NCBI GenBank assembly: GCA_934320645.1
Contig: CAKRFP010000012.1
Location: 388-64,387 of the forward strand
Origin: an uncultured Bariatricus sp.
Lineage (GTDB): Bacteria; Bacillota; Clostridia; Lachnospirales; Lachnospiraceae
Reading direction: 5' to 3'
DNA: 64,000 nt
Part shown: piece after piece, positions 1 to 64,000 of the stretch
Numbering within the stretch: position 1 is the first letter of the stretch
Layout of the letters: the number at the start of each line of letters is the position of its first letter
Notes under the pieces: model-generated
The model's input: the letters and a program-made list of their open reading frames with translations, nothing else
Databases searched by the model: none
Told to the model about the DNA's origin: nothing
Made by a program: the position numbers and the translations under genes

Positions 1-2
1 GA

Positions 3-749
3 GTGTTTTTTTCATCCATTTTCCTCTGGTTTTTTCTGCGTTTTAAGAAGCAGAAAATTCGCCTGGAGGAGAAAAGTGATTATTTTTGGATGATCGGAGC
101 CGGAATGGTTCTTGCGGTACACTGGAGCAGTTATATGCAGTCGATTCAGAGTTCGACTGTTGCTGTTGGGACGCTTACGGTATCTACATTTCCAGTATTT
201 GTAATTTTTCTGGAGCCATATCTGTTTCATGAAAAACTGAAAAAATCAGATGTATTTTGTACACTGATGATGCTGGTCGGAGTTTTCTTTATCGTACCGG
301 CATTTCAGATGGACAATCAGATCACACAGGGAGTTCTGTGGGGACTTTTGAGTGCGTTTACTTATGCAGTGCTTTCACTGATGAACCGGCGTTTTTCCTG
401 TAAATACCCGGCGACATTGGTGTCCTTTTATGAACAGGGAACAGCGACGATCGTCCTGCTTCCGACATTTTTGGTGTTAAAGCCGGTGATCACACTGGCA
501 GATGCGGGTGTTCTGATGATGCTGGGAATTATTTTCACTGCGGTTGCACATTCTTTATTTATCGGTGGGCTTCGGACGGTCAAGGTAAGGACAGCGGGGA
601 TTCTGTCCGGACTGGAGCCGGTATACGGAATTCTGAGTGCATTTCTCTTTTTGAAAGAAGTTCCAAGCTTCCGGGAGTGCCTTGGTGGCGTGATCATTCT
701 GGTTGCAGTTTTCTTATCGACACTGAAGCCGGAAGAGAAAGAAAAATAG
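3..749 (+). CDS. EamA/DMT family transporter (5' end cut by window edge)
   Basis: ORF open to window start; multiple hydrophobic TM segments in two EamA-like halves; stop TAG 747-749. Confidence 0.7.
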   Translation: MFFSSIFLWFFLRFKKQKIRLEEKSDYFWMIGAGMVLAVHWSSYMQSIQSSTVAVGTLTVSTFPVFVIFLEPYLFHEKLKKSDVFCTLMMLVGVFFIVPAFQMDNQITQGVLWGLLSAFTYAVLSLMNRRFSCKYPATLVSFYEQGTATIVLLPTFLVLKPVITLADAGVLMMLGIIFTAVAHSLFIGGLRTVKVRTAGILSGLEPVYGILSAFLFLKEVPSFRECLGGVIILVAVFLSTLKPEEKEK

Positions 750-803
750 CCGAAGCTTCACTGGCAGGAAGGTTTGTCAGAAGGACAGAAAGGAAGGACT
801 GGC

Positions 804-1430
804 ATGAAAAAGGAACTGGAATATTTTACAATAGCCGGTGAATTTGGCGGAAATCAGGACTGGTTTACCAATGTGGTCATGCATGTGGGTGGCTGCGCTG
901 CGGCAACTGCATGCGATAGCTGTATCTATTTTGCAAGAAAATTTGGGATGAAAAGCCTGTATCCGTTTGATACATGGAAGTTGAATAAAGAAGAATATAA
1001 AAAATACAGCCAGATCATGAAGCCTTATCTGAGACCGCGAATCAATGGAGTTAACAAATTATATCTGTATACGGATGGATTCCGCGAATATCTGAAGGAT
1101 AGGCAGGAAGATGGTGGAGTTTGTGTTTCTGCGGAAATGAAAGAATTTTCCGGGGAGCATACGGTGACGGAGGCAAAGCAGTTTGTCAGACAGCAGATTG
1201 GAAAGGAGATACCGATCCCGTATCTGATGCTCCGGCACAAGAATAAAGAGAAGTTTGAAGATTTTATCTGGCACTGGTTTCTGGTGATCGGTTATGAAGA
1301 AAAAGAGGACGGATTCTGGATCCGAGTTGCGACCTATGGGGAAGAAACTTGGCTGAACCTGGAAGAACTTTGGAATACCGGAGAAAAAGAAAAGGGCGGT
1401 ATGATCGGATATCGTCTGGAAAATGTATAA
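804..1430 (+). CDS. hypothetical protein, possible papain-like/BtrH-like cysteine peptidase or acyltransferase fold
   Basis: ATG 804 after GAAAGGAAGG; soluble 208 aa; HVGGCAAATACD candidate nucleophile Cys and late HWFLVIGY His; function not established. Confidence 0.5.
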   Translation: MKKELEYFTIAGEFGGNQDWFTNVVMHVGGCAAATACDSCIYFARKFGMKSLYPFDTWKLNKEEYKKYSQIMKPYLRPRINGVNKLYLYTDGFREYLKDRQEDGGVCVSAEMKEFSGEHTVTEAKQFVRQQIGKEIPIPYLMLRHKNKEKFEDFIWHWFLVIGYEEKEDGFWIRVATYGEETWLNLEELWNTGEKEKGGMIGYRLENV

Positions 1431-1511
1431 AGACTTTCTAAAAACTATTTACGGACGGGAAAAGTTCCGTTACAATAGGTAGAGAAATCAATGAAAAGGA
1501 GATTGTGTAAA

Positions 1512-2030
1512 ATGGCAAATCCAGTAGTAAGATTTGAAATGGAAAATGGCGATGTGATCAAAGCGGAATTATATCCGGAGATCGCACCGAATACAGTAAA
1601 TAACTTTGTATCTCTTGTAAATAAGGGATTCTATGACGGACTGATCTTCCACCGCGTAATCAGCGGATTCATGATCCAGGGAGGATGCCCGGACGGAACT
1701 GGAATGGGTGGTCCTGGATACAGCATCAAGGGAGAATTTAAGCAGAACGGTTTCAATAATGAACTGAAGCATGAACCAGGCGTTCTTTCGATGGCACGTG
1801 CGATGCATCCGGATTCAGCAGGATCCCAGTTCTTTATCATGCATAAGACTTCACCGCATCTTGATGGTGCATATGCCGCTTTTGGTAAAGTTACAGAAGG
1901 GATGGAAGTTGTAAATAAAATTGCCGAGACAGCAACGGATTACAGCGACAGACCACTGGAAGAACAGAAGATGAAAAAAGTGACTGTTGAGACTTTCGGA
2001 GAGGCTTATCCAGAACCGGAAAGAGCATAA
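1512..2030 (+). CDS. ppiB: peptidylprolyl isomerase, cyclophilin type
   Basis: FHRVISGFMIQGGCP and SMARA..DSAGSQFFI cyclophilin signatures; ATG 1512 downstream of AAAGGAG. Confidence 0.9.
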   Translation: MANPVVRFEMENGDVIKAELYPEIAPNTVNNFVSLVNKGFYDGLIFHRVISGFMIQGGCPDGTGMGGPGYSIKGEFKQNGFNNELKHEPGVLSMARAMHPDSAGSQFFIMHKTSPHLDGAYAAFGKVTEGMEVVNKIAETATDYSDRPLEEQKMKKVTVETFGEAYPEPERA

Positions 2031-2073
2031 TCAAAGCTACGAAGCAGACAATATTTGTGAAGACAGAATAATA

Positions 2074-2166
2074 AAGACAGGGGAGCCGGTGAAACGAAGG
2101 CTGAGAGGAAGCAAAAGAGCTTCGACCCTTTTACCTGATGCGGATCATGCCGCCGTAGGAAGTCAT
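2074..2166 (+). promoter_or_regulatory. TPP (THI-box) riboswitch aptamer
   Basis: GGGGAGC..GGCTGAGAG..ACCC..TACCTGATGCGGATCATGCCGCCGTAGGAA matches TPP aptamer core (CTGAGA, ACCTGAT, GGAT-ATGCC-GC-TAGGAA); thiD and cytX downstream. Confidence 0.85.
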
Positions 2167-2178
2167 AATGATTTTTTC

Positions 2179-2212
2179 GGAGACACTTGCATGTCGCAGG
2201 TGTCTCTTTTTT
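2179..2212 (+). terminator. riboswitch expression-platform intrinsic terminator
   Basis: GGAGACACTTGC-ATGT-CGCAGGTGTCTC followed by TTTTTT. Confidence 0.8.
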
Positions 2213-2539
2213 CGTGTGCTGAGCATGGCACTAATCTTACTGGTGCAAGTCCAGTCACGGGTATTTACCGCCAAGTGTAGCGAACCACAAGTCGATTAGG
2301 TGGGTAAGATTGCTGTTATTTAGAAAGAAATTCAGCAGGAAAATCCTTCTAAATAAGTGTACTACGTGCCGAAGATGTGCACTCGCATGAAGTGGAAAAA
2401 TGCCGCAGGCGGTGCGGTCTACGCTACGTTTCGGTTGTTGCTTGACGAGCACCATTGTCGGTCGCAATGTGCCTGGCGCGGAAATATACGAAAGCATATT
2501 TTATTCAACAGAATTACAAAAAGAGAGGAAGAGAGACAA

Positions 2540-3352
2540 ATGAGAACAGCACTTACTGTTGCAGGAAGCGATTCAAGTGGAGGAGCAGGTATCCAGGCGG
2601 ATATCAAGACAATGATCAGTAACGGAGTTTATGCTATGAGCGCAATTACGGCTCTTACTGCACAGAATACAACCGGAGTTACCGGAATTATGGAGGCAAC
2701 GCCGGAATTCCTTGGAGAACAGCTGGATAATATTTTCACGGATATTTACCCGGATGCAGTAAAGATCGGAATGGTATCTTCAAGTGGTCTGATCACAATG
2801 ATCGCAGACAAATTAAAAGAATACGATGCGAAGAATATCGTAGTTGATCCGGTCATGGTAGCAACAAGTGGGGCAAGACTGATCAGTGAGGAAGCGATTG
2901 ACGCACTGAAAAGCCGCCTGCTTCCGATGGCAACCGTTCTGACTCCGAATATCCCGGAAGCAGAAGTACTTGCAGGTATGAAAATCCAGTCACAGGAAGA
3001 CATGATCAAAGCAGCAGAGGAAATCGGTACCAAATACCACTGTGCAGTTCTCTGCAAAGGCGGACACAAGCTGAATGATGCCAATGATCTGCTGTGGAGA
3101 GACGGCGGATACAAGTGGTTCTACGGAGAACGGATCGACAATCCGAATACCCACGGAACCGGATGCACCCTGTCCAGTGCGATCGCATCCAATCTGGCAA
3201 AAGGCTATGATCTGGACGAGTCTGTAGAACGTGCGAAGAAATACATTTCCGGAGCACTTGCAGCAATGCTGGATCTTGGAAAAGGCAGTGGCCCGATGAA
3301 CCATGGATTTGCGATTAAAAATGAATATACAGAAAGCAAAGTGGAGGAATAG
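2540..3352 (+). CDS. thiD: bifunctional hydroxymethylpyrimidine/phosphomethylpyrimidine kinase
   Basis: MRTALTVAGSDSSGGAGIQADIKT.. and GTGCTLSSAIA ThiD/PfkB-like motifs; ATG 2540 after GAGAGGAAGAGAG; long upstream extension of the track ORF rejected. Confidence 0.9.
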   Translation: MRTALTVAGSDSSGGAGIQADIKTMISNGVYAMSAITALTAQNTTGVTGIMEATPEFLGEQLDNIFTDIYPDAVKIGMVSSSGLITMIADKLKEYDAKNIVVDPVMVATSGARLISEEAIDALKSRLLPMATVLTPNIPEAEVLAGMKIQSQEDMIKAAEEIGTKYHCAVLCKGGHKLNDANDLLWRDGGYKWFYGERIDNPNTHGTGCTLSSAIASNLAKGYDLDESVERAKKYISGALAAMLDLGKGSGPMNHGFAIKNEYTESKVEE

Positions 3353-3356
3353 AAGC

Positions 3357-4529
3357 ATGAATGAAAAGAGAACCTCTATCTTTGAAAACGGACTGATCTG
3401 GTTTGGGGCAGGGGTATCCCTTGCCGAAATCCTGACAGGAACCTATTTTGCACCGCTTGGATTCGGAAAAGGTGTTCTGGCGATTATCCTTGGTCATATC
3501 ATTGGATGCACCATGCTTTTCCTTGCCGGAGTAATTGGTGGAAAGACCAGACGCAGTGCAATGGAAACAGTTAAAATGAGTTTTGGTGAGAAGGGCGGAG
3601 TATTCTTTTCTTTCTTAAATGTGCTGCAGCTTGTAGGCTGGACAGCGATCATGATTTATGATGGGGCACTTGCAGCAAATGGTGTTCTTCATACCGGCAG
3701 ATGGGTATGGTGTCTGGTGATCGGTGCACTGATCATCTTATGGATTGTGATCGGAATCACAAATCTTGGCAAGATCAATACGGTTGCAATGGCTGCTTTA
3801 TTTATCCTGACACTGGTGCTCAGCAGAGTGATCTTTGGTGACGGATCGGTAGCAGGCGCAGGCGGAGATGCCATGACGTTTGGTGCAGCGGTAGAGCTTT
3901 CCGTTGCCATGCCACTTTCCTGGCTGCCACTGATCAGTGACTATACAAGAGAAGCAAAAGAACCGGTAAAAGCAACCGCAGTCAGCGCTGTTGTCTATGG
4001 AGTTGTCAGCTGTTGGATGTATGTGATCGGTATGAACGCCGCGATTTACACAGGAGAGTCTGATATTGCAAATATCATGGTGAAGGCCGGACTTGGAATA
4101 GCAGGACTTCTGATCATTGTATTTTCTACCGTTACGACCACTTTCCTGGATGCTTACTCAGCAGGAATTTCGTCAGAGTCAGTATTTTCAAAAATCAATG
4201 GAAAATATGCAGCAATTGTTGTAACTGTGATCGGAATGATCGGAGCGATCGTTTATCCGATGGACAACATTACCGATTTCCTGTACCTGATCGGTTCCGT
4301 ATTCGCGCCGATGATCGCAATTCAGATTGCGGATTTCTTTATTCTGAAGAGAAAGGACAGCCTGAGGGTATCTCTGGATGTCATGAATGGTGTGATCTGG
4401 GTGATCGGTTTTATACTTTATCGTATTTTGATGAATGTGGATATTCCGCTTGGAAATACACTTCCGGATATGGTCATCACCATCGTGATCTGTATTCTTG
4501 CAAGAAAATGTATAAAGACAGAAAAATAG
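3357..4529 (+). CDS. cytX: putative hydroxymethylpyrimidine transporter CytX (NCS1 family permease)
   Basis: ~12 TM permease immediately downstream of thiD under the TPP riboswitch, the classic cytX context; ATG 3357. Confidence 0.7.
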   Translation: MNEKRTSIFENGLIWFGAGVSLAEILTGTYFAPLGFGKGVLAIILGHIIGCTMLFLAGVIGGKTRRSAMETVKMSFGEKGGVFFSFLNVLQLVGWTAIMIYDGALAANGVLHTGRWVWCLVIGALIILWIVIGITNLGKINTVAMAALFILTLVLSRVIFGDGSVAGAGGDAMTFGAAVELSVAMPLSWLPLISDYTREAKEPVKATAVSAVVYGVVSCWMYVIGMNAAIYTGESDIANIMVKAGLGIAGLLIIVFSTVTTTFLDAYSAGISSESVFSKINGKYAAIVVTVIGMIGAIVYPMDNITDFLYLIGSVFAPMIAIQIADFFILKRKDSLRVSLDVMNGVIWVIGFILYRILMNVDIPLGNTLPDMVITIVICILARKCIKTEK

Positions 4530-4536
4530 ATTTGAA

Positions 4537-4577
4537 AGAAAATGGAAATGCCGTGTTGACATTTCCGTTTTCTTTTG
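4537..4577 (+). terminator. intrinsic terminator after cytX
   Basis: AGAAAATGGAAATG / CATTTCCGTTTTCT hairpin plus T run. Confidence 0.7.
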
Positions 4578-4744
4578 ACAGAATATGTAGCGATCTACAG
4601 AATAGAGGTGGAAAAATGAATGATGATGCCTGGGAACATGGTAAAAGTTTATAAGAAAGAAGTTTTGGAGAATTTAGTTAGAGAATGGAATAAAGTAGGA
4701 TTTTTATCCTGCAAAATATATATGGGAAAAAGAGTTGGGCAGAA

Positions 4745-4949
4745 TGAAAAAAGAGTTTACGACATATGATCGGGGGAAATGTCGTAAACTCTTTTTTCTG
4801 TAATTTCATTAAAGGAGAAATGAAAATAAAAAGTATCAAAATACTGAAAACGTCTTATTTGGTTTTGATTCCCAATCAAGTGGGGCAATTGTGACTGACT
4901 AAGATGCCGCCCCACCAAGGAATTCTTATCTAGTTGTTATCTTCAAGCT
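4745..4949 (-). ncRNA. candidate sRNA, paralog 1 of 3 (longer 5' region with extra GTGGGGC/GCCCCAC hairpin)
   Basis: Minus-strand promoter TATACA (4984-4979) - 17 nt - TATTAT (4961-4956); conserved body; strong terminator hairpin 4747-4797 with T run on the minus strand. Confidence 0.4.
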
Positions 4950-5125
4950 GATATTATAATACCAAGAGGACAGGGATTTGTATATTCGCAAAAAAAACAA
5001 AAGAAAAAAAGTTAAAAAAATAAAATTGTGCAATATAACAGGTGGAAAATCAATTTGTACAAAAGGTCTTTTAAAATCTGGAAAATGATGATAAATGTTG
5101 CATAATACACAAAAATGAGCACAAA

Positions 5126-5420
5126 TCATTTATTTAAAATTTGCTGAACTTTATGGAGGTCAATTGGGTTTGCGAGGTATTTGTTTATGCCACTTTCCAT
5201 AGCCTTGATAATATCATCCGGAAAGATATTGGCAGTCAGAGCAATAATTGGAATCTCTCTGGCATAGGATGTTGGAAGGCTGCGGAATCCATCAAAATGA
5301 AAATTGTCAGAGGTATCAGCGTTTTCTTCGGTGATCGATTTCGCCGCCAAAAGGAGTATATTTTACGGCATTGGACAAAATGTTGGTAAAGATCTGCCGC
5401 AGACGTACCTGAATGTCTTT
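5126..5420 (-). pseudogene. remnant of a hybrid sensor histidine kinase (HATPase N-box fragment joined to a receiver-domain C-terminal fragment)
   Basis: Minus-strand translation gives RLRQIFTNILSNAVKYTPFGGEI (N box), then frame break, then ..IPIIALTANIFPDDIIKAMESGINKYLANPIDLHKVQQIL (receiver C-terminus); no HisKA or G boxes, no start. Confidence 0.6.
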
Positions 5421-5456
5421 AAAAATATGTGGGTAGTATCAGAAAAAATTCAGAAA

Positions 5457-5598
5457 AGAAAAAGAGCTTACGACATATGATCGGGGGAAATGTCGTAAAC
5501 TCTTTTTCCAATAATTTCATTAAAGGAGAAATGAAAATAAAAAGTATCAAAATACTGAAAACGTCTTATTCTGTTCGGTTAAGTGTTATCCTTAACTT
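5457..5598 (-). ncRNA. candidate sRNA, paralog 2 of 3
   Basis: Minus-strand promoter TATACA (5633-5628) - 17 nt - TATGAT (5610-5605); 5' hairpin GTTAAGGATAACACTTAAC, anti-SD hairpin, terminator 5459-5507. Confidence 0.45.
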
Positions 5599-5885
5599 GA
5601 ATTTATCATAGCATTTGCCGCAAGTTTTGTATATTCGCAAAAAAAACTAAAAGAAGCAAAAAGTTAAAATAAAATTGTGCAAAATAACGAGGTGTGAAAC
5701 AAGATTGACAAAAGAATGCAAAAAAAGGAAATTTTAACGGTGAAAATATATAATGTCTAATAATTAACAAAAGGTTACAGAAAGTTACAAGAAAAACTGT
5801 GATTAAAAAAACTTTTATCAAAAAGGCTGGAAAATAAGATACGATTAACGAAATGATCAGTTGTAGGATGAGAGATTTAGATAAT

Positions 5886-6026
5886 AGAAAAAGAGCTTAC
5901 GACATATAATCGGGGGAAATGTCGTAAGCTCTTTTTCTGTAATTTCATTAAAGGAGAAATGAAAATAAAAAGTATCAAAATACTGAAAACGTCTTATTTC
6001 GTTTGGTTAAGTGGTATCCTTAACTT
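5886..6026 (-). ncRNA. candidate sRNA, paralog 3 of 3
   Basis: Minus-strand promoter TTTACA (6061-6056) - 17 nt - TATTAT (6038-6033); hairpins GUUAAGGAUACCACUUAAC, AGUAU-UUUG-AUACU, UUUCAUU-UCUCCUUU-AAUGAAA; terminator 5888-5936 with C5 loop. Confidence 0.45.
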
Positions 6027-6237
6027 GCTATTATAATACCATGAGTGTGTCGATGTGTAAATTCGCAGAAAAGACAAATGTTACAAAAATGACCTCATAA
6101 AATTATGCAATATTACTAAAAATGAGGAAAAAGAGAGAAAATATGAAAGTTTTATAATCTTAAGACTTCTTATTTGAATTGCTTTTCCAATATGTTAAAA
6201 TTAGAAAAAGCAGAAAATTTTACGGATAAGGGGACAG

Positions 6238-6945
6238 ATGATGAAAGAATTTGTTGAAATGCGGGATGTCCGCAAGATTTACCGGATGGGTGAGGTTGAG
6301 ATTGCGGCAGCAGACGGAATTGATTTTCAGATAAAAAAGGGCGAATTTGCGGTTGTAGTAGGTCCAAGTGGTGCCGGAAAGACAACGGTGCTGAATATTC
6401 TTGGAGGAATGGATACCGCAACGAGTGGAGATGTCTGGATTGACGGAAAGAATATTGCAAAATATTCACCAAGACAGCTAACTTCTTATAGAAGAGATGA
6501 TATCGGTTTTGTTTTTCAGTTTTACAATCTGATTCCAAACCTGACAGCACTTGAGAATGTAGAGCTGGCACTTCAAATCTGCAAAGATCCGCTGGATGCG
6601 GAAATGGTTTTAAAAGAAGTAGGACTGGCAGATCGTATGAAGAATTTCCCGGCACAGCTTTCAGGCGGGGAGCAGCAGAGGGTATCCATTGCCCGTGCGC
6701 TGGCAAAGAATCCAAAGCTTCTTTTGTGTGATGAGCCGACAGGAGCACTGGATTATAATACCGGTAAAGCAATTCTGAAACTTTTACAGGATATGTGCCG
6801 GGAACGTGGAATGACTGTGATCCTAATCACGCACAATTCAGCGATCACACCGATGGCAGACCGGGTGATTAAGATGAAGAACGGAAAAGTCGGCAGCATG
6901 AAGCTGAATGAAAGACCGGTTCCGGTAGAGACGATTGAATGGTAG
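6238..6945 (+). CDS. ABC transporter ATP-binding protein (MacB/LolD-like)
   Basis: Walker [11 protein letters not shown]-loop, signature LSGGEQQRV, Walker B LLLCDEPT. Confidence 0.9.
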
Positions 6946-6961
6946 GTGGACGTAAGGACCG

Positions 6962-9900
6962 ATGAAGAAAAATATTTTACGCAAAGACTTTATAATGGAA
7001 ATTAAAAAGACCATGGGGCGTTTTGTGTCAATCTTTTTTATTGTGGCACTTGGCGTTGCCTTTTATTCCGGAATCCGTGCATCGGAACCGAGTATGCGGA
7101 TTACGGCAGATCAGTATTTTGATGATTCCAAGCTGATGGATCTAAAGGTAATGGGAACCATGGGACTGACCGCAGATGATATCAAAGCGATTGGAAAGGT
7201 ATCGGGAATAGAGGCTGTGGAAGGCGGCTACAGCAAGGATGTATTGTGTCCGGCAGGGGACAATGAAAAGGTTGTCCATATGATGAGTATGCAGAAGGAT
7301 TTTAACCAGGTGTCGGTTGTGGAAGGTCGGCTGCCTGAAAAAGCCGGAGAGTGTCTGGTGGATGAAGATTTCCTTAGCTATGCAGATCTGAAGGTTGGGG
7401 ATACGGTGACGTTTCATTCCGGAGACGGAGAGGCTCTGACGGATTCTCTGGTGACGGATACATACAAGATTGTCGGAATTGGGAACAGTCCGCTATATAT
7501 TTCTTTTGGAAGGGGAAGTAGTACGATCGGAACCGGAGAAATCAGTGGTTTTGTTGTAGTGGATGAATCTTCTTTTCAGATGGATGTGTTTACGGAGGCC
7601 TATGTCAGGGTAAAAGAGGCGGCAGATGAGACTGCATTTACAGATGAGTACAATGAGCTTTCGGATGCAGGAAAGGATGCGGTCAGTAAGATTGAGGAAG
7701 AACGCTGCAAAGTCCGCAGACAGGAGATCGTGGATGAGGCAAATGAAAAGCTTGCCGATTCAGAGAAGACTGTGAATGAAAAATCACAGGAGCTGGAAGA
7801 CGCGAAGAAAGAGCTGGAGAGCGGAAAGAGCAAGGCGGCAGAAGAACTGGCGAAAGCAAGACAGCAGCTTACGGATGGCGAGGCAGAGCTTGCAACTGCA
7901 AAGCAGCAGATCGCAGACGGCGAGGCTCAGCTTGCAGATGCAAAAGCACAGCTGAATGAGAAGCAGGCACAGCTGAGTTTGGCAGAGGCAGAATATGAGT
8001 CCGGGAGAGCACAGCTGGATCGGAAGGAACAGGAGCTTGCAGATGCAGAGCAGGTGTATCTGAGCAATTACGCAAAATACATGCCGATCATTACAGCTGG
8101 AAAAGCGCAGATTGCAGTCGGTAAGACGCAGATCGCAGATGGAAAAAAACAGCTGGAAGATGGAATCAGCCAGCTTACGCAGCTGAAAAGCGGATTTACG
8201 GAAATTGAAAATGGAATTAGCCAGCTTGATACCGGAATTGCAGAATTGCAGGAGCAGCTGGCAGAAGGAGAGAATCTGTATCAGGAATATGAACAGATTC
8301 CGGCAGAGGACCGAACCGCTGAACAGGAGAATTATCTGGAAAGCTGGAGCCTGGTCAGGCAGGGAATGGAAGCACAGCTTGCAGAATTGCAGAAGCAGAG
8401 AGCAGAACTTGAGGTTACCAGGAACGGACTTTTAACGCAGATGAACCAGGCGGGGATTGCATCAGAAGAGGAGTTGGATGAAAAGCTTACCAGTTTGACG
8501 GCACAGAAAGCGGAACTGGATGCAAAAGAGGAAGCACTTCTTCAGCAGGAGAAAACACTGAATGATCAGGAAGAAGAACTGTTAAGCGCAGGCAGACAGA
8601 TTACAGATGGGAAGAACCAGATTGCAGTAGCGAGAACCCAGCTTGACAGTGCAAAAGCACAGATTACAGATGGAAAAGCACAGATCCGGTCGGCATGGGC
8701 ACTTCTGGATGAAAAAGAGGGAACCTTAAATGCAGGTAAGGCGCAGATTGCATCCGGAGAACAGGAACTTGCGTCTGGCCGGAGTGAATATGAGCAGGCA
8801 GCAAAAGACGCGGAAGATCAGATTGCAGACGGACAGGCGAAGATTACAGACGGAGAAAGGCAGCTCGCGGATGCAAAACAGAAGATCGCAGATGCGAAAG
8901 CAGAGATTAAAAAGATCGAGAATCCGAAATGGTATGTGCAGACGAGGGAAGATGCACTGACGGAATATCAGGGATACGGGGATAATGCAGACCGTATGCG
9001 TTCTATTGGAAAGGTATTTCCGGTGCTGTTCTTCCTGGTGGCAGCACTGATCAGTCTGACAACTATGACACGAATGGTAGAGGAACAGAGGATCCAGATC
9101 GGAACGATGAAGGCGCTTGGTTATGGAAAAGCTGCAATCGCAGGAAAATACATTGGATATGCTTTGATCGCAACTCTGAGTGGAAGTATTTTCGGGGTAC
9201 TGGTCGGTGAAAAGATTCTGCCGTTTATCATTATTTATGCCTATATGATCCTGTATAAACATCTGCCGGCAATCCTGGTTCCGTATCATATGAGCTATGC
9301 GCTTCAGGCTTCGGTGATTGCAGTTGCATGTACACTGCTTGCGACGGTTGCGGCCTGCTATAAGGAGCTGGCAGCAGAACCGGCAGAACTGATGCGTCCG
9401 GCAGCACCAAAGCAGGGCAAACGGATTCTGCTTGAGCGGATTGGAATTATCTGGAAGCATCTAAATTTTACCTGGAAATCTACCGTGCGGAACCTGATAC
9501 GCTATAAGAAACGGTTCTTTATGACCATTTTCGGAATCGGAGGCTGTATGGCGCTGATGGTAGTTGGATTCGGGTTGAAAGACTGTATCTATGAGATTGT
9601 CAGCTTACAGTATGAGAAAGTACAGTTCTATGATGCAGCGACCTATATGAGTGATGATATTTCAGAGGAAAACAGACAGAAGATTCATGATTATCTGGAT
9701 CAGAACAGTGATGTAAAAGACTCGATCGAAGCACGTATGCAGAAGACAAAAGTAAAGTCGGCATCAGGAAGTCAGACACTTTATATGATGGTTCCGTCGG
9801 ATGATGAGCAGATTGAGAACTTTATGAGTTTTCACAGCAGAACCAGGAAAGATGAAAAATACTCGCTGAAAAAAGATGAGGTTATTCTTACGGAAAAGAT

Positions 9901-10609
9901 GGCAACGCTTCTGAAAGTAAAAGTTGGGGATGAACTTACAATAGTAGATGAAGAACGTGGCAATCAGACGGTTACGATCGGGGCAATCTGTGAAAATTAT
10001 ATGCGTCATTTTCTGTATCTGTCACCGGAGAAATACGAAGAACTATATGGAAAACAGGCAGAATACAATACGATCATTTACAGTGTAAAAGATGGAAAAG
10101 ATGAACAGATTGAGAAGATTGGAACAGAGCTCCTGACATTCGATGGAGTTCTGAATGTAAGCTATACCAGAAGTATTGAAGATCAGCTGGATGATATGCT
10201 TCGCAGTCTGAATCTGGTTATCATAGTGCTGATCGTGTCTGCGGGAATGCTTGCATTTGTAGTACTGTACAACCTGAATAATATCAATATTACAGAACGT
10301 CAGAGGGAACTTGCAACACTGAAAGTTCTGGGATTTTATGACGGAGAGGTTGCTTCTTATGTGTATAGGGAGAATATCCTGCTGACGATCATAGGATCAG
10401 TTGTCGGTATGGGACTTGGTAATATCCTGCACCGTTATATCATCCTGACTGTTGAGGTGGAAGAAGCGATGTTCGGACGTCAGATACACTGGCAGAGTTA
10501 TCTGTACAGCTTCTTGTTTACTGCAGCATTTTCTTTATTTGTAAACTGGGTAATGTTCTACAAGCTGAAGAAGATCGATATGGTGGAATCTTTGAAGAGC
10601 GTGGAGTAA
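6962..10609 (+). CDS. FtsX/MacB-family ABC permease, 1215 aa, two FtsX modules with a ~420-aa coiled-coil insertion in the first extracytoplasmic domain
   Basis: N-terminal TM, MacB-type periplasmic domain, repetitive A/Q/E/K/D-rich heptad region (aa ~230-655), then FtsX TM bundle, second ECD and second FtsX bundle; adjacent to the ATPase. Confidence 0.85.
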   Translation: MKKNILRKDFIMEIKKTMGRFVSIFFIVALGVAFYSGIRASEPSMRITADQYFDDSKLMDLKVMGTMGLTADDIKAIGKVSGIEAVEGGYSKDVLCPAGDNEKVVHMMSMQKDFNQVSVVEGRLPEKAGECLVDEDFLSYADLKVGDTVTFHSGDGEALTDSLVTDTYKIVGIGNSPLYISFGRGSSTIGTGEISGFVVVDESSFQMDVFTEAYVRVKEAADETAFTDEYNELSDAGKDAVSKIEEERCKVRRQEIVDEANEKLADSEKTVNEKSQELEDAKKELESGKSKAAEELAKARQQLTDGEAELATAKQQIADGEAQLADAKAQLNEKQAQLSLAEAEYESGRAQLDRKEQELADAEQVYLSNYAKYMPIITAGKAQIAVGKTQIADGKKQLEDGISQLTQLKSGFTEIENGISQLDTGIAELQEQLAEGENLYQEYEQIPAEDRTAEQENYLESWSLVRQGMEAQLAELQKQRAELEVTRNGLLTQMNQAGIASEEELDEKLTSLTAQKAELDAKEEALLQQEKTLNDQEEELLSAGRQITDGKNQIAVARTQLDSAKAQITDGKAQIRSAWALLDEKEGTLNAGKAQIASGEQELASGRSEYEQAAKDAEDQIADGQAKITDGERQLADAKQKIADAKAEIKKIENPKWYVQTREDALTEYQGYGDNADRMRSIGKVFPVLFFLVAALISLTTMTRMVEEQRIQIGTMKALGYGKAAIAGKYIGYALIATLSGSIFGVLVGEKILPFIIIYAYMILYKHLPAILVPYHMSYALQASVIAVACTLLATVAACYKELAAEPAELMRPAAPKQGKRILLERIGIIWKHLNFTWKSTVRNLIRYKKRFFMTIFGIGGCMALMVVGFGLKDCIYEIVSLQYEKVQFYDAATYMSDDISEENRQKIHDYLDQNSDVKDSIEARMQKTKVKSASGSQTLYMMVPSDDEQIENFMSFHSRTRKDEKYSLKKDEVILTEKMATLLKVKVGDELTIVDEERGNQTVTIGAICENYMRHFLYLSPEKYEELYGKQAEYNTIIYSVKDGKDEQIEKIGTELLTFDGVLNVSYTRSIEDQLDDMLRSLNLVIIVLIVSAGMLAFVVLYNLNNINITERQRELATLKVLGFYDGEVASYVYRENILLTIIGSVVGMGLGNILHRYIILTVEVEEAMFGRQIHWQSYLYSFLFTAAFSLFVNWVMFYKLKKIDMVESLKSVE

Positions 10610-10705
10610 AAGCTTTTGACAGTGTATGTCAAAGATTTCTTATAGACGGTACACAAAGGATCGGAAAATATATTTCACAGAAATTTTATATTTTTCACAG
10701 AATTA

Positions 10706-10732
10706 TTAGCACTCTCGACAAAAGAGTGCTAA
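10706..10732. promoter_or_regulatory. CIRCE element (HrcA operator)
   Basis: TTAGCACTC-TCGACAAAA-GAGTGCTAA, a perfect match to TTAGCACTC-N9-GAGTGCTAA. Confidence 0.85.
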
Positions 10733-10739
10733 TTTTCTA

Positions 10740-10768
10740 TTGACATTTAGAAATCAGGGTATTAAGAT
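10740..10768 (+). promoter_or_regulatory. putative sigma-A promoter of htpG
   Basis: TTGACA (10740-10745) - 17 nt - TAAGAT (10763-10768). Confidence 0.5.
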
Positions 10769-10839
10769 ATTTCATGGACAGAAAAATACGGTATTTGAAA
10801 CCGCAAAAAGATAGAATATGAAATTTAGGAGTGATAAAA

Positions 10840-12903
10840 ATGGCAGCAAAAAAAGGTAGTCTTTCAATCAGCAGCGAAAATATTTTCCCGATTATCAAGA
10901 AATGGGTATATTCCGATCATGATATTTTCGCAAGAGAGCTTGTTTCCAATGGATGCGACGCGATCACAAAATTAAAGAAGCTGGACATGATGGGAGAATA
11001 TACACTTCCGGACGGCTATAAAGGAAAGATTCAGGTCATTGTGAACCCAGAAGAAAAGACTCTGAAATTCATCGATAACGGTCTTGGTATGACAGCCGAT
11101 GAAGTCGAAGAATACATCACACAGATCGCTTTCTCAGGAGCAACCGAATTCCTGAACAAATACAAAGATAAAACAACAGAGGATGATATGATCGGACACT
11201 TTGGTCTTGGATTCTACTCTGCATTCATGGTAGCTGATGAAGTTCATATTGATACTCTTTCTTATAAGGAAGGTGCAAAACCGGTACACTGGGTAAGTGA
11301 AGGCGGTACAGAGTATGAGATGGAAGAAGGAACCAAAGAGACGGTAGGTTCCGAGATGACCCTGTATCTGAATGAGGACAGTGTAGAATTTTCAAATGAA
11401 TACAGAATCCGTGAAGTCCTTGAGAAATACTGTTCATTCATGCCGGTAGAGATTTTTGTATCCAAAGCAAATGCAGAACCGGAATATGAGACGATCCCGG
11501 AAGATGAAGTCCTGGATACAGATACGGTTGTTGAACATATCCACGAAGATGCCAAGATGGAGGAAAAAGAAAATGAGAACGGTGAAAAAGAAATGGTTGA
11601 AGTTTCACCGGCATCCGATAAAGCAAAGATCGTGAAACGCCCGGTATCGATCAGTGATCCGGCACCGCTGTGGACAAAGCATCCAAACGAATGCAGCAAA
11701 GAAGATTATATTGATTTCTACCGGAAAGTATTTATGGATTACAAAGAACCTCTGTTCTGGATCCATCTGAACATGGATTATCCATTCAACTTAAAGGGTA
11801 TCCTGTACTTCCCGAAGATCAATACTGAATATGATTCTATTGAAGGAACCATCAAACTGTACAACAATCAGGTATTTATCGCAGACAATATCAAAGAAGT
11901 CATTCCGGAATTCTTGATGGTATTAAAAGGAGTCATTGATTGTCCGGATCTGCCGCTTAATGTATCACGAAGCGCACTGCAGAATGATGGATTCGTACAG
12001 AAAATCTCCGAATATATTTCCAAGAAAGTTGCTGACAAGCTTTCCGGAATGTGCAAGACAGATAAAGAAAACTATGAGAAATACTGGGATGACATCAGCC
12101 CGTTTATCAAATTCGGCTGCCTGAAAGATGAAAAATTCTGCGAGAAGATGAGCGATTATGTTCTGTTCAAGAACCTGGATCATAAGTATATGACACTCAA
12201 AGAATGCATCGAAAAGAATGGCGGAAAAGCAGAGCCGGAGGAAAAGACCGAAGGTGAAAATGCAGAGCAGTCAGCAGAAAAGAAAGAAGCAGAGAAGACA
12301 ACAATCTACTATGTAACAGATGAACAGCAGCAGAGCCAGTACATCAATATGTTCAAAAAAGAGGGACTGGATGCAGTGATCCTGTCACATAATATTGATT
12401 CACCATTTATTACTCAGATGGAGCAGAAGAACGAACATATCAAGTTCCAGAGAATCGATGCAGATCTGACCGATCACTTCAAAGAGGATGTATCTGAAGA
12501 AGAAAAAGAAGCATTCAAAGAAAAGACAGACAGTCTGGTCGAAATCTTCCGTAAAGCACTTGGCAATGACAAGCTGGAAGTAAAAGTGGAAAAGATGAAA
12601 GATGAAAATGTAGCATCTATGATCACACTTTCCGAAGAATCCCGCCGTATGCAGGAGATGATGAAGATGTACGGAATGTCAGGCATGGATCCGTCTATGT
12701 TCGGAACCAATGCAACCCTGATTCTGAATGCAAATCATCCGCTGGTAGAATATGTTGTAGAGCATAAAGATGGTGAAAATACAGAGATGTTCTGCCATCA
12801 GTTATATGACCTGGCAATGCTGGCACACAAGCCACTCAGCCCGGAAGAGATGACAGAATTTGTAAGACGCAGTAATGAAATTATGATGAAACTGGCAAAG
12901 TAA
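10840..12903 (+). CDS. htpG: molecular chaperone HtpG (Hsp90)
   Basis: N-terminal GHKL motifs FARELVSNGCDAITK, DNGLGMT, GHFGLGFYSAFMVA; ATG 10840 after AGGAG. Confidence 0.95.
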   Translation: MAAKKGSLSISSENIFPIIKKWVYSDHDIFARELVSNGCDAITKLKKLDMMGEYTLPDGYKGKIQVIVNPEEKTLKFIDNGLGMTADEVEEYITQIAFSGATEFLNKYKDKTTEDDMIGHFGLGFYSAFMVADEVHIDTLSYKEGAKPVHWVSEGGTEYEMEEGTKETVGSEMTLYLNEDSVEFSNEYRIREVLEKYCSFMPVEIFVSKANAEPEYETIPEDEVLDTDTVVEHIHEDAKMEEKENENGEKEMVEVSPASDKAKIVKRPVSISDPAPLWTKHPNECSKEDYIDFYRKVFMDYKEPLFWIHLNMDYPFNLKGILYFPKINTEYDSIEGTIKLYNNQVFIADNIKEVIPEFLMVLKGVIDCPDLPLNVSRSALQNDGFVQKISEYISKKVADKLSGMCKTDKENYEKYWDDISPFIKFGCLKDEKFCEKMSDYVLFKNLDHKYMTLKECIEKNGGKAEPEEKTEGENAEQSAEKKEAEKTTIYYVTDEQQQSQYINMFKKEGLDAVILSHNIDSPFITQMEQKNEHIKFQRIDADLTDHFKEDVSEEEKEAFKEKTDSLVEIFRKALGNDKLEVKVEKMKDENVASMITLSEESRRMQEMMKMYGMSGMDPSMFGTNATLILNANHPLVEYVVEHKDGENTEMFCHQLYDLAMLAHKPLSPEEMTEFVRRSNEIMMKLAK

Positions 12904-12925
12904 TTTTGCTGTAGATACCAGGAAA

Positions 12926-12990
12926 AGTCTGAACCATTCAGATTCCCGTTTTCGCTTATGCGAAAAGGTCTGAATGGTCAGGCTTTTTTT
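12926..12990 (+). terminator. compound intrinsic terminator after htpG
   Basis: GTCTGAACCATTCAGA..(inner CGTTTTCGC-TTAT-GCGAAAAGG)..TCTGAATGGTCAGGC followed by TTTTTTT. Confidence 0.6.
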
Positions 12991-13078
12991 GCTGTATTTG
13001 GAAACACTTTCCACAAAGTGTTGGTGAACTTCCCGGTCTTTTATAGTATAATATAACAAAAGAGAGGCGGTGGATACG

Positions 13079-13852
13079 ATGAAGAATTATTCAGAGGATA
13101 TAAGCAGACAATATCATATTCAGGTGGCCAACGGGGAAGTCGGTCGTTATGTCATTCTCCCGGGAGATCCAAAACGCTGCAAAAAAATTGCACAGTATTT
13201 TGACAATCCGGTGATGATTGCAGATAACCGGGAATTTATCACTTATATAGGAACTTTAGATGGCGTGAAAGTCAGTGTCACATCTACCGGAATCGGCGGA
13301 CCATCGGCGGCGATCGCAATGGAAGAACTGGCAAGATGTGGAGCAGATACGTTTATCCGGATCGGAACCTGCGGTGGAATCCAGCCGGAAGTAAAAAGCG
13401 GAGATATCGTGATTGGAACCGGGGCAGTCCGTATGGAAGGCACAAGCAAAGAATATGCGCCGATCGAATATCCGGCGGTGGCAGATCTTACAGTTACCAA
13501 TGCCCTTGTGCATGCTGCTAAGGAAAAGAACTGTGAATTTCATATAGGAGTTGTCCAGTCAAAAGATGCATTTTACGGACAGCATGAGCCGGAGCTGATG
13601 CCGGCAGGTTATGAACTGATCAATAAATGGGAAGCCTGGAAGAAACTGGGATGTCTGGCATCAGAGATGGAGACGGCAGCACTTTACATTGTGGCAGCAA
13701 AGCTTCATGTACGCGTGGGTGCGTGTTTCCTTGTAATGGCAAACCAGGAAAGAGAAAAACTGGGACTTGAAAATCCGGTAGTGCATGATACAGGCATGGC
13801 AGTACAGGTGGCAGTGGAAGCCATCAGAAAGTTAATCAGAGAGGATCGGTAA
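13079..13852 (+). CDS. udp: uridine phosphorylase
   Basis: Close to Udp signatures: [45 protein letters not shown]. Confidence 0.85.
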
Positions 13853-15049
13853 ATGAAAGAAACAATATATAAACGAATCTTTGTGATCGTTCTGGATTCG
13901 CTCGGAATTGGTGCAATGCCTGATTCTGAGAAATTCGGTGACAGGGATGTAGATACATTTGGTCATATTTTAGACAGAATGGGAACACTGGAGATTCCAA
14001 ATCTTCAGAAGCTTGGTATGCTGAATCTGCATACCGGGGGAAAGATGTACGGAATCGAGAATCCGGTTGGAAAAATTACCAGACTGAAAGAGGCGAGTAA
14101 CGGAAAAGATACGATGACCGGACACTGGGAAATGATGGGGATTTATACAGAAAAACCATTTAAAACCTTTACCGAACATGGATTTCCACCGGAACTGATC
14201 GCAGAATTGGAAAAACGTTGCGGGAAAAAAGTGATTGGAAACCGTAGTGAGAGCGGAACAAAGATCATTGAAGAACTTGGGGAAGAAGAAATCGAAACAG
14301 GTGCAATGATCGTCTATACCTCTGCGGATTCTGTATTGCAGATATGTGGAAATGAAGAGACATTTGATCTGGCAAATCTGTACCGGTGTTGTGAGATCGC
14401 CAGAGAGATCACGATGAAGGATGAATGGCGCGTGGGACGAGTCATTGCAAGACCATATGTAGGAAAGAAAAAGGGTGAATTTAAAAGAACCAGCAACCGC
14501 AGGGATTATGCACTTGAGCCGACCGGAAAGACTGCACTTGACGCACTGAAAGATGCGGGAAAGGATGTGATCGCAGTCGGAAAAATCCATGATATCTTTT
14601 GTGGGGAAGGAATCACAGAATCGTATCATTCCAACAGCTCCGTGCATGGAATGGAGCAGACCATTGAGATTTGCAAAAAAGATTTTGACGGACTGTGCTT
14701 TGTAAATCTGGTTGATTTTGATGCTCAGTGGGGACACCGGCGTGATCCGGTTGGCTACGGACATGAGATTGAGAAATTTGATAAAAATCTTGGAATTTTG
14801 CTGGATGATCTGAGGGAGGATGATCTTCTTATTATTACTGCCGATCATGGAAACGATCCGACCTACACAGGAACCGATCATACGCGGGAATATGTACCGT
14901 TTTTGGCGTATTCCAAAAAGATGGATGAGGGTGGCGTGATCACGGAGGAAAATACCTTTGCAGTGATCGGGGCAACGGTCACAGATAATTTTGGTGTAAA
15001 AATGCCGGAAGGAACGATCGGGCATTCGATTCTGAAGGAACTTATTTAG
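13853..15049 (+). CDS. deoB: phosphopentomutase
   Basis: [45 protein letters not shown] metalloenzyme motifs; TAA-ATG junction with udp. Confidence 0.95.
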
Positions 15050-15073
15050 CAAGAAAAAGCAGGAAAAAAGAGA

Positions 15074-15496
15074 ATGAAAAAAGAACAAATTAAAAAAATG
15101 ATAGAGATTGCGCTTTTGCAGCTTGCATATTCTTATACCCCTTATTCTGACTTTAAAGTGGGAGCTGCGCTGCTTGCAAAGAATGGCCGGATATATACGG
15201 GATGCAATATTGAAAATGCGGCTTATACACCGACAAACTGTGCGGAGCGTACTGCATTTTTCAAGGCAGTCAGCGAAGGAGTAAAAGAATTTGATGCAAT
15301 CTGTATTGTAGGAGGAAAGGGCGGTGTTGTGACAGAGTATGCACCGCCGTGCGGAGTATGCAGGCAGGTCATGATGGAATTCTGCGATCCGGAGACATTT
15401 CAGATCATTCTTGCAGTAGATGCAGAGCATTATGATATCTATACCTTGAAAGAAATGATGCCAAAAGGTTTCGGACCATCCAATCTTACAGAATGA
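15074..15496 (+). CDS. cdd: cytidine deaminase
   Basis: Zinc motifs CAERTA and PCGVCRQ; 140 aa. Confidence 0.9.
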   Translation: MKKEQIKKMIEIALLQLAYSYTPYSDFKVGAALLAKNGRIYTGCNIENAAYTPTNCAERTAFFKAVSEGVKEFDAICIVGGKGGVVTEYAPPCGVCRQVMMEFCDPETFQIILAVDAEHYDIYTLKEMMPKGFGPSNLTE

Positions 15497-15557
15497 GAAA
15501 GGACTCTGACTCCAAAAGAAGATTTTTGAAGAAAAGGGAAAAAAGAAGGAAAGAAAA

Positions 15558-16529
15558 ATGACACAGGAAACCTTGAAAGAATTACCAAAGATTGAGCTTC
15601 ACTGCCATCTGGACGGTTCTCTTAGCAGACCATTTATTGAAAAAAGGCTTGGAAGAACTGTAAGACCTGAAGAACTCAGTGTTTCAGAAAAATGCACAAG
15701 TCTGAATGAATATCTGGAAAAATTTGACCTTCCCGGCAGATGTATCATGGATGAAGAGGGACTTTCCGGAGCTGCGTATGATCTGCTCTCTCAGATGAAT
15801 GAAGAAAATGTCTGTTATGCGGAGATCCGTTTTGCCCCACTTCTGTCAGAGACAAAAAAGATGGACAGCCGGAAGGTGATCGAAGCAGTAATCAGCGGAA
15901 TGGAGCAGGGGAAAAAAGATTTTGGAATCGAGTATGGTGTGATCGTCTGTGCAATGCGGCATCACAGTGCTGAGGATAATATGCGGATGATCAAGATGGC
16001 AAGAGAATATCTGGGATCCGGAGTTTGTGCAGCAGATCTTGCAGGAGCAGAAGCATTGTATCCGATGTCTGGATTTATGGATATTTTTACAGAGACAAAG
16101 AAGATGGGAATGCCATTTACACTCCATGCCGGAGAATGTGGAAATCCACAGAATATCATAGATTCAATAAATGTGGGAGCTGGAAGGATCGGGCATGGGA
16201 TCGCGATGCGCGGCAACCGGGAGATCCGGAAACTGGCAAAAAAAGCCGGTGTTGGTATCGAGATGTGTCCGATCAGCAACTTACAGACCAAATCAGTAAA
16301 CAGCATGGCGGAATATCCGATGCGGGAATTTCTGGATGCAGGCTTAAAAGTATCGGTCAACACCGATAACCGGACGGTAAGCAACACCAGTCTTACTAAA
16401 GAACTGGAATTTATTCAGAAAAATTATGGAATCCGGGACGAAGAAATCCTTCAGATGATGAAAAATGCAATTGATACTGCATTTGCCGATGATTCCATAA
16501 AAGATAAAATTTGCAAAATGCTGAAATAA
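15558..16529 (+). CDS. add: adenosine deaminase
   Basis: ELHCHLDGS N-terminal metal motif, HAGE, SVNTDN. Confidence 0.9.
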   Translation: MTQETLKELPKIELHCHLDGSLSRPFIEKRLGRTVRPEELSVSEKCTSLNEYLEKFDLPGRCIMDEEGLSGAAYDLLSQMNEENVCYAEIRFAPLLSETKKMDSRKVIEAVISGMEQGKKDFGIEYGVIVCAMRHHSAEDNMRMIKMAREYLGSGVCAADLAGAEALYPMSGFMDIFTETKKMGMPFTLHAGECGNPQNIIDSINVGAGRIGHGIAMRGNREIRKLAKKAGVGIEMCPISNLQTKSVNSMAEYPMREFLDAGLKVSVNTDNRTVSNTSLTKELEFIQKNYGIRDEEILQMMKNAIDTAFADDSIKDKICKMLK

Positions 16530-16590
16530 AAAAGAACGACAAACAGAGAGGATTGACTCTGAAGAATAATAGAGAAAAGAGGAATTCTGT

Positions 16591-17415
16591 ATGAGCAATA
16601 AAATTTATGAAAAGCTGGAAATATGCCGGAAAAGCATTCTCCAAAAAACAGATTTTAAACCGGAAGTGGCAGTGATCCTGGGCTCCGGTCTTGGCGAATA
16701 CGCATCAAAAATCCAGATAGAACAGATCATTCCGTATACAGAAATTGAAGGTTTTCCGGTGTCGACAGTTGTGGGACATAAAGGACAGTTTGTATTTGGT
16801 TATGTAAAAGAAGTTCCGGTTGTTATCATGCAGGGACGTGTGCATTATTATGAAGGATATCCGGTAACAGATGTGGTGCTTCCGGTGCGGCTGATGGGAA
16901 TGTTAGGCGCAAAGAAGCTGATTCTTACCAATGCATCAGGCGGAATCAATACCGGATTCCATCCGGGCGATCTTATGCTTATCACGGATCAGATTATGAG
17001 TGGAATCCCTAATCCACTGATCGGTGCCAATGTCGAAGAGCTTGGAACTCGTTTCCCGGATATGAGTGAAGCCTATAGTGAGCGAATGCGGCAGATCATA
17101 AAGAAAGAAGCCCAAAAACTCGGCATTCCTCTGAAAGAAGGTGTATACCTTCAGCTTACCGGTCCATCTTATGAAACCCCGGCAGAAATCCGTATGTACC
17201 GTACCTGTGGGGCTGATGCCGTAGGCATGAGTACCGCCTGCGAGACGATCGCTGCGCGCCACATGGGAATCGAAGTCTGTGGCATCTCCTGCATCACCAA
17301 CCTCGCTGCCGGCATGACATCACAACACCTGAACCACCAGGAAGTCCAACAAACCGCTGACCGGGTGGCGGAGCAATTCCAAGAATTACTGACAGCAATC
17401 ATTACCCATGTATAA
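16591..17415 (+). CDS. punA: purine nucleoside phosphorylase (trimeric inosine/guanosine type)
   Basis: ILGSGLG, VGHKGQFVFG, GRVHYYEG, LTNASGG, GPSYETPAE, GADAVGMST motifs. Confidence 0.85.
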   Translation: MSNKIYEKLEICRKSILQKTDFKPEVAVILGSGLGEYASKIQIEQIIPYTEIEGFPVSTVVGHKGQFVFGYVKEVPVVIMQGRVHYYEGYPVTDVVLPVRLMGMLGAKKLILTNASGGINTGFHPGDLMLITDQIMSGIPNPLIGANVEELGTRFPDMSEAYSERMRQIIKKEAQKLGIPLKEGVYLQLTGPSYETPAEIRMYRTCGADAVGMSTACETIAARHMGIEVCGISCITNLAAGMTSQHLNHQEVQQTADRVAEQFQELLTAIITHV

Positions 17416-17416
17416 G

Positions 17417-27330: not shown

Positions 27331-28587
27331 ATGGAAACTTATAAGTATTTACTGGATCTTGCAATTATTTTACTTTGTACCAAAGCACTTGGGCTTGCGA
27401 CCAGAAAGGTACAGATGCCACAGGTTGTAGGAGCACTTCTTGCAGGAGTTCTTCTCGGGCCGGCGATGCTTGGAATCCTGACAGAGACAAGTTTTATACA
27501 TAACGTTGCAGAGATCGGTGTTATCGTGCTGATGTTCTGTGCAGGTCTGGAAACTGATATACAGGAATTGAAGGCGAGCGGCAAAGCATCCTTCGTTATT
27601 GCACTGATAGGTGTTATCGTTCCACTGATCGGCGGTTATGCGACTGCAATGTTCTTTAACCGTCCGGGTGTGATCGCATCCGATGCAGCCTGCAGCGTAT
27701 TTCTGCAGAATATCTTTATCGGTGTTATCCTGACAGCAACTTCCGTAAGTATTACGGTAGAGACATTAAAAGAACTTGGTAAATTAAAAACCAAATCCGG
27801 AAATGCGATTCTTGGAGCTGCGATCATTGATGACGTGCTTGGTATCATTGCACTGACACTGGTAACAAGTATGGCAGATGAATCGGTAAAGATTTCAGTT
27901 GTATTACTGAAGATCGTTGCATTCTTCGCGTTTGCAGGTGTGATTGGATTTATCTTTTACAAGGTATTTAAAAAGTGGACAGATCAGGCGGAAAAGGGAC
28001 TCAGACGTCATGCAATCATGGCATTTGTATTCTGTCTGCTGATGGCTTATGTGGCAGAGAAATTCTTCGGTGTTGCAGATATCACCGGTGCATTTATCGC
28101 CGGACTGATCATTTCCAATACAAGTAAATCTGATTTCGTGCTGAAGAAATTTGATACCATGTCTTATATGCTGCTTTCACCGGTATTTTTCGCAAGTATC
28201 GGACTGAAGGTAGAACTTCCGAAGATGAGTACTGCAATTGTAGGCTTTGCAGTAATTCTTACCATTGTTGCGATCCTGACAAAGATCGTTGGCTGCGCCC
28301 TTGGTGCGAAGATGTGTGGATATAAGAATTATCAGTGTGCACGAATCGGTGTCGGAATGATCTCCCGTGGTGAGGTTGCGCTGATCGTTGCCAGCAAGGG
28401 AGAAGCACTCGGTATGATGGGCGGCAATTTCCTCGGACCGGTTATCATCGTGGTAGTGATCACAACGATCATCACACCAATTCTGCTGAAGATTGTATTC
28501 AAGAGCGGTCCGAATGTAAGTACCCTGGAAAAAGGAAAAGAAGTGACTTCCTTCTACGAGGATATTGAAAAGAAGCGTACCGAATAA
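27331..28587 (+). CDS. cation:proton antiporter (CPA2/Kef-NapA type)
   Basis: ~12 TM; N-terminal GALLAGVLLGP and internal Na_H exchanger-like segments. Confidence 0.8.
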   Translation: METYKYLLDLAIILLCTKALGLATRKVQMPQVVGALLAGVLLGPAMLGILTETSFIHNVAEIGVIVLMFCAGLETDIQELKASGKASFVIALIGVIVPLIGGYATAMFFNRPGVIASDAACSVFLQNIFIGVILTATSVSITVETLKELGKLKTKSGNAILGAAIIDDVLGIIALTLVTSMADESVKISVVLLKIVAFFAFAGVIGFIFYKVFKKWTDQAEKGLRRHAIMAFVFCLLMAYVAEKFFGVADITGAFIAGLIISNTSKSDFVLKKFDTMSYMLLSPVFFASIGLKVELPKMSTAIVGFAVILTIVAILTKIVGCALGAKMCGYKNYQCARIGVGMISRGEVALIVASKGEALGMMGGNFLGPVIIVVVITTIITPILLKIVFKSGPNVSTLEKGKEVTSFYEDIEKKRTE

Positions 28588-28642
28588 AGAATGGGTATGG
28601 AGTGCAAAATGCGTAACCGTCCAGTATCGTAGTATAAGAAAG

Positions 28643-28689
28643 AAAAATCCCTCATATATTTTCCAAAAGAAAGTATATGAGGGATTTTT
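28643..28689 (+). terminator. intrinsic terminator after antiporter; its 3' arm supplies the GAGGGA RBS of the next gene
   Basis: AAAAATCCCTCATATA / TATATGAGGGATTTTT. Confidence 0.7.
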
Positions 28690-30378
28690 ATGCCACAGGA
28701 AGAATGTAAAGAAAAGATCCTGTCGGAAGAATACAGGGATTTTATGATGAGGGATACCGGTGCTCTCGGGGAAAACTTTCCTTTGGAAAACGGATGCCGG
28801 ATACCGTTGAAATACGGTTTTGAGCTTCTTTATATTGACCAGAGTGAAGACAGAAAAAAGTCACTTGCCGATTATCCTTATACAATGGTTCCGAAGTGTT
28901 ATACAACACTGGATATGGCAGCAATCCAGCAGGCGGGAATTGCTGCGGTTCAGAATCTGCCTGGTCTGGAACTGAGCGGTGAAGGAGTTCTGGTTGGGAT
29001 CATTGATACTGGGATCAATTATCTGGATCCCATTTTCCGGAATCTGGATGGTTCGACCAGGATCCAGCGAATCTGGGATCAGGAAGAACAAAGTGGAACA
29101 GCGCCACGGGGAATCGGATATGGAAGTGAATATACGAAGGAACAAATCAATCAGGCAATCCTAAGTGAGAATCCCAAGGAAACCGTTCCGTCATTTGATA
29201 CGGACGGACATGGCACTTTTGTTGCAAGTGTGGCATGCGGAGGGGCAAATCCGGAGAATCTGTTTATCGGGGCAGCACCGGAGGCAGAGATGGTGATCGT
29301 GAAGCTGAAAGAGGCAAAAGAATATTTACGGGAGTACTATTTTGTAGACCGGGATGCCGGATGCTATCAGGAAAATGATCTGGTAGCGGCGGTTTTTTAT
29401 CTGCAGAAGGTACAAGAAGAGTTGAAAAGACCATTGGTGATCTGTCTGGCAGTTGGAACAAGCTTTGGAGGACATGGAGGATATTCAATCCTGTCAGAGT
29501 ATCTGCAAAATGTAGCGGCGAGCGAAGGAATCGGGATTGTGACCGGAAGTGGCAACGAGGCAGATAAAAGGCATCATTATCTGGGAATTCTGGAACAGGA
29601 AAATAATCTGCCGGTCGAGATTAATGTAGGGAATAATACCAGAGGTTTTGTGATGGAACTATGGACAGAACTTCCGAATCTTCTGGCTCTTTCTATCGCA
29701 TCTCCAACAGGACAGACAGTAGGACCGATCTCGCTCAAACGGGGAATAGGAGAGTATGTGTTTGTATTCGAGCAGACCAGGGTAATATTTAATTACCGGG
29801 TTCTGGTAGAGACGACCGGGGCGCAGCTGGCATTTTTTCAGTTTGACAGACCGGGAAGCGGAATCTGGAAGATTATACCGGAAACACTGGAGCTGGGGAA
29901 TGGAATCTTTCATATCTGGCTTCCAATGGAAGAGTTTCTGACGGGAAATGTCTATTTTATCCGTGCAAATCCGGAATATACGGTGATGGAACCAGGGGAT
30001 ACCGGGGCGGTGGTCTGTGCAGCGTACTATAATGGAAAGGAAAATAGCATTGCAGTCAGTTCGGGAAGAGGTTATACTAGAGATAACAGAATCAAACCGG
30101 ATTTTGCTGCGCCGGGGATCAATGTGACAGGGATCAATTTAAGGGGGCAGTTTGTTGCAAGATCTGGTTCCAGTATAGCAGTTGGAATCACTTCCGGAGC
30201 ACTGGCACTTTTTATGGAGTGGCTGGATAGGCATGGAGTGAATCTGGATGCATCACAGATGAAGAATCTGCTGATATTGGGAGCTTCACGGAAGACAGAC
30301 ATGAATTATCCGAACCAGGAATGGGGATATGGAGCATTGAACCTTTACCGTACTTTTGAGCAGATCAGGCGGTTCTGA
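28690..30378 (+). CDS. S8 family serine peptidase, resembling clostridial Csp germination proteases
   Basis: Triad motifs GIIDTGINY (Asp), DGHGTFVAS (His), GSSIAVGITSGALAL (Ser); ~560 aa cytoplasmic subtilase with N-terminal prodomain-like region as in CspB/C. Confidence 0.75.
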   Translation: MPQEECKEKILSEEYRDFMMRDTGALGENFPLENGCRIPLKYGFELLYIDQSEDRKKSLADYPYTMVPKCYTTLDMAAIQQAGIAAVQNLPGLELSGEGVLVGIIDTGINYLDPIFRNLDGSTRIQRIWDQEEQSGTAPRGIGYGSEYTKEQINQAILSENPKETVPSFDTDGHGTFVASVACGGANPENLFIGAAPEAEMVIVKLKEAKEYLREYYFVDRDAGCYQENDLVAAVFYLQKVQEELKRPLVICLAVGTSFGGHGGYSILSEYLQNVAASEGIGIVTGSGNEADKRHHYLGILEQENNLPVEINVGNNTRGFVMELWTELPNLLALSIASPTGQTVGPISLKRGIGEYVFVFEQTRVIFNYRVLVETTGAQLAFFQFDRPGSGIWKIIPETLELGNGIFHIWLPMEEFLTGNVYFIRANPEYTVMEPGDTGAVVCAAYYNGKENSIAVSSGRGYTRDNRIKPDFAAPGINVTGINLRGQFVARSGSSIAVGITSGALALFMEWLDRHGVNLDASQMKNLLILGASRKTDMNYPNQEWGYGALNLYRTFEQIRRF

Positions 30379-30410
30379 AAAATACGCAGATGTGAAAGGG
30401 GAAAAAGTAA

Positions 30411-30698
30411 ATGAGTGATTTTTTTGATACAATAGGAAAGCGGATTTCAGATACCGTGGATGATCTTGGAAAGAAGGCAGGAGATACGATCGATATCCAG
30501 AAAAAGAAAAATGAGATCTATGGTCTGAAGCGAGACAGCGAGCGGGATATGACAGAGATCGGACGATTGGTATATGAGCGTTTCAAACAGGGGGAAGTGG
30601 TAGATACCGATTTTATCGCACTCTGCGAAGCAATCGAAAAGCGTGAAGAACAGACAGAGGTATGCGAGCAGGAAATCGCGCGCATCAAAGGAGAATAA
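30411..30698 (+). CDS. hypothetical small charged protein
   Basis: 95-aa ORF after GGGGAAAAAG RBS; stop abuts lspA start. Confidence 0.5.
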   Translation: MSDFFDTIGKRISDTVDDLGKKAGDTIDIQKKKNEIYGLKRDSERDMTEIGRLVYERFKQGEVVDTDFIALCEAIEKREEQTEVCEQEIARIKGE

Positions 30699-30700
30699 TT

Positions 30701-31168
30701 ATGGAAATCCTGAGCATTTTAACCGGAGCTTTTGTTGCCGGGTGCGATCTTGGAATTAAAAAATATACTGAAGAAAATGTAAGAGACGGGGAAGAACGCC
30801 GGATTTGGAAAGGAAAAGGAATCTACCGCAAAGTCCACAACAAAGGTCTGATGATGAATCATCTGGATTCCAGACCAAAGCTGGTAAAAGGCATGTCGGC
30901 GGCAGCACTTGGAATCCTGTTTTTCTGGGAGCACCTTCTTTGGAAAGAACCGGGACGCAAACTGGCAAAGTTTGGAACATCGCTGATGCTGGGCGGAGCA
31001 GTTGGTAATACTTATGACCGTTTCAAAAGAGGTTATGTGGTCGATTATCTGTCTCTGAAAACAAAGAACAGGAAACTCTCGGATATCACTTTTAATCTCT
31101 CGGATCTGGCTCTTTTTGCAGGAGCGATCCTGACAGTATGGAGTTCTTTATTTGGAAAAAAGAGATAA
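30701..31168 (+). CDS. lspA: lipoprotein signal peptidase II
   Basis: NKGLMMN, GGAVGNTYDR, VVDYL, FNLSDLA motifs incl. the two catalytic Asp contexts; ATG 30701 after AAAGGAGAA. Confidence 0.85.
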   Translation: MEILSILTGAFVAGCDLGIKKYTEENVRDGEERRIWKGKGIYRKVHNKGLMMNHLDSRPKLVKGMSAAALGILFFWEHLLWKEPGRKLAKFGTSLMLGGAVGNTYDRFKRGYVVDYLSLKTKNRKLSDITFNLSDLALFAGAILTVWSSLFGKKR

Positions 31169-31371
31169 AAATAATTCAATGTATCTGAAAAAATACTTGA
31201 CTGTTTTAAATGATTTGAGGTATTATAAGCCTTGCTGATATGGCGTTGTCTGGCATATGCCATATAGAAAAAAGAATAGAATCTCGGTTATATTGGAAAC
31301 GATACATTCCTCCGGAATGATGAACGAACAACACATTTTCTGTTACGCTTATTATGAAGGAGGATATTTTT

Positions 31372-31866
31372 ATGCCAAAAAACAAATTTCAAGACGTTAT
31401 TTTCACAATTATCATGGTGTTCGTGATGGTTTATACCATGATCTGTTATAACATTGCTCTCAACGTAGGAGGAATGAACAACCAGGTATTTTTAAATGCA
31501 TTCCACGAGCTGGTCATCATGGGACCAATTGCATTCATCCTTGATTTCTTCCTGATTGGACCATTTGCAAAGAAAAAAGCATTTTCCATTGTCAATCTGG
31601 AAAGAGATAATGCCTTTCACCTGGTGATCGCCATTTCCGTAGTATCCATCATCGGAATGTGCCCGCTTATGAGCCTCGCAGCAACCCTGCTCTTCAAGAA
31701 TGCCGGAACCCAGTTCGTAGCCGTCTGGCTCCAGACCACTGCAATCAACTTCCCGATGGCATTTTTCTGGCAGCTCTGCTTCGCCGGTCCATTAGTAAGA
31801 AAGATTTTCGCATTATTATTCCCGGAAAAAGAAACATCCAAAATCGCCGATGGACAGGAAGCCTAA
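31372..31866 (+). CDS. DUF2798-like small membrane protein
   Basis: Two repeats of a 2-TM module; ATG 31372 after GAAGGAGGA. Confidence 0.55.
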   Translation: MPKNKFQDVIFTIIMVFVMVYTMICYNIALNVGGMNNQVFLNAFHELVIMGPIAFILDFFLIGPFAKKKAFSIVNLERDNAFHLVIAISVVSIIGMCPLMSLAATLLFKNAGTQFVAVWLQTTAINFPMAFFWQLCFAGPLVRKIFALLFPEKETSKIADGQEA

Positions 31867-31964
31867 TTGAGGTAAAGCGTAAATCCATTTGAAAATATAA
31901 AACAATGATTTACGACTTCGGTTCAATACCCAGTCAAAGAAGTAAAACTCAGTCAACAACGTAA

Positions 31965-32114
31965 ATAAAAAAATAAATCCGGATAGATGCGTCTTTGCAC
32001 GATGGAAACGAGACTTAATCAATTGTGGAAGCCATTGCTGACACAATTGATGCTTTCAAAGGCTCGTTGGAATGGTTCGTGCAACTTAGCATCTATCCGG
32101 ATTTATTTTTTTAT
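31965..32114. other. bidirectional terminator (26-bp perfect stem) enclosing the conserved structured core; copy B
   Basis: 31965-31990 is the exact reverse complement of 32089-32114; inner helices GCACGA/TCGTGC, AACGAG/CTCGTT, CAATTGTG/CACAATTG; loop GAAGCCATTGCTGA. Confidence 0.6.
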
Positions 32115-32126
32115 GCCCCTTGCGAC

Positions 32127-33491
32127 TTACCCCTCAAGTTCTTTCAACACCTTCCTGAACTGAAACGTAAACAAAACCGTCGTGAAGGATACCGCCAGGA
32201 AGTCTGCAATCGGTTCAGCCATATACACTGCATTGGTCTTGTTCCCGGTCAGAATATGCGGCAGCAGATAGATCAGTGGCAGCAACAGGATAAATTTACG
32301 TGTAACAGCGACAGCAATCGAAGCCTTTGCTTTTCCGAATGATGTAAATGCCATCTGGCATGCGATCTGGATTCCGAAAAGCAGCAGGCAGGCACAGTAA
32401 ATCCGGAGCGCTGATTTAGTAAAACCAAGCAGTGCAGAATCTGAAGTAAACATTTTTGCAAACACCTGCGGGAAGAGCATAATAAATGTCCACAGAAGTG
32501 TGGAATAACAGAGGCTTGCTGTTAAAAGAAGCCTGAAAGCTTTTTTTACACGATCTCCGTTTTTTGCACCGTAATTATAGCTCAGGACTGGTTGCGCACC
32601 CTGTCCCAGACCCTGCAGCGGCAGCATTGCGAACTGCATGACACTGGTAAGAATCGTCATGGCACCAACTGCGATATCTCCTCCGTATTTCAGCAGAGAA
32701 GAGTTGAAGCATACGGAGATGATACTCTCACTTGCCTGCATGATAAATGTGGCAATCCCGAGAGCGACACAAGGAAGAATAATCTCCGGTTTCAGGATGA
32801 GATTCTTTTTCCGGATGTGCAGGATCGTCTTTTTGCCGCACAGGAAAGAAAGAACCCAGATGCAGGAAACTGCCTGTGACAGAATTGTGGCAAGCGCAGC
32901 ACCTCTGACTCCAAGATGGAATGCAAAGATAAACAGCGGATCCAGAACAATGTTCATCACTGCTCCGATCAGAACAGAGAGCATACCTGTTTTGGCAAAG
33001 CCCTGTGTGGTGATAAACATATTCATGCCAAGGGTAAGCTGGACGAAAATAGTGCCGACAGCGTAAATATTCATATAATTTACAGCGTATTCGATCGTAT
33101 TTTCACTGGCACCGAAGGCAAGAAGGAAAGTACGGTTACCAAATAGCAGGATGACTGTCAGGATTATAGAAATCAGAATCTGCAGGAAAAAGCAGTTGCC
33201 CAGAATATGTTCTGCAGTATTAAGATCATTTTTTCCCATTGCAATCGAAGCACGTGGCGCACCACCGCCTCCAACCAGTGCTGCAAAAGCGGAAATGATC
33301 ATAATCAGTGGCATACATACGCCAACTCCGGTAAGGGCAAGTGCACCATCACCAGGAATGTGTCCGATGTAAATACGGTCAATAATGTTGTACAGCATAT
33401 TGATGAGCTGTGCGGTGATCGTCGGAATCGCAAGCCGGAACATCAGCTTTCCGACGGGTTCAGTACCCAGAAAATCTTTGTCTTTGTTCAT
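32127..33491 (-). CDS. MATE family efflux transporter
   Basis: 12 TM, N-terminal LAIPTITAQLINMLYNIIDRIYIGH typical of MATE/NorM. Confidence 0.9.
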   Translation of the reverse strand: MNKDKDFLGTEPVGKLMFRLAIPTITAQLINMLYNIIDRIYIGHIPGDGALALTGVGVCMPLIMIISAFAALVGGGGAPRASIAMGKNDLNTAEHILGNCFFLQILISIILTVILLFGNRTFLLAFGASENTIEYAVNYMNIYAVGTIFVQLTLGMNMFITTQGFAKTGMLSVLIGAVMNIVLDPLFIFAFHLGVRGAALATILSQAVSCIWVLSFLCGKKTILHIRKKNLILKPEIILPCVALGIATFIMQASESIISVCFNSSLLKYGGDIAVGAMTILTSVMQFAMLPLQGLGQGAQPVLSYNYGAKNGDRVKKAFRLLLTASLCYSTLLWTFIMLFPQVFAKMFTSDSALLGFTKSALRIYCACLLLFGIQIACQMAFTSFGKAKASIAVAVTRKFILLLPLIYLLPHILTGNKTNAVYMAEPIADFLAVSFTTVLFTFQFRKVLKELEG

Positions 33492-33493
33492 GT

Positions 33494-33937
33494 CTAATAA
33501 TCTCCTTTGTGATAAATAGTTGCTACGTTGGATGCCAGACGTTCATTCAGTGAGGCGAACATCTGGAATTCTTCTGATGAAAATCCGTCAAACAGATTGT
33601 GGTAAAAAGCAGACTGGAATGTGTCGATTGCTTCGGTAACATTTTCACATGATGGCAGCAGGGAAAGATGCGTTTTCCTGCGGTCTGTCTGGTCTGCTGT
33701 TTTTGAAAGTAACCCCTTCTGACACAAAAGATCAACTGCCTGGGATACATTCCCTTTTGATAGCATCCGGAGCTCGGCGATATCACCTGCGGTATCTTTT
33801 GTGGGGTTATTATGTAAGAAAGCAATGATCTTAGCCTCGATCAGCGAGAGATCATACTGGCGGCATAATTCTTTCAACATCTGTTCATGCATTTTCCCAA
33901 TTCGCTGCATTAATTCAAGCAGATATGTAATGTTCAT
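33494..33937 (-). CDS. MarR family transcriptional regulator
   Basis: 147 aa winged HTH; DRRKTHLSL wing motif; operonic with MATE. Confidence 0.85.
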   Translation of the reverse strand: MNITYLLELMQRIGKMHEQMLKELCRQYDLSLIEAKIIAFLHNNPTKDTAGDIAELRMLSKGNVSQAVDLLCQKGLLSKTADQTDRRKTHLSLLPSCENVTEAIDTFQSAFYHNLFDGFSSEEFQMFASLNERLASNVATIYHKGDY

Positions 33938-34235
33938 CTATACACCTCCGTTTTTTAAATAAGAAAGAATGTGCCTCGGCACATTCTCGCGCCGAGCGCG
34001 TTGCTGAGCGCCAGTGACGCTCGAAAAGTTCTAAAAAGAACCATTTAGATAATATCTTATATCCATTGAGATAAAATGTCAATAGAACGAAAACATGAAA
34101 GTTGTTTGTTAAAATATAAACGGTATAATTGTATACGAAAATACATTTTTTTACTTTAACATATTGACGTGGGGAAAATTTGCTGTTACAATAATAAACA
34201 ATTTATAGACCATAGTTCAAGGAGGACATAAGTAC

Positions 34236-35786
34236 ATGCTTACAGGATTTAAAAACGCAGTAGAAGTTGATTTCACATTGGAAGAAAATAAAAAGAAAAT
34301 AGAAGAAGCATTCAAACAGGCTCATGCAGAAGCAGGTGCTGTTTACCCGCTGATCATCGGTGGAAAGAAAGTTGAGACAGAAAAGAAGATCGCTTCTGTA
34401 TCACCGGCTACAAAGGAAGTACTCGGATATGCATGCTCATGCAGCAAAGAACAGGCTGATGAGGCAATCAAGGCATCTTACGAAGCATTCAAAAAATGGA
34501 GCCTTACATCTGTAGAAGAAAGAGTACGTGTATTAAGAAGACTTGCAGCACTTCTGATCGAGAATCGTTTTATCATGGATGCATGGAACGTCCTTGAAAG
34601 TGGAAAGAACTGGGGAGAAGCTGACGGAGAACTTTGCGAACAGCTTGACTTTATCAATTCTTATGTAATGCATATCCAGAATCTGGAAAAAGGAAAAGAA
34701 CTGGTTCCTACAGATGAACTTACAAAATGCGTTTACATCCCGATCGGTGTAGGTGTGGCTGTTTCTCCATGGAACTTCCCGCTCTCACTGTTTGGTGGAA
34801 TGATCGTATCTGCAGTTGTTACAGGTAACACGATCTGCTGTAAACCATCTTCAGACGCTCCGATCGTTGCATACAAATTCGTAGAACTCTGCCAGAAAGC
34901 TGGTATTCCGGCTGATGTAGTAAGTTACATTCCTGGATCAGGATCAGAGATTGGTGACTTCATCGTAGAACATCCGCTTACAAGATTTGTAAACTTCACA
35001 GGATCAAAAGCAGTTGGATGCAGAATCAATGAACATGCAGCCAAGATCGCTGACGGACAGAGATGGATCAAACGTGTTGTAGCTGAGATGGGTGGAAAGA
35101 ATGCCATTATCGTAGATTCAACAGCAGACATCAAGAAAGCAGCAAATGGAGTTGCAAGTTCTGCATTTACATTCCAGGGACAGAAATGCTCTGCATGCTC
35201 AAGAGCAATTGTTCTGGCAGATGTATATGATGAGTTTGTAGATGAAGTTGTAAAATGCGCAGCAGAACTGAAGGCGAACCAGGGATCAGGCGAAAGCAAT
35301 GCAGCGATGGGACCGGTTATCAACCAGGGCGCTTATAACAGTATTACAAATTATATCGAGATCGGACGTAAAGAAGGAAATGTTGTATTCGGTGGTACAT
35401 ACAGTGACGCAGAAGGATATTATATCGATCCTACGGTAATCCGCGATATCAAGAGAGATGCAAGAATTGCCAATGAAGAAATCTTTGGGCCAGTCCTTGC
35501 TGTTATCAAAGTAGATTCTTTTGATGAAGCACTTGATGTAGCAAACCAGACAGAATATGGTCTTACAGGATCTGTATACAGTGAGACACGTGAAAATATC
35601 CAGAGAGCAAAAGTAGAATTCCAGGTAGGTAACTTATACTTTAACAGAAAATCTACAGCAGCAGTTGTACTTCAGCATCCATTTGGTGGATTTAACATGT
35701 CCGGAACAGATGCGAAGACTGGTACAGCAGATTATCTGACAAACTTCATGAACCTTAAATCAATCACAGAAGATCTGAATTCATAG
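34236..35786 (+). CDS. pruA: L-glutamate gamma-semialdehyde (1-pyrroline-5-carboxylate) dehydrogenase
   Basis: 516-aa ALDH; collinear with Bacillus RocA-type N-terminus (YPLIIGGKKVETEKKI..), catalytic EMGGKN and FQGQKCSACSR. Confidence 0.8.
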   Translation: MLTGFKNAVEVDFTLEENKKKIEEAFKQAHAEAGAVYPLIIGGKKVETEKKIASVSPATKEVLGYACSCSKEQADEAIKASYEAFKKWSLTSVEERVRVLRRLAALLIENRFIMDAWNVLESGKNWGEADGELCEQLDFINSYVMHIQNLEKGKELVPTDELTKCVYIPIGVGVAVSPWNFPLSLFGGMIVSAVVTGNTICCKPSSDAPIVAYKFVELCQKAGIPADVVSYIPGSGSEIGDFIVEHPLTRFVNFTGSKAVGCRINEHAAKIADGQRWIKRVVAEMGGKNAIIVDSTADIKKAANGVASSAFTFQGQKCSACSRAIVLADVYDEFVDEVVKCAAELKANQGSGESNAAMGPVINQGAYNSITNYIEIGRKEGNVVFGGTYSDAEGYYIDPTVIRDIKRDARIANEEIFGPVLAVIKVDSFDEALDVANQTEYGLTGSVYSETRENIQRAKVEFQVGNLYFNRKSTAAVVLQHPFGGFNMSGTDAKTGTADYLTNFMNLKSITEDLNS

Positions 35787-35861
35787 GAAGAGCCGGACTT
35801 AGAAAAAGGGCAGAGAATCAGAGTGTGTATAAAAGCGAAGTATTGGCTTGGCAGATTATAG

Positions 35862-35905
35862 AAAAACCGGTGGCTTGTGTAAAAAGACATGAGCCACCGG
35901 TTTTT
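35862..35905. terminator. bidirectional intrinsic terminator (pruA / yitT-like convergent pair)
   Basis: AAAAACCGGTGGCT / AGCCACCGGTTTTT. Confidence 0.75.
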
Positions 35906-35992
35906 ATTATCAGGAATTCTATTTTCTGAAGCAAAGGGTCCAACAAGTGATACTGGTGAGTTGCTTAGCTGTCTGGAAATGCTGCCTGCAAT

Positions 35993-36856
35993 TTACTCAT
36001 CTTTAAATCCTTCACCCACTACATCATTCGATTCCATGATTACAAGGAAGGATTTTGGATCAATCGTTTTGATCAGCTTGCGGATTCCGTACATCTGCTT
36101 ATTGTTGCAGGCGCACATTATGATGTGTTTATCATCTTTGGAATAGCTTCCCATACCATTTAAAATTGTAGAGCCGCGTCCGAGAACCTCATCGATCTTG
36201 AAGCAGATTTCAGTGCTGTGCTCGGGATCGGTTACGATCAGGGCAAGCTTTCCTTCATCAATTCCGTACATAACTTTATCCATAACAAGAGAGAGCAGAT
36301 AGCTGACGATCAGACCGTAGATCAGGCTGTCCACGTCACGGGATACAATTACGGTTCCAAGGATCACAATTACTGCATCCAGTGCAAATGCAATATTTCC
36401 AAGGGAAAGATGCGGGTTCAGTGCTTTGATCGACATCATGATAAAGTCAGAGCCTCCGGTTGAAGAATCCCGCATATAGATCATTGCATAACCAAGTCCG
36501 GAAAGGACACCGCAGCAGATGGCAGAAAGAAGTCTGTCACCCTGATAAACCGGGAATAGCGGTGCGATCACGTCCATGATTATGGAAGTAATAATGATCG
36601 TCCGGACTGAATTCAGGAAAAATCTGCGGCCCAGAAGCCGGAAACAACAGATGGCGATCGGGATGTTAAGGATCAGGGCAACAGTACCGATCGGCAGTCC
36701 GAACAACTGGTAAAAGATCAGGGCAATTCCGTTTACCCCTACCATTGGAAATTTTGCGGCGGCAGCAAAATTATAGACACCGACAGCGATCAGGATTCCT
36801 CCGATAATATCAGTTGCGATATCTTTTGTAAGTTCCAAAGCTTTGTTCTGATTCAT
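35993..36856 (-). CDS. YitT family membrane protein (DUF2179 C-terminal domain)
   Basis: 5 TM plus soluble C-terminal domain; ATG at 36856 after AAGGAGGA; longer track ORF start rejected. Confidence 0.8.
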   Translation of the reverse strand: MNQNKALELTKDIATDIIGGILIAVGVYNFAAAAKFPMVGVNGIALIFYQLFGLPIGTVALILNIPIAICCFRLLGRRFFLNSVRTIIITSIIMDVIAPLFPVYQGDRLLSAICCGVLSGLGYAMIYMRDSSTGGSDFIMMSIKALNPHLSLGNIAFALDAVIVILGTVIVSRDVDSLIYGLIVSYLLSLVMDKVMYGIDEGKLALIVTDPEHSTEICFKIDEVLGRGSTILNGMGSYSKDDKHIIMCACNNKQMYGIRKLIKTIDPKSFLVIMESNDVVGEGFKDE

Positions 36857-37098
36857 GATAGTATCCTCCTTGATGTTGATGGAATATGATTTATAAAAAG
36901 CAAAGGCTTGCCAGAAAGACCAAAAAAAACATCTGCTAATTATATCTGGATATAATCGCAAATGCTCTTCATTTCTTTAGTATACGCGCCATAGGATAAG
37001 GATGTCAACGGTTGTTTGGGTTGTATCTGTAAAATAAATTTGTTATGATAATGAATAGGAAAGGTTGCAAATTACAGTGATAAAGTGAGGGACAGATT

Positions 37099-38034
37099 GT
37101 GAAAATAGTTTTTTTGGATGTAAAAACAATTGGAGAAGATATTGATCTTTCTGGATTTGACAGGTTTGGAGAAGTCGTAAAATACGATTTTTCTACATCA
37201 GAAGAAGTACCGGAAAGAGTTCAGGATGCAGATGTGATCATTTTGAATAAAGTACAGGTCAATGAGCAGATGATTGGAAAAGCAGAGAAGTTAAAGCTGG
37301 TATGTGTGACGGCAACGGGGACCAACAATCTGGATAAAGAATATCTGGAAAAAAGAGGAGTTGCATGGAGAAATGTAGCCGGCTATTCGACAGAAACGGT
37401 GGCACAGCACACTTTTGCAATGCTTCTCTATCTGCTGGAAAAGATGCGTTATTACGATGATTATGTGAAAGAAGAGCGTTACATCAATGATACAATATTT
37501 ACGCATTTTGCAGAGCATTTCACGGAGATCAGCGGCAAAACGTGGGGAATCATAGGTCTGGGAACAATTGGCCGGAGAGTTGCGGATATCGCAAAAGCAT
37601 TTGGAGCACAGATTATTTATTACTCTGCATCAGGGCGTCCGGCGCAGGGAGGTTACGAACAGGTAGATCTGGATACATTGCTTGCGAAATCTGACATCAT
37701 ATCCGTTCATGCACCGTTAAATGAACATACAGAGGGCTTAATGGATAAAGCAGCTTTTTCAAAAATGAAAAAAACCTGTATTTTCCTGAATCTCGGACGT
37801 GGTCCGATCGTAGTCGAGCAGGATCTGTATGAGGCACTGGAAAATGACGAGATAGCTGCAGCCGGACTTGACGTACTTTGCCAGGAGCCGATGAGTGAGA
37901 CGAATCCGCTGCGAAAAATAAAAGACAGCAAAAAACTGCTGATTACACCACATGTAGCATGGGCGAGCGTAGAAGCAAGGACAAAGCTGATGGGGATTAT
38001 ACTTGGACAGATAAAAGAATATTTTCAAATTTAA
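37099..38034 (+). CDS. D-isomer specific 2-hydroxyacid dehydrogenase (glycerate dehydrogenase-like)
   Basis: NAD fold GLGTIGRRVA, catalytic R..E..H context (LNLGRG, TPHVAW); GTG start. Confidence 0.85.
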   Translation: MKIVFLDVKTIGEDIDLSGFDRFGEVVKYDFSTSEEVPERVQDADVIILNKVQVNEQMIGKAEKLKLVCVTATGTNNLDKEYLEKRGVAWRNVAGYSTETVAQHTFAMLLYLLEKMRYYDDYVKEERYINDTIFTHFAEHFTEISGKTWGIIGLGTIGRRVADIAKAFGAQIIYYSASGRPAQGGYEQVDLDTLLAKSDIISVHAPLNEHTEGLMDKAAFSKMKKTCIFLNLGRGPIVVEQDLYEALENDEIAAAGLDVLCQEPMSETNPLRKIKDSKKLLITPHVAWASVEARTKLMGIILGQIKEYFQI

Positions 38035-38045
38035 GAAACCGGAGT

Positions 38046-38095
38046 TGTCGCATGGATTTTAGTGATATGCGGCAACTCCGGTTTTGCTTAAAATA
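38046..38095. terminator. bidirectional intrinsic terminator
   Basis: AAACCGGAGTTG..CAACTCCGGTTTT. Confidence 0.75.
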
Positions 38096-38149
38096 TTTGT
38101 TTACTTGTAAAGAGTCACAAACTGTCCAATCTGTCCGTCAGACAACCTT

Positions 38150-39370
38150 TTACATCTCCGCGTATAATTTCACAAGCTCAACCACAATATCCACAGCCTT
38201 GTCCATTCCCTCCGCCGTGATGTGTTCATATGGTCCATGGAATGCATGTCCCCCTGTTCCAAGGTTCGGGCAAGGAAGTCCCATAAAGCTGAGCTGGCAT
38301 CCGTCTGTGCCGCCGCGGATCGGAAGCACAAGCGGTGCAACACCCGCATTTTCGCAGGCTTTCTTTGCATTCTCAATCAGATGCATGCATCCGGCAATAA
38401 TCTCAGCCATATTCTGGTACTGGTCAGTAATCGTAAGCTTTACAGTGCCGTCTCCCCATTTTTCATTGAGGTTCTTCTCAATATGGCGAAGAGTTTCCTT
38501 TCTGGCTTCAAACAGATTCTTGTCATGATCTCTTACAATATAATGAAGCTCTGCTTTTGCCACATCTCCACTCATACCGGTCAGATGGTAGAATCCTTCA
38601 TAATCCTCCGTTTCACGCGGGATTTCAAGCCCTGGGAGCATATTATTAATTTCAGCAGCAACCAGGCACGCATTGATCATCGTATCCTTGCTGGAACCCG
38701 GATGCACAGCAAAGCCTGTAATTTCAAAATCTGCCTTGCATGCATTGAAGTTTTCATACTGAATTTCGCCTTCGGTATCGCCATCCAGAGTGTAGGCAAA
38801 CTGTGCACCAAATTTTTCCACATTAAAATGATCAGTTCCACCACCGACTTCTTCATCTGGTGTAAAAGCGATTGAGATCGGTCCGTGCGGAATATTTTCT
38901 TTGATCAGTGCTTCAGCCATGGTCATGATCTCGGCAACTCCGGCTTTATCATCGGCACCAAGAACGGTTGTACCGTCTGTTGTGATCAGGGTGCGTCCGG
39001 CAAGAGATGGAAGATGCGGAAAATCTTTTACGGTAAGGGTACGTCCACTTGTGCCAAGCGGCAGATCACCGCCATTGTAGTTTTTGTGTACGACCGGGAT
39101 GATGTCATGGTCACAGTAATCGGAAACAGTATCCATGTGTGCGATAAATCCGATAGATGGCTTATTCTCGTATCCCGGTGTGGCAGGAAGCTTTCCGTAT
39201 ACATAGCAGAATTCATCCAGACTTACGTCAGAAATCCCGAGGGCAGTCATCTCATCTGCCAGAATACGTGCCAGGTCGAACTGACACTGGGAAGAAGGAG
39301 AAGTCGTACTGTGTTCGTCACTTGGGGTACGGACTACTACATAATTTAAAAGTCGTTCATATGCTCTCAT
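38150..39370 (-). CDS. pepT: peptidase T (tripeptide aminopeptidase, M20B)
   Basis: ERLLNYV..T.SDE, IGFIAHMDT, GADDKAG, TPDEEVG, GGTDG motifs; ATG 39370 after AAGAGG. Confidence 0.9.
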   Translation of the reverse strand: MRAYERLLNYVVVRTPSDEHSTTSPSSQCQFDLARILADEMTALGISDVSLDEFCYVYGKLPATPGYENKPSIGFIAHMDTVSDYCDHDIIPVVHKNYNGGDLPLGTSGRTLTVKDFPHLPSLAGRTLITTDGTTVLGADDKAGVAEIMTMAEALIKENIPHGPISIAFTPDEEVGGGTDHFNVEKFGAQFAYTLDGDTEGEIQYENFNACKADFEITGFAVHPGSSKDTMINACLVAAEINNMLPGLEIPRETEDYEGFYHLTGMSGDVAKAELHYIVRDHDKNLFEARKETLRHIEKNLNEKWGDGTVKLTITDQYQNMAEIIAGCMHLIENAKKACENAGVAPLVLPIRGGTDGCQLSFMGLPCPNLGTGGHAFHGPYEHITAEGMDKAVDIVVELVKLYAEM

Positions 39371-39460
39371 AATCAAACCTCTTTTCATTAACATTTCTTA
39401 TCCGAGTATAGCATTTTGCAGGTGAAAATGCAATTTTAAAAATAGATTATTCAATCTGTT

Positions 39461-39541
39461 ACGTCCTTAAAAATGTATGTTCAATACGAAAATACGTCCT
39501 TAAAAATGTATTTCTATACAAAAATACGTCCTTAAAAATGT
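39461..39541 (+). repeat. three direct repeats of ACGTCCTTAAAAATGT (32-33 bp periodicity)
   Basis: Copies at 39461, 39494, 39526 in the pepT / ATPase divergent intergenic region. Confidence 0.85.
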
Positions 39542-39629
39542 TGAACCACACATTTTTTAGTGATAAAATAAAAATAAACAGGATATAATGTTTATAGAAT
39601 CATAGATCATAAAGCAAGGAGGATGCCAG

Positions 39630-40973
39630 ATGAAGCGCTTTGCATTAGAAAAATTAAAAGAGTGGAAGAAAAAAGCAAACAGGAAACCTTTGATTATCCG
39701 TGGAGCCAGACAGGTAGGAAAAACATGGCTAATGAAAGAATTTGGAAGGACATGTTTTGAAAAAGTTGCTTATGTAAACTTTGACAGTAACACAAGAATG
39801 CAACAGGTATTTGATGGTGAAATTAATATAGAAAGAATCATACTGGCAATCAGTGCAGAAACAGGAATTTCCATTGATGTGAAAGACACATTGCTGATAT
39901 TTGATGAAGTACAGGAAGTCCCGAAAGCATTGTCTTCTCTGAAATATTTTTGCGAAAATGCTCCTGAATATGCAATTGTGGCAGCAGGTTCTCTTTTGGG
40001 TGTGGCATTGCATAAAGGAACTTCTTTTCCGGTTGGAAAGGTAGATTTTATGGATCTTTATCCATTGACATTTCAGGAATTTTTGTGCGCATTAGGAGAG
40101 GAACGCTTCGTAAATATTCTTCAGGGAACGGATACCGATATGGTGACAACATTCAAATCTAAATATATAGACCGGTTACGCGAATATTATTATGTAGGTG
40201 GCATGCCGGAAGTAGTACAGACGTATGTAGAAACGAAGGATTTTAATCAGGTCAGAGAGATACAGAAGAACCTGTTGAATTATTATCAACAGGATTTTTC
40301 AAAACACGCCGAGACTTCATTGGTTCCAAGACTGAATCTTGTATGGAATTCGATTCCGATGCAGTTGGCGAAGGAAAATAAAAAATATATCTATGGACAG
40401 GTGAGAAAAGGATCAAGGGCAAAAGATTTTGAGCTGGCAATACAATGGCTTTTAGACTGTGGATTGATTCATAAGGTACAAAGAGCAGGGAAAGCTGCGC
40501 TGCCACTGAAGGCATATCTGGATTTGGATGTGTTCAAAATATATCTTCTGGATGTGGGGCTTTTGATGGCGATGACGGATATGGATGCGCAGGTAATTAT
40601 CGATGGAAACCGTATATTTACAGAGTTTAAAGGTGCGTTAACGGAGCAGTATGTTTTACAGCAGCTGATCGCACTGGATCATATAGAACCGTATTACTAT
40701 TCGACTGCAAATTCCAGTGGTGAAATTGATTTCCTATTACAGGGAAGAACTTCGATTATTCCGTTGGAAGTGAAAGCGGAGGAAAATTTGAGGGCAAAAA
40801 GCCTGAAAGCGTTCTGTGAAAAATATAAGCCTAAATATGCCGTAAGAACGTCAATGTCAGATTACCGGGAACAGGAATGGATGACAAATATTCCTTTGTA
40901 TAATATCGACAGGATCAAAGAATATCTGGAACAGAAAAAAGCTGAAAATATGAAAAATTATGGAAATCTATAA
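39630..40973 (+). CDS. AAA+ ATPase with DUF4143-type C-terminal domain
   Basis: Walker A GARQVGKT, Walker B LLIFDEVQ; 447 aa architecture typical of AAA_14+DUF4143 proteins. Confidence 0.8.
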   Translation: MKRFALEKLKEWKKKANRKPLIIRGARQVGKTWLMKEFGRTCFEKVAYVNFDSNTRMQQVFDGEINIERIILAISAETGISIDVKDTLLIFDEVQEVPKALSSLKYFCENAPEYAIVAAGSLLGVALHKGTSFPVGKVDFMDLYPLTFQEFLCALGEERFVNILQGTDTDMVTTFKSKYIDRLREYYYVGGMPEVVQTYVETKDFNQVREIQKNLLNYYQQDFSKHAETSLVPRLNLVWNSIPMQLAKENKKYIYGQVRKGSRAKDFELAIQWLLDCGLIHKVQRAGKAALPLKAYLDLDVFKIYLLDVGLLMAMTDMDAQVIIDGNRIFTEFKGALTEQYVLQQLIALDHIEPYYYSTANSSGEIDFLLQGRTSIIPLEVKAEENLRAKSLKAFCEKYKPKYAVRTSMSDYREQEWMTNIPLYNIDRIKEYLEQKKAENMKNYGNL

Positions 40974-41147
40974 GGGATGAAAAATAAAAAATTGCACAAA
41001 ACAAATAAAAAAGTTTGAAAAACAGCAAAAATATTGGTCAAAAAAGATGTGATTTTGGTTAATCTTGATAATCCATGAGTGTTATAATACAGCTGTAACA
41101 AGGAAATAGGTACTTTACCAGAAGTCAGTGATTGGAGGAAAAGATAA

Positions 41148-41729
41148 ATGAATACTTTAAAAGCTGAAAAAAGAAATATGCAGACAAAAGCCAAAAAACT
41201 CAGAAGAGAAGGTTATGTAACCGGCAATGTATTCGGACGTGAGATTGAAGGCTCCATTCCGGTACAGATGACACAGAAAGAAGCGGAAAAGTTCCTGAAA
41301 GCCAATGGCAAAGGAAGCCAGATCATGCTGGATCTGGATGGAGAGCAGATGGATGTGCTGGTAAAAGAAGTCGATTATGATTCTATGGGTTCAAAAGTAC
41401 TTGAAATAGATTTTCAGGCACTGGTAAGTGGAGAAATGGTACATTCCGTAGCAGAAGTTGTGATCCACAATCAGTCAAAGGTTGTCACAGGTGTTGTTGA
41501 GGAACTGCTTAGTGAAATTGAATACAAAGCACTTCCATCTGCACTTGTTGAAAAAGTAATTGTTGACGTTGGAGATTTGAAGGTCGGAGAAACCATTAAA
41601 GTCAAAGACCTTGACATCGCAAAAGATAAAGATGTCAAGCTGATCACAGATCCGGAAGCAGATGTAGCAGGTGTGGCTGCTGTTCATAATGATGTTCCGG
41701 AAACAGATGAAGAAGAAGCAGCTGAATAA
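41148..41729 (+). CDS. rplY: 50S ribosomal protein L25 / general stress protein Ctc
   Basis: N-terminal LKAEKR....KKLRREGYVTGNVFG L25 signature plus Ctc-type C-terminal domain and acidic tail. Confidence 0.85.
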   Translation: MNTLKAEKRNMQTKAKKLRREGYVTGNVFGREIEGSIPVQMTQKEAEKFLKANGKGSQIMLDLDGEQMDVLVKEVDYDSMGSKVLEIDFQALVSGEMVHSVAEVVIHNQSKVVTGVVEELLSEIEYKALPSALVEKVIVDVGDLKVGETIKVKDLDIAKDKDVKLITDPEADVAGVAAVHNDVPETDEEEAAE

Positions 41730-41748
41730 AAAGATTTTGTAAAAAAGG

Positions 41749-41789
41749 CGGACGCTTTGCAGAAAGAACTGCGAAGTGTCTGTTTTTTT
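41749..41789 (+). terminator. intrinsic terminator after rplY
   Basis: Imperfect GC hairpin followed by TTTTTTT. Confidence 0.55.
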
Positions 41790-41874
41790 ATTTCATAGGA
41801 GATTCCGAAGGAACTTCCTAATCCCATTTTTTAGCAGGCAATTATAACGGAATATTTACATAAAATCAGAAATC

Positions 41875-41891
41875 TTTATACAATCTTTATA
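41875..41891 (+). promoter_or_regulatory. KdpE-type response-regulator box TTTATA-N5-TTTATA
   Basis: Direct hexamer repeat with 11-bp periodicity, 65 nt upstream of the first ORF of the ktr-kdpDE operon. Confidence 0.45.
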
Positions 41892-41955
41892 CTAAAAATA
41901 CTATCATTGATTTGAAAAAACAGGAGAGTAAAAACAGTAAGAGGAAGGAAAGGTT

Positions 41956-42114
41956 ATGTTCGAGATTGAGAGTATTATTTTATTTACAGGGATCCTGAGC
42001 TTTTTGCTGATCGCCGGATTGCATCTGATGCGTGAACTCGATAGTTTCCTGAAGAAGGATAAAGAAGAGAGAGAGGAAGAAAGATACAGAGGGGAAAGGA
42101 AACAAAACAAATGA
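41956..42114 (+). CDS. small membrane protein (52 aa), translationally coupled to ktrB
   Basis: GAGGAAGGAAAGG RBS, ATG 41956; one TM (IILFTGILSFLLIAGL) plus K/E/R-rich tail; stop TGA overlaps the ktrB ATG (ATGA); below the ORF-track size cutoff. Confidence 0.5.
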   Translation: MFEIESIILFTGILSFLLIAGLHLMRELDSFLKKDKEEREEERYRGERKQNK

Positions 42115-43451
42115 CAGTATTATATAAAAAGATGACACAGACGCAGATGATTGTTGTCGGGTATTTGCTGCTGATTCTTTCGGGAAGTATTCTCTTAATG
42201 CTTCCGGTTTCATCAAGGGATGGAAATATGACATCTTTTGCAGATGCATTATTTACCTCGACATCCGCATCCTGTGTGACGGGGCTGGTTGTACAGGATA
42301 CGTATCAGCACTGGTCTTTTTTTGGACAGCTTATCATTTTGATCCTGATCCAGATCGGTGGTATGGGATTTATGACGCTTGGTGTCTGTGTGGCAATTCT
42401 GTTAAGAAGAAAGATAGGGCTTAAAGTCCGCGGAATTTTGCAGGAGAGTATCAATAGTATTCAGATTGGTGGAATTGTAAAGCTTACGAAGAAGATTATT
42501 AAAGGAACACTTTTTTTTGAAAGCATTGGAGCCGTATTGCTGATGATCCGGTTTATTCCGGAATTTGGAATAGGAAAAGGGATCTGGTATGGGATCTTTC
42601 ATTCCATATCAGCCTTTTGCAATGCTGGATTTGATCTTATGGGAGAGAATGGTGCCTACCAGTCACTGGTCAGATATTCGGATGACTGGCTGGTAAATAC
42701 AGTGATCATGCTGCTGATCATAATTGGTGGAATCGGTTTTTTGGTGTGGGATGATCTGTCTGTGAAAAAATTTCAATGGAAAAAATATCATCTGCATACA
42801 AAGATTGTATTATCAACAACAGGTTTTCTGATTATAGCAGGAGCAGTTTTATTCCTGATACTGGAAAAAAATAATGTACTGGCAGGGATGCCTGTGAAAG
42901 AACAGATACTCTGTTCTTTATTTCACTCGGTGACAGCCAGAACGGCAGGATTTAATACAACCGATACAGGAGCGTTGACGGAAGGCAGTAAACTTGTTAC
43001 TATGATTCTGATGTTCATAGGAGGAAGCCCGGGATCTACAGCAGGTGGAATTAAGACGACAACCGTAGTGGTTCTCATTGTATTTGTGCGTGCAAATCTG
43101 ATGGAAGCAGCCGGTTGTAATGTATTTAACAGAAGACTGGATGAAACTGCGATCAGAAAAGCCAGTGTTGTAATGTGTACGAATCTGTTCCTTATACTAA
43201 CAGGAACGATCTTCATGGAAATTATGCAGCCGTTTTCTTTGGCGGATGTGATGTTTGAAGTTTTTTCTGCAATGGGAACAGTGGGAATGTCTGCGGGAAT
43301 CACAAGAGATGTATGCATGGCATCAAGAATGATGCTGGTATTTCTGATGTTTTGCGGAAGAATAGGAAGTCTGACATTTGCACTTTCACTGAAAGGGCAC
43401 AGACATGAAGCACCGATCCGGAAACCGGTAGAAGAAATTACGATAGGATAG
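42111..43451 (+). CDS. ktrB: TrkH/KtrB family potassium uptake membrane subunit
   Basis: 446 aa, four MPM repeats with selectivity-filter-like glycines (QIGGMG, IIGGIG, FIGGSPGSTAGG). Confidence 0.85.
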   Translation: MTVLYKKMTQTQMIVVGYLLLILSGSILLMLPVSSRDGNMTSFADALFTSTSASCVTGLVVQDTYQHWSFFGQLIILILIQIGGMGFMTLGVCVAILLRRKIGLKVRGILQESINSIQIGGIVKLTKKIIKGTLFFESIGAVLLMIRFIPEFGIGKGIWYGIFHSISAFCNAGFDLMGENGAYQSLVRYSDDWLVNTVIMLLIIIGGIGFLVWDDLSVKKFQWKKYHLHTKIVLSTTGFLIIAGAVLFLILEKNNVLAGMPVKEQILCSLFHSVTARTAGFNTTDTGALTEGSKLVTMILMFIGGSPGSTAGGIKTTTVVVLIVFVRANLMEAAGCNVFNRRLDETAIRKASVVMCTNLFLILTGTIFMEIMQPFSLADVMFEVFSAMGTVGMSAGITRDVCMASRMMLVFLMFCGRIGSLTFALSLKGHRHEAPIRKPVEEITIG

Positions 43452-43467
43452 AACGAGGAGTAGAAAA

Positions 43468-44121
43468 ATGAAATCAGTATTGATTATAGGACTTGGAAGA
43501 TTTGGTCATCATCTGTGTATTGATATGGCCAATCGGGGAAATGAGGTAATGGTCATCGATAAAGATGAGAAAAAGACAACGGATTTACTGGAATACGCAA
43601 CGGCAGTACGGGTAGGGGACTGTACAAATGAAGAAGTATTAAGAAGTCTTGGAGTAGGAAATTTCGATCTTTGCTTTGTGTGCATCGGATCAAATTTCCA
43701 GAGCAGTCTGGAGATAACAAGCCTGGTAAAAGAGCTTGGAGCCAAACATGTTGTCAGTAAGGCGAACAGGGATATCCATGCAAAATTTTTATTGAGAAAC
43801 GGAGCGGATGAAGTCTTTTATCCGGATCGGGATATTGCAGAACGACTGGCTGTAAAATACAGTGCAAATCATGTTTTTGACTATTTTGAACTCAGTAAGG
43901 ATTATTCGATTTTTGAAATCCAGCCGAAGTCTGCATGGATCGGGCGGACGATAGAAGAAGCGGATATAAGGGCAAACTATCATATAAATGTATTTGGAAT
44001 AAAGAAAAATGCAGAGCTGGTGGTCCTTCCGAGAGCGGATTATGTGATGCATGAGAAGGATCATCTGCTTGTAGTAGGTCTTACAAAGGATATTGACCGT
44101 CTGCTTGCAAGTATGAAATAA
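43468..44121 (+). CDS. ktrA: TrkA/KtrA potassium uptake peripheral subunit (RCK domain)
   Basis: Rossmann GLGRFG N-terminus, 217 aa RCK_N+RCK_C. Confidence 0.85.
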   Translation: MKSVLIIGLGRFGHHLCIDMANRGNEVMVIDKDEKKTTDLLEYATAVRVGDCTNEEVLRSLGVGNFDLCFVCIGSNFQSSLEITSLVKELGAKHVVSKANRDIHAKFLLRNGADEVFYPDRDIAERLAVKYSANHVFDYFELSKDYSIFEIQPKSAWIGRTIEEADIRANYHINVFGIKKNAELVVLPRADYVMHEKDHLLVVGLTKDIDRLLASMK

Positions 44122-45209
44122 TGAATGATGGGGGAAAGAAAATGATAAAAGAGAGAGTAAAATATATGGTGCACTCGGTTGCGATCATGGCGGTTGCAAC
44201 ATTTTTGTCTTTTTTTCTCCAGAGTTATGGAATTCGAAAAGAAAATATTCTGATGATCTATATTGTAGGTGTACTGGTCATAACAGTTACAACTACCGGT
44301 TATCTGTATGGAATGATGGCTTCAGTATGCAGTGTGCTGCTGTTTAATTATTTTTTTACAGTGCCGGTGCATACATTTGCGATGACGGATCAGAATGATG
44401 TGGTACTTCTGGTGTTTTTCCTTATCACAGGATTTATTTCCGCAAGTATTATGGTACGATTTCATAATCAGGTGCGTATTGCAGAGGAAACAAGGGCACA
44501 GATGGAAAGAGAAAAGTTGAAAAGCAATATGCTGAGAAGTATTTCCCATGATTTCAGGACACCTTTGACCGGAATCATGGGAGATGCTGGACTTTTAAAA
44601 GAGGCGGATGATCTGGATGCCGGAGTCAGAAAGGAACTGGCAGGAGAGATACAGGAGCAGTCTGTATGGCTGATGCGCCTGATGGAAAATATTTTGAATA
44701 TGACAAAGCTGGAAAGTGAAGAATTTGAGATCCGGAAAGACCAGGAAGTAGTGGATGATCTGATCTATGAAGCCGTATCACATATCATAGGACTCCGGGA
44801 AAAGAGGAGATTTGAAATTAAACTTCCGTCGGAGCTGATCGTTGTAAATGTAGATGGAAAACTGATGGTCCAGGTGCTGGTCAATCTTCTGGATAATGCG
44901 ATGAAGCATACAGGGGAAAATGGATGGATCTGTATAGAAGCCAGATATGATGCAGGAAAAGTGTGGATCAGTGTAGAGGATGACGGAGACGGGATTCCAG
45001 AAGATCTGAAAGAAAATATTTTTGACGAATTTGTTACAAGGTCAGATGAAAAAGGGGACAGACAAAGAGGAATCGGTCTGGGACTGGCTATATGTAAAGC
45101 GGTAGTAAATGCACATGGTGGAAATATTTGTGCAGAGAACAGAAAAGAAGGCGGAGCAAGGTTCATGTTCTGGCTGGAGGCAAGGCAGGTAAGTACAGAT
45201 GGCAGATAA
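44121..45209 (+). CDS. sensor histidine kinase, KdpD C-terminal type (DUF4118 TM module + HisKA + HATPase), lacking the KdpD N-terminal/Usp domains
   Basis: H box SHDFRTPL, N box LLDNAMKHT, G boxes DDGDGIP and GIGLGLAICK; start may be 44142. Confidence 0.85.
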   Translation: MNDGGKKMIKERVKYMVHSVAIMAVATFLSFFLQSYGIRKENILMIYIVGVLVITVTTTGYLYGMMASVCSVLLFNYFFTVPVHTFAMTDQNDVVLLVFFLITGFISASIMVRFHNQVRIAEETRAQMEREKLKSNMLRSISHDFRTPLTGIMGDAGLLKEADDLDAGVRKELAGEIQEQSVWLMRLMENILNMTKLESEEFEIRKDQEVVDDLIYEAVSHIIGLREKRRFEIKLPSELIVVNVDGKLMVQVLVNLLDNAMKHTGENGWICIEARYDAGKVWISVEDDGDGIPEDLKENIFDEFVTRSDEKGDRQRGIGLGLAICKAVVNAHGGNICAENRKEGGARFMFWLEARQVSTDGR

Positions 45210-45900
45210 GCATAAAATTTTAATTGTGGAAGACGATAAATATATTATTAACTTTATCTCGATGAGTCTTAAGAAAGAAGATTATGATTTTGTGATTGCG
45301 AAGACATGTGGAGAAGCAAATGCACTGTTCTATGCAAACAGACCGGATATGATCATTCTGGATCTTGGACTTCCGGATGGTGACGGGATTGAGATTATAA
45401 AAAATGTAAGAGAGATCTCGAAGATACCGATCATTGTGGTCAGTGCAAGACAGGAAGAGGAAGAAAAAATACAGGCACTGGATCTGGGGGCAGATGATTA
45501 TGTGACAAAACCGTTTTATATGGGTGAACTGCTTGCCAGAATCCGTGTGGCGCTCAGAAAGAGTAACCAGATTCCGGAAGAAAAGAAAGAAAAAATCTTT
45601 CAGTGTGATTATCTGAAAGTGGACTGGGAAAAACATCAGGTATCGATTGATGAAAAAGAAGTTCATCTGACTCCGATGGAATATAAGATTTTGAAACTAT
45701 TGATCGACAACAGAGGAAAGGTACTGACACATAATTATATTCTCAGCCAGATCTGGGGCAGTGCACAGGGAGTAGAAGCAGCCAACCTGAGGGTATTTAT
45801 GGCAGCACTGCGAAGGAAGATAGAAAAAGATCCGGGAAATTGCAGATTTATTCTGACAGAAGTCGGAGTGGGGTACCGGTTTAGAGAGACTGCGGAATAA
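45199..45900 (+). CDS. OmpR-family response regulator, KdpE-like
   Basis: Receiver (ILDLGLPDGDG, KPF) plus winged-helix (LTPMEYKILKLL, GVGYRF); overlaps the kinase gene. Confidence 0.85.
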   Translation: MADKHKILIVEDDKYIINFISMSLKKEDYDFVIAKTCGEANALFYANRPDMIILDLGLPDGDGIEIIKNVREISKIPIIVVSARQEEEEKIQALDLGADDYVTKPFYMGELLARIRVALRKSNQIPEEKKEKIFQCDYLKVDWEKHQVSIDEKEVHLTPMEYKILKLLIDNRGKVLTHNYILSQIWGSAQGVEAANLRVFMAALRRKIEKDPGNCRFILTEVGVGYRFRETAE

Positions 45901-45974
45901 AACAATTTGCAGGCGAGGAAATTAGTTAGAAAAAACGAATGTTATTCTTGAATGACTACCTACAGGACTGATAT

Positions 45975-45993
45975 GATAATGATATAAATTATC
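45975..45993. promoter_or_regulatory. Fur box
   Basis: GATAATGATATAAATTATC matches 16/19 of GATAATGATAATCATTATC; 37 nt upstream of feoAB. Confidence 0.6.
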
Positions 45994-46029
45994 AATAAAT
46001 GGTTTTGACCAAAGGAGACAGATAGAGGA

Positions 46030-55604: not shown

Positions 55605-55754
55605 AGGATTTTGAACTTGCTCCCCGCCGGACATGAGGAAGGAGCGATTTACGAAGTAAATCAGCGGATTCCGAATGGACGGAGGATTGCGAGAGCAGCA
55701 ACGCTGCGGAGCAATCCGTAATATTATCAAAGTAGTGGGGGAAATTCAAAGATC

Positions 55755-55772
55755 ATTCATGCTTGCATGAAA
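55755..55772. promoter_or_regulatory. palindrome ATTCATGC-TT-GCATGAAA (candidate ArsR-family operator, copy II)
   Basis: Second copy 32 nt upstream of the arsR-family ATG, overlapping a weak TTCATG-17-TTACAT promoter. Confidence 0.45.
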
Positions 55773-55803
55773 AAAGATTTACATTACCCGAGGTGACAGA
55801 AAA

Positions 55804-56136
55804 ATGCAGATAGATTATGAAAAATATGCCCGTATATTCAAAGTGATGTCGGATCCGAAACGTCTGAAGATCATCGACATGTTATCTGGAGGAGAATTAT
55901 GCGCCTGCAAGATCCTGGAGGAATTTCACATCACACAGCCAACTTTATCACATGATATGAAGCTGATGTGTGATCTGGGAATTGTAAAGGCACGCAAAGA
56001 AGGAAAATGGATGCAGTATTCTCTGGATCTGGATGTGATGAATGAGGTTTACAAGACGGTTGGGCGGCTGATGATCCCGGGAGATTATGCAGGGCTTTTA
56101 AATTGCAATTGTAATACAGAAAAGGAAGAAAAATAA
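55804..56136 (+). CDS. ArsR/SmtB family metalloregulator
   Basis: DPKRLKIIDML..GELCACKILE (ELCxC metal/metalloid site), HTH ITQPTLSHDMKLM. Confidence 0.9.
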   Translation: MQIDYEKYARIFKVMSDPKRLKIIDMLSGGELCACKILEEFHITQPTLSHDMKLMCDLGIVKARKEGKWMQYSLDLDVMNEVYKTVGRLMIPGDYAGLLNCNCNTEKEEK

Positions 56137-56198
56137 GTTGCAGCTGCAGCAGAGCAAATCAGGGTGCAGTTGCAGTATAGAAAAAGGAGAAATGAATC

Positions 56199-57131
56199 AT
56201 GAGTAAGATTAAATTGTATTTTCTGACGGGATTTCTGGGATCCGGCAAGACGACGATCCTCCGGAATCTGCTGGAAAATATGGAAGGAACAAAGGTTGGA
56301 GTGATCCAGAATGAACTGGGAAAGATCAGTATTGATGGAACCGTGCTTCAGAATAATGATATCCAGATGGTAGAACTGAACCGGGGATCGATTTTCTGCA
56401 GCTGTCTGAGATTATCCTTTGTGGATGCGCTGGTTCAGATGTCCAGAAAAGGTCTGGAATACGTGTTTGTAGAGAGCTCAGGGTTTGGAGATCCGTCCAA
56501 TGCGGAAGAAATTCTTGCGGCGACGGAAGTGATGGCTCCGGATGTATATGATTTCAAAGGATGTATCTGTCTGGTGGACTGCTATAATTTTCTGGATCAG
56601 GTCGGAGATTCAGAGACGATCGACCGGCAGCTTAAGCACTGCAATCTTGCAGTTCTGACGAAAATTGATCTGGTAGATGAGAACCGGATTGAGAAGGTGA
56701 AAGAGAAAGTGCGTGAGATTAATCCGGTCTGTCCGATCACGGAGAGTGCCAATGGAAATATTGACCGTTCGTTTTATGATATGGATCTGATGCTGTACAA
56801 ATGGGCAGAATGTGAAGATACCACGAATTCATCGAAAAATAAACCAAAAACATTTTCCATGGATTTTACGGGAGAGATCCAGAAGGAAAAGCTGGAAACC
56901 TTTCTTGCAAGGATTGAACCGGATGTATTTCGTGTGAAGGGTTTCTTTAAAGTGGAAAAAGAAGGATGGGAAAAAGTTGATGTAGTCGGAAAGAAACGGG
57001 ATTATGCGCCTTACGAACCACAGCCGAAGTCTCAGCTTGTCTTTATTTCCAAAATCGGAATCGCACTGATCCGGGAAATCGCGGCGGCGTGGGAGGAATG
57101 TGTGGGACTTCCTATGAAACTCAACAATTAA
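56199..57131 (+). CDS. CobW/COG0523 family GTPase (metallochaperone-like)
   Basis: P-loop GFLGSGKTT, ESSG, TKIDL; the usual GCxCC motif is replaced by SIFCSC. Confidence 0.8.
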   Translation: MSKIKLYFLTGFLGSGKTTILRNLLENMEGTKVGVIQNELGKISIDGTVLQNNDIQMVELNRGSIFCSCLRLSFVDALVQMSRKGLEYVFVESSGFGDPSNAEEILAATEVMAPDVYDFKGCICLVDCYNFLDQVGDSETIDRQLKHCNLAVLTKIDLVDENRIEKVKEKVREINPVCPITESANGNIDRSFYDMDLMLYKWAECEDTTNSSKNKPKTFSMDFTGEIQKEKLETFLARIEPDVFRVKGFFKVEKEGWEKVDVVGKKRDYAPYEPQPKSQLVFISKIGIALIREIAAAWEECVGLPMKLNN

Positions 57132-57146
57132 ATCTGGAGGCAGGAT

Positions 57147-57380
57147 ATGAATATAAAAGTAATTGGAAGCGGCTGTGAGAACTGTGATAAGACGAATGCA
57201 GTTGTGAAAGAATGTCTGGAGGAACTTGGAATCGATACGGAGATTGAAAGAGTTACAGATCTGGTTGAGATTGTAAAACTGGGTGTGATGACGGCTCCAT
57301 CGGTTATGATTGATGGAAAACTGGTAGTTGCAGGGCAGGTTCCTTCAAAGAAACAGATGATGAAAATACTGAAAAAATAG
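57147..57380 (+). CDS. thioredoxin-fold protein (redox-active disulfide protein 2 type)
   Basis: 77 aa; MNIKVIGSGCENC CxxC motif, TAPSVMIDGK. Confidence 0.8.
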   Translation: MNIKVIGSGCENCDKTNAVVKECLEELGIDTEIERVTDLVEIVKLGVMTAPSVMIDGKLVVAGQVPSKKQMMKILKK

Positions 57381-57387
57381 AAAAATG

Positions 57388-57429
57388 GGATGGATGCGGA
57401 GACTGGAAAGCGCATCCATCCTGTTTTTT
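57388..57429. terminator. intrinsic terminator
   Basis: GGATGGATGCG / CGCATCCATCC followed by TGTTTTTT. Confidence 0.8.
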
Positions 57430-57464
57430 CGTATACGATGAGCAAAGTGCAGCCTGTTCGATTA

Positions 57465-58604
57465 TTACGACACAGCCGGAGCCAGGAACTCCTTGATGTA
57501 ATAAAGTGCCGCACCGATCGCCGGAGTATACTGTCCATGATTTCCCACCAGAAGCTGATCTTCGTCCATCTGGAAAAGGGAACTTTCATTGATTTTGCTT
57601 AAAAGATACTGCATATCTGCTTCTTGGAAATATGGTGCAAGATATCCGCTGATGATCACCGGACTGTCGATCACAAGATTCAGGTTACGGATTGCAAAGG
57701 CAAGGTGGTCCAGATAGTCTCTCCAGATCTGTGTGAGATTCAGAGCATGTGTCTGATGCAGGAGGTTAAAAAATTCTTTGACCGGCATACCGGAAGCTGC
57801 TTTCAGGGCATTTGCAGAACAGTAAGTTTCCAGGCACCCGTGATTGCCGCAATAACATTTCGGACCATTTGGATCAATGCAGATATGTTCAATCAGACCA
57901 CTACGCATATGATCGCCCTGGTGAACTTCATGTCCGGTGATGATCGCACCGCCAAGGTTAGGATTCAGAAGAAAAATCAGGGCACTGTCAAATTGTGGAT
58001 GATTCCAGAGTTCCAGATCAGCAGCGGCTTTTGAATCGTGTTCCAGATGACATGGATACGGAAGTCTGGAAGAAAAATCAGACAGCTGCATGTTTGCATT
58101 TCCCATGATATCACCGTAAGTAACAACATTTCCGTCCGGGGAGATGACTCCCTGGGTGGCAATCGAAATCCCTTCAATTTTCTCAGGATCGTAATGATTC
58201 TTCTGGATAAACAGTTCTACATTTGCAGCAAGGGCAGAGTAGTAAGCATCGCTGCTCTCGTATGGCAGCTCAATCGTTTCGGTTGCAATTGCATCTCCAT
58301 ATAGATTTACAGCTACAATATGAAACATATCTTTTAAAATTCCAAGACCGATTGAAATACGAAAATCTTCTACAATTTTTATAATCTGGGCTTTTCGCCC
58401 ACCGGTTGATTCAAAATATCCATCACGGCTGATCAGACCGTCATTTTCCAGTTCATTCAGATTCTGACTGACTGTAGAAAGTCCCATCTGCAGATCCTGA
58501 ACGATCTGAAGTTTGGACGTTTCTTTTTTTTGGTAAATATATTGGTACACTTTTTCCCGATTGATTTTTTTCAGGGTAATCGTGGTCATTCCTTTTTCTC
58601 TCAT
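57465..58604 (-). CDS. ROK family transcriptional regulator (NagC/XylR type)
   Basis: N-terminal wHTH (LQIVQDLQMGLSTVSQNLNELENDGLI), ROK zinc motif CYCGNHGCLE. Confidence 0.9.
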   Translation of the reverse strand: MREKGMTTITLKKINREKVYQYIYQKKETSKLQIVQDLQMGLSTVSQNLNELENDGLISRDGYFESTGGRKAQIIKIVEDFRISIGLGILKDMFHIVAVNLYGDAIATETIELPYESSDAYYSALAANVELFIQKNHYDPEKIEGISIATQGVISPDGNVVTYGDIMGNANMQLSDFSSRLPYPCHLEHDSKAAADLELWNHPQFDSALIFLLNPNLGGAIITGHEVHQGDHMRSGLIEHICIDPNGPKCYCGNHGCLETYCSANALKAASGMPVKEFFNLLHQTHALNLTQIWRDYLDHLAFAIRNLNLVIDSPVIISGYLAPYFQEADMQYLLSKINESSLFQMDEDQLLVGNHGQYTPAIGAALYYIKEFLAPAVS

Positions 58605-58850
58605 GATATTCTCCTTTACTTATGCGTGAATCATACACACAAGATATGAACTTATTCTAATATAGATGTGCGGATAAAACAAGAGCCTTCTGATTTGTTT
58701 TGTGAAATATAGATAAAAATAGATTTGTAAAATTGTATTTTTTGTCAATAGACAATTCGTTTTGCTGGTTATATACTACACTTACAACTTAGATATAAAC
58801 GTAAGTAAAAAACATAACTGAAAAGAAAAAGTAAAACGGGAGGTAACAAA

Positions 58851-60467
58851 ATGAAGTTAACAATCGAAGGAATCAAAGACCGTGCGGCATGGGAGAAGGC
58901 AGGAATTGCACTTCCGGGATATGATGTGGAGAAGGTATCTGAAAAAGCAAAAGAAGAACCGGGATGGGTTCATTTTGGAATCGGTAATATTTTCCGTATT
59001 TTTATCGGTGGAATTGCAGACGGACTTCTGGAAGAAGGTGTACTGGACAGAGGAATCACCTGTGTAGAGACATTTGACTATGACGTAGTAGATAAAATTT
59101 ATGATCCATATGACAATCTGGGACTGAGCGTAATTCTGCATGGGGACGGAACACGTGAATATAAAGTACTCGGATCCCTTGCAGAAGCAGTAAAAGCACA
59201 GTCTTCTGATCTGGCACAGTGGAATCGCCTGAAAGAGATCTTTACAAGCAAATCTCTTCAGATGGTATCCTTTACAATTACAGAAAAAGGATATGCTCTG
59301 CAGAAAGCAGACGGAACCTGGTTTCCATTCGTGGAAGCGGACATTAAGAACGGACCGGACAAAGCGACAGGAGCCATGGCAGTACTGGTAGCAATGCTTT
59401 ATGAAAGATTCAAAGCAGGAAGATATCCAATTGCACTGGTATCTATGGATAACTGTTCCAAGAATGGTGCAAAACTCCGTGAATCTGTTCTTACAATGGC
59501 AGAAGAGTGGAAGAAGCAGGGATTTGTAGATGATGATTTCATTACATATGTAAGTGATGAAAAAGTTGTTGCCTTCCCATGGACCATGATCGACAAGATC
59601 ACCCCACGTCCGAGCGAACAGATTGCAGATGATCTTGAAGCTCTCAGTGTGGAAAAAATGCAGCCGGTTATCACCGGAAAGAAGACTTACATTGCTCCAT
59701 TTGTAAATGCAGAAAAACCGCAATATCTGGTCATTGAAGACAGTTTTCCGAACGGACGCCCGGCACTGGAAAAAGGATTTGGAGTTTATATGGCGGACAG
59801 AAATACAGTAAATCTTTCGGAACGAATGAAAGTAACGGTATGCTTAAATCCGGTTCATTCAGCCACAGGTCCGCTTGGTGTCGTACTTGGATATGATCTG
59901 TTCGCACATATGCTTAATACCAATGAAGATATGATGAAGATGGCAAGAATGGTTGCTTATGACGAAGGACTTCCGGTAGTGGCAGATCCTGGAATCCTTT
60001 CTCCACAGGCATTTGTGGATGAACTTTTTAATGACCGTTTTCCGAATGAATATCTGGGAGATACAAATCTCCGTCTTGCAGTTGATGTGTCACAGATGGT
60101 TGGTATCCGTTTTGGCGAGACGGTAAAAGCCTATGTAGCAAAATACGGAGATGCATCAAAACTGACAGCAATTCCGCTTGGTATTGCAGGCTGGCTCAGA
60201 TATATGCTGGCAATTGATGATGAAGGAAACAAATTCGAACTGGCACCGGATCCGATGAATGAAGAAATCGGAGAACAGCTTGGTGATATCGTAGTTGGAA
60301 AGCCGGAGACATTGAAAGACCAGCTGAAACCGATCCTGTCCAATGAACGTCTGTTCTTTACCGATCTTTACAAAGATGGCGTCGGTGAAAAGATTGAAGA
60401 AATGTTCCGTGAAATGATCGCAGGACCAGGTGCTGTAAAAGCAACAATCCACAAATATGTTCACTAA
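58851..60467 (+). CDS. mannitol dehydrogenase family oxidoreductase (long-chain polyol/mannonate-type)
   Basis: 538 aa; N-terminal Rossmann VHFGIGNIFR; family-typical DKITPR motif. Confidence 0.8.
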   Translation: MKLTIEGIKDRAAWEKAGIALPGYDVEKVSEKAKEEPGWVHFGIGNIFRIFIGGIADGLLEEGVLDRGITCVETFDYDVVDKIYDPYDNLGLSVILHGDGTREYKVLGSLAEAVKAQSSDLAQWNRLKEIFTSKSLQMVSFTITEKGYALQKADGTWFPFVEADIKNGPDKATGAMAVLVAMLYERFKAGRYPIALVSMDNCSKNGAKLRESVLTMAEEWKKQGFVDDDFITYVSDEKVVAFPWTMIDKITPRPSEQIADDLEALSVEKMQPVITGKKTYIAPFVNAEKPQYLVIEDSFPNGRPALEKGFGVYMADRNTVNLSERMKVTVCLNPVHSATGPLGVVLGYDLFAHMLNTNEDMMKMARMVAYDEGLPVVADPGILSPQAFVDELFNDRFPNEYLGDTNLRLAVDVSQMVGIRFGETVKAYVAKYGDASKLTAIPLGIAGWLRYMLAIDDEGNKFELAPDPMNEEIGEQLGDIVVGKPETLKDQLKPILSNERLFFTDLYKDGVGEKIEEMFREMIAGPGAVKATIHKYVH

Positions 60468-60494
60468 TCAGGAAGAATACGGGAGGAAATGAAA

Positions 60495-61853
60495 ATGTCA
60501 GAAACAGTATTTGCAGCAGATCCGACAAGACTGCTGATCGCTGCGGCAGCGGGAATCGTCTTATTATTACTGCTGATCATAAAATTTAAATTTCATCCGG
60601 TACTGTCTCTGTTGATTTCTGCTCTGTTGATCGGACTCGGAGCCGGGATGCCGGTTCCGACTCTGGTAAATACGGTAGAAAAAGGTGTAGGAGAAACCTT
60701 ACAGGGAATTGTACTGCTGATCGGTCTGGGTTCCCTGTTCGGAGGTATACTGGAAGTGTCGGGTGGTGCACAGTGTGTTGCACAGACACTGGTCAACAGG
60801 TTTGGTGAAAAAAAAGCAGGGATTGCCCTTGGAATTACCGGACTTGTAGTTGGAACGACTGTTTTCTTTGAGGCAGGAGTTGTAATATTAATTCCGCTTG
60901 CTTTCGGACTGGCAAAGAAAACAAAAAAATCAACTTTGTATTATGTGATTCCGCTTCTTGCAGGTCTTGCAACCGGATTTGCCTTTATCCCGCCGTCAGC
61001 TGGTTCGGTTCTGGTTGCCAATATGCTTGGAGTAGATCTTGGAATTATGATCGCAGTTGGTGTGCCGACCGGAATTTTATCACTTATTTTTGCCGGAATT
61101 TTATGGTCAAAATTTATCGGGACCAAGATCCATACCGGACTTCCAACTACAGTTTCAGAAGTAAGGGAAGAGGAAGAAGCAAATCTTCCAAAATTTTCAA
61201 CTGTCATTGCGATCATCCTTGTTCCGCTGGTACTCATTCTGTGCAGCACACTTTCGGAATATATTCCGGCACTTGATGGAATACGACCGGTACTGGAATT
61301 TGTGGGAACACCATTTGTAGCGCTGATCATTGCAGTTCTGTGTGCAATGTATTTTCTTGGAAAGAAGCAGGGATATGACGGGGAACAGTTGAAAAAGATC
61401 ATGGACAGATCTCTCCGACCGACAGGACAGATCCTTCTGGTTATTACCGGAGGCGGAATCATCCGTTGGGTGCTTCAGGACTGCGGGATGGGAGACATCA
61501 TCGGACCGGCACTGGAAAAGAGCGGTCTTCCGTTAATCTTAGTTGCATTTCTGATCGCAGCTCTGGTAAGAGCATCGGTTGGAGCGGCAGTGGTTGCGAT
61601 GACGATGGCAGCCGGAATCATGGCATCCATGCCGGCGGTGGCAGGACTTTCGCCATTATACCTTGCAGCAATGGTCTGCGCAATCACCGGTGGCGCAACG
61701 GCATTCAGTCATGTGAATGATTCTGGTTTCTGGCTGGTAAGCTCCTTACTGGAAATTGATGAAAAGACAACCTTAAAATCATGGACGATGATGGAGACGA
61801 TTATCGGATTTACCGGTCTTATCTGTGCTCTGATTATCAGCATATTTGCTTAG
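60495..61853 (+). CDS. GntP family permease
   Basis: ~12 TM; GntP-like N-terminus and length; ATG 60495 preferred for spacing from GGGAGG. Confidence 0.85.
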   Translation: MSETVFAADPTRLLIAAAAGIVLLLLLIIKFKFHPVLSLLISALLIGLGAGMPVPTLVNTVEKGVGETLQGIVLLIGLGSLFGGILEVSGGAQCVAQTLVNRFGEKKAGIALGITGLVVGTTVFFEAGVVILIPLAFGLAKKTKKSTLYYVIPLLAGLATGFAFIPPSAGSVLVANMLGVDLGIMIAVGVPTGILSLIFAGILWSKFIGTKIHTGLPTTVSEVREEEEANLPKFSTVIAIILVPLVLILCSTLSEYIPALDGIRPVLEFVGTPFVALIIAVLCAMYFLGKKQGYDGEQLKKIMDRSLRPTGQILLVITGGGIIRWVLQDCGMGDIIGPALEKSGLPLILVAFLIAALVRASVGAAVVAMTMAAGIMASMPAVAGLSPLYLAAMVCAITGGATAFSHVNDSGFWLVSSLLEIDEKTTLKSWTMMETIIGFTGLICALIISIFA

Positions 61854-61862
61854 GAGGAAAAA

Positions 61863-63080
61863 ATGATTGCGAAAGTAATATTGGGAACCATGACAAATGC
61901 ACGGAAACTGGTCAGCATTGCAGAGAGGATTTCCTGTGACGTAGAACTTTGCAGTGGCAGATATGTGGTCAATGCGAAATCCATGCTCGGTGTTTTAAGT
62001 ATGCCTGAATTTGAATACGGAGAACTGCATATCCACACGGACGAAGAAAATGAATGCAACCAGATCCTGGAGAGACTGCTTGAAGAAGGACTTCTTGCAG
62101 ATACCAATGATGCGGCAAAACGGTCGCTTTACGATATCACAACATTTGGTGAGATCCTGATCGATTTCACCTGGCAGGGAGTAAATGAAGACGGGCAGAC
62201 ACTATTTGCCCAGAATCCGGGTGGCGCTCCTGCAAATGTTGCAGTTGCGGTGGCAAAACTTGGTGGACATACCGCTTTTATCGGGAAGGCCGGAAAGGAT
62301 ATGCATGGAGAGTTTTTGAAATCTGTGCTGGAAAAAGAAAATGTGGAAACGGAAGGAATGCTTCTGGATGAAAAATATTTTACAACCCTTGCGTTTGTAA
62401 ATATTGATGAGAATGGAGAGAGAACATTTTCTTTTGCAAGAAAACCAGGAGCAGATACCAGAATGGAAAAAGAAGAAATCGATGTTGATATTCTGGATAA
62501 GACCCATATTTTCCATGTCGGTTCTCTGTCACTTACGGAACAGCCGGCAAGAGATACCACACATTATGCGATCCGGCGCGCAAAAGAAAAAGGAAGTATT
62601 ATCTCGTATGATCCGAATTACAGAGCCTCTTTATGGAAGGATGAGGAGACTGCAAAGAAACAGATGAGAAGTCTGGTTCCTTACGTGGATATCATGAAAA
62701 TTTCAGATGAAGAAACAAAATTATTAACAGATAAAGAAAGCCCGGAAGAAGCGGCAGAAATTTTATTCCGGAAGGGTGTCAAGATCGTTGTAGTCACGCT
62801 GGGAAGCGATGGAGCATATCTGTATTGCAAAGAAGGCGGTGTACATATTCCGGGATTTGTGAGCAAAGCGGTGGACACCAATGGTGCAGGAGATTCCTTC
62901 TGGGGAGGATTTTTGTATTGTATCAGCAAAGCCGGAAAGAGACCGGAAGCATTTACCATGGATGAACTAAAAGAGTATGTACGGTTTGGGAATGCGGTGG
63001 CAAGCCTTTGTGTAGAGAAGAAAGGCGCGATCCCTGCAATGCCGGAACTTGCACAGGTTGAAGAAAGGATGGGACATTAA
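61863..63080 (+). CDS. fusion of a degenerate HPr-like domain (aa 1-~85) and a PfkB-family sugar kinase (fructokinase-like)
   Basis: N-terminus aligns to HPr (NAKSMLGVLSM vs NLKSIMGVMSL; EEGLL C-terminus) but has TNAR in place of IHAR; kinase part has GGAPANVA, DTNGAGDSF. Confidence 0.8.
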   Translation: MIAKVILGTMTNARKLVSIAERISCDVELCSGRYVVNAKSMLGVLSMPEFEYGELHIHTDEENECNQILERLLEEGLLADTNDAAKRSLYDITTFGEILIDFTWQGVNEDGQTLFAQNPGGAPANVAVAVAKLGGHTAFIGKAGKDMHGEFLKSVLEKENVETEGMLLDEKYFTTLAFVNIDENGERTFSFARKPGADTRMEKEEIDVDILDKTHIFHVGSLSLTEQPARDTTHYAIRRAKEKGSIISYDPNYRASLWKDEETAKKQMRSLVPYVDIMKISDEETKLLTDKESPEEAAEILFRKGVKIVVVTLGSDGAYLYCKEGGVHIPGFVSKAVDTNGAGDSFWGGFLYCISKAGKRPEAFTMDELKEYVRFGNAVASLCVEKKGAIPAMPELAQVEERMGH

Positions 63081-63081
63081 G

Positions 63082-63474
63082 ATGGATCTGAAAACATATA
63101 CAACAGGGATTCAGCATATCGGGATTCCGACAAATGATATTGAAAAAACAATTGCTTTTTATCAGAAACTGGGATTTGAGATCGCACTTCAGACGGTGAA
63201 TGAAGAAGCAGACGAAAAGGTTGCCTTTCTGAAACTGGAAACGCTTGTGATCGAGACTTATGAAAATAAGGCTGCAAAGATGGAGAGCGGAGCAATTGAT
63301 CATGTGGCGATCAATGTAAAGGACATTGAAGAAGTGCACCGGTATGTTGAAGAAAATCAGATGAATACAACAAATGATACCATTCATTTCCTGCCGTTCT
63401 GGGATAATGGGGTACGGTTCTTTACGATTGAAGGTCCGAATAAGGAGAAAGTAGAATTTAGTCAGTATATGTAA
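63082..63474 (+). CDS. VOC (glyoxalase/bleomycin resistance) family protein
   Basis: IQHIGIPTNDIEKTIAFYQKLGF beta-alpha-beta-beta-beta module; 130 aa. Confidence 0.75.
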   Translation: MDLKTYTTGIQHIGIPTNDIEKTIAFYQKLGFEIALQTVNEEADEKVAFLKLETLVIETYENKAAKMESGAIDHVAINVKDIEEVHRYVEENQMNTTNDTIHFLPFWDNGVRFFTIEGPNKEKVEFSQYM

Positions 63475-63656
63475 AAAAGAGTGTGCTTTGGCACGTAGTG
63501 GCTTTTATTGAACAGAAATTACAATTTTTATACAGAACAGAAATGGGGAAAAGCGAGCAATTATACGCTGTGTCTGAACAGCTCGCTTACAGATATCCGT
63601 CGCATCTGACTCGATGTGACGGATATTCATATTATGAAAATCCCGCAAGAAGTAAA

Positions 63657-64000
63657 TCAACATAAACTAATTATCCGTTTACGCCTTCTAAAGATAATTA
63701 ACGATACAGCAAGCCTGAATAATTCCTCCGTGGTAAGCAATGTATACACACCGACAATTCCCCACTTGAATACATATGCTGCAAGCAGACACAGTGGAAT
63801 TCCGATACACCATGTGCCAACAATATCAATAATCATAATGATTTTGGTGTTACCGCCACTTCTTATAATGCCTCCGCCAAGTATCATATTTTCCACCTTG
63901 ACCGGAGCATACAAGGCAAATACGATAAGCAGTGTCTTTCCAAGTTCTTTTACGCTGTCATCAACACGATAGAATCCGGTATATACTCCAGCCAAAAGAA
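63657..64000 (-). CDS. MATE family efflux transporter, C-terminal part (N-terminus beyond window)
   Basis: Hydrophobic C-terminal TMs; ILGGGIIRSGGNTK motif typical of MATE; ORF open at window end. Confidence 0.75.
   Translation of the reverse strand, partial: LLAGVYTGFYRVDDSVKELGKTLLIVFALYAPVKVENMILGGGIIRSGGNTKIIMIIDIVGTWCIGIPLCLLAAYVFKWGIVGVYTLLTTEELFRLAVSLIIFRRRKRIISLC

Follow-up and report, generated by a model that had tools for sequence, protein, structure and literature searches.

We found that the 1.7-kb gap upstream of an ABC exporter in a Coprococcus comes-like gut bacterium holds three tandem units on the minus strand, each with the anatomy of a small RNA (sRNA) gene. We think it somewhat probable that these are three independently transcribed sibling sRNA genes, and that loops in the RNAs block translation initiation of target mRNAs. 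Judged from the sequence, the unit is a previously uncatalogued, very highly conserved putative sRNA family of a known kind.

The window, that is, the whole 64-kb stretch of DNA that was analyzed, contains three copies of the unit and only three, as determined by a covariance model search. Including their promoters, the units lie at 4742-5039, 5456-5688 and 5885-6116. All three have a minus-strand promoter, an identical 54-nt core, and a hairpin of 17-20 bp whose loop contains a C5 run. An earlier reading of this DNA (the sequence-only reading) had described a near-identical block recurring three times. The repetition is confirmed, as two families of direct repeats (D1 at 4740-4864, 5451-5575 and 5879-6003, and D2 at 4935-5039, 5584-5688 and 6012-6116), and every element that had been listed (repeats, promoters, hairpins, upstream motif and micro-ORFs) is where it had been placed. 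The covariance model (R1) gave the three copies 131-137 bits on the minus strand versus 33-42 bits on the plus strand.

The copies come in a long and a short form. Copy 1 (4742..4949, minus strand; R1 score 136.8 bits) is the long form, ~208 nt, with its 5' end placed 7 nt past the -10. It begins with a single-stranded CUUGAAGAUAAC, followed by an extra GGGGC/GCCCC domain, hairpin H2, the anti-Shine-Dalgarno (anti-SD) hairpin H3, and the terminator; its predicted fold has -54.5 kcal/mol (z = -4.75). Its orthologue in Bariatricus spp. is their single, long-form copy, and covariation is seen in the outer stem of the extra domain. Copy 2 (5456..5598, minus strand; ~143 nt; 135.1 bits) is a short form with a 5' hairpin, GUUAAG/CUUAAC, then H2, H3 and the terminator. 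Copy 3 (5885..6026, minus strand; ~142 nt; 131.4 bits), also short, adjoins the ABC operon and is predicted to fold into four hairpins with -42.2 kcal/mol (z = -8.9). The consensus fold of the short form was built from eight units. Measured from the predicted start to the U run, the bodies are 208, 143 and 142 nt in copies 1, 2 and 3, with predicted 5' ends near 4949, 5598 and 6026 and 3' ends near 4744, 5457 and 5886. There is no gene downstream on the minus strand and the flanking genes are convergent, which we count in favor of a stand-alone transcript.

Each unit has its own promoter. The sequence-only reading had proposed TATACA-17-TATTAT, TATACA-17-TATGAT and TTTACA-17-TATTAT on the minus strand, and a scan detected all three, each with a TG upstream. 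The promoter region of copy 1 (4950..5039) has its -10, TATTAT, at 4961-4956 and its -35, TATACA, at 4984-4979. That of copy 2 (5599..5688) has TATGAT at 5610-5605 and TATACA at 5633-5628, and that of copy 3 (6027..6116) has TATTAT at 6038-6033 and TTTACA at 6061-6056. The promoter type is sigma-70-like, with a -35 of T(T/A)TACA, a 17-nt spacer and an extended -10 of TGnTAT(T/G)AT. All 13 units compared keep the -35, the TG and the -10; the spacer varies in sequence and is fixed in length.

Further elements lie upstream of the -35. A conserved T-rich element, TTTTGCGAAT, is immediately upstream, and a second, related motif, TTTTGCACAATTTT, is ~42 bp further upstream. In copy 1, the proximal element is TTTGTTTTTTTTGCGAAT and the distal motif is TTGCACAATTTTAT (plus strand, 5024-5039); the distal motifs of copies 2 and 3 are at 5673-5688 and 6100-6115. 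These correspond to the conserved upstream motif described earlier, AATTGTGCAA(T/A)ATAAC in copies 1 and 2 and AATTATGCAATATTAC in copy 3, which we found as described. The distal motif of copy 3 falls between the sRNA promoter and the divergent promoter of the ABC operon, TTGAAT-16-TAAAAT (6174-6201). A regulon search with the promoter-upstream motif gave four matches where 1.65 were expected, and two of the four were the units themselves.

The unit contains a nearly invariant 54-nt core, GACGUUUUCAGUAUUUUGAUACUUUUUAUUUUCAUUUCUCCUUUAAUGAAAUUA, on the minus strand at 4801..4854 in copy 1 and at 5512-5565 and 5940-5993 in copies 2 and 3. A 55-nt string, TTTCATTAAAGGAGAAATGAAAATAAAAAGTATCAAAATACTGAAAACGTCTTAT, occurs three times with no mismatches (at 4804, 5515 and 5943) and in none of 100 shuffles. 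The hairpin with an anti-SD loop that had been reported in each body was likewise recovered: the string ACGACATNTNATCGGGGGAAATGTCGT occurs three times in the window and not in the shuffles. In an alignment of 16 units from at least nine lineages (alignment A4), only 2 of the 54 columns vary, each in one sequence, and the bases of loops and spacers are as invariant as the hairpin arms. By comparison, only 46-67% of the codons for conserved residues are unchanged in the ATPase gene next to the units.

The core and the terminator are each predicted to present a C/U-rich loop. The anti-SD loop, UCUCCUUU (AAAGGAGA on the plus strand, at 4811-4818, 5522-5529 and 5950-5957), belongs to CAU|UUCUCCUUU, which is complementary to a start codon plus a Shine-Dalgarno sequence and is predicted to occupy an apical loop of 8 nt; its CUCCUUU also occurs at the 3' end of 16S rRNA. 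The second seed candidate, CAU|UUCCCCCGA, sits in the 13-nt loop of the terminator. No homologue lacks either loop, CAUUUCUCCUUU or CAUUUCCCCCGA, and both are predicted to be unpaired (P = 0.93-0.99 in five of six RNAs tested; P = 0.97 for CCCCC in the terminator loop).

The units end in intrinsic terminators. That of copy 1 (4746..4798, minus strand) has a 20-bp stem and a 13-nt loop, UUUCCCCCGAUCA; its arms, 4746-4765 and 4779-4798, are 100% complementary. The arms in copy 2 (5458-5476/5490-5508) and copy 3 (5881-5905/5919-5943) are also inverted repeats, and the three hairpins are inverted repeats I5-I7 of the repeat search. The C5 run of the loop appears as G5 on the plus strand in all three (4772-4776, 5483-5487 and 5912-5916), which bears out the terminator hairpin and C-rich loop claimed for each copy. 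An A run and a U run flank the hairpin on opposite sides, which makes the terminator bidirectional. Six pairs of the helix have changes on both sides and 99.5% of the cells are paired. None of 500 shuffles reached the observed values, and slid controls reached only 38-50%.

Covariation had been proposed as a check on the hairpins. It was found in the terminator and in the extra stem of the long form. H2 and H3 never vary among the units, and their pairing is predicted from the fold; such total invariance is more than a simple structural role needs.

The minus strand is the one that the comparisons favor. Among the first 13 units there were 17 G·U cells on the minus strand, at three stem positions, versus one on the opposite strand (an A·C cell that would be G·U on the plus strand). 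Three units that were added later have further G·U pairs at two more positions, and one stem position in C. comes copy 3 favors the plus strand. An ORF running through the terminator on the minus strand is broken by indels of 0-3 nt among the aligned units (alignment A4), and the RNA has no conserved ORF. Taken together, the conserved promoter hexamers, the covarying terminator, the G·U pairs almost all on the minus strand and the loops that are kept everywhere favor what the sequence-only reading had mainly proposed: paralogous sRNA genes, three in number, on the minus strand, whose RNAs have an anti-SD loop and, in the terminator, a C-rich one.

We searched for homologues by three routes: species genomes were searched with a loop-based pattern, metagenomes with a 23-mer taken from the core alone, and further units were reached through orthologues of the adjacent ATPase. 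All homologues, found by way of exact words or close orthologues, are from one clade, Coprococcus comes/Bariatricus, in which the unit is present in at least nine lineages at species level. The loop pattern matched in C. comes, four Bariatricus, Coprococcus sp. and one Lachnospiraceae metagenome-assembled genome. Triplication was seen only in C. comes. In every lineage, the orthologous ABC operon is divergent from the unit, and the other flank varies. In our DNA, this operon (6238..10609, plus strand) encodes a MacB-type exporter: an ATPase (6238-6945) and a 1215-aa permease (6962-10609) with MacB_PCD, two FtsX stretches and a long coiled coil. Its orthologues are 83-99% identical in the ATPase and 53-85% in the permease. 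No sRNA was found upstream of more distant ABC homologues (~67-72% identity; lineages L139 and L140).

Known families did not account for the unit. At gathering score, the only Rfam matches in the whole window were a TPP riboswitch and Clostridiales-1, both elsewhere. Matches in the region at E up to 10 were all spurious (miRNA, snoRNA and terminator-like), as were those of the long form from Bariatricus massiliensis. We found no report in the literature on sRNAs of this kind from C. comes or Lachnospiraceae, and Coprococcus is absent from the main text of a catalogue of structured RNAs from gut microbiomes (bioRxiv 10.1101/2020.03.31.018887).

In the explanation that we prefer, each gene would be transcribed from its own promoter to its strong intrinsic terminator, giving an RNA that would display two similar C/U-rich sequences in hairpin loops. 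Initiation of translation would be blocked as the loops pair, in trans, with target mRNAs at their G-rich ribosome-binding regions. By analogy with known sRNAs, the RNA probably silences mRNAs by covering their ribosome-binding sites. The three copies could provide dosage or differential control. The strict divergent arrangement with the MacB-type exporter suggests a shared regulator, perhaps one that responds to envelope stress, that may act on the common upstream region of sRNA and exporter.

We looked for targets within the window, and found no convincing mRNA target in these 64 kb. The two seeds pair with the start region of the exporter ATPase at -11 to -16 kcal/mol in seven lineages. Such energies lie ~2-3 sd from the background of the window, which is usual for Shine-Dalgarno sites in general. 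The exporter mRNA was rejected as a target: its start region pairs no better than other Shine-Dalgarno sites, with -14 to -16 kcal/mol. The best match to a seed outside the units themselves is the ribosome-binding site of a COG0523 GTPase (56177-56190), a perfect match of 14 nt at -19.1 kcal/mol. Several other sites have ~-18 kcal/mol, so the energy is not an outlier, and we keep this site as a lead only.

It is possible, if unlikely, that the minus-strand RNA instead binds a protein or serves as a decoy (mimicking the 16S 3' end through CUCCUUU, for example, or acting as a sponge), or that it is a dedicated regulator of the exporter. The 54 nt of the core, including the arms of H2 and H3, have no compensatory change across the lineages, and a near-invariant core of this sort suggests sequence-specific recognition beyond a short seed. 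The strict linkage to the MacB-type operon and the lack of a convincing mRNA target in the window point the same way. However, two exposed C/U-rich loops, a seed in the terminator loop and multiple copies are features of known base-pairing sRNAs of Firmicutes (PMC4132741, PMC3091779), and the target search covered 64 kb of the genome. In addition, the RNA has only one GGA-type motif and thus does not look like a CsrA-type sponge.

A related and rather doubtful proposal is that sRNA and exporter form one functional module, in which the RNA is not a generic repressor and is recognized sequence-specifically by a protein or the ribosome. A core that is fixed in its stems as well as in the loop that copies CUCCUUU would fit such recognition. 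If this were true, the RNA could act, for instance, as a mimic of the anti-SD or as a decoy, retuning translation upon induction of the exporter, with threefold amplification in C. comes.

The plus strand of the units also has coding potential. Micro-ORFs had been noted at 4820-4894, 5531-5611 and 5959-6036, and these are present, each encoding MKIKSIKILKTSY plus a tail, 24-26 aa in total. Very probably not, yet conceivably, the product of the locus is a plus-strand peptide of 12-13 aa, MKIKSIKILKTS(Y), such as a leader or signal tied to the adjoining exporter, with the minus-strand RNA as its antisense regulator. All 16 units retain the AAAGGAGAA-ATG context and the first 12 codons, and the two substitutions seen at the core edge (ACG to ACA and TCT to TCA) are both synonymous. 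On the other hand, ten degenerate codons in the core have no synonymous change (P ~5e-4 to 2e-2 per lineage), though neighboring synonymous sites are saturated, and there is a non-synonymous change (T to A in the amino acid sequence) in lineage L137. Bacillus-type ribosomes need a spacing of about 7-9 nt; here only 2 nt separate GGAG from AUG. Directly upstream of the micro-ORF is a terminator hairpin and its U run, and neither a plus-strand promoter nor the plus-strand sequence there is conserved. The asymmetry of the G·U pairs favors the other strand, and the three micro-ORFs have no match in Pfam. We therefore judged the micro-ORFs to be a by-product of the RNA core and not genes: the ORFs are short or have unrelated tails, lack synonymous change, and have the 2-nt spacing.

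It is harder still to credit that the unit acts as DNA, as a bidirectional terminator with palindromic operators (candidates are TTTCATT-N8-AATGAAA and AGTAT-N4-ATACT) that control the ABC operon. The hairpins are indeed palindromic in DNA, the terminator has A and U runs on its two sides, and a unit always adjoins the operon. However, the element has a conserved promoter directed into it, compensatory changes and asymmetric G·U pairs are signatures of RNA, bases of loops and spacers are as invariant as the arms, and C. comes copies 1 and 2 sit 0.6-1.3 kb from the ABC promoter.

Least credible is the alternative that the sequence-only reading had itself offered, a tandem array of type I toxin-antitoxin loci in which membrane toxins of 24-26 aa with hydrophobic tails would be checked by antisense RNA. 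It is largely refuted by comparison of the tails: although the C. comes ORFs have a basic N-terminus, a hydrophobic tail and full overlap by the minus-strand RNA gene (overlap by an antisense RNA alone does not make a toxin-antitoxin locus), seven units from other species have an ORF of just 12-13 codons, the tails that remain are unrelated to one another and hydrophobic in only some cases (a non-hydrophobic example is KLSASSYVGQNYD in lineage L135), short-form ORFs that run on end at a stop codon inside the minus-strand -10 box, and there is no toxin promoter, a poor ribosome-binding geometry and no Pfam toxin family at E up to 1. Peptides kept without the hairpins had been named as the pattern that would favor toxins; we found the opposite, hairpins kept in other species and the peptide tail not.

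Minus-strand sRNA genes thus remain the reading that we prefer. To our knowledge, the regulatory RNAs of Lachnospiraceae, which are abundant Gram-positive gut commensals, are almost uncharted, and what is known comes mostly from Bacillales, streptococci and Bacteroides. The locus offers a well-delimited sRNA family with predicted 5' and 3' ends, two candidate seeds and a candidate regulatory site. Its copy number differs naturally (one versus three), its partner operon is invariant, and its host is a human gut species that is prevalent and can be cultured, so it could be an entry point for sRNA biology in the Lachnospiraceae. It raises the question of why a MacB-type exporter with a giant coiled coil always pairs with an RNA gene. 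In addition, an apparent SD-ATG micro-ORF can be the mirror image of an anti-SD seed, a caution for the annotation of small proteins.

Several known systems resemble parts of this one. In the MicF-ompC and OxyS-oxyR pairs of enterobacteria, the sRNA gene is divergent from one neighbor and the upstream regulatory region is common to both; these sRNAs are Hfq-dependent and Gram-negative. The units described here are likewise kept divergent from one neighbor with a common upstream region, but that neighbor is a MacB-type exporter, and the likeness is one of gene arrangement alone. RoxS/RsaE (RF01820) and similar sRNAs of Bacillota are very highly conserved, and their loops expose C-rich motifs for pairing with ribosome-binding sites rich in G. 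Very high conservation and C-rich motifs in (predicted) loops are found here too. In contrast, there was no match to RF01820 at E up to 10 over 4400-6400 or at gathering score across the window, the architecture and the clade differ, and the units here are triplicated and tied to an ABC exporter operon. The comparison with RoxS/RsaE that had been drawn earlier therefore holds as an analogy and not as membership, since no Rfam model matches.

The csRNAs of Streptococcus are paralogous sRNAs, highly similar and several to a genome, with anti-SD and anti-AUG (CAU) sequences that are thought to block translation initiation (PMC3091779). As in the csRNAs, there are several paralogues here, and both seeds start with CAU followed by a pyrimidine run. 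In the csRNAs, the sequence complementary to the translation initiation region is in an unpaired stretch between two stem-loops, whereas here it is in hairpin loops, with CAU in the stem. The repeat that defines csRNAs, the CiaR box NTTAAG-N5-TTTAAG ~10 bp upstream of the -10, is absent: there were no matches in the window with one mismatch allowed and none in the promoter alignment (A3), nor was there a match in Rfam.

LhrC1-5 of Listeria monocytogenes (RF00616) are partly tandem siblings, each with its own promoter and terminator. These multicopy genes encode RNAs whose C/U-rich loop seeds, one of them in the terminator loop, bind Shine-Dalgarno regions, and their promoters have conserved upstream residues tied to an envelope-stress regulator (PMC4132741). 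LhrC is from Bacillales and the present family from Lachnospirales, and the two are without homology in sequence or structure (21.6 bits at 4727-4809 on the minus strand, E = 3, versus a gathering score of 110). There are three copies here, each with an extra 5' hairpin or a 65-nt domain, and a full anti-SD loop, UCUCCUUU, is combined with a loop that has a C5 run; UCCC is in the terminator loop (UUUCCCCCG) and not in the other. What the present units may have in common with LhrC is a design: sibling genes in several tandem copies, whose RNAs would carry one C/U-rich motif in a hairpin loop and another in that of the terminator.

We found three tandem copies of a putative minus-strand RNA gene (copy 1, 4742-4949; copy 2, 5456-5598; copy 3, 5885-6026) in the stretch between the end of a cytX-like permease gene (4529) and the start of an ABC ATPase gene (6238). 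The sequence-only reading had described a block recurring at three sites there. Repeat finding recovered two families of three copies each (4740-4864, 5451-5575 and 5879-6003; 4935-5039, 5584-5688 and 6012-6116), and a 55-nt string occurs three times with no mismatches (0 occurrences in 100 shuffles). The hairpin ACGACAT-N-ATCGGGGGAA-ATGTCGT also occurs three times in the window. A covariance model of the unit found exactly three copies across the 64 kb, scoring 131-137 bits on the minus strand; plus-strand scores of 33-42 bits arise because the terminator is palindromic. Three minus-strand promoters, an upstream AATTGTGCAA motif and three plus-strand micro-ORFs (4820-4894, 5531-5611 and 5959-6036, antisense to copies 1, 2 and 3) were all present where that reading had placed them.

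Two other features lie among the copies. A decayed hybrid histidine kinase/receiver remnant (~5126-5420, minus strand; Response_reg E 9e-5, HATPase_c E 7e-5) has no counterpart in Coprococcus (now Allocoprococcus) comes MSK.16.63, and explains why copies 1 and 2 are spaced by 711 nt instead of 494 nt. Several metagenome assemblies call a 49-aa ORF (4620-4769, plus strand) as a gene. It stops inside the copy-1 terminator loop, had no match in Pfam or NCBIfam, and is probably spurious.

Each unit is best read as a minus-strand, stand-alone RNA gene, since five lines of evidence agree: the promoter, the terminator, the G·U pairs, the micro-ORF and the lack of a downstream gene. We consider this reading, which was also the first one proposed from the sequence, very likely. 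In 13 units the -35 (T[TA]TAC) and extended -10 (TGnTAT[TG]ATAAT) are conserved, and the 17-nt spacer varies in sequence and is fixed in length. The terminator hairpin is 99.1% paired over 17 scored pairs in 16 units, with two-sided changes at six pairs (GC/CG, AU/GC, CG/UA). None of 500 column shuffles reached the observed values, and slid registers paired only 38-50%. G·U pairs of the minus-strand RNA, which read C·A on the plus strand, fill 17 cells at three stem positions in the first 13 units, and one cell only has the opposite asymmetry; the three units added later have G·U pairs at two further stem positions. Past the terminator, the minus strand has no gene into which the RNA could lead.

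The RNA has two forms, with lengths that depend on transcription starts placed by the position of the -10 alone. The short form (~142 nt) is that of copies 2 and 3 and of single copies at four homologous loci elsewhere (L013, L014, L133 and L055). It begins with a small hairpin, GUUAAG/CUUAAC, replaced in L055 by a different 7-bp stem, GUGUCUU/AAGACAC. The long form (~207-217 nt; 280 nt in Bariatricus massiliensis) is that of copy 1 and of the Bariatricus, L135 and L137 copies. Its 5' end is predicted to be single-stranded (CUUGAAGAUAAC), and the stem that closes its extra domain, UUCCUU/AAGGAA, shows covariation (UA/AU, CG/UA, UA/CG). Both forms share a 3' module of hairpin H2 (AGUAU/AUACU), hairpin H3 (UUUCAUU[UCUCCUUU]AAUGAAA) and the terminator, with the loop UUUCCCCCGAU(C/U)A. 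In 16 units, just two columns are variable in the module's first 54 nt, each in one sequence, and both loops are retained also in sets not selected for them. Covariation bears out the terminator and the long-form closing stem; H2 and H3 are invariant, which leaves their pairing a prediction. Folded individually, the RNAs adopt this arrangement of hairpins (z-scores -8.9 and -4.75), and the predicted unpaired probability of the two loops was 0.93-0.99 in 5 of 6 RNAs tested. The seed hairpins share a layout, a stem ending in CAU and then UUC(U/C)CC.

The two exposed sequences, CAUUUCUCCUUU and CAUUUCCCCCGA, show complementarity to G-rich ribosome-binding sites that precede an AUG, and pairing of the loops with such sites would block initiation. 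We give this seed-pairing mechanism roughly even chances. The main rival, which seems unlikely, is that the RNA is bound by a protein or acts as a decoy instead; the complete invariance of the stems and the CUCCUUU common to the RNA and the 16S rRNA 3' end suggest such a role. No target was identified within the 64-kb window, and pairing with the exporter start region was not an outlier. Outside the copies themselves, the top-scoring site in the 64 kb is the ribosome-binding site (AAAGGAGAAATGAA; 56177-56190, plus strand) of a COG0523 GTPase gene, which complements the anti-Shine-Dalgarno hairpin perfectly over 14 nt (-19.1 kcal/mol); it is not a statistical outlier and is only a lead.

The micro-ORF would be the coding sequence of a tandem toxin, the alternative that had been offered for these loci. 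That alternative is not supported. In seven units the micro-ORF is only 12 or 13 codons long, the longer versions have unrelated tails (LVLIPNQVGQL, SVRLSVILNLNLS, SFVSFLKTLL, KLSASSYVGQNYD), and the GGAG-AUG gap is 2 nt, much shorter than the 7-9 nt preferred by Bacillus-type ribosomes. The peptides matched no Pfam family. In short-form units with a longer micro-ORF, the stop codon is part of the minus-strand -10 box. The first ten degenerate codons had no synonymous changes in eleven comparisons. Because codons at conserved residues of the adjacent ATPase gene are unchanged at only 46-67%, the chance of finding ten unchanged is P ~5e-4 to 2e-2 per lineage. On the plus strand, the micro-ORF directly follows a terminator hairpin and its U run, and farther upstream, beyond this hairpin, the sequence lacks conservation.

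The ~90 nt that precede the start are part of the duplicated unit. Here TTTGTCTTTTTTGCGAAT is conserved directly against the -35 and a related TTTTGCACAATTTT lies another ~42 bp upstream, suggesting a shared transcription factor. At copy 3 and in single-copy species, the distal motif is flanked by the sRNA promoter on one side and the divergent ABC promoter on the other, making co-regulation with the exporter plausible. The permease of this operon (6962-10609, plus strand) is an unusual MacB-type protein with a periplasmic core domain, two FtsX stretches and a ~430-residue coiled coil (about 230-660). Elsewhere in the window, a TPP riboswitch (RF00059; 2069-2178, plus strand, 67.9 bits) precedes the thiD-like kinase (2357-3352) and cytX-like permease (3303-4529) genes. 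A Clostridiales-1 RNA (RF01699; 55560-55726, plus strand, 112 bits) is flanked by a permease gene (54566-55567) and an ArsR-type regulator gene (55804-56136), which the COG0523 GTPase gene (56199-57131) follows.

Homologues were retrieved by exact words or close orthologues, a search blind to diverged members. Scanning one genome per species for the two loops matched seven genomes: C. comes MSK.16.63, with three copies, and B. massiliensis, three other Bariatricus, a Coprococcus sp. MAG and a Lachnospiraceae MAG, with one each. A metagenome scan with a mid-core 23-mer, which did not require the loops, gave 115 loci, nearly all C. comes variants, and one extra species (L055); the 23-mer is invariant by construction in this set, not in the two-loop or synteny-derived sets. 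Orthologues of the neighboring ATPase at 88-93% identity gave three further lineages (L133/L134, L135/L136 and L137), one copy each, and two remoter homologues (listed at ~67-72% identity) were without the unit. Since many C. comes sequences are nearly identical, the independent evidence amounts to about nine lineages. In every positive case the unit precedes, in divergent orientation, the orthologous ABC operon, whose ATPase is 83-99% identical between lineages, in contrast to 53-85% for the far more variable permease. The opposite flank changes by lineage (cytX, gatB, degV and others). Based on this distribution and flank pattern, we infer that the family is confined to the C. comes/Bariatricus clade and tied to one operon.

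Triplication was found only in C. comes. Human-gut metagenome contigs matching the window carry an identical ATPase, and all keep three copies. Some metagenome contigs mix the flanks of copies 1, 2 and 3; recombination among tandem copies or assembly artefacts could account for this. At the protein level, the window ATPase (6238-6945) shares 98.7% identity with that of MSK.16.63 (2235-2939 of its locus, L011), but only 67% of conserved-residue codons are the same, which places the window in a clearly distinct lineage within the C. comes complex. In a C. comes-like lineage, an IS110-family transposase gene (L134, 603-1778, minus strand) is inserted beside the single sRNA copy.

These RNAs appear to be a well-defined, uncatalogued and very highly conserved sRNA family, locally amplified in a prevalent gut commensal and in fixed partnership with a MacB-type exporter. 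No Rfam family matched the RNA region; the RsaE/RoxS and csRNA models were absent there at E up to 10, and the LhrC model reached 21.6 bits, compared to the 110 required. A full-text literature search returned no RNA of this kind for C. comes or Lachnospiraceae. Pairing with ribosome-binding sites is a documented mode of C/U-rich sRNAs of Bacillota, and we liken the window RNAs to two such groups. In LhrC, a terminator-loop motif participates in binding, and an envelope-stress two-component system controls the five copies jointly (PMC4132741). The csRNAs are paralogous and carry anti-Shine-Dalgarno and anti-AUG sequences (PMC3091779); the CiaR box that defines their genes is absent from the window units. 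By this comparison, the RNA would work like LhrC and the csRNAs while belonging to neither, that is, as a new family.
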